Virus record (IMG/VR): IMGVR_UViG_3300043444_000502
Coordinates: 128,001-167,599 of that record
DNA length: 39,599 bases
Direction: 5' to 3' (one strand)
Origin: a virus
Taxonomy: Duplodnaviria > Heunggongvirae > Uroviricota > Caudoviricetes
In this document: piece by piece, positions 1-39,599 of the stretch
How positions within the stretch are numbered: position 1 is the stretch's first letter
Layout of the letters: every line of letters begins with the position of its first letter
Translations under genes and position numbers: made by a program
The notes under the pieces: model-generated
The model's input: only the letters and a program-made list of their open reading frames with translations
Databases searched by the model: none
Told to the model about the DNA's origin: nothing

Positions 1-593
1 ACGCTAGAAATGATCTATTTCAAATCTATTATCCAAAAGGTACGAACGTAAAAGAATGGTTAATCGATGGTCCTATGAAAGCGGCTGAAGACATTCATAC
101 GATCTTAGATGAACCTAAAAAGATGGGTCGTCCATTTACGATGATGGAGTTTGCTAAACGTTTAGAAGCATACTTCAAAGAACATCAGGGTTTTAGAAGT
201 CCATTATATCCATGTAAGAACACTGCTCGTTACATGGCATTTGCATATCCGCACTTAGTTGATCCTGAGTCTGTATTGTTTGGTGGTACAGGTCACTTCG
301 ATGGTATGCAACAGATCTTTGGCGGACAGAACTTAAATGGTAAAGTTAAGTATCACATTGGTCCAAAAGGAGAATTCATCGCTGATAATAAACAAGGTGA
401 ATTGTGGATAGAACAGATGCATACGTTATGTAATGATCCACGTAATCCAATGAAAGAACAAAAGATGTTAAACGTAGAAGATAAGACTTGCTTCTTCTAT
501 AAACATATAGCTATTAGTCATGGTGTTAAATCACCAACTAAACGTATCCCATATACATGGATTTTCCCACAAGAATTTAGTCTTAAAAAATGA
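1..593 (+). CDS. 5'-truncated probable amino acid:DNA transferase-like (aGPT-Pplase/HhH-fold) base-modification protein
   Basis: Frame is open from the window edge (ARNDLFQIYYPKG...). C-terminal NVEDKTCFFYKH resembles the E-x-x-x-C motif of aGPT-Pplase proteins, and a PLP enzyme lies two genes downstream. Confidence 0.55.
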   Translation, partial: ARNDLFQIYYPKGTNVKEWLIDGPMKAAEDIHTILDEPKKMGRPFTMMEFAKRLEAYFKEHQGFRSPLYPCKNTARYMAFAYPHLVDPESVLFGGTGHFDGMQQIFGGQNLNGKVKYHIGPKGEFIADNKQGELWIEQMHTLCNDPRNPMKEQKMLNVEDKTCFFYKHIAISHGVKSPTKRIPYTWIFPQEFSLKK

Positions 594-1570
594 GAGTACT
601 TACAAATCCTATTAGTAACATCCCTAAACTAAAGAACTCACATGTTCTTGGTTGGTCACTTGTATGGGCAGATCAACTGAATGCTCGTATAGATCATACA
701 TGTTCACCTGCAATTGGTCTTGATACTACATGTTACATTGAACATGGTGTAAACTTTGGTGGTACACTAAACTTATTTGGAGGTGCAACTAAAGAGATCT
801 TTGATAGAATCAATCGAGTAGCTGCACATCCACAAATTGTATCACTCGATATTGATATGCCAGATTGGGGAGCACAACTAAAGAAACGTATCGGTGCACC
901 AACAACCTATACAGGAATTACTGAACAATGGTGCGATGCGTTAAGTAATAGACTAAAGGGTGTTCCATCATTAAAGCAAGAAGAACTCAGAAAGTTTTCT
1001 AAGAAATTTGATGGTGTATCTGTTGGAGATTCACACACTCCTGCATATTCTCGTATGACTGATATTGTACTTAGAGAAAACGGCAAGACATTATTTGGCA
1101 CACTACGCAGAGGTTTAATATCAGAGTTTAGAGGCATGGATCCATTTGGAGAAGTTACATTCTCATATGGTTCAATTGATATTCGTCATCATCTATTACG
1201 TCACGAAGACAAGTTAGATGAATTATTAGATGAGTATGTAAAACAAGGTAACGCAATTGCAGCTGAATATGATTGTAATGTTTCATATACAGCACCAGTA
1301 CCAGTTGAATATGAAGAACGTAGGTTACCAAAAACGGGTTATTTTAAAGGTACACCATTCTTTGGATCACGTAAAGAAAGGTTAGATCTTACCTATCGAT
1401 TTATCGAAGGACTAAATAAAAGAAAGGTATCAGTGGTTCAACCACCACAAGAATGGTACTCTATGGATGGTGAGAAGTATGCTAAGACTTATATGGAAAA
1501 TAGTTCAAGTGTACACATCTCTCCACAATATTACAGAAGAATTGATTGGGGTCAAACTTGTTTAGCATAA
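590..1570 (+). CDS. conserved phage protein with SGNH/GDSL-like C-terminal domain
   Basis: VGDSH (block I), YGSIDIRHH (block III-like), SSVH (block V-like); overlaps both neighbours. Confidence 0.55.
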   Translation: MRVLTNPISNIPKLKNSHVLGWSLVWADQLNARIDHTCSPAIGLDTTCYIEHGVNFGGTLNLFGGATKEIFDRINRVAAHPQIVSLDIDMPDWGAQLKKRIGAPTTYTGITEQWCDALSNRLKGVPSLKQEELRKFSKKFDGVSVGDSHTPAYSRMTDIVLRENGKTLFGTLRRGLISEFRGMDPFGEVTFSYGSIDIRHHLLRHEDKLDELLDEYVKQGNAIAAEYDCNVSYTAPVPVEYEERRLPKTGYFKGTPFFGSRKERLDLTYRFIEGLNKRKVSVVQPPQEWYSMDGEKYAKTYMENSSSVHISPQYYRRIDWGQTCLA

Positions 1571-2508
1571 CAGAAGATAAAGGAAACAAAGACATTCCTA
1601 TGGGAATGGATAGGAAAGAAGCAAATGATTATTACATGGAAATGTGGGGAACATTTGAGTCTAAGGTCGCAGATCCAGTAGTAGAAAAATTTGGTGATAA
1701 GTATATCTTAAGAGCTGATCTTGCACCAGGTGGATTGAAATCATTTGGCGGTGAACGTGTAATTGCAGAAACTAAACATGACACACTAACGTATTGTGCA
1801 CCTCGACAAGGACATGCTATGGATGCAATCTCTATGCTTGCTGCCATGTACAATAAGAAGGTTGTATTCTTTTGTCCATCGTCTAAGCGAGTATCTGACC
1901 ATCAAGGTGCATTATTCTCGTATCCTCATGTTGATATGAGGTTCGTTCGAATTGCTGCTATGCCAGTTTTAAATCAATACGCGAAGAAGTGGGCAAAAGA
2001 AAATAATGCGCAGTATCTTCCACTTGGTTTGAAAGATGTACCAATCGTTACAGCAGGTCTCGTTAATATGGCTAACAAGATTACTAAACAACTTGGTAAA
2101 GAACCAACTGAAATTTGGTGTGCAGTCTCTACAGGTACAATGATTCGAGCATTACAAATCGGTTGGCCTTCAGCAGATGCATATGGTATCGCAGTAGCAC
2201 GTAATATCCATAAAGGAGAAATTGGAGATGCAAAGGTCGTATCAGCAACAATGCCTTTCCTTAAGGCTCACCCAACGGCGAAGACTATGCCATTTCCATC
2301 AACAGCAGCATATGATGCAAAAGCATGGGACGCATTCGTCGCAAACGGAAAACCAGGATCAATCTTCATTAACGTCGGATCAGACGAACATATTAACCGA
2401 AACTTGTCAAATGTAGATATTGACAACATTAATAGCTATAGAGAATGGCATGATATGGAAGATTTAAAACGTAACAGAGCATTTAAAAACAGTGTACAAA
2501 CAGTGTAA
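1546..2508 (+). CDS. PLP-dependent enzyme (fold type II), like the decarboxylases of phage thymidine-hypermodification clusters
   Basis: LRADLAPGGLK (Schiff-base Lys), WCAVSTGT phosphate loop, YDAKAW, FINVG. Confidence 0.75.
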   Translation: MGSNLFSITEDKGNKDIPMGMDRKEANDYYMEMWGTFESKVADPVVEKFGDKYILRADLAPGGLKSFGGERVIAETKHDTLTYCAPRQGHAMDAISMLAAMYNKKVVFFCPSSKRVSDHQGALFSYPHVDMRFVRIAAMPVLNQYAKKWAKENNAQYLPLGLKDVPIVTAGLVNMANKITKQLGKEPTEIWCAVSTGTMIRALQIGWPSADAYGIAVARNIHKGEIGDAKVVSATMPFLKAHPTAKTMPFPSTAAYDAKAWDAFVANGKPGSIFINVGSDEHINRNLSNVDIDNINSYREWHDMEDLKRNRAFKNSVQTV

Positions 2509-2521
2509 AATATGGTATAAT
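2493..2521 (+). promoter_or_regulatory. early/sigma70-type promoter for uvsX
   Basis: TGTACA-N17-TATAAT with TGG extended -10. Confidence 0.8.
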
Positions 2522-2543
2522 AATACTTTAGCTAGGAGCAACT

Positions 2544-3599
2544 ATGAGTTTAATGAATAAATTAAAGAAGAATTCTAAAATCGAATTTACTTCGGCATTA
2601 GAAGATTCTAAATTCTTTGGCGAGAAGGATGTAATTACTACTCCAGTGCCAATGATTAACGTGGCATTAAGTGGAAAATTGGATGGAGGTTTAACTCCAG
2701 GTTTAACTGTTCTTGCTGGTCCATCTAAGCATTTTAAAACAGCATTCTCTTTGCTTATGGCAAAAGCATATATGGACAAATATCCAGAAGCAGTTATGCT
2801 ATTTTATGATTCTGAATTTGGTACACCACAAGCATACTTCGATTCATTTGGAATTGATAAGTCACGTGTTCTTCATACACCTATTACAGACGTAGAACAA
2901 CTTAAGTTTGATGTTGTATCACAACTAAATAACTTAGAACGCGGTGAAAAGGTTATCATTGTTATTGACTCAGTTGGTAACTTAGCTTCTAAGAAAGAAT
3001 TAGAAGATGCATTGAATGAAAAATCTGTGGCAGATATGTCACGTGCTAAAGCACTTAAAGGTTTATTCCGCATGATTACACCATATTTGACCATGAAAGA
3101 TGTGCCAATGGTTGTAGTTAATCATACGTATATGGAAATTGGCATGTTCCCTAAAGCAGTTGTTTCAGGCGGTACAGGCATTTATTATTCAGCTGATACT
3201 ATTTGGATTTTAGGACGTCAACAAGACAAAGATGGTACTGAAATTAAAGGTTACCATTTTATTATCAATGTGGAGAAATCTCGTTATGTTAAAGAAAAGT
3301 CTAAGATTCCTGTATCTGTTAGCTTTGAAGGCGGTATTCAGCGTTACTCTGGTTTGCTTGATATTGCTTTGGTTGGTAACTTCGTTGCTAAACCTTCTAA
3401 CGGGTGGTATCAAAAAGTGGACAGAACAACGGGTGAGCTCGTCGGTACAAGAGTACGAGAGAAAGATACGCTTACTGAAGAATTCTGGTCAGACATTTTA
3501 AAGAGCAAAGAGTTCCAACAATATGTGATTGATTCATATCAAGTTGGTAGTGGCAAGATGTTTAAAGAAGACGACGAAACAGATGAAGATAACGAATAA
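2544..3599 (+). CDS. uvsX: RecA-like recombinase UvsX
   Basis: LAGPSKHFKT Walker A, FYDSEFG, IDSVGNLASKKE; T4 synteny. Confidence 0.97.
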   Translation: MSLMNKLKKNSKIEFTSALEDSKFFGEKDVITTPVPMINVALSGKLDGGLTPGLTVLAGPSKHFKTAFSLLMAKAYMDKYPEAVMLFYDSEFGTPQAYFDSFGIDKSRVLHTPITDVEQLKFDVVSQLNNLERGEKVIIVIDSVGNLASKKELEDALNEKSVADMSRAKALKGLFRMITPYLTMKDVPMVVVNHTYMEIGMFPKAVVSGGTGIYYSADTIWILGRQQDKDGTEIKGYHFIINVEKSRYVKEKSKIPVSVSFEGGIQRYSGLLDIALVGNFVAKPSNGWYQKVDRTTGELVGTRVREKDTLTEEFWSDILKSKEFQQYVIDSYQVGSGKMFKEDDETDEDNE

Positions 3600-3933
3600 T
3601 AGTTATACATTTGTCGAAAATGCCACTGAACAAGATTCGTGGCATGTTAAAATCAAAGAAGGTGATTATGCTGGTATCATCTACCAATATGGTAGAATTC
3701 AAGTAAAAGAAGACTTTGACACTGAAAGCGCAAAATTACAATTTCAGTTTAATATCAAGAAAATTCCTGATGAACTTGGAATGGAATCAGAAGATTTACT
3801 TGAAGACGAGACGTTTATGAACTTGTTGGGTGATATCTTAACACATATCATCGAAGATGCGATGGATAACGGAAATTATAAAATAGGTAATAATGATAAG
3901 TCAACTGATTCTGAATCAACTGTGCACGAATGA
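3583..3933 (+). CDS. gp40-like head vertex assembly chaperone
   Basis: Lies between uvsX and gp41 as in T4; acidic ~116 aa; start taken at ATG 3583. Confidence 0.55.
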   Translation: MKITNNSYTFVENATEQDSWHVKIKEGDYAGIIYQYGRIQVKEDFDTESAKLQFQFNIKKIPDELGMESEDLLEDETFMNLLGDILTHIIEDAMDNGNYKIGNNDKSTDSESTVHE

Positions 3934-5275
3934 AGAATATACTCGAAGAGCACTTCCATTTCTCAAAGATGAATATTTCGAGAGAGGTGAGAAACTGCTC
4001 TTTGCAGTTGTATCACGCTTCATTAATAAGTACAACACAATTCCTACAGAAGCCGCATTAAAACTTGAATTACAAAAAATCCCAAACATTTCAAATGATG
4101 TTTTTGATTTAGTTACTCAAGCATATCGTGCACAACCTGTTGATAATAAATGGATCTTAGATGAGACTGAAAAGTATTGTCAAGATAGAGCTGTGTATTT
4201 GGCCATTATGAAGTCAATTCAAATTATTGATGGCAAAGATAAAGAGTTAACAAATAATGCAATTCCCGATATATTATCTAAGGCCCTTGCTGTTAGTTTT
4301 GATACAAATATTGGTCATGATTACATTGATAATTCAGATCAACGATATGATTTTTATCACAAAGTCGAAGGACGATTGCCATTCGACTTGGAATTCTTCA
4401 ACAAAATCACTAAAGGCGGATTGCCAAATAAAACCCTCAATATAATTTTGGCAGGTACTGGTGTTGGTAAGTCATTATTCATGTGTCATATGGCAGGTTC
4501 TTCTTTATTACAGGGTAAGAACGTATTGTATATCACTATGGAAATGGCTGAAGAACGTATCGCTGAACGTATCGATGCGAATCTAATGAACATCCCAGTA
4601 GATCAATTAGAAGCATTACCAAAACAGGTATATGATCAAAAGATTCAAAAGATTGGTCAAAAGAATATTGGTAAATTAATCATTAAAGAATATCCAACTG
4701 GAGCAGCACACGTTGGCCACTTCAGAGCGTTATTAAATGAACTTAAACTTAAAAAGAATTTTAAACCAGATATTATCTTTATTGACTATCTTAATATTTG
4801 TGCCAGTTCACGTGTTAAAGGATTGGGTGGATCAGTTAATACTTACTCGTACGTTAAAGCGATCGCAGAAGAAATGCGTGGACTCGCAGTCGAAGCTAAT
4901 GTTCCACTCGTATCCGCGACTCAGACGACTCGTTCTGGTTATTCAAATACGGATGTTGGTTTGGAAGATACATCGGAAAGTTTCGGTTTGCCTGCGACAG
5001 CGGACTTCATGTTCGCAGTTATCTCAACAGAAGAACTTGAAAAACTTGGACAAGTGATGGTCAAACAATTAAAGAATCGTTATAATGATCCAACATCTAA
5101 TAAACGATTTATTATTGGCATTGATAGAGCACGTATGAAATTGTATGATGTAGAAGCATCAGCACAAACATTAATTGATGATGCTGCTCATGTTGCAACA
5201 AAACAAGATGATAAGCCATTAAACACATTTGGTACACGTGAGAAATCAGATTTTGGAGGATTTAGTTATGAGTAA
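3893..5275 (+). CDS. 41: replicative DnaB-like helicase gp41
   Basis: LAGTGVGKS, ITMEMAEE, IDYLNIC, SATQTTR, KQLKNRY. Confidence 0.97.
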   Translation: MISQLILNQLCTNEEYTRRALPFLKDEYFERGEKLLFAVVSRFINKYNTIPTEAALKLELQKIPNISNDVFDLVTQAYRAQPVDNKWILDETEKYCQDRAVYLAIMKSIQIIDGKDKELTNNAIPDILSKALAVSFDTNIGHDYIDNSDQRYDFYHKVEGRLPFDLEFFNKITKGGLPNKTLNIILAGTGVGKSLFMCHMAGSSLLQGKNVLYITMEMAEERIAERIDANLMNIPVDQLEALPKQVYDQKIQKIGQKNIGKLIIKEYPTGAAHVGHFRALLNELKLKKNFKPDIIFIDYLNICASSRVKGLGGSVNTYSYVKAIAEEMRGLAVEANVPLVSATQTTRSGYSNTDVGLEDTSESFGLPATADFMFAVISTEELEKLGQVMVKQLKNRYNDPTSNKRFIIGIDRARMKLYDVEASAQTLIDDAAHVATKQDDKPLNTFGTREKSDFGGFSYE

Positions 5276-5477
5276 TGTGATTGCTGAAGCTTATGGTATT
5301 GATACTAAAAAAGTTAAAGAATGGATTAAAAAGAATGTAATTACTGTAGTGATTGCATTAGTAGTTGGTTTAACAATAGGTTATACAAAAGCACAAGCTG
5401 ATATAGAAATGGATTGTAAATATGCAAAAGCTGTTAGAATTGGTACAAGCGCTTTTGAATGTAGGAGAATCCTATGA
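5268..5477 (+). CDS. small membrane protein
   Basis: GGAGGA SD; one TM segment. Confidence 0.65.
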   Translation: MSNVIAEAYGIDTKKVKEWIKKNVITVVIALVVGLTIGYTKAQADIEMDCKYAKAVRIGTSAFECRRIL

Positions 5478-5689
5478 CGCATGATATTCCAATTTTAGAA
5501 GGCGAAGAAATGTGGGCTCAAGAATCCATTGATCGTCCTAAAGGAAAATATAAAGTTAGTTATTACTTAGGCGGAGGAATGAGAGCAGCTTTTAAGTGGT
5601 TTGATACTTTTCATGAAGCAACAGAGTTTTCTATGAAAGTTAGAACTGGTGATGTAATCGAAATTAAATGGTATCCAAATGAAAGTTAA
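5474..5689 (+). CDS. hypothetical protein
   Basis: AGGAG SD; ATGA coupling. Confidence 0.7.
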   Translation: MTHDIPILEGEEMWAQESIDRPKGKYKVSYYLGGGMRAAFKWFDTFHEATEFSMKVRTGDVIEIKWYPNES

Positions 5690-6368
5690 ATTAGTATCTT
5701 ATAGTAAACCATCCAGAGAATATTATAATGAAGGATTAATGGATGTTCAAGACCTTATCGCTTTTTGCGCGCGTGTCTCCAATCCAAGCAATCAGCTTAA
5801 TGCGGGAACGTCAGAAAAGCTCATCAAATATCTCATCAAACATCAACATTGGTCACCGCTCGAAATGGTGTCAGCATGCATGGAGATTACAACAACACGA
5901 GATATCGCTAGACAGATATTACGTCACCGATCATTCTCTTTCCAAGAATTTTCCCAACGATATGCTGATCCAACCCAAGATCTCGGTTTTGTTGTACGAG
6001 AAGCGAGGTTACAAGATACTGTCAATCGACAGAACAGTATCCCTCTGGACATGATCAATAATGATGAGCATCGTCAGATCGCTTATCAGTGGGAGAACTT
6101 GCAACGTGACATCATCAAGCGAACGCAAGATGTATATGCATGGGCAATTGCAAAAGGTATCGCTAAAGAGCAAGCGCGTGCTGTGTTACCAGAAGGTATG
6201 ATGGAAAGTCGTTTATACATGAATGGCACATTACGATCATGGATTCACTTCATTGAGTTACGATCTGCAAATGGTACTCAGAAAGAACACCAAGAAGTAG
6301 CGCTTGAATGTGCAAAAGTTATTTCTGAAATTTTCCCTTTAGCAAAAGACATTGCTAATGTCCAATAA
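5679..6368 (+). CDS. thyX: FAD-dependent thymidylate synthase
   Basis: RHRSFSFQEFSQRY signature, HWSPLE. Confidence 0.97.
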   Translation: MKVKLVSYSKPSREYYNEGLMDVQDLIAFCARVSNPSNQLNAGTSEKLIKYLIKHQHWSPLEMVSACMEITTTRDIARQILRHRSFSFQEFSQRYADPTQDLGFVVREARLQDTVNRQNSIPLDMINNDEHRQIAYQWENLQRDIIKRTQDVYAWAIAKGIAKEQARAVLPEGMMESRLYMNGTLRSWIHFIELRSANGTQKEHQEVALECAKVISEIFPLAKDIANVQ

Positions 6369-6945
6369 TATTGTTACTGCCAAACTTGGTTTAGATACCG
6401 CGATTATAAAAAATAGTTGCGGTATCATGTACGACTATATCAAGGAAAAATTTAGCGAAAACAAGAAAGATTACAATGGTCAATCTACAATGACTACTCA
6501 ACTGTTTTCTTCATATAATCTTTTGATGTATCCATTACCAGGATTTCATGAATTATTCTTTGGCATTAGAGATACGTTTTTAAAAAATTATCCTGAATGC
6601 AATGATCATTATTATTTACAATCATGGGTAAACTTCTATCAAAAAGGTGACTTCATCGATTGGCATTGGCATTGGCCTGATGATGCCAATGCATATCATG
6701 GATTTTATTGTGTAGACACTGAACCGTCTCACACATCATATGTACATGAAGATCATGACATTCAGTTTGACATACCAAGTAAAGATGATCAAGTCGTTAT
6801 GTCTAAAAGTTATAGAGAACGTCATCGCACATGGCCATGGACAGAAGATAGACCACGTATTACTATTGCTTTTGATATAGTGCCCAGAAGTGCCATAAAA
6901 CCTTTGGAATGGGCAAATCATTGGATTCCGCTCAGTTCGACCTAG
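6358..6945 (+). CDS. 2OG-Fe(II) oxygenase-like (DSBH) protein
   Basis: WVN..DWHWH (HxH), distal HRT, RITIAFD. Confidence 0.75.
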   Translation: MSNNIVTAKLGLDTAIIKNSCGIMYDYIKEKFSENKKDYNGQSTMTTQLFSSYNLLMYPLPGFHELFFGIRDTFLKNYPECNDHYYLQSWVNFYQKGDFIDWHWHWPDDANAYHGFYCVDTEPSHTSYVHEDHDIQFDIPSKDDQVVMSKSYRERHRTWPWTEDRPRITIAFDIVPRSAIKPLEWANHWIPLSST

Positions 6946-6986
6946 AGCTTCTGGTGAGTTCTGGACTGTAATAAAAAAGTATTCAA

Positions 6987-7095
6987 AATCAATAACTTGC
7001 AACGGGCCCTTTTAAGGGCCCTAATTTTTTCACAGGATGAAATGCTCTTAGATGACGAGTCGTCCGTGCAAGTTATTGATATCATTGGACTTTTT
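6987..7095. repeat. non-coding element with two inverted IHF-consensus boxes and a GGGCCC hairpin
   Basis: AATCAATAACTTG (6987-6999) and, on the minus strand, TATCAATAACTTG (7069-7081) match WATCAANNNNTTR; GGGCCCTT-TT-AAGGGCCC hairpin. Confidence 0.7.
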
Positions 7096-7123
7096 TTCAG
7101 CGAATTATTTTTAGGGGCCCCTA

Positions 7124-7152
7124 TGTACAAACAGCATGTTTTAGGGTATAAT
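7124..7152 (+). promoter_or_regulatory. early promoter
   Basis: TGTACA-N17-TATAAT. Confidence 0.85.
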
Positions 7153-7180
7153 ATCTCTATAAATTGAAAAAAGGACATAT

Positions 7181-7471
7181 ATGAAAAAGCTAAAGTTTGA
7201 AGGTTTTGCAGATTGTGGAGATACAATTCGTGGATATGATTTTAAACCAATGGCTGGTCGAAATGACTGTTATATTGAAGGCGTTGTAGAACGTGTTACT
7301 GATGAAATGGGTTATAAAGCTTTCAAAGTGACTTGTACTAAAGACGTTTTCGATGGCGTTGAAAACAAAAAAGGCGATAAAGGTTCTCGAGTTGGTAAAA
7401 TTGTTTTTATTCCAATGGAAGTTAGTTTCATGGAATATGATGCTCGTATTATTAATTTATCAAAGGTTTAA
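7181..7471 (+). CDS. hypothetical early protein
   Basis: AAGGA SD directly after the early promoter. Confidence 0.8.
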   Translation: MKKLKFEGFADCGDTIRGYDFKPMAGRNDCYIEGVVERVTDEMGYKAFKVTCTKDVFDGVENKKGDKGSRVGKIVFIPMEVSFMEYDARIINLSKV

Positions 7472-7473
7472 TT

Positions 7474-7800
7474 ATGACTAAGCGTAATCGTTCTGATTCT
7501 TACATTTTTACTGCAGATCCATTGTCTGCCTTTGATATGGAAAAGATTGCTATCATTAAGAAGACTGTTAGCGCTATGAATAAAGAAGCAAAAACTGCCC
7601 ATGGTTATGCAGTTCGTCGTGCAGAATATTATGGAGAACCAATACCTAAAGCACCTATGCGTAAACGTGTCCGTTTGATGGGACGTGGACCACGCAAACA
7701 AGCTGCATTAAATGATTATGGACGTAGTCGTGCATATGATTCATATTTGCCGCAATGTCACGCAGTTCGTTTTGATGTTTATATTGCAGATGTTCGATAA
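7474..7800 (+). CDS. hypothetical early protein, homologous to a module of the 14749 polyprotein
   Basis: RSDSYIFT / KRVRLMGR / AVRFDVYI motifs. Confidence 0.8.
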   Translation: MTKRNRSDSYIFTADPLSAFDMEKIAIIKKTVSAMNKEAKTAHGYAVRRAEYYGEPIPKAPMRKRVRLMGRGPRKQAALNDYGRSRAYDSYLPQCHAVRFDVYIADVR

Positions 7801-7810
7801 GGAGAAAAAC

Positions 7811-7990
7811 GTGGCTAAAAAATATAATGATGTGACTTCAATTGTGAATGGTATTAAAGTGACACAATGTGCATATCGTGGACCTCGTGGCACAGAACGT
7901 ACGTTTCCCATGACTAAAGGATCTGTTGCAACAATGGGAGCTAAGAATGTTTCATTAATGAATCAAGGTTTTAAGAAAGGAAAAGCATGA
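7811..7990 (+). CDS. small basic hypothetical protein
   Basis: AAGGAG SD then GTG start. Confidence 0.7.
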   Translation: MAKKYNDVTSIVNGIKVTQCAYRGPRGTERTFPMTKGSVATMGAKNVSLMNQGFKKGKA

Positions 7991-8160
7991 GTAAGATGGC
8001 AGAACTTGCCTTTGAAATCGAGGATCTTCTTAGACAAGGTTATAAACCTTTGACTATAGCAGCAATGCTTAATGTTCCAGTCAAATGGGTAGATGATGTA
8101 GAAGAAGATTTGATGCAATTGGCAAATCCAAGGTTTTATGGTCCTGATTACGGAGAATAA
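7987..8160 (+). CDS. small hypothetical protein (57 aa, HTH-like), not in the ORF track
   Basis: MSKMAELAFEIEDLLRQGYKPLTIAAMLNVPVKWV..; ATGA overlap; AAGGA SD. Confidence 0.7.
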   Translation: MSKMAELAFEIEDLLRQGYKPLTIAAMLNVPVKWVDDVEEDLMQLANPRFYGPDYGE

Positions 8161-8578
8161 TGTGGTGGTTTATGTTCGTCCTTCTCGATATATGACTAGC
8201 GCTAAACGCGAAGAAGTTTATAAAGCTGCATGTTTATTTTTGAATGAACTCTTAGATGGTAAAGAAAGAAAGGTTGAAGTTGTAATTTCTGTTAGAGGAG
8301 CAGGTTTGGCAGAACATGTCGATGGATATTGTCTATGCACTGAAGAATATGACAATGGAAAACCTAAAGAAATATTTGTTGAAGTTAGAGGTGATAAAGG
8401 CTTAGATTTTCTAATTAAATGTTTAGCACATGAATTGACACACGTTTGGCAAATGATGACTGGTAGAATTGATGAGAAGACTTATCGAAATACTAATGAT
8501 CATTATAATAGTCCATGGGAAATAGAAGCACGAGAATTAGAAATGCCATTATATGAAATGTATTTAAAAAATAGTTAA
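8138..8578 (+). CDS. zincin-like metallopeptidase domain protein (true start may be GTG 8162)
   Basis: LAHELTHVWQ (HExxH) and PWEIEA. Confidence 0.75.
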   Translation: MVLITENNVVVYVRPSRYMTSAKREEVYKAACLFLNELLDGKERKVEVVISVRGAGLAEHVDGYCLCTEEYDNGKPKEIFVEVRGDKGLDFLIKCLAHELTHVWQMMTGRIDEKTYRNTNDHYNSPWEIEARELEMPLYEMYLKNS

Positions 8579-8580
8579 TC

Positions 8581-8610
8581 AAAGGGGGCAAAATATGCCC
8601 CTTCTTTTTA
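8581..8610 (+). terminator. intrinsic terminator
   Basis: GGGGCA-loop-TGCCCC followed by TTCTTTTT. Confidence 0.75.
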
Positions 8611-8611
8611 T

Positions 8612-8619
8612 TATAAATA
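8612..8619 (+). promoter_or_regulatory. T4-type late promoter
   Basis: Exact TATAAATA in an intergenic position. Confidence 0.8.
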
Positions 8620-8664
8620 GATCCATGTCAGTTGCTTTACGCAACAGTAACATGGAGAAATTTA

Positions 8665-9627
8665 GTGGCCGAATATAAGAAATTGACTCCTAGTGAATTG
8701 TTGAAACCAGGCAGAGAAGGTAGAGGCGAAACTCTATGTAAGAAGCTTGAAAATAAAGAAGAATTTGTATTGTACACAGGAGAAACTATTAAGTTTAAGT
8801 ACAATCCAGACACCGTTGCAGCAATTCGTTATGGGTTAGCAGAAAAGAATAATACATTATTGAATGAAGTTAGATTGACTTCAGGCAATAAACAATATAA
8901 AATATCAGAACTAGCAAAAACTCCTGAATTTGGAGGAAAGGGCGCTGGTTCTGGTACACGTGCTGAAGATGCAGCATTAACTGATATTATCGAAAAGCTT
9001 CAAAAGCTTTTATTGAAAGAAAAAAAACCATATATTAATTTGGATATAAATGGTAAAGTAGTACAATGTGCAGGATTTGAATCTACATTTGGTACACCAA
9101 AAAGTGACTTTCATATTTTAGATCCTAAAGGAAATATGGTTGCATGGATATCACATAAAAAAGGTACACGTGCAAAAGATTTCCAACAATACGGCGGTAT
9201 GGTAGAATTGGCAGGAGCAAAAGAATTAGAAGCTTTTGTTGCTGATGTAAAGGCTGATTTAAAAAGAAATGGAAGCGAAGGTAAACTTCCAATGAAAACA
9301 GCTTATGCTAGAAAAGTTAATGATAAAACTCTTAAGATGAAAACTCTATTTGGAAAAGATTATAAGACAAGTGGACCAGATAGCGTACAAAATATTAATG
9401 TTTTATATCAAGGAGTTTTAGATTTTAAAAAAACTCCGAATGGAAAAGCATATACTATAACTGCTAGTCATACAGTATTTCATGGAGAAATACCGGATGG
9501 AGATTATGCACCATATTATTATGTAAGACCTGAACAAGCTAAGACACAATTTGGAATTCAAGGCGGTCGTTTCTTTATTGTTTCTAAATTAACTGCATTA
9601 GGTAATAGAAATACGAGAGAAATTTAA
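8665..9627 (+). CDS. PD-(D/E)xK restriction-endonuclease-like protein
   Basis: E..GTPKSDF..WISHKKG pattern; GGAG SD before GTG 8665. Confidence 0.55.
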   Translation: MAEYKKLTPSELLKPGREGRGETLCKKLENKEEFVLYTGETIKFKYNPDTVAAIRYGLAEKNNTLLNEVRLTSGNKQYKISELAKTPEFGGKGAGSGTRAEDAALTDIIEKLQKLLLKEKKPYINLDINGKVVQCAGFESTFGTPKSDFHILDPKGNMVAWISHKKGTRAKDFQQYGGMVELAGAKELEAFVADVKADLKRNGSEGKLPMKTAYARKVNDKTLKMKTLFGKDYKTSGPDSVQNINVLYQGVLDFKKTPNGKAYTITASHTVFHGEIPDGDYAPYYYVRPEQAKTQFGIQGGRFFIVSKLTALGNRNTREI

Positions 9628-9773
9628 TGTTAAGTTTTAAAGAATACTTATCGGAAGAACACGGCGCAGGTGAATGGGGAACTCCAGAACTTGTTAAGAA
9701 TTATAAGCATGATACACCAGGCGAAAGTTGTGGTTGTTCAGAATGTAAAAAGAAGAAAGATAAAGTAGAATGA
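9627..9773 (+). CDS. 48-aa putative internal head peptide, not in the ORF track
   Basis: MLSFKEYLSE capsid-targeting-like start; GAGEWGTPELVKNYKHDTPGE; coupled to both neighbours. Confidence 0.75.
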   Translation: MLSFKEYLSEEHGAGEWGTPELVKNYKHDTPGESCGCSECKKKKDKVE

Positions 9774-10924
9774 AAAAGTTTGTAGAATTTTTATCTGAAG
9801 CAACATCTGTTGATGATGAGATGTTAGGTCATCTTACACATACAAAAGATTTGCCACATGAAGCTCCACAACACGGTCATGCTGCAATAGACTTAATTCA
9901 TCAATTTCACAAACAACGCATGGGTCAAAGTAGTACAGTAGGTGCATCTTTAAAAACCGATGGCGGTTCATCAGTACACGTTATTCATGATGCTAAAGGT
10001 ATTGGTGTTTCTGATAAACATCGTATAGCGCGCGGAGTTGTTGCACGAACACCAGAAGAAATCGATCAACACTTTGGACATCAACCTCAATATGCTGCAT
10101 CTTTAAAACATTTATTAGCTCATGGCCACGAATTTGTTGGTAAAGGACATCATATACAAGGAGACTTGATGCATACTCCTGGTGATTCTACTACAAAACA
10201 AACTAAAGGCACTACATCTACAACGCCTAATAGAATTACATATAAATCAAATACAACAGCACCAGTTGGTTTCGCTGTACACACAGAAGTAACAAACGGT
10301 ATTGCTCATGCACCAACAGCAGGTGCATTAAAGAAAAGTAAGAATGTATTCGTTCCAGAACCAAAATATAAAGCTGATCCATCTACATATACAGCAGAAG
10401 ATAGAGCACATGTTGAACATCATCTTAATGCTGCACGTACTTTAATGGATAAACATACAACAGATCATCTAACTGCTGAACATATTGATCCTAAAAAAGG
10501 CGGTCACTTTACTACATACTTAAATAGAACCACACGTCGTGGTGAAGAAGCTTCAATTGATGGTTATAAAGCACATCTCCAAAGCGAAGGAGAAAAAGCT
10601 GCAAGTAAATTAAAGACAGAAGCAGGCAAGCAAAAGGCTACTGCTAAGTTTGCTGCATTATCTGCACACGTTGACCAACATAGAGAACACTTCCAACGTT
10701 CATTAGATATTCGTCATCATTTAGGTCAAGCAACAGAACACGTATTACACGGCGTAGAACATCCTGATATGGAAACAAGTATCGACGGCAAGAAATCGCA
10801 AGGCGAAGGTATTGTACTTCAAAAGAAAGATAAAGCGGGTAAGATGAGACCAGTTTCGAAACTGGTTCCTGTTAAAGTTTCTAATGCGATCTTAAACAAT
10901 CCTAGATTTGCAAAGGACAAATAA
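9770..10924 (+). CDS. ligase-like covalent nucleotidyltransferase-fold protein (DUF6267-like by recall), putative internal head protein
   Basis: MKKFVEFLSE start; KTDG, QGDLM, EGIVL and KLV motifs in ligase order. Confidence 0.6.
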   Translation: MKKFVEFLSEATSVDDEMLGHLTHTKDLPHEAPQHGHAAIDLIHQFHKQRMGQSSTVGASLKTDGGSSVHVIHDAKGIGVSDKHRIARGVVARTPEEIDQHFGHQPQYAASLKHLLAHGHEFVGKGHHIQGDLMHTPGDSTTKQTKGTTSTTPNRITYKSNTTAPVGFAVHTEVTNGIAHAPTAGALKKSKNVFVPEPKYKADPSTYTAEDRAHVEHHLNAARTLMDKHTTDHLTAEHIDPKKGGHFTTYLNRTTRRGEEASIDGYKAHLQSEGEKAASKLKTEAGKQKATAKFAALSAHVDQHREHFQRSLDIRHHLGQATEHVLHGVEHPDMETSIDGKKSQGEGIVLQKKDKAGKMRPVSKLVPVKVSNAILNNPRFAKDK

Positions 10925-11544
10925 TGCAATCATTCATAGATTTTTTATTAGAAGCTGCAGAAGCTAAGCATGCAGTATTGGCATACGGTCGTATGAATCC
11001 ACCGACAACTGGACATTTAAAAGTAATTGATAAAGTACAAGAAGTTGCTAAGTCAGTAGGTGGAGATCATCACATGGTTGTATCTCATTCTAATGATCCT
11101 AAAAAGAACCCATTAAGTAGTGATCAAAAGGTTAAACATCTTCGTCGCTATGCACCTAATGCAAATATTAAAGCTGCATCTAAAGAGAATCCAACAATCT
11201 TTAGTCACGCAGCAGAACTTCATAAATCTGGTGTAACACATCTTCATATTGTTGCGGGTTCAGATAGAGTTGCAGAATATAAAGAACGATTCAAAGCTTT
11301 AAATGGTAAACCAGATAAAAATGGAAATGTGCCATTTAATTTTAAAAAGATTACTGTACATTCTTCAGGTGAAAGAGATCCTGATGCTGAAGGAGATGCA
11401 GGTATGTCAGGTACAAAGATGAGAGAACATGCTAAAAATAAAAACTTTGCAGAGTTCAGAAAGGGTGTACCAGCTCATGTGTCAGATGAACATGCACATG
11501 AATTAATGAATGACGTTCGTAAAGGTATGGGACACACTGATTAA
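10924..11544 (+). CDS. HIGH-family nucleotidyltransferase (phage 'cytidyltransferase'), putative internal head protein
   Basis: GRMNPPTTGH, KNPL, VAGSDR, MSGTKMR; MQSFIDFLLE start. Confidence 0.85.
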   Translation: MQSFIDFLLEAAEAKHAVLAYGRMNPPTTGHLKVIDKVQEVAKSVGGDHHMVVSHSNDPKKNPLSSDQKVKHLRRYAPNANIKAASKENPTIFSHAAELHKSGVTHLHIVAGSDRVAEYKERFKALNGKPDKNGNVPFNFKKITVHSSGERDPDAEGDAGMSGTKMREHAKNKNFAEFRKGVPAHVSDEHAHELMNDVRKGMGHTD

Positions 11545-11556
11545 CTGGACTCTCTC

Positions 11557-11802
11557 ATGAATAAGAGAAAAAAACCGCAACGCAGCGGCATTTTTAGTAT
11601 AGAAGAAGATGAATATATTGATTTAGTACTTCCTCCTAAAAGGGGTGTTGGAAGAAAATATTATCCGATGTCTGTACAATCTATTAGCATGAGAGAAGTA
11701 GAGTATATAGAAATAAATATGGAACTTGCAACTCGTTCCAGTGATGGCGTAACTATATTAATTGGTGATGATAGAGAAAGTTTTGAAGCTGAAGAAGAAT
11801 AA
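11557..11802 (+). CDS. hypothetical protein
   Basis: 81-aa ORF filling the gap, with a GGA SD. Confidence 0.5.
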   Translation: MNKRKKPQRSGIFSIEEDEYIDLVLPPKRGVGRKYYPMSVQSISMREVEYIEINMELATRSSDGVTILIGDDRESFEAEEE

Positions 11803-11807
11803 AAGTA

Positions 11808-11815
11808 TATAAATA
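11808..11815 (+). promoter_or_regulatory. T4-type late promoter
   Basis: Exact TATAAATA, intergenic. Confidence 0.8.
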
Positions 11816-11902
11816 AGAATACAACCAGAATAAATTGAGCTGTTGCTGGACAGCATTATTACATATCATCAGCGTCATCAGACACCGGTTAATGGGAAAA
11901 AT

Positions 11903-12340
11903 ATGCTAGGTTTTAAAGAATATTCTATAGAGTTTGATACTGTCTCTGAAACAATTATACTTTCAGAGGAAGAGTTGTCATTAATTAATGAAGTGTTGGA
12001 TACAGCAGCTCGCATTCAAAGAAAACAAGCCTTTGTTCGTAGAAAATCAAAACTTCAACTAGCTAAAAAAATCCAAGCCCGTAGATTTGCTTCTACTGAT
12101 CGCTTAAAGACACGTGCAAAACTTCGTGCACGTAATATCTTAATTAGACGCCTTTATCAAGGACGCTCTAAAGCGGATATCCCTCTCCCACAAAGAAAAG
12201 CCGTTGACCAAAAAATGGTCAAGTTACGTGGTGCTGTGAATAGAATTTCTAACAAATTGTTAAAGCGCGTTCGCCAAGAAGATATAGCTAGGAAGACACA
12301 CAGAAAACTTCCGAAGTTTAATCAAATGGGCACTATGTAA
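11903..12340 (+). CDS. very basic putative prohead-core/internal protein
   Basis: MLGFKEYSIE start, acidic propeptide up to INE, then an R/K-rich body. Confidence 0.7.
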   Translation: MLGFKEYSIEFDTVSETIILSEEELSLINEVLDTAARIQRKQAFVRRKSKLQLAKKIQARRFASTDRLKTRAKLRARNILIRRLYQGRSKADIPLPQRKAVDQKMVKLRGAVNRISNKLLKRVRQEDIARKTHRKLPKFNQMGTM

Positions 12341-12342
12341 TT

Positions 12343-13233
12343 ATGAAAAATTTTAAAGAATATCTTAAAGAAACTAGTGGTACTATTAGTATCACCTTTG
12401 GTAATTTTAATCCACCAACAATTGAACATGAAAAGCTATTAAAGCGATTACAAGAAACTGCAAGCGGCGGAGCTTTAAGAGTTTATACATCACAGGAATG
12501 TAATGAGCATTTCCCTCTAGACTATGATAATAAAATCAAGTTTATGCGCAAAGCTTTTCCAAGATATGCGCGCAATATTATTAGTGATGCAAAAATTACA
12601 GATTTATATTCAGCGTTAACATCTTTATATGAACAAGGTTATAAACATGTTAATATTGTAATGCCAAACATAACTGACATTCTTAAAGAGTGTGTTATAA
12701 AAGAGAATGGTATATTAAACGAAAATAAAAAATTATATAACTTTAAAAATATTAATTTTATTTCTGTTGATATTCATGAAAATACATTAGAAGAAAAAAT
12801 GATTGAAGCTGCTAAGAATAATAGTTTTGATGTTTTTTCTAAAAATTTACCACAAGCTTCTTTAAAAGAAAGCCACAAATTATTTAATGCGATTCGCACA
12901 GCTTATGGTTTAAAAGAATCATTTAATTTCAGACAGCATATTCAATTGCCAACTCTTTCGAAAGAAAGAGAAGCATATATCAACGGTGATTTATTTAAAA
13001 TTGGCGATGTCATTGAAATTAAAGAAACAAAAGAAATCGGTCAAGTAAAACGTTTAGGTTCTAATTATGTTATTATTGAAACATATGAAGGACATAAACA
13101 ACGTAAATGGCTTAAAGATGTTATTAAGGTTGAAGAAGCAGTCGTTAATAAATTATTAGGCGAAAAAACTTGTCAACCTAAAAAGAAAATTAAAGCCTTT
13201 AAAGAAGGTATGTCAACATTCGATGGGAAATAA
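12343..13233 (+). CDS. degenerate HIGH nucleotidyltransferase plus C-terminal beta-barrel domain, putative internal protein
   Basis: GNFNPPTIEH but no GSDR or SxxKMR; REAYINGDLFKIGD...KWLKDV tail; MKNFKEYLKE start. Confidence 0.7.
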   Translation: MKNFKEYLKETSGTISITFGNFNPPTIEHEKLLKRLQETASGGALRVYTSQECNEHFPLDYDNKIKFMRKAFPRYARNIISDAKITDLYSALTSLYEQGYKHVNIVMPNITDILKECVIKENGILNENKKLYNFKNINFISVDIHENTLEEKMIEAAKNNSFDVFSKNLPQASLKESHKLFNAIRTAYGLKESFNFRQHIQLPTLSKEREAYINGDLFKIGDVIEIKETKEIGQVKRLGSNYVIIETYEGHKQRKWLKDVIKVEEAVVNKLLGEKTCQPKKKIKAFKEGMSTFDGK

Positions 13234-13234
13234 G

Positions 13235-14317
13235 ATGGCGAAAACGTTAAAACAATTCTTAGAAGCTAAGTATATAACAACAGCTGATTATAGAATTTCT
13301 GCTTCAGGTAGAAAAGTTCACGGTCGTAAAAAGATTGCTGATACAAAATATAATGACGAAGATGGTGACGGAGATATTGATAAAGATGATATTAAAATTG
13401 CTGCTCGTCGCGATGTGAAAGAAGAGACTATTGAAGAAGCTGTATCTGTTAAAAAGCAAGATTATTCTTGGGGTAAAATGGTAACAGTTCATCATGGTTC
13501 TGACACATCATATCCTTTACATCCAGAACATCAAGAAGCAATTAAAAAATTAAAAGATGGTGAGCATACATCTTTTACTGATGAAACTAATCGTAAAGTA
13601 ACTGCTCATCGCGAAGGTGATAGCGTACATCTTTCTAGTAAAGGTACAAGTAAAAAAACTACTATTGCACATAGCCATTTCAATGAATCAGTTAATAAGT
13701 CTGATATTCCAGCATATCTTCGCAAGAAAACTGGAGATCAATTAACAACTAAAGATTTAGAAAAAGAACGTACAAAGAATCGTTCACATCCAGAAACTCT
13801 TAAGAAAATTAATGGCACAGAAGTTAAAGAAGAAACTGAGCAATTATCAGAAGTTTCTGGCAATATGTTAAAGACTAAAGAAGATGCTCGTCTTTTACAA
13901 CTTGCTCGTTTAGGTTTATTAGATAAAGACAGCATGGCTTTATTCAGAGTTTCAATGCAAAATTTAAAAGCTGATAAACAATTGTCGATTAATCAACGTG
14001 AACTTTTATTATCAGTCTACACAGATTTGGTAAATATTGTTACAGGTGATGATAGCGTATTTCAAAAAGTAAAGATTGACGTTCAACGTGAATCTGTAGA
14101 AGATACACATGAAATTGCTATTAATCACGCTGATAAACCAAAAAATGTTGATGCAACAAAAGCATTATTAAAACAACATAATGCTGTTCACTCTGATACG
14201 AGTGATAAATCAACATACTTTAAAGTGCATTCATCACAAGTTAATTCTTTGAAGAAACATTTAAAAGCTCAAGGTTTAAATGTTGATCATTATGTTAATG
14301 GCGAATATCGTGGATAA
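13235..14317 (+). CDS. modular putative internal head polyprotein
   Basis: MAKTLKQFLE start; VKEETIEE, FNES, VKEETEQLSE, QRES linkers. Confidence 0.7.
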   Translation: MAKTLKQFLEAKYITTADYRISASGRKVHGRKKIADTKYNDEDGDGDIDKDDIKIAARRDVKEETIEEAVSVKKQDYSWGKMVTVHHGSDTSYPLHPEHQEAIKKLKDGEHTSFTDETNRKVTAHREGDSVHLSSKGTSKKTTIAHSHFNESVNKSDIPAYLRKKTGDQLTTKDLEKERTKNRSHPETLKKINGTEVKEETEQLSEVSGNMLKTKEDARLLQLARLGLLDKDSMALFRVSMQNLKADKQLSINQRELLLSVYTDLVNIVTGDDSVFQKVKIDVQRESVEDTHEIAINHADKPKNVDATKALLKQHNAVHSDTSDKSTYFKVHSSQVNSLKKHLKAQGLNVDHYVNGEYRG

Positions 14318-14336
14318 TTCTTCGGAAGAAATTTGT

Positions 14337-14738
14337 ATGTCTGTTATCGAAAATGTAAATCTAGAGAGAATTGCGAAATTGGAAACGCAAGTAGAAACCA
14401 TTAAAGAAGATGTACGAGAAGTGAAGGATGATATTAAAGAACTTCATTCGCGTATTACCACAGGCAATCGAGAAATTATAGAAAAAATCGATGCTATGGA
14501 AACACGTTTAGATGAAAAGAGTACAGCAGCAGCTAAAAATGCTAAAGATCAGCATGACTCTATAAAAAAAGATGTGTTAGAAGAAATGAAAACAATGACA
14601 AAAACATTAGATAATGATATTAATAAAGTATCATCAAGAGTTGATATTTTGGAAAGATGGCGTTGGATGATTGTTGGTGGCGCTATTGTATTAGGTTACG
14701 TTTTAGGTAACACCAACATTCTCAATTATTTTAAATAA
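14337..14738 (+). CDS. coiled-coil protein with C-terminal TM helix (XhlA/holin-like architecture)
   Basis: Heptad-rich body; LERWRWMIVGGAIVLGYVL. Confidence 0.65.
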   Translation: MSVIENVNLERIAKLETQVETIKEDVREVKDDIKELHSRITTGNREIIEKIDAMETRLDEKSTAAAKNAKDQHDSIKKDVLEEMKTMTKTLDNDINKVSSRVDILERWRWMIVGGAIVLGYVLGNTNILNYFK

Positions 14739-14748
14739 GGAAACTAAT

Positions 14749-16578
14749 ATGGTTTGGGGTATTTTTAAGAAAGATACAATTTCTGATGCGTATCTAAAAA
14801 TGAAAGCTAAAAAAGCTGACACAGTAAATGAAGAAACAGAACAACTTGATGAGCTTAGTATTGGCGCTTTGAAGTCTTATATTAAAGGTGCTAAGGCTAG
14901 TAAGAAATTTGAAACTGATGTGCACAGCACAGCAGCCCGCAAAAATGATTGGGTGATGGCGTCTGACGCTCATCAAACATTGAACAAGCGCAAAGAAGGC
15001 ATTAAAGCTGCAAAGGCTAAGTTAAATAAAGAAGAAACTGAAACTGAGGCTGAACTATCTGAAAAGATTATTGTTGACAAAGATGGTAATAAGATTGGTG
15101 GCGGTACAGTCTTTGATAAATTAAAGAATAAACCAATTAGTTTCAAACCAAAGGCAGATGACAAAGAAGAAAAGTCTGAAGTTAAAGAAGCTGCTGAAGA
15201 TTTAGTTGAATATGAATCTAAAGACGGTGTATATAGACATCAGGCAAAAGCTGGTCGTTATGGCGGTTCAGAAAAAGAAAATGATTATGTAAAAGGTCCT
15301 TCTAATAAAGATCTAGAAAAGATTGAAAAAGAAAAAAAGAAAGAAAAAGTTGAAGAAGCTAAAGCAGTTAATACGCAATCTGCTCGTGATGAATTGAGCA
15401 AACGCCCACGCAAAGAACTTACTGGTAAAGATGCTGAAGATAAGAAGAAAGAATCTGATGATGCTTGGGAACGTTTAATGGCTCACGCAGCAGCACAAGG
15501 CAAACCAGTTAAAGAAGAAGCTGCATACAAACCAACTGGTTCTAAATCAGATTCTCCAGGTTTCCAAGCTTATTTAGCTGCACGTCGTAAAGCTAAAGAA
15601 CAAAAAGTTGTTAAAGAAGAATTAGAAGAACTTGAAGACGGTACATTGTATGATGGTTCAGATATGTTAGGTGAAGCACAAGCTCGTTATAGTTCTTCAT
15701 ATCAATTCACTCACAAACCAGGTGATGCAGAATCAGAGAAGAAATTATCTGATCTAAAGGCACAACATAAAGGTACTGGTAAGCGTGTTGTTCTACAGGG
15801 TCGTTTAGGTAAAGATAATCCAAACGCACACAAGTATTCTAAAGCAAACTGGGGAAAACCAGGTAGCGCATCATCAGGTGCACATACACATCAACGTATT
15901 AAGAAAGCAGATGCTGCACACCATGACGTTTATGTTTATGACAAAGCTGATACACAATATGAATATGATTCTATTATTAGCGAAGTGCTATCTAAAGATG
16001 CAAGCGCTGGTCAATGGATTTCTGATTTTATTAAATCAGATAATCCTAAATTCGCTGGTGATTCAAATGAAAAGCGCAAAGAGCGTGCTTTAGCTGCTTA
16101 CTATGCAGCGCAGAAGAATGAGTCTCGTGACTTTGATTTTTATGCAGAATATAGTGAATATATACAAGAGGTAGCACAACCAGAGATTGTTAAAGGCGGT
16201 GCTAAAGAAATTAAACATGCTAACATGAAGGATAAACAACAACATGCAGAAATTATGGAACCTCATTCAAAAGGTGAAGCAGATTTTCTCGATCAACACT
16301 CAGTCAAAGTTACAGACGACCCAACCCAAGGAAAACTTGACGCAGGAAAAACTCCAAGCGCCACAAAGCCAACAGGTAAAGGTGCAGGTAAGTACGACGG
16401 AGACTCAAAGCTTTCCAGTAAAGACAAAGCAGACGTCAAAGAAGAAATCATCAAAGGCGGTAAAACAGCCACAGGTGGAGACTGCGAAGAAATCGACACA
16501 ACCCCGCAAGACCCAACAGACCAAAAAGCCAACGCAAAGAAAAAATTCAAAAGCTTCAGCTTAAGTCTTGGTAAGTAA
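14749..16578 (+). CDS. modular putative internal head polyprotein (609 aa)
   Basis: AAGGA SD; more than ten (L/I/V)xE acidic linkers separating short modules. Confidence 0.75.
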   Translation: MVWGIFKKDTISDAYLKMKAKKADTVNEETEQLDELSIGALKSYIKGAKASKKFETDVHSTAARKNDWVMASDAHQTLNKRKEGIKAAKAKLNKEETETEAELSEKIIVDKDGNKIGGGTVFDKLKNKPISFKPKADDKEEKSEVKEAAEDLVEYESKDGVYRHQAKAGRYGGSEKENDYVKGPSNKDLEKIEKEKKKEKVEEAKAVNTQSARDELSKRPRKELTGKDAEDKKKESDDAWERLMAHAAAQGKPVKEEAAYKPTGSKSDSPGFQAYLAARRKAKEQKVVKEELEELEDGTLYDGSDMLGEAQARYSSSYQFTHKPGDAESEKKLSDLKAQHKGTGKRVVLQGRLGKDNPNAHKYSKANWGKPGSASSGAHTHQRIKKADAAHHDVYVYDKADTQYEYDSIISEVLSKDASAGQWISDFIKSDNPKFAGDSNEKRKERALAAYYAAQKNESRDFDFYAEYSEYIQEVAQPEIVKGGAKEIKHANMKDKQQHAEIMEPHSKGEADFLDQHSVKVTDDPTQGKLDAGKTPSATKPTGKGAGKYDGDSKLSSKDKADVKEEIIKGGKTATGGDCEEIDTTPQDPTDQKANAKKKFKSFSLSLGK

Positions 16579-16580
16579 TA

Positions 16581-16609
16581 GGTAGGGAGGAAACTCCCTA
16601 CTTTCTTTT
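16581..16609 (+). terminator. intrinsic terminator
   Basis: GTAGGGAG-GAAA-CTCCCTAC-TTTCTTTT. Confidence 0.85.
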
Positions 16610-16623
16610 GATGATGGAATATC

Positions 16624-16992
16624 ATGCACACAATTGAAAAATTGTCTTCTAAAAATTTTACACTATTTGCTGCAAAAAATTATAATAATTTACAGTGTAT
16701 GACAACTGAAGAATTTGAAGAAGATCTTCAGAAATTTAAATATGTAAAACGATTATTCAATCGTTATGAAACTTCAGGCGAATTAAATGAACGTCTGATT
16801 TTAAATCATTTGATTGTGATTTACAATGTGTTCGGCATTAAAGCCGCAAATCATATGATGTTCTATAAAATTGAAGAAAAGAACTGGCCTTTATTAAAGA
16901 CATTTTTAGTCTATTTGAATTATTTGCCAGAAGATCAATATGTTGAAATACCTTTAGATCAAAAAGTTGTAGAGGTATTGAGGAAAATTTAA
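16624..16992 (+). CDS. conserved T4-like hypothetical protein
   Basis: EFEEDL..FKYVKRLF..ERLILNHLIVIYNVFG, recalled as common in T4-like phages. Confidence 0.8.
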   Translation: MHTIEKLSSKNFTLFAAKNYNNLQCMTTEEFEEDLQKFKYVKRLFNRYETSGELNERLILNHLIVIYNVFGIKAANHMMFYKIEEKNWPLLKTFLVYLNYLPEDQYVEIPLDQKVVEVLRKI

Positions 16993-16993
16993 A

Positions 16994-17587
16994 ATGGGAA
17001 TGGTTCAACGAGCAGTAGACATTTACTACACGTTTAGATTTCTCAGACAATTAGTTACTCCTTGGAAAGATACCCAAGCATTCAAACTAGGTTTAGTTGA
17101 TGAGAATGGTAAGAAACTAAAAAGTCCTAGTACATCAGAAGAAAAAGATGCATATACATTGTTTTTCAGATTGGTGTATAATCTAAAACGTTTATTAAAT
17201 AAAGTACCGTTAGGTAAAACAAAACTAGCTTCATATGTTGCTGCATTATGGCTCATAAAAGAAAATACTAATATGAGTACTAATGCAATTTATGAAGGCT
17301 TTAAAAAATATATTAGTCAACAAGGTGTAGAGTTAGATTTAACAATCAATGAATCAAAATCTTGGATGACTAAAGGCAATAATCTTTTGCCTGGAAAATA
17401 CAAATTATCAGAACATTGTACTTCACCAATCACTGGTGAATTTGTTGCATTTAAAGGTTCAGTTGTTTTAGTTAATGAAATGAACAGCGTACCATGTGGT
17501 AATATTGGCGGAGTGAATGTATATTCTGTATATCATCTGTCAAGTAAGCAACATATATACATATCTTTAGAAGACATTTATCGTTAA
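16994..17587 (+). CDS. conserved T4-like hypothetical protein
   Basis: DIYYTFRFLRQLVTPW..AFKLGLVDENGK; AGGA SD. Confidence 0.8.
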   Translation: MGMVQRAVDIYYTFRFLRQLVTPWKDTQAFKLGLVDENGKKLKSPSTSEEKDAYTLFFRLVYNLKRLLNKVPLGKTKLASYVAALWLIKENTNMSTNAIYEGFKKYISQQGVELDLTINESKSWMTKGNNLLPGKYKLSEHCTSPITGEFVAFKGSVVLVNEMNSVPCGNIGGVNVYSVYHLSSKQHIYISLEDIYR

Positions 17588-17596
17588 GAGAAAAAA

Positions 17597-19849
17597 ATGC
17601 CAGTAGATCCATCAATTCAACGTAAAGTTGATTCACTAAGTTCTGAAGCAGAAAAGCTTCGTGCTCAACATCAAGCTACGCAATCTGCACAATCAGATAA
17701 ACTTAAGAATGATTTAGAAATGCTTAAGAATAAAAAAGAACAAATGCTTGATGCTGAGAAAAAAAGATCTGCTAATTTGGCAAATCAATCAGAAAATTCT
17801 GTATATGATGTTACAGAACTGATTGATGCTATGCTAAATGAAAAGGCTGCAACTGGTGGATTTGATTATGAAAAGCAAGTAAATGATACTCTTAAGAAAA
17901 TGGGTAAAGCACATCCAGATTCTGGTACTGCTGGATCTTCAGCTGATGCGCCTGATGCTAAGTTCACACACAATGGTGAAGAACATAATTTAGAGATTAA
18001 ACAGAACAGCAAAGCTATGTATGGTCAAATCGAGCTTAAACATAATGGTAAAGAATGGGATATTTCAGAACGTTCTAAAAAGAAATATCCAGAAACATAT
18101 AAAGCTATTCATGGTTCTGGTTTCTTAAAGAAAGTTAACAAACAATGGGAAGCACCAACTGGAGATTATGATGAAGACCTAAAAATGGGTAACGTTTATC
18201 ATGATCATCCGGATGCAGAACCAATTAAAGCACATTATGGTAAAGATCGCAAAACCAATTACATTCAAATTGGAGGAGGTCATGGTTTTTATCACACTGG
18301 TAATGATGCTGCAGGATTAGGATCTCCAGAATTAGACGGTAAAACTCAATTTAGAGCACGTATGAAATATCGTGGAACTGATAAAAAAACCGGTAAGAAA
18401 AAATATGGTGCATTAATTGTTATGGGTTTAAAAGATGCATCTAAATCTCATCATAATTTAGATGATCCAAATCAAAAAGAATGGATTAATTATTTAATGA
18501 ATGGTTCACAAGTCATTTCTGAAACAGCATTAAATTCTAAAGATCCTCATGGCGATTATCAAGCTAAGCGTAAAGCATTACATGATCTATCTTTAAATAA
18601 AGATGTCGATCAAAAAGAAGTACAACAAAGACGTTTAGATCTAGACAAAGAATATTCAAAATATAAGAAAGAAAACACTATGTATGATTTAGATTCTCTT
18701 AATGAGAATTTTACGCTTGGTTTCCAACATGGACAAGCAGAAGAAATAAAAAAGAATCCATACGAAAAAGGTAGTGATGAATATAATCGTTATGAAGATG
18801 GGTTTTGGCAAGGTTTAAATCATCGCAGAGTTACACAAGTGCACTTAGAATCAAAAGCACCTGTAGCACCAGCACCTTTCATTCATAGAATTGCTGTTAC
18901 TGTTTCTGAACCAGATCATCCAGCTGTAACAAAGCGCAATGAAACTCAACAAAAATTTGTTAGAGTGCATCATCATACAGACAACAAAGAAGATGCAGTT
19001 GCACGCGGCAAAAAACATTTTGCCAAAAAAGGTTATAAAGTACATGACGCACATCATGTTAGCATGAATGAAGCTACTAGTACAGTGAAAACGGATAAAG
19101 ATGGAAAAGTAGTTTCGTGGTCTCATGAAGGCGATTGGAAAAAAACAAATCCTAAAAAAAATCCAGAAGGTAAAGTACATAATTTAACAGGTCAAGCGTT
19201 AAAACAATCTCAGAAATTAAATAAAGAAGAAGTAGAATTAGAAGAAGCGAGAAGTGTCGCTGATAGATTAGCAGCTGCAAAAGAAATGTATGATAGCGCA
19301 ATGAGATCTGCACGTAGTCCTGCTGAACGCGCTCAAGCAAAAGAAACTTATGATAACGTTGTTAAACGCTTAAAAGAAGAAGTTGCTGCTAATAATGTTG
19401 GTGGCGGAGCAATTGCTGGTACACAAGGTGACGCTGGTAAAAAGGTTGTAATGACTAAACAACCATTAAAACGCAAACTTGTTTCTTTTAAAGAAGCGTG
19501 TGATTGTTGGAAAGGTTATAAGCGTAAACCTGGAACTAAACCATGTGAAAAGGATTCATGCGTAAAAGAAGACTCTGAACTGGATGAAGCCGCAATCGAT
19601 GCTAAAGGTCATAAATCTTCTACCGGTGGATTGACACAAAAAGGTGTTGACGCATATCGTAGAGAAAATCCAGGTAGTAAATTACAAACTGCAGTAACAA
19701 CTAAACCATCTAAACTAGATCCGGATAGTAAAGACGCTAAACGTCGTAAATCATTTTGTGCACGTATGAGTGGTGTAGAAGGACCAATGAAAGATGAAAA
19801 TGGTAAACCAACTCGTAAAGCACTTGCTTTAAGAAAGTGGAATTGTTAA
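17597..19849 (+). CDS. modular polyprotein with a PD-(D/E)xK nuclease-like domain and a C-terminal DUF6321-like module
   Basis: GFDYE..APD..LEIK; GGLTQKG..NPGSKL..RRKSFCARM..ALRKWNC; LNE/ISE/MNE/LEE/LKE/LDE linkers. Confidence 0.75.
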   Translation: MPVDPSIQRKVDSLSSEAEKLRAQHQATQSAQSDKLKNDLEMLKNKKEQMLDAEKKRSANLANQSENSVYDVTELIDAMLNEKAATGGFDYEKQVNDTLKKMGKAHPDSGTAGSSADAPDAKFTHNGEEHNLEIKQNSKAMYGQIELKHNGKEWDISERSKKKYPETYKAIHGSGFLKKVNKQWEAPTGDYDEDLKMGNVYHDHPDAEPIKAHYGKDRKTNYIQIGGGHGFYHTGNDAAGLGSPELDGKTQFRARMKYRGTDKKTGKKKYGALIVMGLKDASKSHHNLDDPNQKEWINYLMNGSQVISETALNSKDPHGDYQAKRKALHDLSLNKDVDQKEVQQRRLDLDKEYSKYKKENTMYDLDSLNENFTLGFQHGQAEEIKKNPYEKGSDEYNRYEDGFWQGLNHRRVTQVHLESKAPVAPAPFIHRIAVTVSEPDHPAVTKRNETQQKFVRVHHHTDNKEDAVARGKKHFAKKGYKVHDAHHVSMNEATSTVKTDKDGKVVSWSHEGDWKKTNPKKNPEGKVHNLTGQALKQSQKLNKEEVELEEARSVADRLAAAKEMYDSAMRSARSPAERAQAKETYDNVVKRLKEEVAANNVGGGAIAGTQGDAGKKVVMTKQPLKRKLVSFKEACDCWKGYKRKPGTKPCEKDSCVKEDSELDEAAIDAKGHKSSTGGLTQKGVDAYRRENPGSKLQTAVTTKPSKLDPDSKDAKRRKSFCARMSGVEGPMKDENGKPTRKALALRKWNC

Positions 19850-19850
19850 A

Positions 19851-20426
19851 ATGTTTCTATTATCTTTTTTACCAGATTGGATTTTTTATGCGTTATTGCT
19901 TTTGAGCGTAATTGGTGTTTTCGTTAGTATGTTCTTAAGTAATCTCCCATTCATTTCATCATATACTAAACCAATTCAATATGGTTCTATTGCTGTATTA
20001 TTATTCTCTGTGTATATGTGCGGCGGTATTTCTAATGAAGAAGGTTGGCAAAAGAAAGTATTACAACAACAAGCTGAGATTGCTCAATTAAAACAAAAAG
20101 AAGCGGAAGTTAGCACAAAAGTTGTAACGAAGTATATAGATAAAATTACAGTCGTTAAGGAAAAGAATAATGAAATTGCAAAATATATCAATAAAGACGC
20201 TGATGCTAAGTGCGAGTTGCCTATTTCTTTCGGCGTGCTCCACGATGCTGCCGCAAAAAACGAGCTTCCCGACTCCGCCAGAGCTACTGATGCGAGAGCC
20301 TCAGACGTTAAACTCTCTGAAGCAACAAGTACCATCGTCAACAACTACGGTGCCTGCAACCAAAACACAGAGCAATTAAAAGCTCTGCAAGAATGGATTC
20401 GCGAGCAACAAAAGCTCAACCCATAA
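19851..20426 (+). CDS. Rz-like inner-membrane spanin
   Basis: N-terminal TMs, coiled coil, C..LHDAAA..NYGAC..QLKALQEW. Confidence 0.8.
   Translation: MFLLSFLPDWIFYALLLLSVIGVFVSMFLSNLPFISSYTKPIQYGSIAVLLFSVYMCGGISNEEGWQKKVLQQQAEIAQLKQKEAEVSTKVVTKYIDKITVVKEKNNEIAKYINKDADAKCELPISFGVLHDAAAKNELPDSARATDARASDVKLSEATSTIVNNYGACNQNTEQLKALQEWIREQQKLNP
20170..20379 (+). CDS. Rz1-like outer-membrane lipoprotein spanin embedded in Rz
   Basis: Signal peptide with lipobox LSAC, then Pro-rich FPTPPELLMREP; +1 frame. Confidence 0.8.
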   Translation: MKLQNISIKTLMLSASCLFLSACSTMLPQKTSFPTPPELLMREPQTLNSLKQQVPSSTTTVPATKTQSN

Positions 20427-20456
20427 AAATATTTCAATTTGTATGCCAATCCGCTA

Positions 20457-20485
20457 TGTACAATCATATGCGGATGTGGTATAAT
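20457..20485 (+). promoter_or_regulatory. early promoter for nrdA
   Basis: TGTACA-N17-TATAAT, TGTGG extension. Confidence 0.85.
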
Positions 20486-20514
20486 ATACTTCTGTTATTT
20501 GGAGTCTTATAATA

Positions 20515-22815
20515 ATGCATAATATTAATGTTGTAAAAAGAAATGGTCAACAAGAACCATTCAATGTGAATAAAATCCATAAAGTGTTGGAATGGGCAAC
20601 AGAAGAAATTAATGGTATCTCTATTAGCGAGATCGAACTTAAAGCTAATATTCAAATTCATAATGGCATGAATACAAATGATATTCATGAATTGTTGATC
20701 AAATCTGCTGCAGAACTTATTTCTGAACAAACTCCTAATTATCAGTATGTTGCAGCACGTCTTGTAAATTACAAACTCCGCAAACAAGTTTATGGTGAAT
20801 ATACACCATGGTCGTTAATAACAATTACGACTCAAAATGTCATGCGTGGTGTATATGACGGCCAAGTTTTAAATGAATATACGGAATATGAATTTGATCA
20901 ACTAGACAAATATATTAAACATGAACGAGATAACGAATTTACCTATGTTGGTATGGAACAATTTCGTGGTAAGTACTTAGTTCAAGATAGAGTTACAAAA
21001 ACTCCATTTGAAACTCCGCAAGTTTTATACATGCTTATTGCGATGAATCTCTTTATGAAATATCCTAGAGAGACACGTTTAAAATATGTAAAGGAGTATT
21101 ACGATGCTATTTCTCAGTTCTATATTAGCCTTCCTACCCCAATCATGGCCGGTCTTCGTACTCCTACTCGCCAGTTTAGCTCTTGTGTGCTTATTGAGTC
21201 TGATGATTCTTTGGACTCCATCAATTCGACATCAACTTCGATTGTCCGTTACATTTCTAAAAAAGCTGGCATTGGTATCGGTGCTGGTTCTATTCGTGCT
21301 ATCGGTAGTCGTATCGGTGATGGTTCCGTTGTTCACACCGGTCTCATTCCTTTCTTAAAATATTTCCAAGCTGCAGTAAAATCATGTTCACAAGGCGGTG
21401 TTCGTGGCGGCGCAGCAACTGTTTATCTTCCAGTGTGGCACTTAGAATATGAGAATCTTATTGTACTAAAGAACAATAAAGGTACGGAAGAAACTCGTGT
21501 TCGCCACATGGATTATTGCTTCCAATTCAATAAGACAATGTATGAACGTCTATTGACTGGCGGTAATATTACTCTATTTTCTCCAGCTGATGTACCTGGT
21601 TTATATGAAGCATTCTTTGAAGATCAAGATAAATTCAAAGAACTATATCTTAAATATGAAGCAGATGATAGCATCCGTAAAAAGGTTTTACCTGCAATTG
21701 AAGTATTCTCACAGTTCTTAACTGAACGTAAAGATACAGGTCGCATTTACTTAATGAACGTTGATCATGCAAATAGTCATGGCGCATTCATTGAAGAAAA
21801 AGCACCTATTCGTATGTCTAATTTATGTTGTGAAATCGATTTACCAACTACACCATTAAAATCAGCGGAGGATGAAAATGGAGAAATCAGTTTGTGCACT
21901 TTGTCGGCCACCAATTGGGGACTCATCAATGAACCAAGAGAATTCGAAAAATATTGCGATCTCCAAGTCAGAGCTCTCGATGAATTGCTCGACTACCAAT
22001 GGTATCCAGTACCAGCGGCAGAACGCGGAACGAAAAATCGCCGCCCTCTTGGTAACGGCATCATCAATCTCGCCTACTTTTTGGCCAAGCGAGGACTGCG
22101 ATATGACGACTCCGCACTTCCAGTAATTGATGAATATGCAGAAGCGTGGTCATATTATTTGATCAAATCATCTGTACAATTGGCTAAAGAAAAAGGTGCA
22201 TGTCCTAAGAGTTATGAAACTAAGTATTCACTTGGAAAAACACCAAATGATACATATAAGCGTGAAGTTGATGAATTAGTTCCTCATCAAGAACGCATGG
22301 ATTGGTTCGATCTACGTCAAGACTTAATTCATTATGGCATTCGTAACTCTACACTAATGGCATTAATGCCTGCAGAAACATCTGCACAAATTAGTAACTC
22401 AACAAATGGTATTGAACCACCGCGCGCTTTAGTTTCATTTAAACAATCTAAAGACGGAGTGATGGCTCAAGTAGTTCCAGGTTATCATAAACTTAAAAAA
22501 GAATATGACTTATTGTGGGATCAAAAATCTCCTGAAGGTTATTTAAAGATTTGTGCTGTATTGCAAAAGTATATCGATCAAGGTATCTCAGTTAATACAT
22601 CATATAATCCAGAAAACTACGAAGATCATAAAATTCCAATGTCAGAAATGATTAAGCATCTAGTAATGTTTTATAAGTATGGTGGTAAACAACTATATTA
22701 TTTCAATACACATGACGGTGCTGGTGAGCTTCATGAAAAAGAATTTAAAGCAATTGAAGAACAGTTAGCTCAACCAGTTGATGGTGAGGATGACTGTGAA
22801 TCATGCAAGATTTAA
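20515..22815 (+). CDS. nrdA: class Ia ribonucleotide reductase alpha subunit
   Basis: ATP cone (VVKRNG), SSCVL, SNLCCEI, LYY, C-terminal CESC. Confidence 0.98.
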   Translation: MHNINVVKRNGQQEPFNVNKIHKVLEWATEEINGISISEIELKANIQIHNGMNTNDIHELLIKSAAELISEQTPNYQYVAARLVNYKLRKQVYGEYTPWSLITITTQNVMRGVYDGQVLNEYTEYEFDQLDKYIKHERDNEFTYVGMEQFRGKYLVQDRVTKTPFETPQVLYMLIAMNLFMKYPRETRLKYVKEYYDAISQFYISLPTPIMAGLRTPTRQFSSCVLIESDDSLDSINSTSTSIVRYISKKAGIGIGAGSIRAIGSRIGDGSVVHTGLIPFLKYFQAAVKSCSQGGVRGGAATVYLPVWHLEYENLIVLKNNKGTEETRVRHMDYCFQFNKTMYERLLTGGNITLFSPADVPGLYEAFFEDQDKFKELYLKYEADDSIRKKVLPAIEVFSQFLTERKDTGRIYLMNVDHANSHGAFIEEKAPIRMSNLCCEIDLPTTPLKSAEDENGEISLCTLSATNWGLINEPREFEKYCDLQVRALDELLDYQWYPVPAAERGTKNRRPLGNGIINLAYFLAKRGLRYDDSALPVIDEYAEAWSYYLIKSSVQLAKEKGACPKSYETKYSLGKTPNDTYKREVDELVPHQERMDWFDLRQDLIHYGIRNSTLMALMPAETSAQISNSTNGIEPPRALVSFKQSKDGVMAQVVPGYHKLKKEYDLLWDQKSPEGYLKICAVLQKYIDQGISVNTSYNPENYEDHKIPMSEMIKHLVMFYKYGGKQLYYFNTHDGAGELHEKEFKAIEEQLAQPVDGEDDCESCKI

Positions 22816-22964
22816 AAAAGTTAGCATTAGAACGATATGAAGAATGTAAGATCTGTCCAAAAAAGACAGATCTTTTAAAAATTGAAAGATGTAAAGAATG
22901 CGGTTGCATATTATTTTTTAAAGTAATCGCACCTAATGAAAAATGTCCACTAGGAAAATGGTAG
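22803..22964 (+). CDS. 53-aa Cys-rich protein (DUF6171-like by recall), not in the ORF track
   Basis: CKIC..CKECGC..CPLGKW. Confidence 0.75.
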   Translation: MQDLKKLALERYEECKICPKKTDLLKIERCKECGCILFFKVIAPNEKCPLGKW

Positions 22965-24086
22965 ATGTCAGTATTTAAATTAAAAAATAAAAGTCATTTA
23001 GAATCACCAATGTTTTTTGGTGAATCAGTAGATATAGCAAGATATGATACAGTTCGTTATAGTCAATTTGAAAAGATTACAGATAAACAGTTAGGATTTT
23101 TTTGGCGACCTGAAGAAGTAGATCTTTCAAAAGATCGTAAAGATTTTAATGACTTAAACGAATTCGAACAACATATCTTTACATCAAATCTTAAACGTCA
23201 AATTTTATTAGACTCAGTGCAAGGTCGTTCACCGAACCTTGCATTTTTGCCTATGGCTTCTGTTCCTGAATTAGAAGTGATGGTAGAAACTTGGGCATTC
23301 TTTGAAACTATTCACTCTCGTTCATACACTCATATTATTCGAAATGTTTACCCTAATCCTTCAAAAGTCTTTGACGAAATTAAAACTATTCAACCAATTC
23401 TTGATTGTGCTCACGATATTAGTGTGTACTATGACGATTTTATTTCTTATTCTCGATATTTCGAATTACTTGGCGTTGGAGATCATACAATTAATGGGGA
23501 AACTATTAGGATTGATCTTTACGAACTAAAGAAAAAATTATTTTTATGCCTATTAAGCGTATACATACTTGAAGGTATTCGCTTCTACGTTTCATTTGCT
23601 TGTTCATGGGCATTTGCTGAACTTAAGAAAATGGAAGGTAATGCCAAAGTAATTAAGTTTATTGCGCGTGATGAGAATACTCACCTTGCTGCAAGTACTT
23701 CTATCATTAAACATCTTATTAAAGATGATAAAGATTTTGCACAGATTCGTCAAGAAACTGAAAAGCAAGTTGAAGATATGTTTAAAGCAGCTATTGAACA
23801 AGAAAAAGAATGGGCGAAATACTTATTCAAAGATGGTTCGATGATTGGATTAAATGAAAAATTACTTGGCGATTATGTCGAATGGATTGGTTGTCGTCGT
23901 ATGAGAGCATTGTCATATCACTGTCCATATACGGTATCTCAATCAAATCCATTGCCATGGACTGAGAAATGGATTGGTGGAGGTAATGTACAAGTTGCTC
24001 CACAAGAAACTGAAATTACAAGTTATATTACTGGAGGCGTTAAACAAGATGTCTCTGCTGATACGTTAAAAGGATTATCTCTATGA
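22965..24086 (+). CDS. nrdB: class Ia ribonucleotide reductase beta subunit
   Basis: FFWRPEEV, ETIHSRSY, LEGIRFY, RDENTH, VAPQETE. Confidence 0.98.
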   Translation: MSVFKLKNKSHLESPMFFGESVDIARYDTVRYSQFEKITDKQLGFFWRPEEVDLSKDRKDFNDLNEFEQHIFTSNLKRQILLDSVQGRSPNLAFLPMASVPELEVMVETWAFFETIHSRSYTHIIRNVYPNPSKVFDEIKTIQPILDCAHDISVYYDDFISYSRYFELLGVGDHTINGETIRIDLYELKKKLFLCLLSVYILEGIRFYVSFACSWAFAELKKMEGNAKVIKFIARDENTHLAASTSIIKHLIKDDKDFAQIRQETEKQVEDMFKAAIEQEKEWAKYLFKDGSMIGLNEKLLGDYVEWIGCRRMRALSYHCPYTVSQSNPLPWTEKWIGGGNVQVAPQETEITSYITGGVKQDVSADTLKGLSL

Positions 24087-24316
24087 TGTTAGTATATTCT
24101 CGGAATGTGTGTCCATATTGTACACAAGCTAAAGCATTATTAGAATCAAAGGGTATCAAATATACCGAAATTAATATTGATACTAATGCTGCTGGTAGAG
24201 ATGTTTTATTAGAACAAGGTCTTCGATCAGTTCCTCAGATTTTTGATGGATCTGAATTGATCGGAGGATTTGATAAATTAAAAGTTTGGTTAGAATTAAA
24301 AGAACAAACGTTATGA
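24083..24316 (+). CDS. nrdC: glutaredoxin
   Basis: CPYC, SVPQIF, IGGF. Confidence 0.92.
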   Translation: MMLVYSRNVCPYCTQAKALLESKGIKYTEINIDTNAAGRDVLLEQGLRSVPQIFDGSELIGGFDKLKVWLELKEQTL

Positions 24317-24495
24317 CAAAGAAAACATTAGAATGTAATAATTGTAGTATTGAATCTACAATTGAGTATGACTATGATAGTACAGGTGAAGAACCTATCT
24401 ATTGTCCTTTCTGCGGATCATCATATATACAAGAGGAATTAGAAGATTTTGACCTCTTAAAGGATGATTTTGATGACATGGATGCACAATGGTAA
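24313..24495 (+). CDS. zinc-ribbon protein
   Basis: CNNC...CPFCG; acidic tail. Confidence 0.75.
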   Translation: MTKKTLECNNCSIESTIEYDYDSTGEEPIYCPFCGSSYIQEELEDFDLLKDDFDDMDAQW

Positions 24496-24901
24496 ACCAT
24501 ATGAATTAGGTGAACAAACACATAAAGAAGTTTATGGTTTTGTTTATTTGATTACTGATGTTGAAACCAATAAGCAATACGTAGGTAAAAAACTATTTTG
24601 GTCTAGTAAAACTAAACAAGTAAAAGGTAAAAAGAAACGACTAAAAGTTGAATCTGATTGGAAGACATATTTTGGGTCTAACAAAGTTTTACTTGAAGAA
24701 GTAGCAAAGAATGGTGAAGCAAGATATAAACGAGAAATCTTGCATTTATGTGCCGGTAAAGGTGAATGTAATTACTTAGAAGCCTATGAACAATTTACTC
24801 GCAATGTATTAACTAGCGATCATTTTTATAATGATTGGATTATGGTTAAAGTGCATAGAGCTCACATAAAGGGTTTACAACAAGTAAAAACTGTGGTATA
24901 A
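24473..24901 (+). CDS. GIY-YIG nuclease
   Basis: YGFVYLIT..YVGKK, YFGS, EAYEQ, YND. Confidence 0.8.
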   Translation: MTWMHNGKPYELGEQTHKEVYGFVYLITDVETNKQYVGKKLFWSSKTKQVKGKKKRLKVESDWKTYFGSNKVLLEEVAKNGEARYKREILHLCAGKGECNYLEAYEQFTRNVLTSDHFYNDWIMVKVHRAHIKGLQQVKTVV

Positions 24902-24902
24902 T
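24874..24902 (+). promoter_or_regulatory. early promoter for rnh
   Basis: TTTACA-N17-TATAAT, TGTGG. Confidence 0.8.
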
Positions 24903-24909
24903 ATACATT

Positions 24910-25761
24910 ATGATTATTATTGATTACTCTCAAATTTCCATCGCAGCCTTTTATGCTCAACCTAATGCTGAGTTGACAGAAGGTTTTTTGCGTCATTTAA
25001 TTTTAAATACAATTCGAATGTATTCTAAGAAATACAAAGCAGAATACGGAGAGATTGTATTAGCATGTGACGGCGGTAATTCTTGGCGCAAAGGATTTTT
25101 TCCACAATATAAAGCTCATCGCAAAAAAGCAAGAGAAGAATCTAAGATGGATTGGAAACTTTTCTTTGAATTGCTAAACATGATTCGCGAAGAAATTAAA
25201 GAACACTTTCCGTATAAAGTGATTCACATCGATCGTGTTGAAGCTGATGATGTTATTGCAGTATTGGCTGAACAAACTCAAGAATTTGGCAAAAATGAAC
25301 CTGTGATGATCATCTCTTCTGATGGAGACTTTATTCAATTACAGAAGTTTAAAAATGTTAAACAATTCTCGCCAATCCAAAAGAAAGTGGTTACCGACTC
25401 CAACCCTCATCTCTACTTGTTCGAACATATTATTCGTGGTGATAAAGGTGATGGTATTCCTAATATTCTTTCTTCCGACAATTGCATTGTTGATGGTACA
25501 CGTCAAACTCCAATCAGTCAGAAAAAAATAGATGAATGGTTAAAGCACGCTGAAGATCTTAAATCTATTATGAATGAAGAAACATATAGAAATTTTCAAC
25601 GTAATCAACTATTAATTGATCTAAATAAAATTCCAGAAGGCATTAAAGAAACAATCATAAATACATATGATGAACAAAAAGTTGCACCTCGCGGACGTAT
25701 TCTTGATTATCTAATTAAGAAGCGTTGTAAAATGTTAGTAGATTCTGTACAAGAGTTTTAA
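24910..25761 (+). CDS. rnh: T4-type RNase H (5'-3' exonuclease)
   Basis: IIID, YKAHR, EADDVI, SSDGDFIQL, GDKGDGIPN. Confidence 0.95.
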   Translation: MIIIDYSQISIAAFYAQPNAELTEGFLRHLILNTIRMYSKKYKAEYGEIVLACDGGNSWRKGFFPQYKAHRKKAREESKMDWKLFFELLNMIREEIKEHFPYKVIHIDRVEADDVIAVLAEQTQEFGKNEPVMIISSDGDFIQLQKFKNVKQFSPIQKKVVTDSNPHLYLFEHIIRGDKGDGIPNILSSDNCIVDGTRQTPISQKKIDEWLKHAEDLKSIMNEETYRNFQRNQLLIDLNKIPEGIKETIINTYDEQKVAPRGRILDYLIKKRCKMLVDSVQEF

Positions 25762-25764
25762 AAA

Positions 25765-26199
25765 ATGGCTAAACAATTACTTATTTCTGAAGTTTTAGAA
25801 CTTGTTTCGAAAACTGATTCACGTAAAGAAAAAATTAAAATCTTGCGTGATCACAATACACTTGCATTAAGAGATGTACTAAAAGGTGCATTAGACGATT
25901 CTGTAGAATTCATTTTACCAGAAGGTCAACCTCCAATTGACGAAGAAGAAAAAGAAAAGTATGACAAAGTTAAACTTGTCAGTGAAACTAAAAAGTTTCG
26001 TTATTTTGTAAAGGGTGGACCAGGAGAACAAGTCAATAGAGTGCGTAGAGAGAAAATGTTTATTGACATTCTATATCGCATCGATAATAAAGAAGTACCA
26101 ATGCTTTGTGCTATGAAAGATAAAAAAATAGGAGAACTTTATAAAGGTTTGACTAAAAAACTAGTTCAAGAAGCTTTCCCAGGACTCATTATTGCATAA
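25765..26199 (+). CDS. conserved T4-like hypothetical protein
   Basis: LISEVL..LPEG.PP..RREKMFI..LVQEAFP; follows rnh. Confidence 0.8.
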   Translation: MAKQLLISEVLELVSKTDSRKEKIKILRDHNTLALRDVLKGALDDSVEFILPEGQPPIDEEEKEKYDKVKLVSETKKFRYFVKGGPGEQVNRVRREKMFIDILYRIDNKEVPMLCAMKDKKIGELYKGLTKKLVQEAFPGLIIA

Positions 26200-26232
26200 A
26201 TAAAAGTATGATTGTATCATACATTCAACACG

Positions 26233-26272
26233 GCGGACCAAGTCTTAATTGACTCTGGTCCGTTTTTCTTTT
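26233..26272 (+). terminator. intrinsic terminator overlapped by a 14-codon mini-ORF
   Basis: GCGGACCA-AGTC..GACT-C-TGGTCCGT-TTTTCTTTT. Confidence 0.75.
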
Positions 26273-26349
26273 CCACAAAGGAGATCTTTAGGCAAATAAT
26301 TTATATTATGTGATTTCAACTTCAACTTCTTAAACCATTAGGAGAGAGT

Positions 26350-26517
26350 ATGGTTCCTTCCCAATTAGAAAAATTAAAAAAAGATGCACGCGAACTAGAA
26401 CATCATATTGCTAGAATGAAAAAGGAGGGTCGAAGCGACAAAGTAAGTCAGCTTCAGATTAAAAAAATGACAATCGATAAATTTATCGGTGAAATCACAC
26501 ACAATTATTACTACTAA
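26350..26517 (+). CDS. 55-aa coiled-coil protein, not in the ORF track
   Basis: AGGAG SD; MVPSQLEKLKKDARELEHHIARM... Confidence 0.75.
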   Translation: MVPSQLEKLKKDARELEHHIARMKKEGRSDKVSQLQIKKMTIDKFIGEITHNYYY

Positions 26518-26567
26518 AGGCGGTGATCAATATCTCGGCGGGGAACTTCGGTTCCCCGTTCGCCTTT
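26516..26567 (+). terminator. stable UUCG hairpin / terminator-like structure
   Basis: GCGGGGAAC-TTCG-GTTCCCCGT within AAAGGCG/CGCCTTT. Confidence 0.7.
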
Positions 26568-26596
26568 CTGCAAGAAAAATATTTTCAGGGGGCCTA

Positions 26597-26625
26597 TGTA
26601 CAACGAGAAAAAGTCGTAGTATAAT
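26597..26625 (+). promoter_or_regulatory. early promoter
   Basis: TGTACA-N17-TATAAT. Confidence 0.85.
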
Positions 26626-26631
26626 AGATCT

Positions 26632-26970
26632 ATGCTGATCTATACTAATCAATCATCCAAGCGACGTAAACGTAAACCTACTGCTAAGCAGCGAGAATTG
26701 CAAGCTTCGTGGGAAGCACTTCTTAAGAAGTATGAGCCTAAGAAACCACTTCCTAAAAGCGTTAAACCAAGCAAAATAGTTAAGCCATACGTACGCGAAA
26801 CACCGCACTATCCTTCACTGAATAGCGGTTATCACGATTGTACGAAGAAGCAGCAACATCAATACACCGGTGACAAGATGCTTGGTATCGGTACACTTCA
26901 CAAGTCAAACGCAGTGCCTGTATTCAGTAGCGATGATGCTAAGGAAATCAGTAGAATGCGAAGAGGCTAA
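26632..26970 (+). CDS. conserved basic T4-like hypothetical protein
   Basis: YTGDKMLGIGTLHKSNAVPVF..MRR. Confidence 0.8.
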   Translation: MLIYTNQSSKRRKRKPTAKQRELQASWEALLKKYEPKKPLPKSVKPSKIVKPYVRETPHYPSLNSGYHDCTKKQQHQYTGDKMLGIGTLHKSNAVPVFSSDDAKEISRMRRG

Positions 26971-26978
26971 TTCTCCAG

Positions 26979-27112
26979 TTTTTTTCCAAGATGAAATAGC
27001 GTGGGGGTCACCCCGGGCCCCCTAAGCTTCCCCAGATTGAGGGCCCCTTCATTTCACCAGGTGATAAAAAGTTCTAATTTTTAAAAAGTCCAATGGTATC
27101 AATAACTTGCAC
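26979..27112. repeat. GC-rich non-coding element with IHF box, related to 6987-7095
   Basis: 27083-27112 is the reverse complement of 7066-7095 (29/30); GGGCCCC repeats. Confidence 0.7.
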
Positions 27113-27136
27113 AGCGAAATATTTTTCTCCGGCCTA

Positions 27137-27165
27137 TGTACAAACAGCATGAAATAGGGTATAAT
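27137..27165 (+). promoter_or_regulatory. early promoter, near-duplicate of the 7124 promoter
   Basis: CCTATGTACAAACAGCATG...AGGGTATAATAT shared by both. Confidence 0.85.
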
Positions 27166-27197
27166 ATTCCTATACAGTGAAAAAAGGAACAAATTAT

Positions 27198-27581
27198 ATG
27201 ATGATCGTTATCGCTACACAGGACTATGAAAATTACGCAGCACATCAAGGTTTTGATGGCACTTTCCGATGGAAAGCTAAAGGTGGTTCAGAGTTCAAGA
27301 TTGTTGACGTTCCACAAAATGTTGACATTGACGAAGTAGTGGAAATGGTTCGTGATGAGATCGAACGCAATGATGAATACTTTCAAACTACCATCATTGG
27401 TTATGGTCCAAAATCAGATGACTATTTGAGTTGGTTCGAAAAGTCTCAACTTGAATATGACGGAGAAATTGCTCATCGCGAACCCGTGATCGAATATAGC
27501 GACTTAGTTGCTCGTTATACAGATCCAATGGAATATGCTGAGATGTGTGCAGATAACGATGCAATAGCTTATGGAGAATAA
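27198..27581 (+). CDS. hypothetical acidic early protein
   Basis: AAGGA SD; ENYAAH..WKAKGG. Confidence 0.8.
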   Translation: MMIVIATQDYENYAAHQGFDGTFRWKAKGGSEFKIVDVPQNVDIDEVVEMVRDEIERNDEYFQTTIIGYGPKSDDYLSWFEKSQLEYDGEIAHREPVIEYSDLVARYTDPMEYAEMCADNDAIAYGE

Positions 27582-27582
27582 T

Positions 27583-27810
27583 ATGAGAACATACAATGGA
27601 GTTGAATACAATGATCGTCATGGTGGTCCATTCGATCGTGGTTCTGCTGATAGTTGGTATGGTCGTCCAACTGATCCACATTATTATGTTGGAGACACAC
27701 ATACAACAATTAGAATCGATTTAGTTGATATGAGCAAAAAAGAGATTGAAGACTATTTTGCTGGTTATAATTGGAATGAAGAATTCGGCGGAAAAAAGGA
27801 GTATGACTAA
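27583..27810 (+). CDS. hypothetical early protein
   Basis: RHGGPFDRGSADSWYGR; GGAG SD. Confidence 0.8.
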   Translation: MRTYNGVEYNDRHGGPFDRGSADSWYGRPTDPHYYVGDTHTTIRIDLVDMSKKEIEDYFAGYNWNEEFGGKKEYD

Positions 27811-28013
27811 TGTTAGCATTTTGTGATTATATTGCATTTCGTACACAGAAGTTTTTTGGCGAAATCACTAAACAAGGCGATACGTATCTGAAAGACGTAT
27901 CTAGAGTTGAATATGATCTTAGTGAAACTGGTTCATTTATGTCAACGAAAAAAACAATGATTGTGACTGATCATAGCGGCAAAAAATATCGTTTAACTGT
28001 GGAAGAAGTATGA
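27810..28013 (+). CDS. hypothetical protein
   Basis: AAGGAG SD; coupled. Confidence 0.7.
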   Translation: MLAFCDYIAFRTQKFFGEITKQGDTYLKDVSRVEYDLSETGSFMSTKKTMIVTDHSGKKYRLTVEEV

Positions 28014-28132
28014 CAAAATACGTCTTGATGCGTGAAGATGGCAAATATGACGTATTTTCTGTAAAAGCTTGTGCTGAGATTTATCAATTAAGTCGAGGCG
28101 GTAAAATTCTTGAAATTTTTGTAGGAGATTAA
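28010..28132 (+). CDS. 40-aa hypothetical protein, not in the ORF track
   Basis: ATGA overlap; fills the gap exactly. Confidence 0.6.
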   Translation: MTKYVLMREDGKYDVFSVKACAEIYQLSRGGKILEIFVGD

Positions 28133-28134
28133 TT

Positions 28135-28515
28135 ATGGGTTTAGATATGTACGCATACCGCGTTAAGAAAGAATATGTTGTGAACGATTTTGAGTTTAAC
28201 TCAGATCAAAATCCTGCAGAAGACTTGGCCTATTGGCGTAAGTTTAATGCTCTTCACGCTTGGATGGAAAATCTGTACAAAGATCGTGGAGGTCCAAAGG
28301 AATCATTTAACTGTGCACCTATTCGGTTGCATCTTGAAGATCTTGATCAACTGCAGCGTGACATTGGTGAAAATAAACTAACGCCAGCAGAAGGATTTTT
28401 CTGGGGTTCACAGACGATTTATCCTGAAGACATTGCATCAGCAATGAAGTTTATCTTCGAAGCACGCCAAGCAATCAAAGAAGGCGATGCGGTTTACTAC
28501 GATTCATGGTGGTAA
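28135..28515 (+). CDS. conserved phage hypothetical protein
   Basis: MGLDMY..YWRK..H.W..GFFWG..YYDSWW. Confidence 0.8.
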   Translation: MGLDMYAYRVKKEYVVNDFEFNSDQNPAEDLAYWRKFNALHAWMENLYKDRGGPKESFNCAPIRLHLEDLDQLQRDIGENKLTPAEGFFWGSQTIYPEDIASAMKFIFEARQAIKEGDAVYYDSWW

Positions 28516-28516
28516 T

Positions 28517-28735
28517 ATGGTAATTAGAGCGAAACAACTTGATCGCGAATATGTGATCGATCTTACTGGTCCAGAAGGCAATGCATTTTGTTTAATGGGA
28601 TATGCAAAGCGATTTGCAAAACAACTTGGACTTGATAGTAAAGTTATCATCGAAGAAATGATGAGCGGAGATTATGAAAATCTATTGCAAGTCTTTGATG
28701 GTTATTTTGGTGATTATGTAGTATTGGAACGATAA
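28517..28735 (+). CDS. conserved hypothetical protein
   Basis: IDLTGPEGNAF..MMSGDYENL. Confidence 0.8.
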   Translation: MVIRAKQLDREYVIDLTGPEGNAFCLMGYAKRFAKQLGLDSKVIIEEMMSGDYENLLQVFDGYFGDYVVLER

Positions 28736-29238
28736 TGATTCGTTGGATTGAAAACGTAGCGTGGGATGATGTTAAGAATGGTTGGCATTCTGACATGGGT
28801 CCAAATGCAATGCTGATTCAGATCATGGATCCGCCTGGCAATTTCCCTACTCCTAAGCATACATTCAAGGAAGTTCATCAGTTTGATTTCCTTGATATCG
28901 AGGATGGTGATTGCAAAAACGATCCTAACATGGCAGAATTTGCAATCAATGATGAGCAAGCTGCTGAGATTGCTCGTCTGTTGCAGCACGCTATAGATAA
29001 TAGCATGAATGTATTGGTACACTGCTTTGCAGGTATCTGTCGTAGTGGTGCAGTATGCGAAGTTGGTACTATGCTTGGCTTTACTGCAACTGATCGCTAT
29101 CGTCAACCTAACTTGCGTGTGAAGCACAAGATCATGCGTGCATTAGGAATGTATTACGACGAGGATGAGGTGTCTAAAGGTACCGGTGGCAGTATCAGCG
29201 CTGGTGGTATCCTCGTCCCATATAAGGATGAAGAATGA
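28735..29238 (+). CDS. protein-tyrosine/dual-specificity phosphatase-like protein
   Basis: VHCFAGICRS (HCx5R); FLD general-acid loop. Confidence 0.85.
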   Translation: MIRWIENVAWDDVKNGWHSDMGPNAMLIQIMDPPGNFPTPKHTFKEVHQFDFLDIEDGDCKNDPNMAEFAINDEQAAEIARLLQHAIDNSMNVLVHCFAGICRSGAVCEVGTMLGFTATDRYRQPNLRVKHKIMRALGMYYDEDEVSKGTGGSISAGGILVPYKDEE

Positions 29239-29519
29239 TTGAATATTTTAAACCTACATTGGAGTGGATTCGTGAAGATTGGCAAAGTCATAGAACGCGT
29301 TTTTTGGTTGAACTCATTGCTTGGGCTATTAGCATTGGTTGTAGTCTCACTATGGCTATCACCGTTCCCAACCCCCCACTTCTTATCTTATACCCTGTTT
29401 GGATATCCGGTTGCGCTATGTATGCTTGGGCTGCCTATACTAGGAAATCTTTTGGCATGCTTGCTAACTACATTCTACTCACCACAATCGACACTGTCGG
29501 ATTGATCAGAATGCTATGA
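29235..29519 (+). CDS. small membrane protein
   Basis: Three hydrophobic segments. Confidence 0.7.
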   Translation: MIEYFKPTLEWIREDWQSHRTRFLVELIAWAISIGCSLTMAITVPNPPLLILYPVWISGCAMYAWAAYTRKSFGMLANYILLTTIDTVGLIRML

Positions 29520-29728
29520 CATTGTTTAAAGCTATTTTGCAAATACTAAAATACATTCTACTTGTTGGTGGTTTGATATTTTGGTTTACTGTAGCAGTTG
29601 GTCTTGGTTTAAGCGTAGAAGAACATGTGTATGATTGTAGTTTAGCAGAAATATCACCAGATTTTCCAATAGAAGCTAGAAATGAGTGTAGGAGAATTAA
29701 CAGTGTCAAACGAAGAACAGAAGCTTAA
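29516..29728 (+). CDS. small membrane protein
   Basis: TM then YDCSLAEISPDFP..EC. Confidence 0.7.
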   Translation: MTLFKAILQILKYILLVGGLIFWFTVAVGLGLSVEEHVYDCSLAEISPDFPIEARNECRRINSVKRRTEA

Positions 29729-29957
29729 ACATAGTGAACGTTTACATCAAAAAGAAACTAAACTTGAAAAGAAGATGAGACTTGCTAAAGAGTACCATCA
29801 TGAGCATGCGTTAAAGAATCCACACAAATATCATAAAGCATCTTTGTTTAATTGTGGAAATCCGGATTGTGTTATGTGTATGAATCCGCGCAAAGCCTTT
29901 GGCGAGAAGACAATGCAAGAGCGTAAGTTTGATCAGAAAGAAATGTATGATGAATGA
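29703..29957 (+). CDS. hypothetical protein with C-x4-C-x2-C motif
   Basis: AGGAG SD before GTG; NCGNPDCVMCMNPRK. Confidence 0.7.
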   Translation: MSNEEQKLKHSERLHQKETKLEKKMRLAKEYHHEHALKNPHKYHKASLFNCGNPDCVMCMNPRKAFGEKTMQERKFDQKEMYDE

Positions 29958-30108
29958 AGAACGAAAAATGGTAATGCAATCTGTATTAGAAGGTAAACTA
30001 CCTGCTGATGCTGTAACTATGGAAGAACTTCATGAAGTAGAAGCCATTCTATTTGAATTAATTGCAGATCGTAAAACACCGTTTCAAACATGGGAAACAC
30101 TACAATGA
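29950..30108 (+). CDS. hypothetical protein
   Basis: Coupled small ORF. Confidence 0.55.
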   Translation: MNEERKMVMQSVLEGKLPADAVTMEELHEVEAILFELIADRKTPFQTWETLQ

Positions 30109-30284
30109 TGAATTATCATGAATTAGATGTTCTATGCGGTAATTTGCAAGAAGAAATTAATCTTATGAAAAAACGCATGGATAATTTAGAATTAATGAAT
30201 CAGATGCTTAACGAAGAATGTAATGCACTTCGTCAGCAATTAAAATATGCTGAACAACAGGTGTACAATGGCTCAACAATGTGA
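30105..30284 (+). CDS. small coiled-coil protein
   Basis: ATGA overlap; heptad pattern. Confidence 0.6.
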   Translation: MMNYHELDVLCGNLQEEINLMKKRMDNLELMNQMLNEECNALRQQLKYAEQQVYNGSTM

Positions 30285-30290
30285 TATAAT
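30262..30290 (+). promoter_or_regulatory. early promoter
   Basis: TGTACA-N17-TATAAT. Confidence 0.75.
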
Positions 30291-30295
30291 ATATC

Positions 30296-30637
30296 ATGAG
30301 TTTAGAAAGTTTCTTTGTAGCAAGTAATGACGATGAAATTAAATCAAAAATTAGGCAACGTAGAGCGCAAATGCTTATTCACTCTTGCATATATTATGAA
30401 CTTAATGACAACATCATTAGCGACCATCGTTGGCAAACTTGGGCAGATGAACTTGAAAAACTTCAACGTGAAAACCCTAATTGCTGTAGTATTGGGTTTT
30501 TTGATCGTGAATTCGCTAATTGGACTGGCGCAACAGGTAATCACTTACCGCATCGCCATCCATGGGTTTTAGCAAAATCACAATATATTATGATGTTACA
30601 TAGGAAAAATTATGGACAAGATCACATTGTACCTTGA
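30296..30637 (+). CDS. stand-alone NAD+-dependent DNA ligase domain Ia-like protein
   Basis: HSCIYYELNDNIISDHRW..ELEKLQRENP resembles the H..YY..D...SD..YD..L..LE..P motif. Confidence 0.65.
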   Translation: MSLESFFVASNDDEIKSKIRQRRAQMLIHSCIYYELNDNIISDHRWQTWADELEKLQRENPNCCSIGFFDREFANWTGATGNHLPHRHPWVLAKSQYIMMLHRKNYGQDHIVP

Positions 30638-31127
30638 TATGGATGGAGTTCTTACGAACTTTGAAAAAGCATACCGCGCGATGTGGCATGAATTTACATT
30701 TGATCGCGAACGTTTCCGTGAAGCTGTTATGGAACGTAAGATCTTTCGCGAGCTTGAATGGATGCCTAATGGTGAAATGTTTATTGAAGGTATTCGCAAA
30801 CTTGAAAAAGATTATAATCTAAATGTTGAAATGCTTACGTCAACTGGTACTCATCGTACTGATATGAAAGCTGAAGGCATTGTCCAAAAGACTGCATGGT
30901 TAAAAGAACATGGGATCATTTGGAAACCTAACTTTGTTTGCTCTAAGCCTGAAAAATCGCAATATGCAGTTGAAGGTAAAACCATTTTGATTGATGATCA
31001 CGAAGGTTGTACAAAACCTTTCATTGAAAAAGGTGGTATTGCATTCTTGCATAAAGATTCAGATTATAGACTTACATTAGATAAACTTGATTGGTGTTTA
31101 GACGAACTTACTCGTGAGATTGTATGA
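30612..31127 (+). CDS. HAD-family 5'(3')-deoxyribonucleotidase-like protein
   Basis: LDMDGVL, LTS, K, ILIDD. Confidence 0.85.
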   Translation: MDKITLYLDMDGVLTNFEKAYRAMWHEFTFDRERFREAVMERKIFRELEWMPNGEMFIEGIRKLEKDYNLNVEMLTSTGTHRTDMKAEGIVQKTAWLKEHGIIWKPNFVCSKPEKSQYAVEGKTILIDDHEGCTKPFIEKGGIAFLHKDSDYRLTLDKLDWCLDELTREIV

Positions 31128-31786
31128 ATATCTTCTATCTAGATCGTAATCCTGTACAAGCTGCACGAGCACATCTCGATAAACATGTTGTTAAAATGAT
31201 TCTCGAATATGCTCAATTACTTTCAACTGCTCATCGTATTCTTGACGGGACTGAGCTTTCCATTATTTCTGAATCTGGTCGCAAAAAGAAAGTATGGCAA
31301 CTTCCTGATCATCGCGATAGTGTGTTGTATTCTGCTACTCACACCAATCATCCTTCCGCTATTTGGGCAAGACAAACCGACACAAACTACGATTACTTGT
31401 ACGCTTTGTTCGTAGCAACATGTGACGAATATACACATCGTTACGGTAAAGTCCATTTGACTGATACTAAGCTTCGTGATGTATTGCATCAAATCCCAAA
31501 GAATATTGGTAGATCAAAAATCTGGGTACCGCCGACGCCTGCAATGCCAGATGAATGTAAAGTGATTGGTGATCATTTGGCTAGTTATCGTAAATACTAT
31601 ATAGATAAAAAAGCTGATATGGCTATGTGGACTAACCGCGAGCCACCTGAATGGTTTATTAACGGAGTTAAGGAAAAAGATGCCTACGTATGCATACCGA
31701 TGCAACAAGTGCGAGAACGTTTTCGAAAGGTTCCTATCGTTAAGTCGACGCGAAGAACCTCTTCAAGAAGCGTGTCCAAATTGTAA
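31124..31786 (+). CDS. pyrimidine-dimer DNA glycosylase-like protein
   Basis: MNIFYLD..DKHVVKMILEYAQLLSTAH..HTNHPSAIW..EYTHRYGKVH. Confidence 0.7.
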   Translation: MNIFYLDRNPVQAARAHLDKHVVKMILEYAQLLSTAHRILDGTELSIISESGRKKKVWQLPDHRDSVLYSATHTNHPSAIWARQTDTNYDYLYALFVATCDEYTHRYGKVHLTDTKLRDVLHQIPKNIGRSKIWVPPTPAMPDECKVIGDHLASYRKYYIDKKADMAMWTNREPPEWFINGVKEKDAYVCIPMQQVRERFRKVPIVKSTRRTSSRSVSKL

Positions 31787-31940
31787 TGAAAAAAATTGTG
31801 TTGCACAAACATTAACAAAACCTCCAGCATTAGTGAGTGATAGTAGAGATATTCATTCACGTGCTGGTTCTGAATTTAATAATAGACTACAACAAATTAA
31901 AAAAGGTTCTGGTCGAAGAAATACAATTAAGCATATCTAA
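31680..31940 (+). CDS. FmdB-family zinc-ribbon protein
   Basis: MPTYAYRCNKC..CPNC; AAGGA SD. Confidence 0.85.
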   Translation: MPTYAYRCNKCENVFERFLSLSRREEPLQEACPNCNEKNCVAQTLTKPPALVSDSRDIHSRAGSEFNNRLQQIKKGSGRRNTIKHI

Positions 31941-32650
31941 TGACAAAACAATCTGAACAGCTAGTAACTAAAAAACTACCAAAATTAAAAATTGAACATC
32001 TAGCTAAAATTGATCCGTTAACGGATAATCAATCTAAAGCATTTCATGCGTATCATAAAGATCGTAATTTAATTCTATCTGGATCTGCAGGTACTGGTAA
32101 AACATTTCTTTCTATGTTTTTGGCATTGCGCGAAGTACTAGAAGGAAAAGGACCATATAAAAAAGTAGTGATTGTACGATCTATCGTTCCTACACGTGAT
32201 ATTGGATTTTTACCTGGCGATGAACAAGAAAAGAAGGAAGTGTATATGCTTCCTTATATCGATATCTGTCAAGAACTATTTGGAGTTAAAGATGCGTTTG
32301 AACGTTTATTTGAAAATGGTCAAATTGAATTTCTTACTACATCATTTATTCGAGGTACAACATTAAATAATTGTATCATTATTTTAGATGAAATGCAGAA
32401 CTGCGTATTTAGAGAACTCGATACAGTAATTACACGCGTTGGTAATCATGCAAAATTTATTATGTGCGGTGATTATTATCAATCAGATTTCGATAAAGAT
32501 AAAGATAAACAAGGTATCGTTAACTTTATGAAGATTGTAAATTCAATGAATAGTTTTACACACATTGAATTTCAGTGGCCTGACATTGTTCGTTCTGACT
32601 TTGTTAGAGATTATATTGTAACTAAGGAATCTTTAAAGATCGTATCATGA
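31940..32650 (+). CDS. phoH: PhoH-like ATPase
   Basis: GSAGTGKT, IGFLPG, FIRGTT, DEMQN, GDYYQSD. Confidence 0.95.
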   Translation: MTKQSEQLVTKKLPKLKIEHLAKIDPLTDNQSKAFHAYHKDRNLILSGSAGTGKTFLSMFLALREVLEGKGPYKKVVIVRSIVPTRDIGFLPGDEQEKKEVYMLPYIDICQELFGVKDAFERLFENGQIEFLTTSFIRGTTLNNCIIILDEMQNCVFRELDTVITRVGNHAKFIMCGDYYQSDFDKDKDKQGIVNFMKIVNSMNSFTHIEFQWPDIVRSDFVRDYIVTKESLKIVS

Positions 32651-32835
32651 GTAGTTTTAGAAGACGTGATAGCGCTAAACAACAAAAGCGCAAGAGCAGT
32701 TCATCTGATAAATATGATAGAGAAAACAAATTGCATACAGAGCATTTTGTAAAGAAAATGGGTAAGCGAGATCGATTTGACAAATATAATGAAAAATACA
32801 GAAAATACGATGATGAGGAAGATTTTTACTCATAA
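32647..32835 (+). CDS. small charged hypothetical protein
   Basis: ATGA overlap. Confidence 0.55.
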   Translation: MSSFRRRDSAKQQKRKSSSSDKYDRENKLHTEHFVKKMGKRDRFDKYNEKYRKYDDEEDFYS

Positions 32836-33499
32836 TCCTATTGACTTAGGTTATGAAGATCTACTTACCGAAAACACTGAACAAGGTAGAAGATACGTTA
32901 CACCGCAAGGTCGTAAATATCCATCGATCACTACAGTATTAGGTCATTTTTCCAAACATGAATTAATGGAATGGCGTAAGCGTGTAGGTGAAGAAGAAGC
33001 AAATCGTGTATCTGCACATGCTTCGAGTCGTGGTACATCGCTTCACACTATCTGTGAAAAATACATAGATAACGAGGAAGATTATTTTGGCAAAGCGATG
33101 CCGCACGTGCGGGGAATGTTCAATTCAATCCAAAGCATCTTGGATGAGCGAATTGGAATGGTATACATGCAAGAAGTGCCGCTCTATTCAGACTACCTCA
33201 GGTTGGCAGGTAGGGTGGACCTTATCGCAGATTTCGATGGAGTGCCATCCATCATTGACTTCAAAACGTCAAGTAGACACAAAGAAGCCAGCGAAATCAC
33301 AAACTACTTCGAACAAGAAGCAGCATACGCAATCATGTTCGAAGAACGAACAAAAAAACCAGTAGTCAATTTGGTAACTATCATGGCAGTTGATGGTGGT
33401 GCACCATTGGTGTTTAAAGAACATCGCGACAACTATGCCCAATCACTAATATATAAGATAAGGTTATATGAAAATGAAAAAGGTCTTAAGTATGAGTAA
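32810..33499 (+). CDS. PD-(D/E)xK exonuclease
   Basis: YPSITTVL, RGTSLH, E.PL, AGRVD, IIDFKTS, Q..AY. Confidence 0.9.
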   Translation: MMRKIFTHNPIDLGYEDLLTENTEQGRRYVTPQGRKYPSITTVLGHFSKHELMEWRKRVGEEEANRVSAHASSRGTSLHTICEKYIDNEEDYFGKAMPHVRGMFNSIQSILDERIGMVYMQEVPLYSDYLRLAGRVDLIADFDGVPSIIDFKTSSRHKEASEITNYFEQEAAYAIMFEERTKKPVVNLVTIMAVDGGAPLVFKEHRDNYAQSLIYKIRLYENEKGLKYE

Positions 33500-34154
33500 T
33501 ACACCAACACCAACTACAACAGCTCAAAAAGCTTTTATTAATAAACCTATCAATCAACTACATACGTTTTATTTGAGCGGTACTATTGAAGATCCATCAG
33601 AATATATTGCATGGTTTGAAATTATGCGAAATGCTGGTGAACACGATGTAATTCAAATTCACATTAATTCTCCAGGTGGAGATTTATTCACAGCTATTCA
33701 ATTCTTACGTGCTATCGCAGATACACAAGCTCATGTAATTTGTTCAGTTGAAGGCGCATGTATGTCTGCAGCTACAATGATCTTTTTAACAGCTGATTCA
33801 TTTGAAGTTAGCGAACATTCCATGTTTATGTTCCACAATTATTCTAGTATGACATTCGGTAAAGGTGGAGAAATGTATGATAATATTATCCACGAAAGAA
33901 AATGGTCAGAGCATTTGTTACGCAGAATCTATGATGGATTTTTGCATGAAAGTGAAATTAGTTCATTATTGCAAAATAAAGATATTTGGATGGACGGCGA
34001 AGAAGTGCTTAAGCGTTTGACTGAACGTCAAAAGAAATTTGAAAAAGATCTTAAGCAAAAAAATGAAAAATTACCTAGTAAAACTGCAACTACGAAACCA
34101 GCAAACAAATCAGCTGCAAGAAAAAAACCTACAACTAAAAAGCCAGTCAATTGA
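33492..34154 (+). CDS. ClpP-like serine protease with Lys-rich tail
   Basis: INSPGGD, CMSAAT, MFH, D.W. Confidence 0.85.
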   Translation: MSNTPTPTTTAQKAFINKPINQLHTFYLSGTIEDPSEYIAWFEIMRNAGEHDVIQIHINSPGGDLFTAIQFLRAIADTQAHVICSVEGACMSAATMIFLTADSFEVSEHSMFMFHNYSSMTFGKGGEMYDNIIHERKWSEHLLRRIYDGFLHESEISSLLQNKDIWMDGEEVLKRLTERQKKFEKDLKQKNEKLPSKTATTKPANKSAARKKPTTKKPVN

Positions 34155-34182
34155 TGATGTAGTTCAACAAATCGCAGGCCAG

Positions 34183-34211
34183 TTTACAAATGTCGAAAAA
34201 TGTAGTATAAT
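34183..34211 (+). promoter_or_regulatory. early promoter
   Basis: TTTACA-N17-TATAAT. Confidence 0.8.
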
Positions 34212-34243
34212 ATCTCCTATAACGGAAATATTTACTGCAGATC

Positions 34244-34990
34244 ATGAATGACACTATTAGTTTAGCAGGTTTACTTTTTAGCATATTATTTGTGCCAGCT
34301 ACCAGCGCAACAACTGGTACTGGCACTTATTTTTATGGTCCTGAAACAAGCGATAATTATGCATGTAGTAGAGCAGAAATATCTGCAAGAATAGATGCAA
34401 TTAGATCAGTGATTGGAGAAAATTTATATGTTGATGAATTTAATCATTGCTCAGAAGATAAATCAAAAAACATAAAATGTTCAGCTGATAAAACAATTTA
34501 TTCAGTAACAGATTCTTATGTAAAAAGCGTTAAATCAATATCATCAGAAATTAAACCCATGATGGGTAAAAAAGCATGTACTGTCGACGTTGATGTGCGT
34601 GTTACGTCTGAACGACCAAAGATTGATGCATTTGTAGATGGAAAATTCATGTATCGTTCAGGCGATGAAATGAAATTTAGAATGGCAACAAATAAACCAA
34701 CAAAAGTTTATATGTTTCATATTGAAGGTTCTAAAGCAACTATGATGTGGCCATCGTATGTTGGTACTAATAATAAAGTGGAAAATGAATTGCATTTACC
34801 CACTCCTGGTTATAAATTTATTGCTCGTGCTTCTAAAGATAGATTTGATGAGCAGATAGTGTTTGTATTCACGAATGAAGAAATTAACTTTATGCGTGAT
34901 TACGACGTGAATGATTTTAATAACAAATTAATGTCTATTAAAATCAGTGATAGACGAATCATTCGTCGCAACCTTGTTATTGAACAGTAA
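34244..34990 (+). CDS. exported protein with C-terminal DUF4384-like Ig domain
   Basis: Signal peptide; Cys pairs; YRSGDEMKF..VYMF..MWP. Confidence 0.6.
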   Translation: MNDTISLAGLLFSILFVPATSATTGTGTYFYGPETSDNYACSRAEISARIDAIRSVIGENLYVDEFNHCSEDKSKNIKCSADKTIYSVTDSYVKSVKSISSEIKPMMGKKACTVDVDVRVTSERPKIDAFVDGKFMYRSGDEMKFRMATNKPTKVYMFHIEGSKATMMWPSYVGTNNKVENELHLPTPGYKFIARASKDRFDEQIVFVFTNEEINFMRDYDVNDFNNKLMSIKISDRRIIRRNLVIEQ

Positions 34991-34999
34991 GGATATATT

Positions 35000-35704
35000 A
35001 TGAAAAAGGTTATTTTAGTTGGTATGATTGCTGCAGCATTGACAGGTTGTGGCACTACTTCTCTCGTTGAAAAGAAAGCTGAATGGGTTCAGGGTTCAGA
35101 CAAAGTAGATTTGTCTATGGCGCCTGAGTGGTTTACTATGCATCTAGCAAATGATGGTTCACATATCTTTGCAACAGCAACTGAGTATTCAGCAGATTAT
35201 CAGTTTGCAATTGATAAAGCAATGTTAGCAGCTAAAGCACAACTTGCTGCGCAAGTAAACAATCGAATCCAAATGGATACCGAAACATTCATCGCTGAAG
35301 AAGGCAATGGTACTGATATCGATGACGTAGAACGTAAGACGTCGCGCACAACATCATCTAAAGTTGATAGTACATTGATCGTTGGTTTCAAGCGTGATAA
35401 AATCGAAGTACGTCGCGAAGGTCGTGGCTATCGTGTATATGTTCGCTTAGTGTATGATTACACAGATAACAATAAATTAGTACAACAAGCACAACGCATT
35501 GAAAAGCGTAAAGAAAAAGCAGCAGAGAAAAGGGCTGCTACCCAAACTCCTGTAATCGCTCCAGTACCAGAGGAAAGCAAGACACTTAGTCAGCGTGCAA
35601 ACGAGCTTCCCCATAACACCATAAGTGATCCGGTCGTTAAAAAGCGTGTAGAAGATGCAATTGCACGTGGAGATGCAGTAATCATCTCCAAGACTCTCCA
35701 GTAA
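35000..35704 (+). CDS. LPP20-like lipoprotein
   Basis: Lipobox LTGC; PEWF..AIDKAMLAAKAQLA. Confidence 0.75.
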   Translation: MKKVILVGMIAAALTGCGTTSLVEKKAEWVQGSDKVDLSMAPEWFTMHLANDGSHIFATATEYSADYQFAIDKAMLAAKAQLAAQVNNRIQMDTETFIAEEGNGTDIDDVERKTSRTTSSKVDSTLIVGFKRDKIEVRREGRGYRVYVRLVYDYTDNNKLVQQAQRIEKRKEKAAEKRAATQTPVIAPVPEESKTLSQRANELPHNTISDPVVKKRVEDAIARGDAVIISKTLQ

Positions 35705-35734
35705 GTTCTGATCCCCATATGGGGGTTAGAACTT
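35703..35734 (+). terminator. long hairpin / terminator
   Basis: AAGTTCTGATCCCC-ATAT-GGGGGTTAGAACTT. Confidence 0.65.
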
Positions 35735-35742
35735 TAGGCCTA

Positions 35743-35771
35743 TGTACAACAAGCAAAAAATATGGTATAAT
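35743..35771 (+). promoter_or_regulatory. early promoter
   Basis: TGTACA-N17-TATAAT. Confidence 0.85.
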
Positions 35772-35802
35772 ATACCTATGAAAATGAAAAAAGTGAGTTG
35801 TC

Positions 35803-36054
35803 ATGGCTATTGAAATTGAACAAGTTAAAGAACAAGTCCAAGAGCAAATAGTAACAATTGCTGAAACTAAAGTCGAAGATGGATGGTCAAAGGCTTTTGA
35901 CGATATTATCGCGATGGATTTTAGCGGATTTAATACACTTATTGCTGTAATTATTTTTCTAGTTTTGTTGAAACCAATTTTGTTTATTGCACGTTTTGCA
36001 ATTATTGGTTTCGTTCTTTTTTGGGCAGTTAAATACTTTTTATATTATGCATGA
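35803..36054 (+). CDS. small membrane protein
   Basis: Hydrophobic C-terminal half. Confidence 0.65.
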   Translation: MAIEIEQVKEQVQEQIVTIAETKVEDGWSKAFDDIIAMDFSGFNTLIAVIIFLVLLKPILFIARFAIIGFVLFWAVKYFLYYA

Positions 36055-36598
36055 TCCTAATTCAAAATACATTTTAGAAAAACTTGGCGAAATTAACATT
36101 AACACTGAATATCGAGTTGATGATGCATTTATTTCTTTGCGAGAAACTAAAGTAAATCAATATAGAGATAATAATGGAAAATCACGTAGCATTGATGAAC
36201 GTCGATTGGATATCGATTGTGAATTTGTTGATGAAATGGTTAAGCGTGCGGGCAAAGATTATATTCTTGAAGCTTCGCATAAGCTTAAACATGACTTTAG
36301 ATTTAGAAAAGATCCAGAGGGTGTCGTTTGGTGTGTCGACAACAAAGTCATTCACGAAGATATTTTTTGGTTACATATAAACAAATATGTACAATATCTT
36401 GAATCGTATAATCAAGGGAAGTTACACTATTTTGCGTTTTGGAAATTTATTGATCGTCCAACAAAACCATTGAAAGTTGGAGATAAACCAGAATTTCTTT
36501 TATTGTCTGTCATTCCTGCAGGAACTCTTTTACATAAAATGTGTGATCCAAAAATGATGACTAAAAATAAAGATAAGTACAAAGTATGCGTGGTGTAA
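36047..36598 (+). CDS. hypothetical protein (possible PD-(D/E)xK fold)
   Basis: E...HDF...VDNK spacing; weak. Confidence 0.6.
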   Translation: MHDPNSKYILEKLGEININTEYRVDDAFISLRETKVNQYRDNNGKSRSIDERRLDIDCEFVDEMVKRAGKDYILEASHKLKHDFRFRKDPEGVVWCVDNKVIHEDIFWLHINKYVQYLESYNQGKLHYFAFWKFIDRPTKPLKVGDKPEFLLLSVIPAGTLLHKMCDPKMMTKNKDKYKVCVV

Positions 36599-36882
36599 AT
36601 CGTTATTTACTTCGTAAAGATATGGCTGAAGAACTACACGATTGGGTATTCTTTAGCGGATCAAGCGATAAAGTATATGGATTTGGTAAAGTCACTGATG
36701 GTAAGAACTCATATTATGAGATTCCATTCATCTCTAATTTTATAAAAGGTTTCATCACAGTAGATTCACCTCGTAGCATTAGTGTACTCGCTAAGCGATG
36801 CGATGGTAAAGAATTCAACAAACATTTTCGTACCGTTGAAGATACGAAACAATTTTTAACATTTAATTGTATGGAAAGATAA
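36586..36882 (+). CDS. hypothetical protein
   Basis: Tightly packed ORF. Confidence 0.6.
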   Translation: MRGVNRYLLRKDMAEELHDWVFFSGSSDKVYGFGKVTDGKNSYYEIPFISNFIKGFITVDSPRSISVLAKRCDGKEFNKHFRTVEDTKQFLTFNCMER

Positions 36883-36883
36883 T

Positions 36884-37234
36884 ATGACGCTTGAACAAAT
36901 TTTATGGGCTATTTTAGCCTGGGCAGTTTTAACTGTGATTGCATATTCGCACAGCGGTTGGAAAAAAATTAAAGATTGTTATTATATGTGGTTCACACGA
37001 GAATATTGGACAAATTATAATATTGTTGAAGCTGCAAGTTGGTTGACTAAAGCTATTATTATTGTACCTGGATTAATTTTTGGTATTCAAATCTGGTATC
37101 TGTATTTTTTAACACTTGCAACAAGTTTAACTCTCATTTGGGCTTCTAATAAAAAATTACTTCCAACATTAGTTGCATTTAATACATTATGGGCATTTAT
37201 CAGTTGTATGGTATTAGCACAGCATTTAATTTAA
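36884..37234 (+). CDS. multi-pass membrane protein
   Basis: About 4 TM segments, Trp-rich. Confidence 0.75.
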   Translation: MTLEQILWAILAWAVLTVIAYSHSGWKKIKDCYYMWFTREYWTNYNIVEAASWLTKAIIIVPGLIFGIQIWYLYFLTLATSLTLIWASNKKLLPTLVAFNTLWAFISCMVLAQHLI

Positions 37235-37356
37235 CTTATTAATTTTCTTAATAATCCTTATTAAAATAATTATTTTCTCGTTTAGCGCTTTGTAGTATAC
37301 ATAATTCTAGATTAATAAAATTAATCACTTACAAATAATCAATAAAGGAATTTAAC

Positions 37357-37893
37357 ATGAAAACAGTTGGAGATAAATTAGAGAAATTTGTTGTTACTGG
37401 TATCAATCCCGGCAGTGATCAGTTTTTTGACATTACAGAAGAATCATTTGAAGGTAAGTGGAAAGTTATCGTATACTATCCAAAGGACTTCACATTTGTT
37501 TGTCCTACAGAGATCGTAGCTTATGACAAACTATTCCAAGATTTTGCTGATCGTGATGCAGTTCTATTGACTGGTTCTACAGATAATGAATTCTGTAAGT
37601 TAGCATGGCAAAAACATCATGAAGATCTATCAAAGATCAAGCATATTCAATTTGCTGATACGCAAAGAGATTGGGATAAATCATTGATTGAGCAATTAGG
37701 CGTGTTCTATGCTCCTGCTGGTGCAGCGCTTCGAGCTACATTCATTATTGATCCAGACAATGTGATTCAACATGTTACCGTAAATAACTTAAATGTTGGT
37801 CGTTCACCAGAAGAAACTTTGCGTGTACTTGATGCTCTTCAAACAGGAGAATTATGTGCTTGTAATCGTACAGTCGGTGGAGAAACACTATAA
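37357..37893 (+). CDS. ahpC: 2-Cys peroxiredoxin AhpC
   Basis: YPKDFTFVCPTE; GELCAC. Confidence 0.95.
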   Translation: MKTVGDKLEKFVVTGINPGSDQFFDITEESFEGKWKVIVYYPKDFTFVCPTEIVAYDKLFQDFADRDAVLLTGSTDNEFCKLAWQKHHEDLSKIKHIQFADTQRDWDKSLIEQLGVFYAPAGAALRATFIIDPDNVIQHVTVNNLNVGRSPEETLRVLDALQTGELCACNRTVGGETL

Positions 37894-38429
37894 TGGAATG
37901 GGTTGATCGTCTTAAAAGTAGTATTCCAGATTATGCGAAGGATACTAAATTAAACTTAGATGCTGCAATTAAACGCAGCACTCTTGGTGAAGATGCTCAA
38001 TATATTGCACTTGCTGCAGCTTTTGCAACAGGTAATGGAAAATTAATTTCTTGGATTGCACAAGAATTACATGGACCAGGCGAAGATGGATACGGTGGTC
38101 ATAATTTAGAAGTTGATGCAGCTATGACTGCAGCGTCAATTATGGCACAAAATAATGTTTGGTATCCATATGTAGAAATGGTTAATGATCCTGCATTAAG
38201 CGGTTTACCTGCGCAATTGCGTATGAATGCAATTGCAACACACGGAGGTACAACTAAAGCAAAATTTGAAGCATACTCACTAGCCGCATCAATTGTTGGT
38301 AAATGCCATTTTTGTGTGAAGGCACATTATGAAACACTTAAGCAAGAAGGTTACAGTGTTGAACAGTTACGTGATATCGGTCGTATCGCTGCTGTTATAA
38401 ATTCTGTAGCAAAAGTGTTAAATAGTTGA
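37893..38429 (+). CDS. ahpD: alkyl hydroperoxide reductase AhpD
   Basis: IPDYAKD.KLNL, MAQNNVWY, GKCHFCVKAH; coupled to ahpC. Confidence 0.93.
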   Translation: MEWVDRLKSSIPDYAKDTKLNLDAAIKRSTLGEDAQYIALAAAFATGNGKLISWIAQELHGPGEDGYGGHNLEVDAAMTAASIMAQNNVWYPYVEMVNDPALSGLPAQLRMNAIATHGGTTKAKFEAYSLAASIVGKCHFCVKAHYETLKQEGYSVEQLRDIGRIAAVINSVAKVLNS

Positions 38430-38471
38430 AAAAAAATCTCATTTCAACAAAAGTTTTGTATATATAATTCT

Positions 38472-38597
38472 ATGAACAAATTTTCTATAACTTCCCCTAA
38501 AGCAAGAATGACTACATGCGGTCAGGCGAGCATTCGTCCTGAGACATCATGGTCATTAGGCTTTTATCACAATCTTGATGGAGGTCTAACGGGGTAA
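38472..38597 (+). CDS. putative attenuator leader peptide (41 aa), not in the ORF track
   Basis: MNKFSITSPKARMTTCGQASIRPETSWSLGFYHNLDGGLTG*; its 3' end is complementary to the downstream terminator arm. Confidence 0.6.
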   Translation: MNKFSITSPKARMTTCGQASIRPETSWSLGFYHNLDGGLTG

Positions 38598-38630
38598 GTA
38601 AGAAACAAAAGTTCTAAAGAATTTTTATAC

Positions 38631-38667
38631 AAGCCCCGGACCTACAAAATCCGGGGCTTTTTTCTTT
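38631..38667 (+). terminator. intrinsic terminator (attenuator)
   Basis: AAGCCCCGGA-9 nt-TCCGGGGCTT-TTTTCTTT. Confidence 0.9.
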
Positions 38668-38714
38668 ATGGATCATAGACTTGCGCAATAGTTTACAAAA
38701 ATAGTAGACTACTA

Positions 38715-38743
38715 TGTACAAAAAGAAAAAATTAGGGTATAAT
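38715..38743 (+). promoter_or_regulatory. early promoter for tRNA-Gln
   Basis: TGTACA-N17-TATAAT. Confidence 0.85.
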
Positions 38744-38782
38744 AACTCTTCTTCTGCAGCAGTACAAATGTTGCAGATCTGT

Positions 38783-38856
38783 AGGGCTATAGTGTAGCAG
38801 TAACACAGTTGACTTTGACTCAACTATCGTAGGTGCGAATCCTGCTAGCCCCGCCA
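38783..38856 (+). tRNA. tRNA-Gln(TTG)
   Basis: Cloverleaf; GTTGA-CT TTG AC-TCAAC; encoded CCA. Confidence 0.92.
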
Positions 38857-38885
38857 AAATATTTGTAAATAGTTCGAAAAAACTA

Positions 38886-38914
38886 TGTACAAGATTAAAA
38901 AGTTATGGTAGAAT
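38886..38914 (+). promoter_or_regulatory. early promoter for the tRNA array
   Basis: TGTACA-N17-TAGAAT. Confidence 0.8.
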
Positions 38915-38927
38915 CTATCTTAACAAC

Positions 38928-38959
38928 TGATCGAAAGATCAACTGCTCTTTAACAATTT
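38928..38959 (+). promoter_or_regulatory. rrn-type boxB hairpin and boxA antitermination element
   Basis: TGATC-GAAA-GATCA then TGCTCTTTAACAATTT. Confidence 0.8.
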
Positions 38960-38970
38960 GGATTCTCTTT

Positions 38971-39062
38971 GGAAGCGTGGCAGAGCCCGGTTTATTGCAC
39001 CTGTCTTGAAAACAGACGATCGTTAACGCGGTCCGTGAGTTCGAATCTCACCGCTTCCACCA
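38971..39062 (+). tRNA. tRNA-Ser(TGA)
   Basis: Long variable arm; CTGT-CT TGA AA-ACAG; TTCGAAT; CCA. Confidence 0.95.
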
Positions 39063-39302
39063 TATTTAATTGCATTAGGTTAGTAGCACCATTAGGTTGC
39101 TATATTGGTTCGAAGATGTTCGACGGAACACGCTGATATAGTTACATGAAAGATGGAAACGAAACTTTAGCTTGCGCTAAGGCTGAGACGGTGGTCACGA
39201 TGGAGTATGCTACACTGTAATGTGGAAATGAACTTATCGATAGACGATATCGTGAGAAGTGCTAGAAGCAAACGTTCATGACATCCTAGTGTAATTAAAT
39301 AT
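39063..39302 (+). ncRNA. unknown 240-nt structured RNA between two tRNA-Ser genes
   Basis: Ends pair in a 17-bp stem; several internal hairpins. Confidence 0.65.
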
Positions 39303-39392
39303 GGTGAATTGGCAGAGAGGCTTATTGCGTTTGTTTGCTAAACAAAAGATCCTTCACGGGGTCCATAGGTTCGAATCCTATATTCACCACCA
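39303..39392 (+). tRNA. tRNA-Ser(GCT)
   Basis: TTTGT-TT GCT AA-ACAAA; variable arm; CCA. Confidence 0.95.
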
Positions 39393-39478
39393 AGGCAAAT
39401 AGAGATCTTGTGGGTTCATCCACGTTCTCTCAACGTTTGTTAGTTTCAATGGGTGGTATAGAAACTAACACTAATTTT

Positions 39479-39553
39479 GGGCTGTTAGTGATAATGGGAG
39501 CACGTCGGCTTTGCACGTCGAAGGTAAGAGTTCGATTCTCTTACGGTCCACCA
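39479..39553 (+). tRNA. tRNA-Ala(TGC)
   Basis: TCGGC-TT TGC AC-GTCGA; G3:U70; CCA. Confidence 0.95.
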
Positions 39554-39559
39554 AAATAT

Positions 39560-39599
39560 ATCTCAGTAGTGTAATGGCAGCATCACAGTCTCCAAAACT
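39560..39599 (+). tRNA. tRNA-Trp(CCA), truncated by the window end
   Basis: D arm then CAGT-CT CCA AA-ACT. Confidence 0.8.

Follow-up and report, generated by a model that had tools for sequence, protein, structure and literature searches.

Does a phage supply the same small domain twice, once as a gene of its own and once inside a larger protein? The question is raised by a stretch of viral DNA of 39,599 nucleotides (the window), the last 39.6 kb of the 167.6-kb virus record IMGVR_UViG_3300043444_000502 (judged 99% complete). A sequence-only reading of this DNA had claimed that a module of a 609-aa protein (15676–15945) is a homologue of the free-standing ORF 7474–7800, that putative protease sites bound the module, and that one activity would be supplied both pre-made in the virion and from an early promoter. 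As detailed below, that reading is partly supported.

The phage genome encodes a Peptidase_S77 protein (gp21-type prohead protease, PF03420; 136.5 bits, E = 6.6e-41) and a Gp23 major capsid protein (E = 4e-151), which together mark the phage as T4-like; both genes lie ~45 kb upstream of the gene for the 609-aa protein. The features of the window on which the argument draws are these:

7004–7021, + strand: terminator-like hairpin (7 pairs, 6 of them GC, then a T run) that ends a replication and nucleotide gene block encoding UvsX, a gp41-like helicase and ThyX
7124–7152, + strand: sigma-70-like promoter that matches the consensus at 10 of 12 positions; a small-gene cluster, 7181–8578, follows it
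7474–7800, + strand: free-standing paralogue of 108 aa (pI 10.05) with a GRGPR-type loop and without a propeptide
8583–8603, + strand: terminator-like hairpin closing the small-gene cluster
8612–8619, + strand: T4 late-promoter-like TATAAATA, 13 nt upstream of ORF 8632
11808–11815, + strand: second T4 late-promoter-like TATAAATA, at the head of the putative late unit of the 609-aa gene
14749–16578, + strand: 609-aa multi-module protein that includes the cassette; its remainder is acidic to neutral, at pI 6.2–6.5
15667–15675, + strand: putative gp21-type cleavage site Leu-Gly-Glu (residues 307–309; the next residue is Ala), bordering the module on its N-terminal side
15676–15975, + strand: the module, with a conserved beta-alpha-beta-beta domain at about residues 313–399 (15685–15945)
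15976–15984, + strand: putative gp21-type cleavage site Ile-Ser-Glu (residues 410–412), bordering the module on its C-terminal side
16580–16603, + strand: terminator-like hairpin directly 3′ of the 609-aa ORF

The module and the free-standing protein are distant homologues

The three collinear motif pairs on which homology had been proposed are present in both translations exactly as quoted. A pairwise BLASTP comparison of the module with the 108-aa protein is not significant alone (E = 0.12). The 108-aa ORF belongs to a family of 47 related proteins of 96–118 aa, and the module recurs in 88 further proteins of 347–1020 aa, where the conserved stretch corresponds to residues 311–402 of the 609-aa protein, near the coordinates originally drawn. 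Alignment of the two family profiles with hhalign, the kind of HMM-HMM check that the sequence-only reading had proposed, bore the claim out: it gave a probability of 88–90% (E = 1.7e-6 to 3.6e-6, score 38–39) and placed the three motifs in the same register, while 300 column-shuffled profiles scored 11 on average (sd 2.4, maximum 21) and reversed profiles ~11.

Free-standing proteins of ~100 aa also bridge the two families: their N-terminal hallmark is that of the 108-aa family, and their GRLGKNNP loop and C-terminal motif are those of the module. Among the 76 loci found by scanning viral contigs with the free-standing family, those designated L069, L070 and L073 encode 101-aa proteins that match the free-standing HMM at 8e-11 and, over their full length, the module HMM at 2e-14. 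When all groups are aligned jointly, Val, Arg, Ala, Asp and Tyr columns are invariant, and Tyr, Phe, Thr, Arg and Leu columns nearly so. Searched against the 167.6-kb genome, the joint superfamily profile finds two matches only, at 7480–7794 (E = 2.9e-35) and 15679–15945 (E = 8.8e-29) of the window. The copies share about 26–32% identity over alignable stretches, and the loop that follows strand 2 is not the same, reading GRGPR in the free-standing copy and GRLGKNNP in the module; because of this strong divergence and the unlike loops, their partners may differ.

Predicted structures agree with the profile alignments. As modelled by AlphaFold (AF2), the free-standing protein (pLDDT 82.6) and the module (pLDDT 70.1) run through their secondary structure alike, from a strand, a helix and a second strand to a short helix, a short strand-turn and a last strand. 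They differ in the helix, which forms a long hairpin in the free-standing form and is short in the module. The motifs of the domain run SYxFT in strand 1, the helix, RVxLxGR in strand 2, the variable loop and DAxxxDVY in strand 3. In Foldseek searches of BFVD, the module model retrieved its own kind first and then free-standing-like proteins of 107–111 aa at ranks 2–4, and the free-standing model retrieved a 107-aa protein (59% identity), a 109-aa protein and, at rank 3, a 385-aa module-bearing protein (probability 1.00), below which the probability dropped to 0.35. The 107-aa entry is very probably the homologue from a Lake Baikal phage, since its length and its 59% identity equal those of P0033. 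The claimed relationship is thus upheld by the profiles, by the bridging proteins, by a predicted topology common to both models and by fold-library matches in both directions: module 15676–15945 and ORF 7474–7800 are true but distant homologues, anciently diverged paralogues of one domain of ~90 residues.

A large family that curated libraries do not describe

A profile search of 1.84 billion cluster representatives (clusters at 50% identity) found 726 superfamily members at E ≤ 0.001, 253 of them at E ≤ 1e-10. Among the best 150 matches, 124 were new, and 91 of these measured at most 140 aa; in most of the short ones nothing precedes the domain, and the GRLGK type makes up the majority. A few have a short leader resembling a capsid targeting sequence (CTS), then hydrophobic-x-Glu, then a single domain. 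The remaining new members among the best 150 are long multi-module proteins. A separate GRGPR-type subgroup (P0197, P0214, P0250 and P0266) has the domain at the N-terminus and a conserved C-terminal extension of ~80 residues, a two-domain form distinct from the polyproteins.

The curated libraries searched were Pfam-A 2025, PHROGs v4, and PDB sequences and folds. Neither copy, none of the bridging and other free-standing members tested and no part of the rest of the 609-aa protein matched a Pfam or PHROGs entry; an HMM search of PDB sequences returned nothing meaningful (best E = 0.37), and PDB fold searches gave nothing above background for either model. Megablast and tblastn searches of the GenBank phage collection, which may lack close relatives, yielded no match; neither a cultured relative nor a virion proteome came to light, and literature searches on the Lake Baikal relative and on internal-protein polyproteins of T4-like phages returned nothing about the family. 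The domain family is therefore undescribed in the Pfam, PHROGs and PDB libraries searched, and no known relative tells what the domain does. With the bridging sequences and the profile, these 726 clusters without annotation now have a family definition by which they can be annotated.

Expression timing

The sequence TATAAATA has only two matches in the 39.6-kb window, where chance alone would give 5.2, and the argument is therefore one of position, not of count. Both sites lie 13–28 nt before an ORF, the one at 8612 right after a terminator-like hairpin. The + strand gene run from these sites ends with the 609-aa ORF and the hairpin at 16580–16603, and no terminator-like site occurs on the + strand between the TATAAATA at 11808 and position 16580; ORF 14749–16578 is thus probably the last gene of a late unit begun at 11808. 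The small-gene cluster 7181–8578, which includes ORF 7474–7800, is probably early, because a single sigma-70-like site (7124–7152) precedes it between two terminator-like hairpins. Both assignments are to be read as made from consensus sites only.

Two neighbouring genes may be described here. ORF 8138–8578 (146 aa), in the probable early cluster, corresponds to PHROG 16532, a family entry without a function, and has a sub-threshold match to the Peptidase_M91 ‘effector protein’ family (E = 4.9e-4; 20.9 bits vs a cut-off of 25). Immediately 5′ of the 609-aa gene, ORF 14280–14738 encodes a 152-aa coiled-coil protein with a hydrophobic C-terminal segment; its position is kept in relatives, and its profile matches are all weak (scaffold-like, holin-like, spanin-like).

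Candidate gp21 sites and probable head packaging

In T4, gp21 cleaves after L/I-x-E, the first bond mapped being Glu-Ala; the internal proteins are addressed by propeptides of 10–19 residues, and Asp in place of Glu at the leader site blocks processing (PMC9026906). The LGE and ISE that had been named as bounds of the module do stand at its two edges as candidate sites, ISE lying 13 residues past the end of the segment first drawn (15945). Cleavage at both would release residues 310–412, a predicted fragment of 103 aa, 11.4 kDa and pI 9.4 from an otherwise acidic precursor.

The same arrangement recurs throughout the family. Hydrophobic-x-Glu is found within the 9 residues before the module in 85 of 86 relatives (15% expected), with Ala nearly always the next residue, and the first 20 residues past the module include another in 75 of 76 relatives (29% expected). 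These counts overstate independence, as the flanks have some of their ancestry in common. The linkers are Glu-rich and the motif itself is short (background 0.0225 per residue), and it holds across many different flanks. Before the domain of the free-standing forms, the 108-aa protein included, it is absent.

N-termini were compared with those of T4 IPI, IPII and IPIII taken from AF158101, in which IPII and IPIII begin MKTYQEFIAE. A T4-CTS-like N-terminus is present in 41 of 89 module-bearing proteins. The 609-aa protein itself is without a canonical T4 CTS: it starts MVWGIFKK, unlike MKTYQEFIAE, and its leader ends in Ile-Ser-Asp, not in hydrophobic-x-Glu. This type of leader is common to 20 of the 89 module-bearing relatives and may be a second kind of signal.

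Four ORFs upstream of the 609-aa gene, starting at 9770, 10924, 12343 and 13235, do have CTS-like starts (e.g. MKKFVEFLSE), which suggests a block of putatively head-loaded enzymes. Their products are a DUF6267 protein (9770–10924), a cytidylyltransferase-like protein (10924–11544), a PHROG ‘cytidyltransferase’ protein (12343–13233) and a 360-aa multi-module protein (13235–14317).

In one lineage the module is part of the gp22 scaffold. The protein P0083 is this scaffold (T4_CASP, E = 5e-71), and two independent contigs show the module-gp22 fusion among the genes of the head cluster; in these (L004 6001–7182 and L005 996–2177) the module occupies residues 40–143 of the scaffold, whose gene is directly downstream of gp21. 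Given the gp21 gene, the hydrophobic-x-Glu flanks, the CTS-like N-termini of 41 of 89 relatives and the gp22 fusion, we infer that the 609-aa protein is probably packaged into the head and cleaved by gp21.

The module behaves as a cassette, and the free-standing locus probably turns over

Capture of such modules as cassettes, as suggested in the sequence-only reading, could be examined across carriers, loci and trees. In carriers of 347–1101 aa, which also contain DUF3008, DUF5824, EF-hand-like and other segments, the position of the module ranges from the N-terminus to the far C-terminal end, and its sequence is still 60–96% identical between carriers that are otherwise quite dissimilar. The 609-aa gene occupies a slot, between a coiled-coil/TM gene and a DUF7207 gene, that could be compared directly, the presence or absence of the module in orthologous polyproteins having been named as a check: the orthologue carries the module in 3 of 9 fetched loci and lacks it in 6, so that, this window included, 4 of 10 slots have it.

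The trees, all of them unrooted, draw on 93–106 columns, and no donor is claimed from them. A 264-row tree needs at least 10 changes between free and embedded forms, 4 of which are forced by well-supported branches. In a smaller tree, made with IQ-TREE, the embedded clade joins free-standing proteins of the GRLGK type (support 99) rather than those of the type found in the window, which indicates that the phage's own free-standing gene was not the recent source of its module. By its variable position, its presence or absence in one slot and its several free/embedded switches, the module behaves as a cassette, and the cassette part of the earlier claim stands.

Shuffling in the region appears to extend further. 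ORF 17597–19849 encodes a 750-aa protein with a DUF6321 domain at its end, a piece of which exists as separate ORFs at other places in relatives (L016 12181–12561 and L075 10373–11182), pointing to additional module exchange.

At L075 (9409–9717) and L077 (433–741), the free-standing slot is occupied by a GRLGK-type allele only 31–33% identical to window 7474–7800, while the genes flanking it are 66–90% identical to those of the window. For L075 the figures are 33% for the slot, 90% for UvsX and 88% for the helicase; its module, unlike the diverged slot, is 83% identical to that of the window. It appears that one allele of the superfamily has replaced another while the locus stayed in place.

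Two proposed routes of supply and the competing explanations

The reading that we favour, with a probability of about 0.6, is that the domain would reach the host by two routes, the 108-aa copy being made early and the 609-aa precursor being packaged, cut by gp21 and its module ejected with the DNA. The basic 108-aa protein would be made in the cell early in infection. The 609-aa protein, made late, would enter the prohead core, where the gp21-type protease would cut it at the hydrophobic-x-Glu sites bordering each module; the module, freed as an 11-kDa basic internal protein, would leave the head with the DNA. The phage would in this way bring in one version of the domain at time zero and have a second one made afterwards. 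Our best guess is that the domain binds nucleic acid or a host factor, because it is basic and has Arg, Tyr and Asp residues that never change.

It is scarcely credible that the resemblance arose without common ancestry, by chance or by short motifs converging, both stretches being basic and low-complexity-like. The pairwise BLASTP value (E = 0.12) would allow it, as would the fact that neither fold is anchored by a solved structure, but a profile score of 39, where none of 300 shuffles exceeded 21, bridging sequences significant against both HMMs, structure-library matches in both directions and the recovery of both copies by one profile all speak for descent. We consider chance resemblance effectively refuted by the profile scores, the bridging sequences and the reciprocal fold-library matches. 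What happens to the 609-aa protein is a more serious matter. It could be homologous and yet stay uncut outside the head cargo, as an intact late multi-domain protein in the cytoplasm or in another virion structure, its acidic linkers serving as flexible spacers in which hydrophobic-x-Glu occurs by coincidence. The non-canonical N-terminus, with its leader ending in Asp instead of Glu, fits this explanation, as do the shortness of the motif in Glu-rich proteins (0.0225 per residue) and the place of the gene in a late-promoter block outside the head gene cluster (~45 kb from gp21 and gp23). Coincidence sits poorly, however, with a motif that is found at both module edges in nearly all relatives, whatever the flank, and is absent from the free-standing forms; CTS-like leaders in 41 of 89 relatives, one relative that is the gp22 scaffold and four CTS-like ORFs in the same late unit also weigh against it, and we judge it rather unlikely.

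Packaging, if it occurs, could also serve the head itself: the domain might be a structural or DNA-organizing component of the head core (scaffold contact, DNA condensation) and not an injected effector, with the free-standing copy doing a related housekeeping job on phage DNA and nothing directed at the host. Fusion of the module to the gp22 scaffold in one lineage is what such a role would predict, both copies are strongly basic (pI 9.4–10), and identities of 60–96% across unlike carriers are as expected for an unchanging partner. Yet the module is missing from 6 of 9 orthologous slots and is hence dispensable there, and the allele replacement at the free-standing locus (33% in L075 vs 90% for UvsX) is more like that of host-interaction genes; a purely head-directed role therefore seems to us quite improbable. 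The two-route reading can be extended, as a tentative and somewhat doubtful generalization, to a dual-route effector in T4-like phages of aquatic bacteria: an injected, gp21-released copy would act at time zero, a fast-turning-over early copy would then act on the same host pathway, and genes would move between early loci and cargo polyproteins by recombination at protease-site linkers.

Comparison with known systems

If the two-route reading is true, the cargo polyproteins of environmental T4-like phages would be modular carriers with small proteins slotted between protease sites, and a cassette protein would also exist as an ordinary, probably early gene. The free-standing form, which can be expressed and assayed alone, would then inform on the injected form.

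Among the giant phages, phiKZ, 201phi2-1 and SPN3US have many head-internal proteins that are cut after Glu by a gp21-related protease (PMC9026906). The minimal three-residue motif and the multiple sites, which in those phages lie in propeptide regions, resemble what we describe (PMC9026906), whereas the motif is S/A-x-E there and hydrophobic-x-Glu in the present 168-kb T4-like myovirus, and the cargo families are unrelated.

With T4 IPI, IPII and IPIII, the module shares small size and basic charge (about 8, 10 and 20 kDa in T4; a predicted 11.4 kDa and pI 9.4 here), a gene (late in T4, putatively late here) of a T4-like phage with a gp21-type protease, CTS-like starts (here in relatives of the carrier) and bounds of the L/I-x-E type with Ala after Glu (PMC9026906). 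Each of these proteins stands alone behind one propeptide, whereas the mature unit here would be one of several modules of a 609-aa precursor; the leader of the carrier is of another type, and there is no relation in sequence or fold. We thus propose that the module works like the T4 internal-protein class rather than call it a proven member, since the canonical leader is missing from the 609-aa protein and its presence and processing in the virion are predictions from sequence.

The division of labour that we envisage has a counterpart in the ADP-ribosyltransferases of T4, where ModA and ModB are early-expressed relatives of Alt. Alt itself is a packaged, injected and gp21-processed head protein (PMC9026906), so that one version of a family is packaged and processed and related versions are expressed after infection, as we propose here. 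Neither of the present copies has ADP-ribosyltransferase motifs or family matches in Pfam or PHROGs, and the domain, of ~90 residues, would have its packaged copy as a polyprotein cassette, unlike Alt; the parallel is used as a functional analogy only. On that footing, our proposal, if correct, would extend the Alt/Mod principle, in which packaged and early versions of one activity coexist, to a new and very widespread family.

Follow-up and report, generated by a model that had tools for sequence, protein, structure and literature searches.

A candidate ribosome-mediated leader-peptide transcription attenuator at the head of a tRNA array in T4-like phages

The DNA analysed here, referred to as the window, is a stretch of 39,599 nucleotides that forms the final 39.6 kb of a viral record of 167.6 kb (completeness ~99%). 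The genome has a GC content of 35% and, judged from its sequence, the source phage is T4-like; its replicative helicase is ~62% identical to homologues in cyanomyophages and in the Methylophilales phage Melnitz, and it has a gene for a homolog of gp55, the late sigma factor of T4 (E = 1.4e-16). ARAGORN detects 28 tRNA genes and a tmRNA, two of the tRNA genes being duplicates within the overlapping ends of the record. The tRNA array begins at 38783 with tRNA-Gln(UUG) (38783..38856, plus strand), runs across the overlapping record ends and continues into the first 5.3 kb of the record. The neighbourhood directly upstream of the element described here contains ahpC (37357-37893) and ahpD (37893-38429), and no terminator separates ahpD from the leader. 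Between ahpD and the array, a preliminary description of this stretch had proposed a codon-sampling leader-peptide attenuator, comprising a late-promoter-like box, a short ORF, a strong terminator and a competing antiterminator.

The same module was found at 19 homologous loci in uncultured T4-like phages, on viral and metagenome contigs that represent at least five lineages. Loci were collected by means of the neighbouring PhoH gene, DNA patterns and peptide profile searches. A metagenome pattern scan returned 39 matches of which two were real, glycosyltransferase genes predominating among them, a profile search of 1.84 billion proteins contributed one extra lineage, and a looser viral pattern scan yielded nothing new among the matches listed. 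Among 50,697 records of cultured phages, no DNA or peptide homolog of the leader was found. The order of parts is the same in 19/19 loci: the box, 5-7 nt, the ATG and ORF, a spacer hairpin, and a G+C-rich terminator with a U-run. Past the terminator, where the fetched sequence reaches, one or two early-type promoters are followed by tRNA-Gln, tRNA-Ser(UGA) and tRNA-Ser(GCU); L090 differs from this pattern, and the sequence of L155 ends among the promoters past the terminator. The placement of the leader at the head of a tRNA array, described at first for the window, is thereby borne out in the relatives, as the fetched sequences show the array in every case in which they extend that far.

The gene upstream of the module varies, being ahpD in most loci, a membrane-protein gene in L108, tRNA-Arg in L155, rubrerythrin and rubredoxin in L089 and L159, and a sugar epimerase in L161 and L162. 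We therefore assign the module to the tRNA array and not to ahpCD. With ahpD as the anchor, the leader was found in none of 80 other ahpD-carrying viral loci, which makes ahpD a poor marker. These results bear on the possibility that the element is no more than the tail of the ahpCD operon, a 3' untranslated region with its terminator, and that the open frame arose by chance. Such an origin would suit the window, where the leader comes directly after ahpD without an intervening terminator, but it is contradicted by the synteny of L108, L155, L089, L159 and L161, all of which carry the module without ahpCD, as well as by the 80 ahpD loci in which nothing similar is present, and we consider it extremely improbable.

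The module opens with the late-promoter-like box TATATATA (38459..38466, plus strand), which agrees with the T4 late consensus TATAAATA at 7/8 positions. As described before, the box lies 5 nt ahead of the ORF, with ATTCT between it and the ATG at 38472. The T4 late consensus TATAAATA occupies positions -13 to -6 (PMC1524935), so that a box in this register at 38459-66 predicts a +1 at 38472, the A of the ATG. We infer that a late RNA starting from this box would be a leaderless mRNA. Seventeen of the 19 homologous loci have GTATATATAA without change, their box differing from TATAAATA at one position; L161 and L162 carry the exact consensus (8/8) with the register unchanged. Genome-wide, TATAAATA is found at 22 sites on the plus strand and at one on the minus strand. 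Other exact or one-mismatch boxes precede the ATG of several longer ORFs by 5-6 nt, and the arrangement of box and ATG is therefore not unique to the leader. A late promoter with the start predicted above fits the conserved register, the 22:1 strand bias and the presence of a gp55 homolog. Two further readings of the region were rejected, namely a sigma-70 promoter, for which the spacing of the -35-like hexamers would be 14 nt to TATAAT or 16 nt to a poor TAAATC, and the alternative late-promoter register TATAAATC, which the window, L139, L159 and L161 do not preserve.

The leader ORF (38472..38597, plus strand) comprises 41 codons and a TAA stop codon and, in agreement with the preliminary description, has no Shine-Dalgarno motif; such a motif precedes ~35-40% of the longer ORFs of this phage and 4-5% of random positions. 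The frame is open in all 19 loci, with lengths of 26-51 codons. In a nucleotide alignment of 13 sequences the start and stop fall in identical columns, and all eight gap runs within the ORF are multiples of three (3 or 18 nt), whereas the nine gap runs of the spacer measure 1, 2, 2, 2, 3, 3, 4, 5 and 7 nt, two of nine being multiples of three. A Trp and several further residues are kept on either side of the ORF indels, and the peptide has the conserved motifs MNK, W-S-L/M-G-F/Y and N-I/L-D/G-G. The dN/dS ratio of the ORF lies between 0.17 and 0.64 in eight of nine pairs, mostly at 0.2-0.5, and reaches 1.71 in the closest pair, which has few changes. Shuffles of a single sequence remain open in only ~7-9% of cases, yet the frame is open in all divergent lineages. 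We take it that the ORF, which looks translated, encodes a peptide under modest constraint. The leader was expected to be conserved upstream of tRNA arrays in relatives, and the 19 loci with their in-frame indels and coding-like evolution are in line with this. A dN/dS below 1 would also suit a peptide with a function of its own; no function was assigned to the peptide by any family or homolog in family and peptide profile searches. The invariant Trp raised the possibility of a TnaC-like arrest peptide, which was ruled out because anything from 7 to 28 residues separates this Trp from the stop codon.

The strong terminator reported at 38631-67 was confirmed as an intrinsic terminator on the plus strand (38631..38667). 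Its stem is formed by AAGCCCCGGA (38631-40, region 3) and UCCGGGGCUU (38650-59, region 4), separated by a loop and followed by a U-run to 38667. With -18.2 kcal/mol (z = -4.2) it is more stable than any of 200 shuffles; a simple terminator scan missed it because the loop is 9 nt long. The terminator is present in all homologs with compensatory changes in the stem, one base pair being C-G in seven sequences and U-A in six. No Rfam family reached its threshold, the best match being His_leader with 25.6 bits against a gathering score of 49 (E = 0.32), and the search of the element gave no T-box match. The weak matches to His_leader, Thr_leader and trpB were set aside, as they reflect a mere terminator-like shape. 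Of the long-range elements, the terminator alone was recovered by a global MAFFT alignment with RNAalifold. Since the helices shift between clades, we relied on folds of the individual sequences and on duplex tests that compare cognate with permuted partners.

These analyses point to two further pairings, of which one would compete with the terminator. Region 2 (38582..38605, plus strand) covers the 3' end of the ORF together with the stop codon and has two alternative partners. It can pair with the 5' arm of the terminator through AGGUC (38582-86) and CGGGGU (38590-95), the partner being GCCCCG-GACCU (GCCCCGGACCU, 38633-43). This is the antiterminator that had been described, and in the window its duplex energy is -18.6 kcal/mol, compared with -12.3 +/- 2.4 for dinucleotide shuffles (P ~0.007). 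Alternatively, region 2 can pair with region 1 (38482..38497, plus strand), which lies in codons 4-9 and forms the 5' strand of helix P1 in minimum-free-energy folds. Here UUUCU (38482-86) and ACUUCCCC (38490-97) of region 1 face GGGG (38591-94), AAGU (38596-99) and AGAAA (38601-05) of region 2. P1 encloses the hairpins H1 (38508-38556) and H2 (38557-38588), and a spacer hairpin, H3 (38607..38626), lies between the stop codon and the terminator; H3 is found in every lineage, with a sequence that differs among them. The trp/his-type geometry that had been recognised in the mutually exclusive pairings 2:3 and 3:4 is therefore upheld and is extended by a 1:2 anti-antiterminator, which the preliminary description lacked.

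Comparison among lineages supports both pairings. Summed cognate energies for the ORF end and the 5' arm amount to -135.4, compared with -110.2 +/- 6.9 for permuted partners (P = 9e-5), and those for regions 1 and 2 in 12 lineage representatives to -156.1, compared with -129.4 +/- 7.4 (P = 1.7e-4), both permutation tests correcting incompletely for shared ancestry, with at least three or four independent compensatory events counted. The antiterminator, for which covariation with the terminator was to be expected in a genuine switch, persists in all lineages and shows compensatory changes in L116, L156, L089 and L161. Region 2 mimics the 3' arm of the terminator base for base, and the 5' arm changes to match: region 2 and the 3' arm read CGGGGU and CGGGGC in the window, UUGGGGUU and CUGGGGUU in L116, and UCUGAGGG and CUGAGGGG in L161, while both read UCGGGGUU in L156 and both read UCAGGGUU in L089. 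In the clade-B loci L112, L114 and L155 the cognate antiterminator duplex is no better than that of shuffles (P = 0.12-0.22). The alternative structure in those loci is a longer hairpin that includes the stop codon and the spacer and in which UGA is paired with ACUC in four loci and UAA with ACUU in two. P1 is seen in the folds of every clade, its sequence changing between lineages with complementarity kept: ACUUCCCC faces GGGGuAAGU in the window, CUUUCAACC faces GGUUGAAAG in L116, UUUUUAACCC faces GGGUUAAGAA in L156, and AACUCUGG faces CCAGAGUU in L090. Two compensatory double changes in P1 separate L116 from L156, and the helix is weak in L089 and L159.

A fold of this strength (z = -6.4 for the whole element; -42.3 kcal/mol and z = -4.4 for the ORF body) with covarying helices might also belong to a structured non-coding small RNA of ~190 nt that ends in the terminator, the open frame being a by-product. 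The T4 tRNA region likewise encodes stable RNAs, and the lack of a Shine-Dalgarno motif would suit an RNA of this kind. However, a non-coding RNA does not account for eight ORF indels that are all multiples of three next to a spacer whose indels are not, nor for the conserved positions of start and stop, the dN/dS below 1 in eight of nine pairs, or an open frame in all divergent lineages when only ~8% of shuffles of one sequence stay open. We regard this explanation as very improbable.

In order to follow the pairings as a ribosome moves along the leader, transcripts cut just before the 3' arm of the terminator were folded with ribosome masks, for 13 loci and then for five more. Among the 13 loci, pairing between the 5' arm and the ORF end is seen in 13/13 with codons 1-15 masked and in 0/13 with a 30-nt footprint on the stop codon. 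The free truncated RNA shows this pairing in 10/13 loci, so that the default outcome in the absence of a ribosome depends on folding kinetics. The folds of L090 form a textbook series, with pairing 1:2 in the free RNA, 2:3 with a ribosome on early codons, and neither with a ribosome on the stop codon. A mask in the middle of the ORF has a mixed outcome, the antiterminator being lost in L086 and L116. The stop codon of the long variants L089, L159 and L160 comes 20-22 nt after region 2, which a terminating ribosome would thus block only sterically. Taken at face value, the folds and the compensatory changes make a functional translation-coupled terminator switch a reading in which we have fair confidence.

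We propose, as the probable function of the element, a ribosome-mediated leader-peptide transcription attenuator that heads the phage tRNA array. RNA polymerase with the gp55-type late factor would start at the A of the AUG and produce a leaderless mRNA. By the time regions 3 and 4 are being transcribed, a first ribosome that keeps in step would have reached the final codons or the stop codon and would mask region 2, whereupon the terminator would form and the transcript would end at ~38663. With a delayed or stalled ribosome, region 2 would pair with region 3, the terminator would not form and the polymerase would enter the tRNA genes. Where no ribosome is present, the pairing of regions 1 and 2 could restore termination. 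If it reports on aminoacyl-tRNA supply or translation speed in general, the element may provide a late-phase feedback on tRNA production, additional to the early-type promoters of the array.

Two promoters had been described past the terminator, and promoter-like sites are indeed present at 38715-43 and 38886-914. The first (38715..38743, plus strand), with TGTACA and TATAAT separated by 17 nt, is the first early-type promoter of the array, and the motif TATGTACA ... GGTATAAT has ~16 copies genome-wide. In the window and most relatives, the first tRNA gene is separated from the terminator by one or two strong early-type promoters. Because the array has promoters of its own, read-through can only add to tRNA synthesis. 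Early-type promoters fade late in infection in T4-type phages, and it is presumably at this stage that the switch would matter. L090 has a tRNA-like gene (Rfam tRNA, 39.7 bits) that starts ~7 nt past the T-rich tail of the terminator with no promoter in between, which leaves the leader as the sole visible way into this gene. On balance, we lean slightly towards a meaningful control of tRNA output by the switch.

The promoters of the array would also be compatible with an ordinary small protein gene that has a late promoter and a terminator to itself, whose peptide acts in its own right and whose pairings tune the stability or translation of its mRNA instead of read-through, and so would the dN/dS of 0.2-0.5 and the conserved MNK, W-S-L/M-G-F/Y and N-I/L-D/G-G motifs. 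This explanation gives no reason for the complementarity of the ORF end to the 5' arm, its compensatory changes and the mimicry of the 3' arm. The constant place of the module in front of the array, irrespective of the upstream gene, and the promoterless arrangement of L090 are equally unaccounted for, and no family or homolog lends the peptide a function. We therefore judge a plain protein gene to be improbable.

As regards what the attenuator would respond to, the content of the leader was analysed at the level of codons and of amino acids. The hand count given for the window proved exact: the leader uses 33 distinct codons and 19 amino acids, with Val missing, and includes all 4 Gly codons, 4 Ser, 3 Thr and 3 Leu codons. 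Relative to the codon usage of the phage, 33 distinct codons out of 41 are extreme (P = 0.0005) and are reached by 0/919 gene windows. Relative to shuffled open frames of the same base composition (mean 29.9), P is 0.10, and the codon diversity of the relatives gives P = 0.04-0.57 when compared with random open frames. The excess of codon diversity that had been expected is thus not upheld, and the diversity, lying at the level of random frames, shows unbiased codon use and nothing more. No run of one codon or amino acid that could act as a regulatory cluster was found in the leaders, in which 19-20 amino acids are spread over 40-51 codons.

Amino-acid completeness, unlike codon diversity, is unusual. 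All 20 amino acids occur in 13 of the 19 leaders and 19 occur in five, Val always being the absentee; the remaining leader, the 26-codon leader of L090, has only 14 amino-acid types. Among 41-residue windows of the proteome, 0.7% have a full set of 20, as do ~2% of shuffled open frames. Across the leaders, rare residues persist at shifting positions, His being spread over four alignment columns and Cys over five. When the positions shared with the window are held fixed and the rest redrawn, the probability of obtaining all 20 is ~0.004 for clade B and 0.004-0.013 for clade C, and for L089, with the positions shared with L159 held fixed, it is 0.014-0.04. As the idea of completeness was formed on the window, the homologs represent a fair replication. 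The retention of essentially the whole amino-acid set at positions that shift between lineages tentatively suggests that what is sensed is general aminoacyl-tRNA supply or translation speed and not a single amino acid. Matching the amino acids of the leader to the set of downstream tRNAs was uninformative in the window, where the leader contains Phe and the array has no tRNA-Phe, while the leader lacks Val and the array has tRNA-Val. The reduced leader of L090 precedes a reduced array of ~6 tRNA genes, a single case that fits the idea of sampling.

The leader may accordingly be pictured as a test message whose completion requires every aminoacyl-tRNA, so that a delay at any codon would keep the ribosome away from the end of the ORF, defeat the terminator and lead to late read-through into the array of ~26 genes; we hold this reading as a possibility and no more firmly than that, and the role of a general sensor for any amino acid is similarly tentative. 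A stall at almost any codon may give read-through, as had been suggested; a simple 1:2 model predicts that mainly early stalls would do so. The element could instead be a real attenuator with narrower sensing, which responds only to stalls in codons 1-12 (over region 1), to how efficiently leaderless translation is initiated late in infection or to the general coupling of polymerase and ribosome, the completeness of the amino-acid set being incidental or serving another purpose. In a 1:2/2:3/3:4 design only ribosomes on region 1 must free region 2, and the mixed effect of the mid-ORF mask, with the loss of the antiterminator in L086 and L116, agrees with this, as do the random level of codon diversity and the L090 leader, which works on paper with 14 amino-acid types. 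Narrower sensing is harder to reconcile with the presence of 19-20 amino acids in 18 of the 19 loci although His and Cys change columns, and with conditional probabilities of 0.004-0.04 for each jump between lineages, and to us it appears unlikely.

If the proposed attenuation mechanism is true, phages do not merely carry tRNAs but meter them against the actual performance of ribosomes, which bears on why large phages hold tRNA arrays. It would also bear on how phages cope with the decay of host tRNAs and with tRNA-cleaving host defences (PMC11464382, PMC11555353). Should the leader indeed act as a test message, it would place the tRNA supply under closed-loop control late in infection and would constitute a built-in response to the depletion of host tRNAs, whether by breakdown of the host's translation apparatus or by anticodon-nuclease defences; the link to host anticodon nucleases, raised already in the preliminary description, is speculation. 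Such an element would provide a compact natural sensor of translation capacity that is usable as a reporter.

Leader-peptide attenuation is textbook knowledge for amino-acid operons. In our literature search, no description came up of such attenuation acting on tRNA genes, occurring in phages or using a leader with the complete set of amino acids. The enterobacterial leaders trpL, hisL, leuL, thrL and pheL share with the phage element a short leader ORF, the exclusive pairings 1:2, 2:3 and 3:4 and an intrinsic terminator. In the trpL/hisL type the position of the ribosome decides whether the terminator forms, and the sequence of the phage element suggests the same. The trpL/hisL-type leaders carry a run of codons for a single amino acid and precede genes for biosynthetic enzymes, whereas the leader described here has almost all of the 20 amino acids, mostly once or twice each, and precedes tRNA genes. 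The element is furthermore phage-borne and probably leaderless, with a T4-type late promoter, and its ORF runs through region 2, so that the stop codon lies in or after this region. The multivalent attenuator of ilvGMEDA is comparable in that a single leader reports on several amino acids, but these are Ile, Leu and Val in clustered codons, while in the phage leaders 19-20 amino acids are spread over 40-50 codons. Antibiotic-responsive leader-peptide attenuators, such as those of B. subtilis vmlR (PMC9226507) and yxjB (PMC6851288), resemble the phage element in that read-through results from general ribosome stalling and not from the lack of one amino acid; they differ in that a drug stalls the ribosome at defined peptide contexts, and in that they control resistance genes, not tRNA genes, and are not of phage origin. 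Finally, T-box riboswitches bind uncharged tRNA directly and have no ORF, but they too couple tRNA charging to the choice between terminator and antiterminator, with translation-related genes downstream.

The loop of the leader terminator, CCUAAAAA (window 38641-38649), is kept in nearly all lineages, whereas the stem that carries it covaries. Part of this loop, GACCU, takes part in the antiterminator, the pairing of the ORF 3' end with the 5' arm of the terminator, in clades A and B. At L090, a homologous leader locus from an uncultured T4-like phage, a tRNA-like gene occupies 13591-13669. It scores 39.7 bits against Rfam tRNA, has an enlarged D-loop and was not called by ARAGORN; no promoter separates it from the leader terminator, whose T-rich tail ends about 7 nt before the gene.

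Directly 5' of the leader lies a slot whose cargo genes vary among relatives: ahpC/ahpD in the window (37357-38429), rubrerythrin and rubredoxin in the homologous loci L089 (13364-13945) and L159 (836-1440), and a PfkB-cupin-epimerase set in L161 (1-1475). Oxidative-stress genes make up two of these three cargo types, and the slot looks like an insertion hot spot adjoining the tRNA array. Elsewhere in the whole 167.6-kb record (G000:C1), late-promoter boxes were observed 5-6 nt upstream of the ATG in ORFs that are 96-148 codons long (G000:C1:72985, 48323 and 63242), and because of this spacing leaderless late mRNAs may be common in the phage.

The record overlaps itself at its ends (G000:C1:1-330 and window 39240-39599), but the two copies are not identical: they show a difference of about 80 nt in the interval from tRNA-Ser(GCU) to tRNA-Ala and a few substitutions. 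This suggests that the genome is circularly permuted and that its assembly combined two variants. Outside the window, ARAGORN called a permuted tmRNA with the tag ANDSAYALAA (G000:C1:16353-16742) and a tRNA with the anticodon CUA (G000:C1:5226-5300), possibly an amber suppressor; there was no tRNA-Phe among its calls on the record. Within the array, the spacer from tRNA-Ser(UGA) to tRNA-Ser(GCU) measures 240 nt (window 39063-39302) and is shorter in relatives. This spacer may hold another structured RNA; a search of it against Rfam returned no match except a weak sX4 hit overlapping the tRNA.

A family of strong early-type promoters of the form TATGTACA-a, 12-13 nt, tGGTATAATA is present at about 16 sites in the record (e.g., window 7122, 20455, 27135, 35741, 38713 and 38884). 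Directly 5' of the first tRNA promoter is an inverted repeat, TAGTYTAC and GTAGACTA separated by 7 nt (window 38689-38711). As the repeat is kept at equivalent places in the homologous loci L106, L112, L114 and L157 and recurs ahead of further tRNA promoters, it may be a binding site for a regulator. Downstream of both the second tRNA promoter (38886-38914) and a small hairpin with a GAAA loop is TGCTCTTTAACAA (window 38944-38956), identical to the proteobacterial rrn boxA. This boxA-like element is a hint that the tRNA operon undergoes Nus-type antitermination and that the phage has a proteobacterial host.
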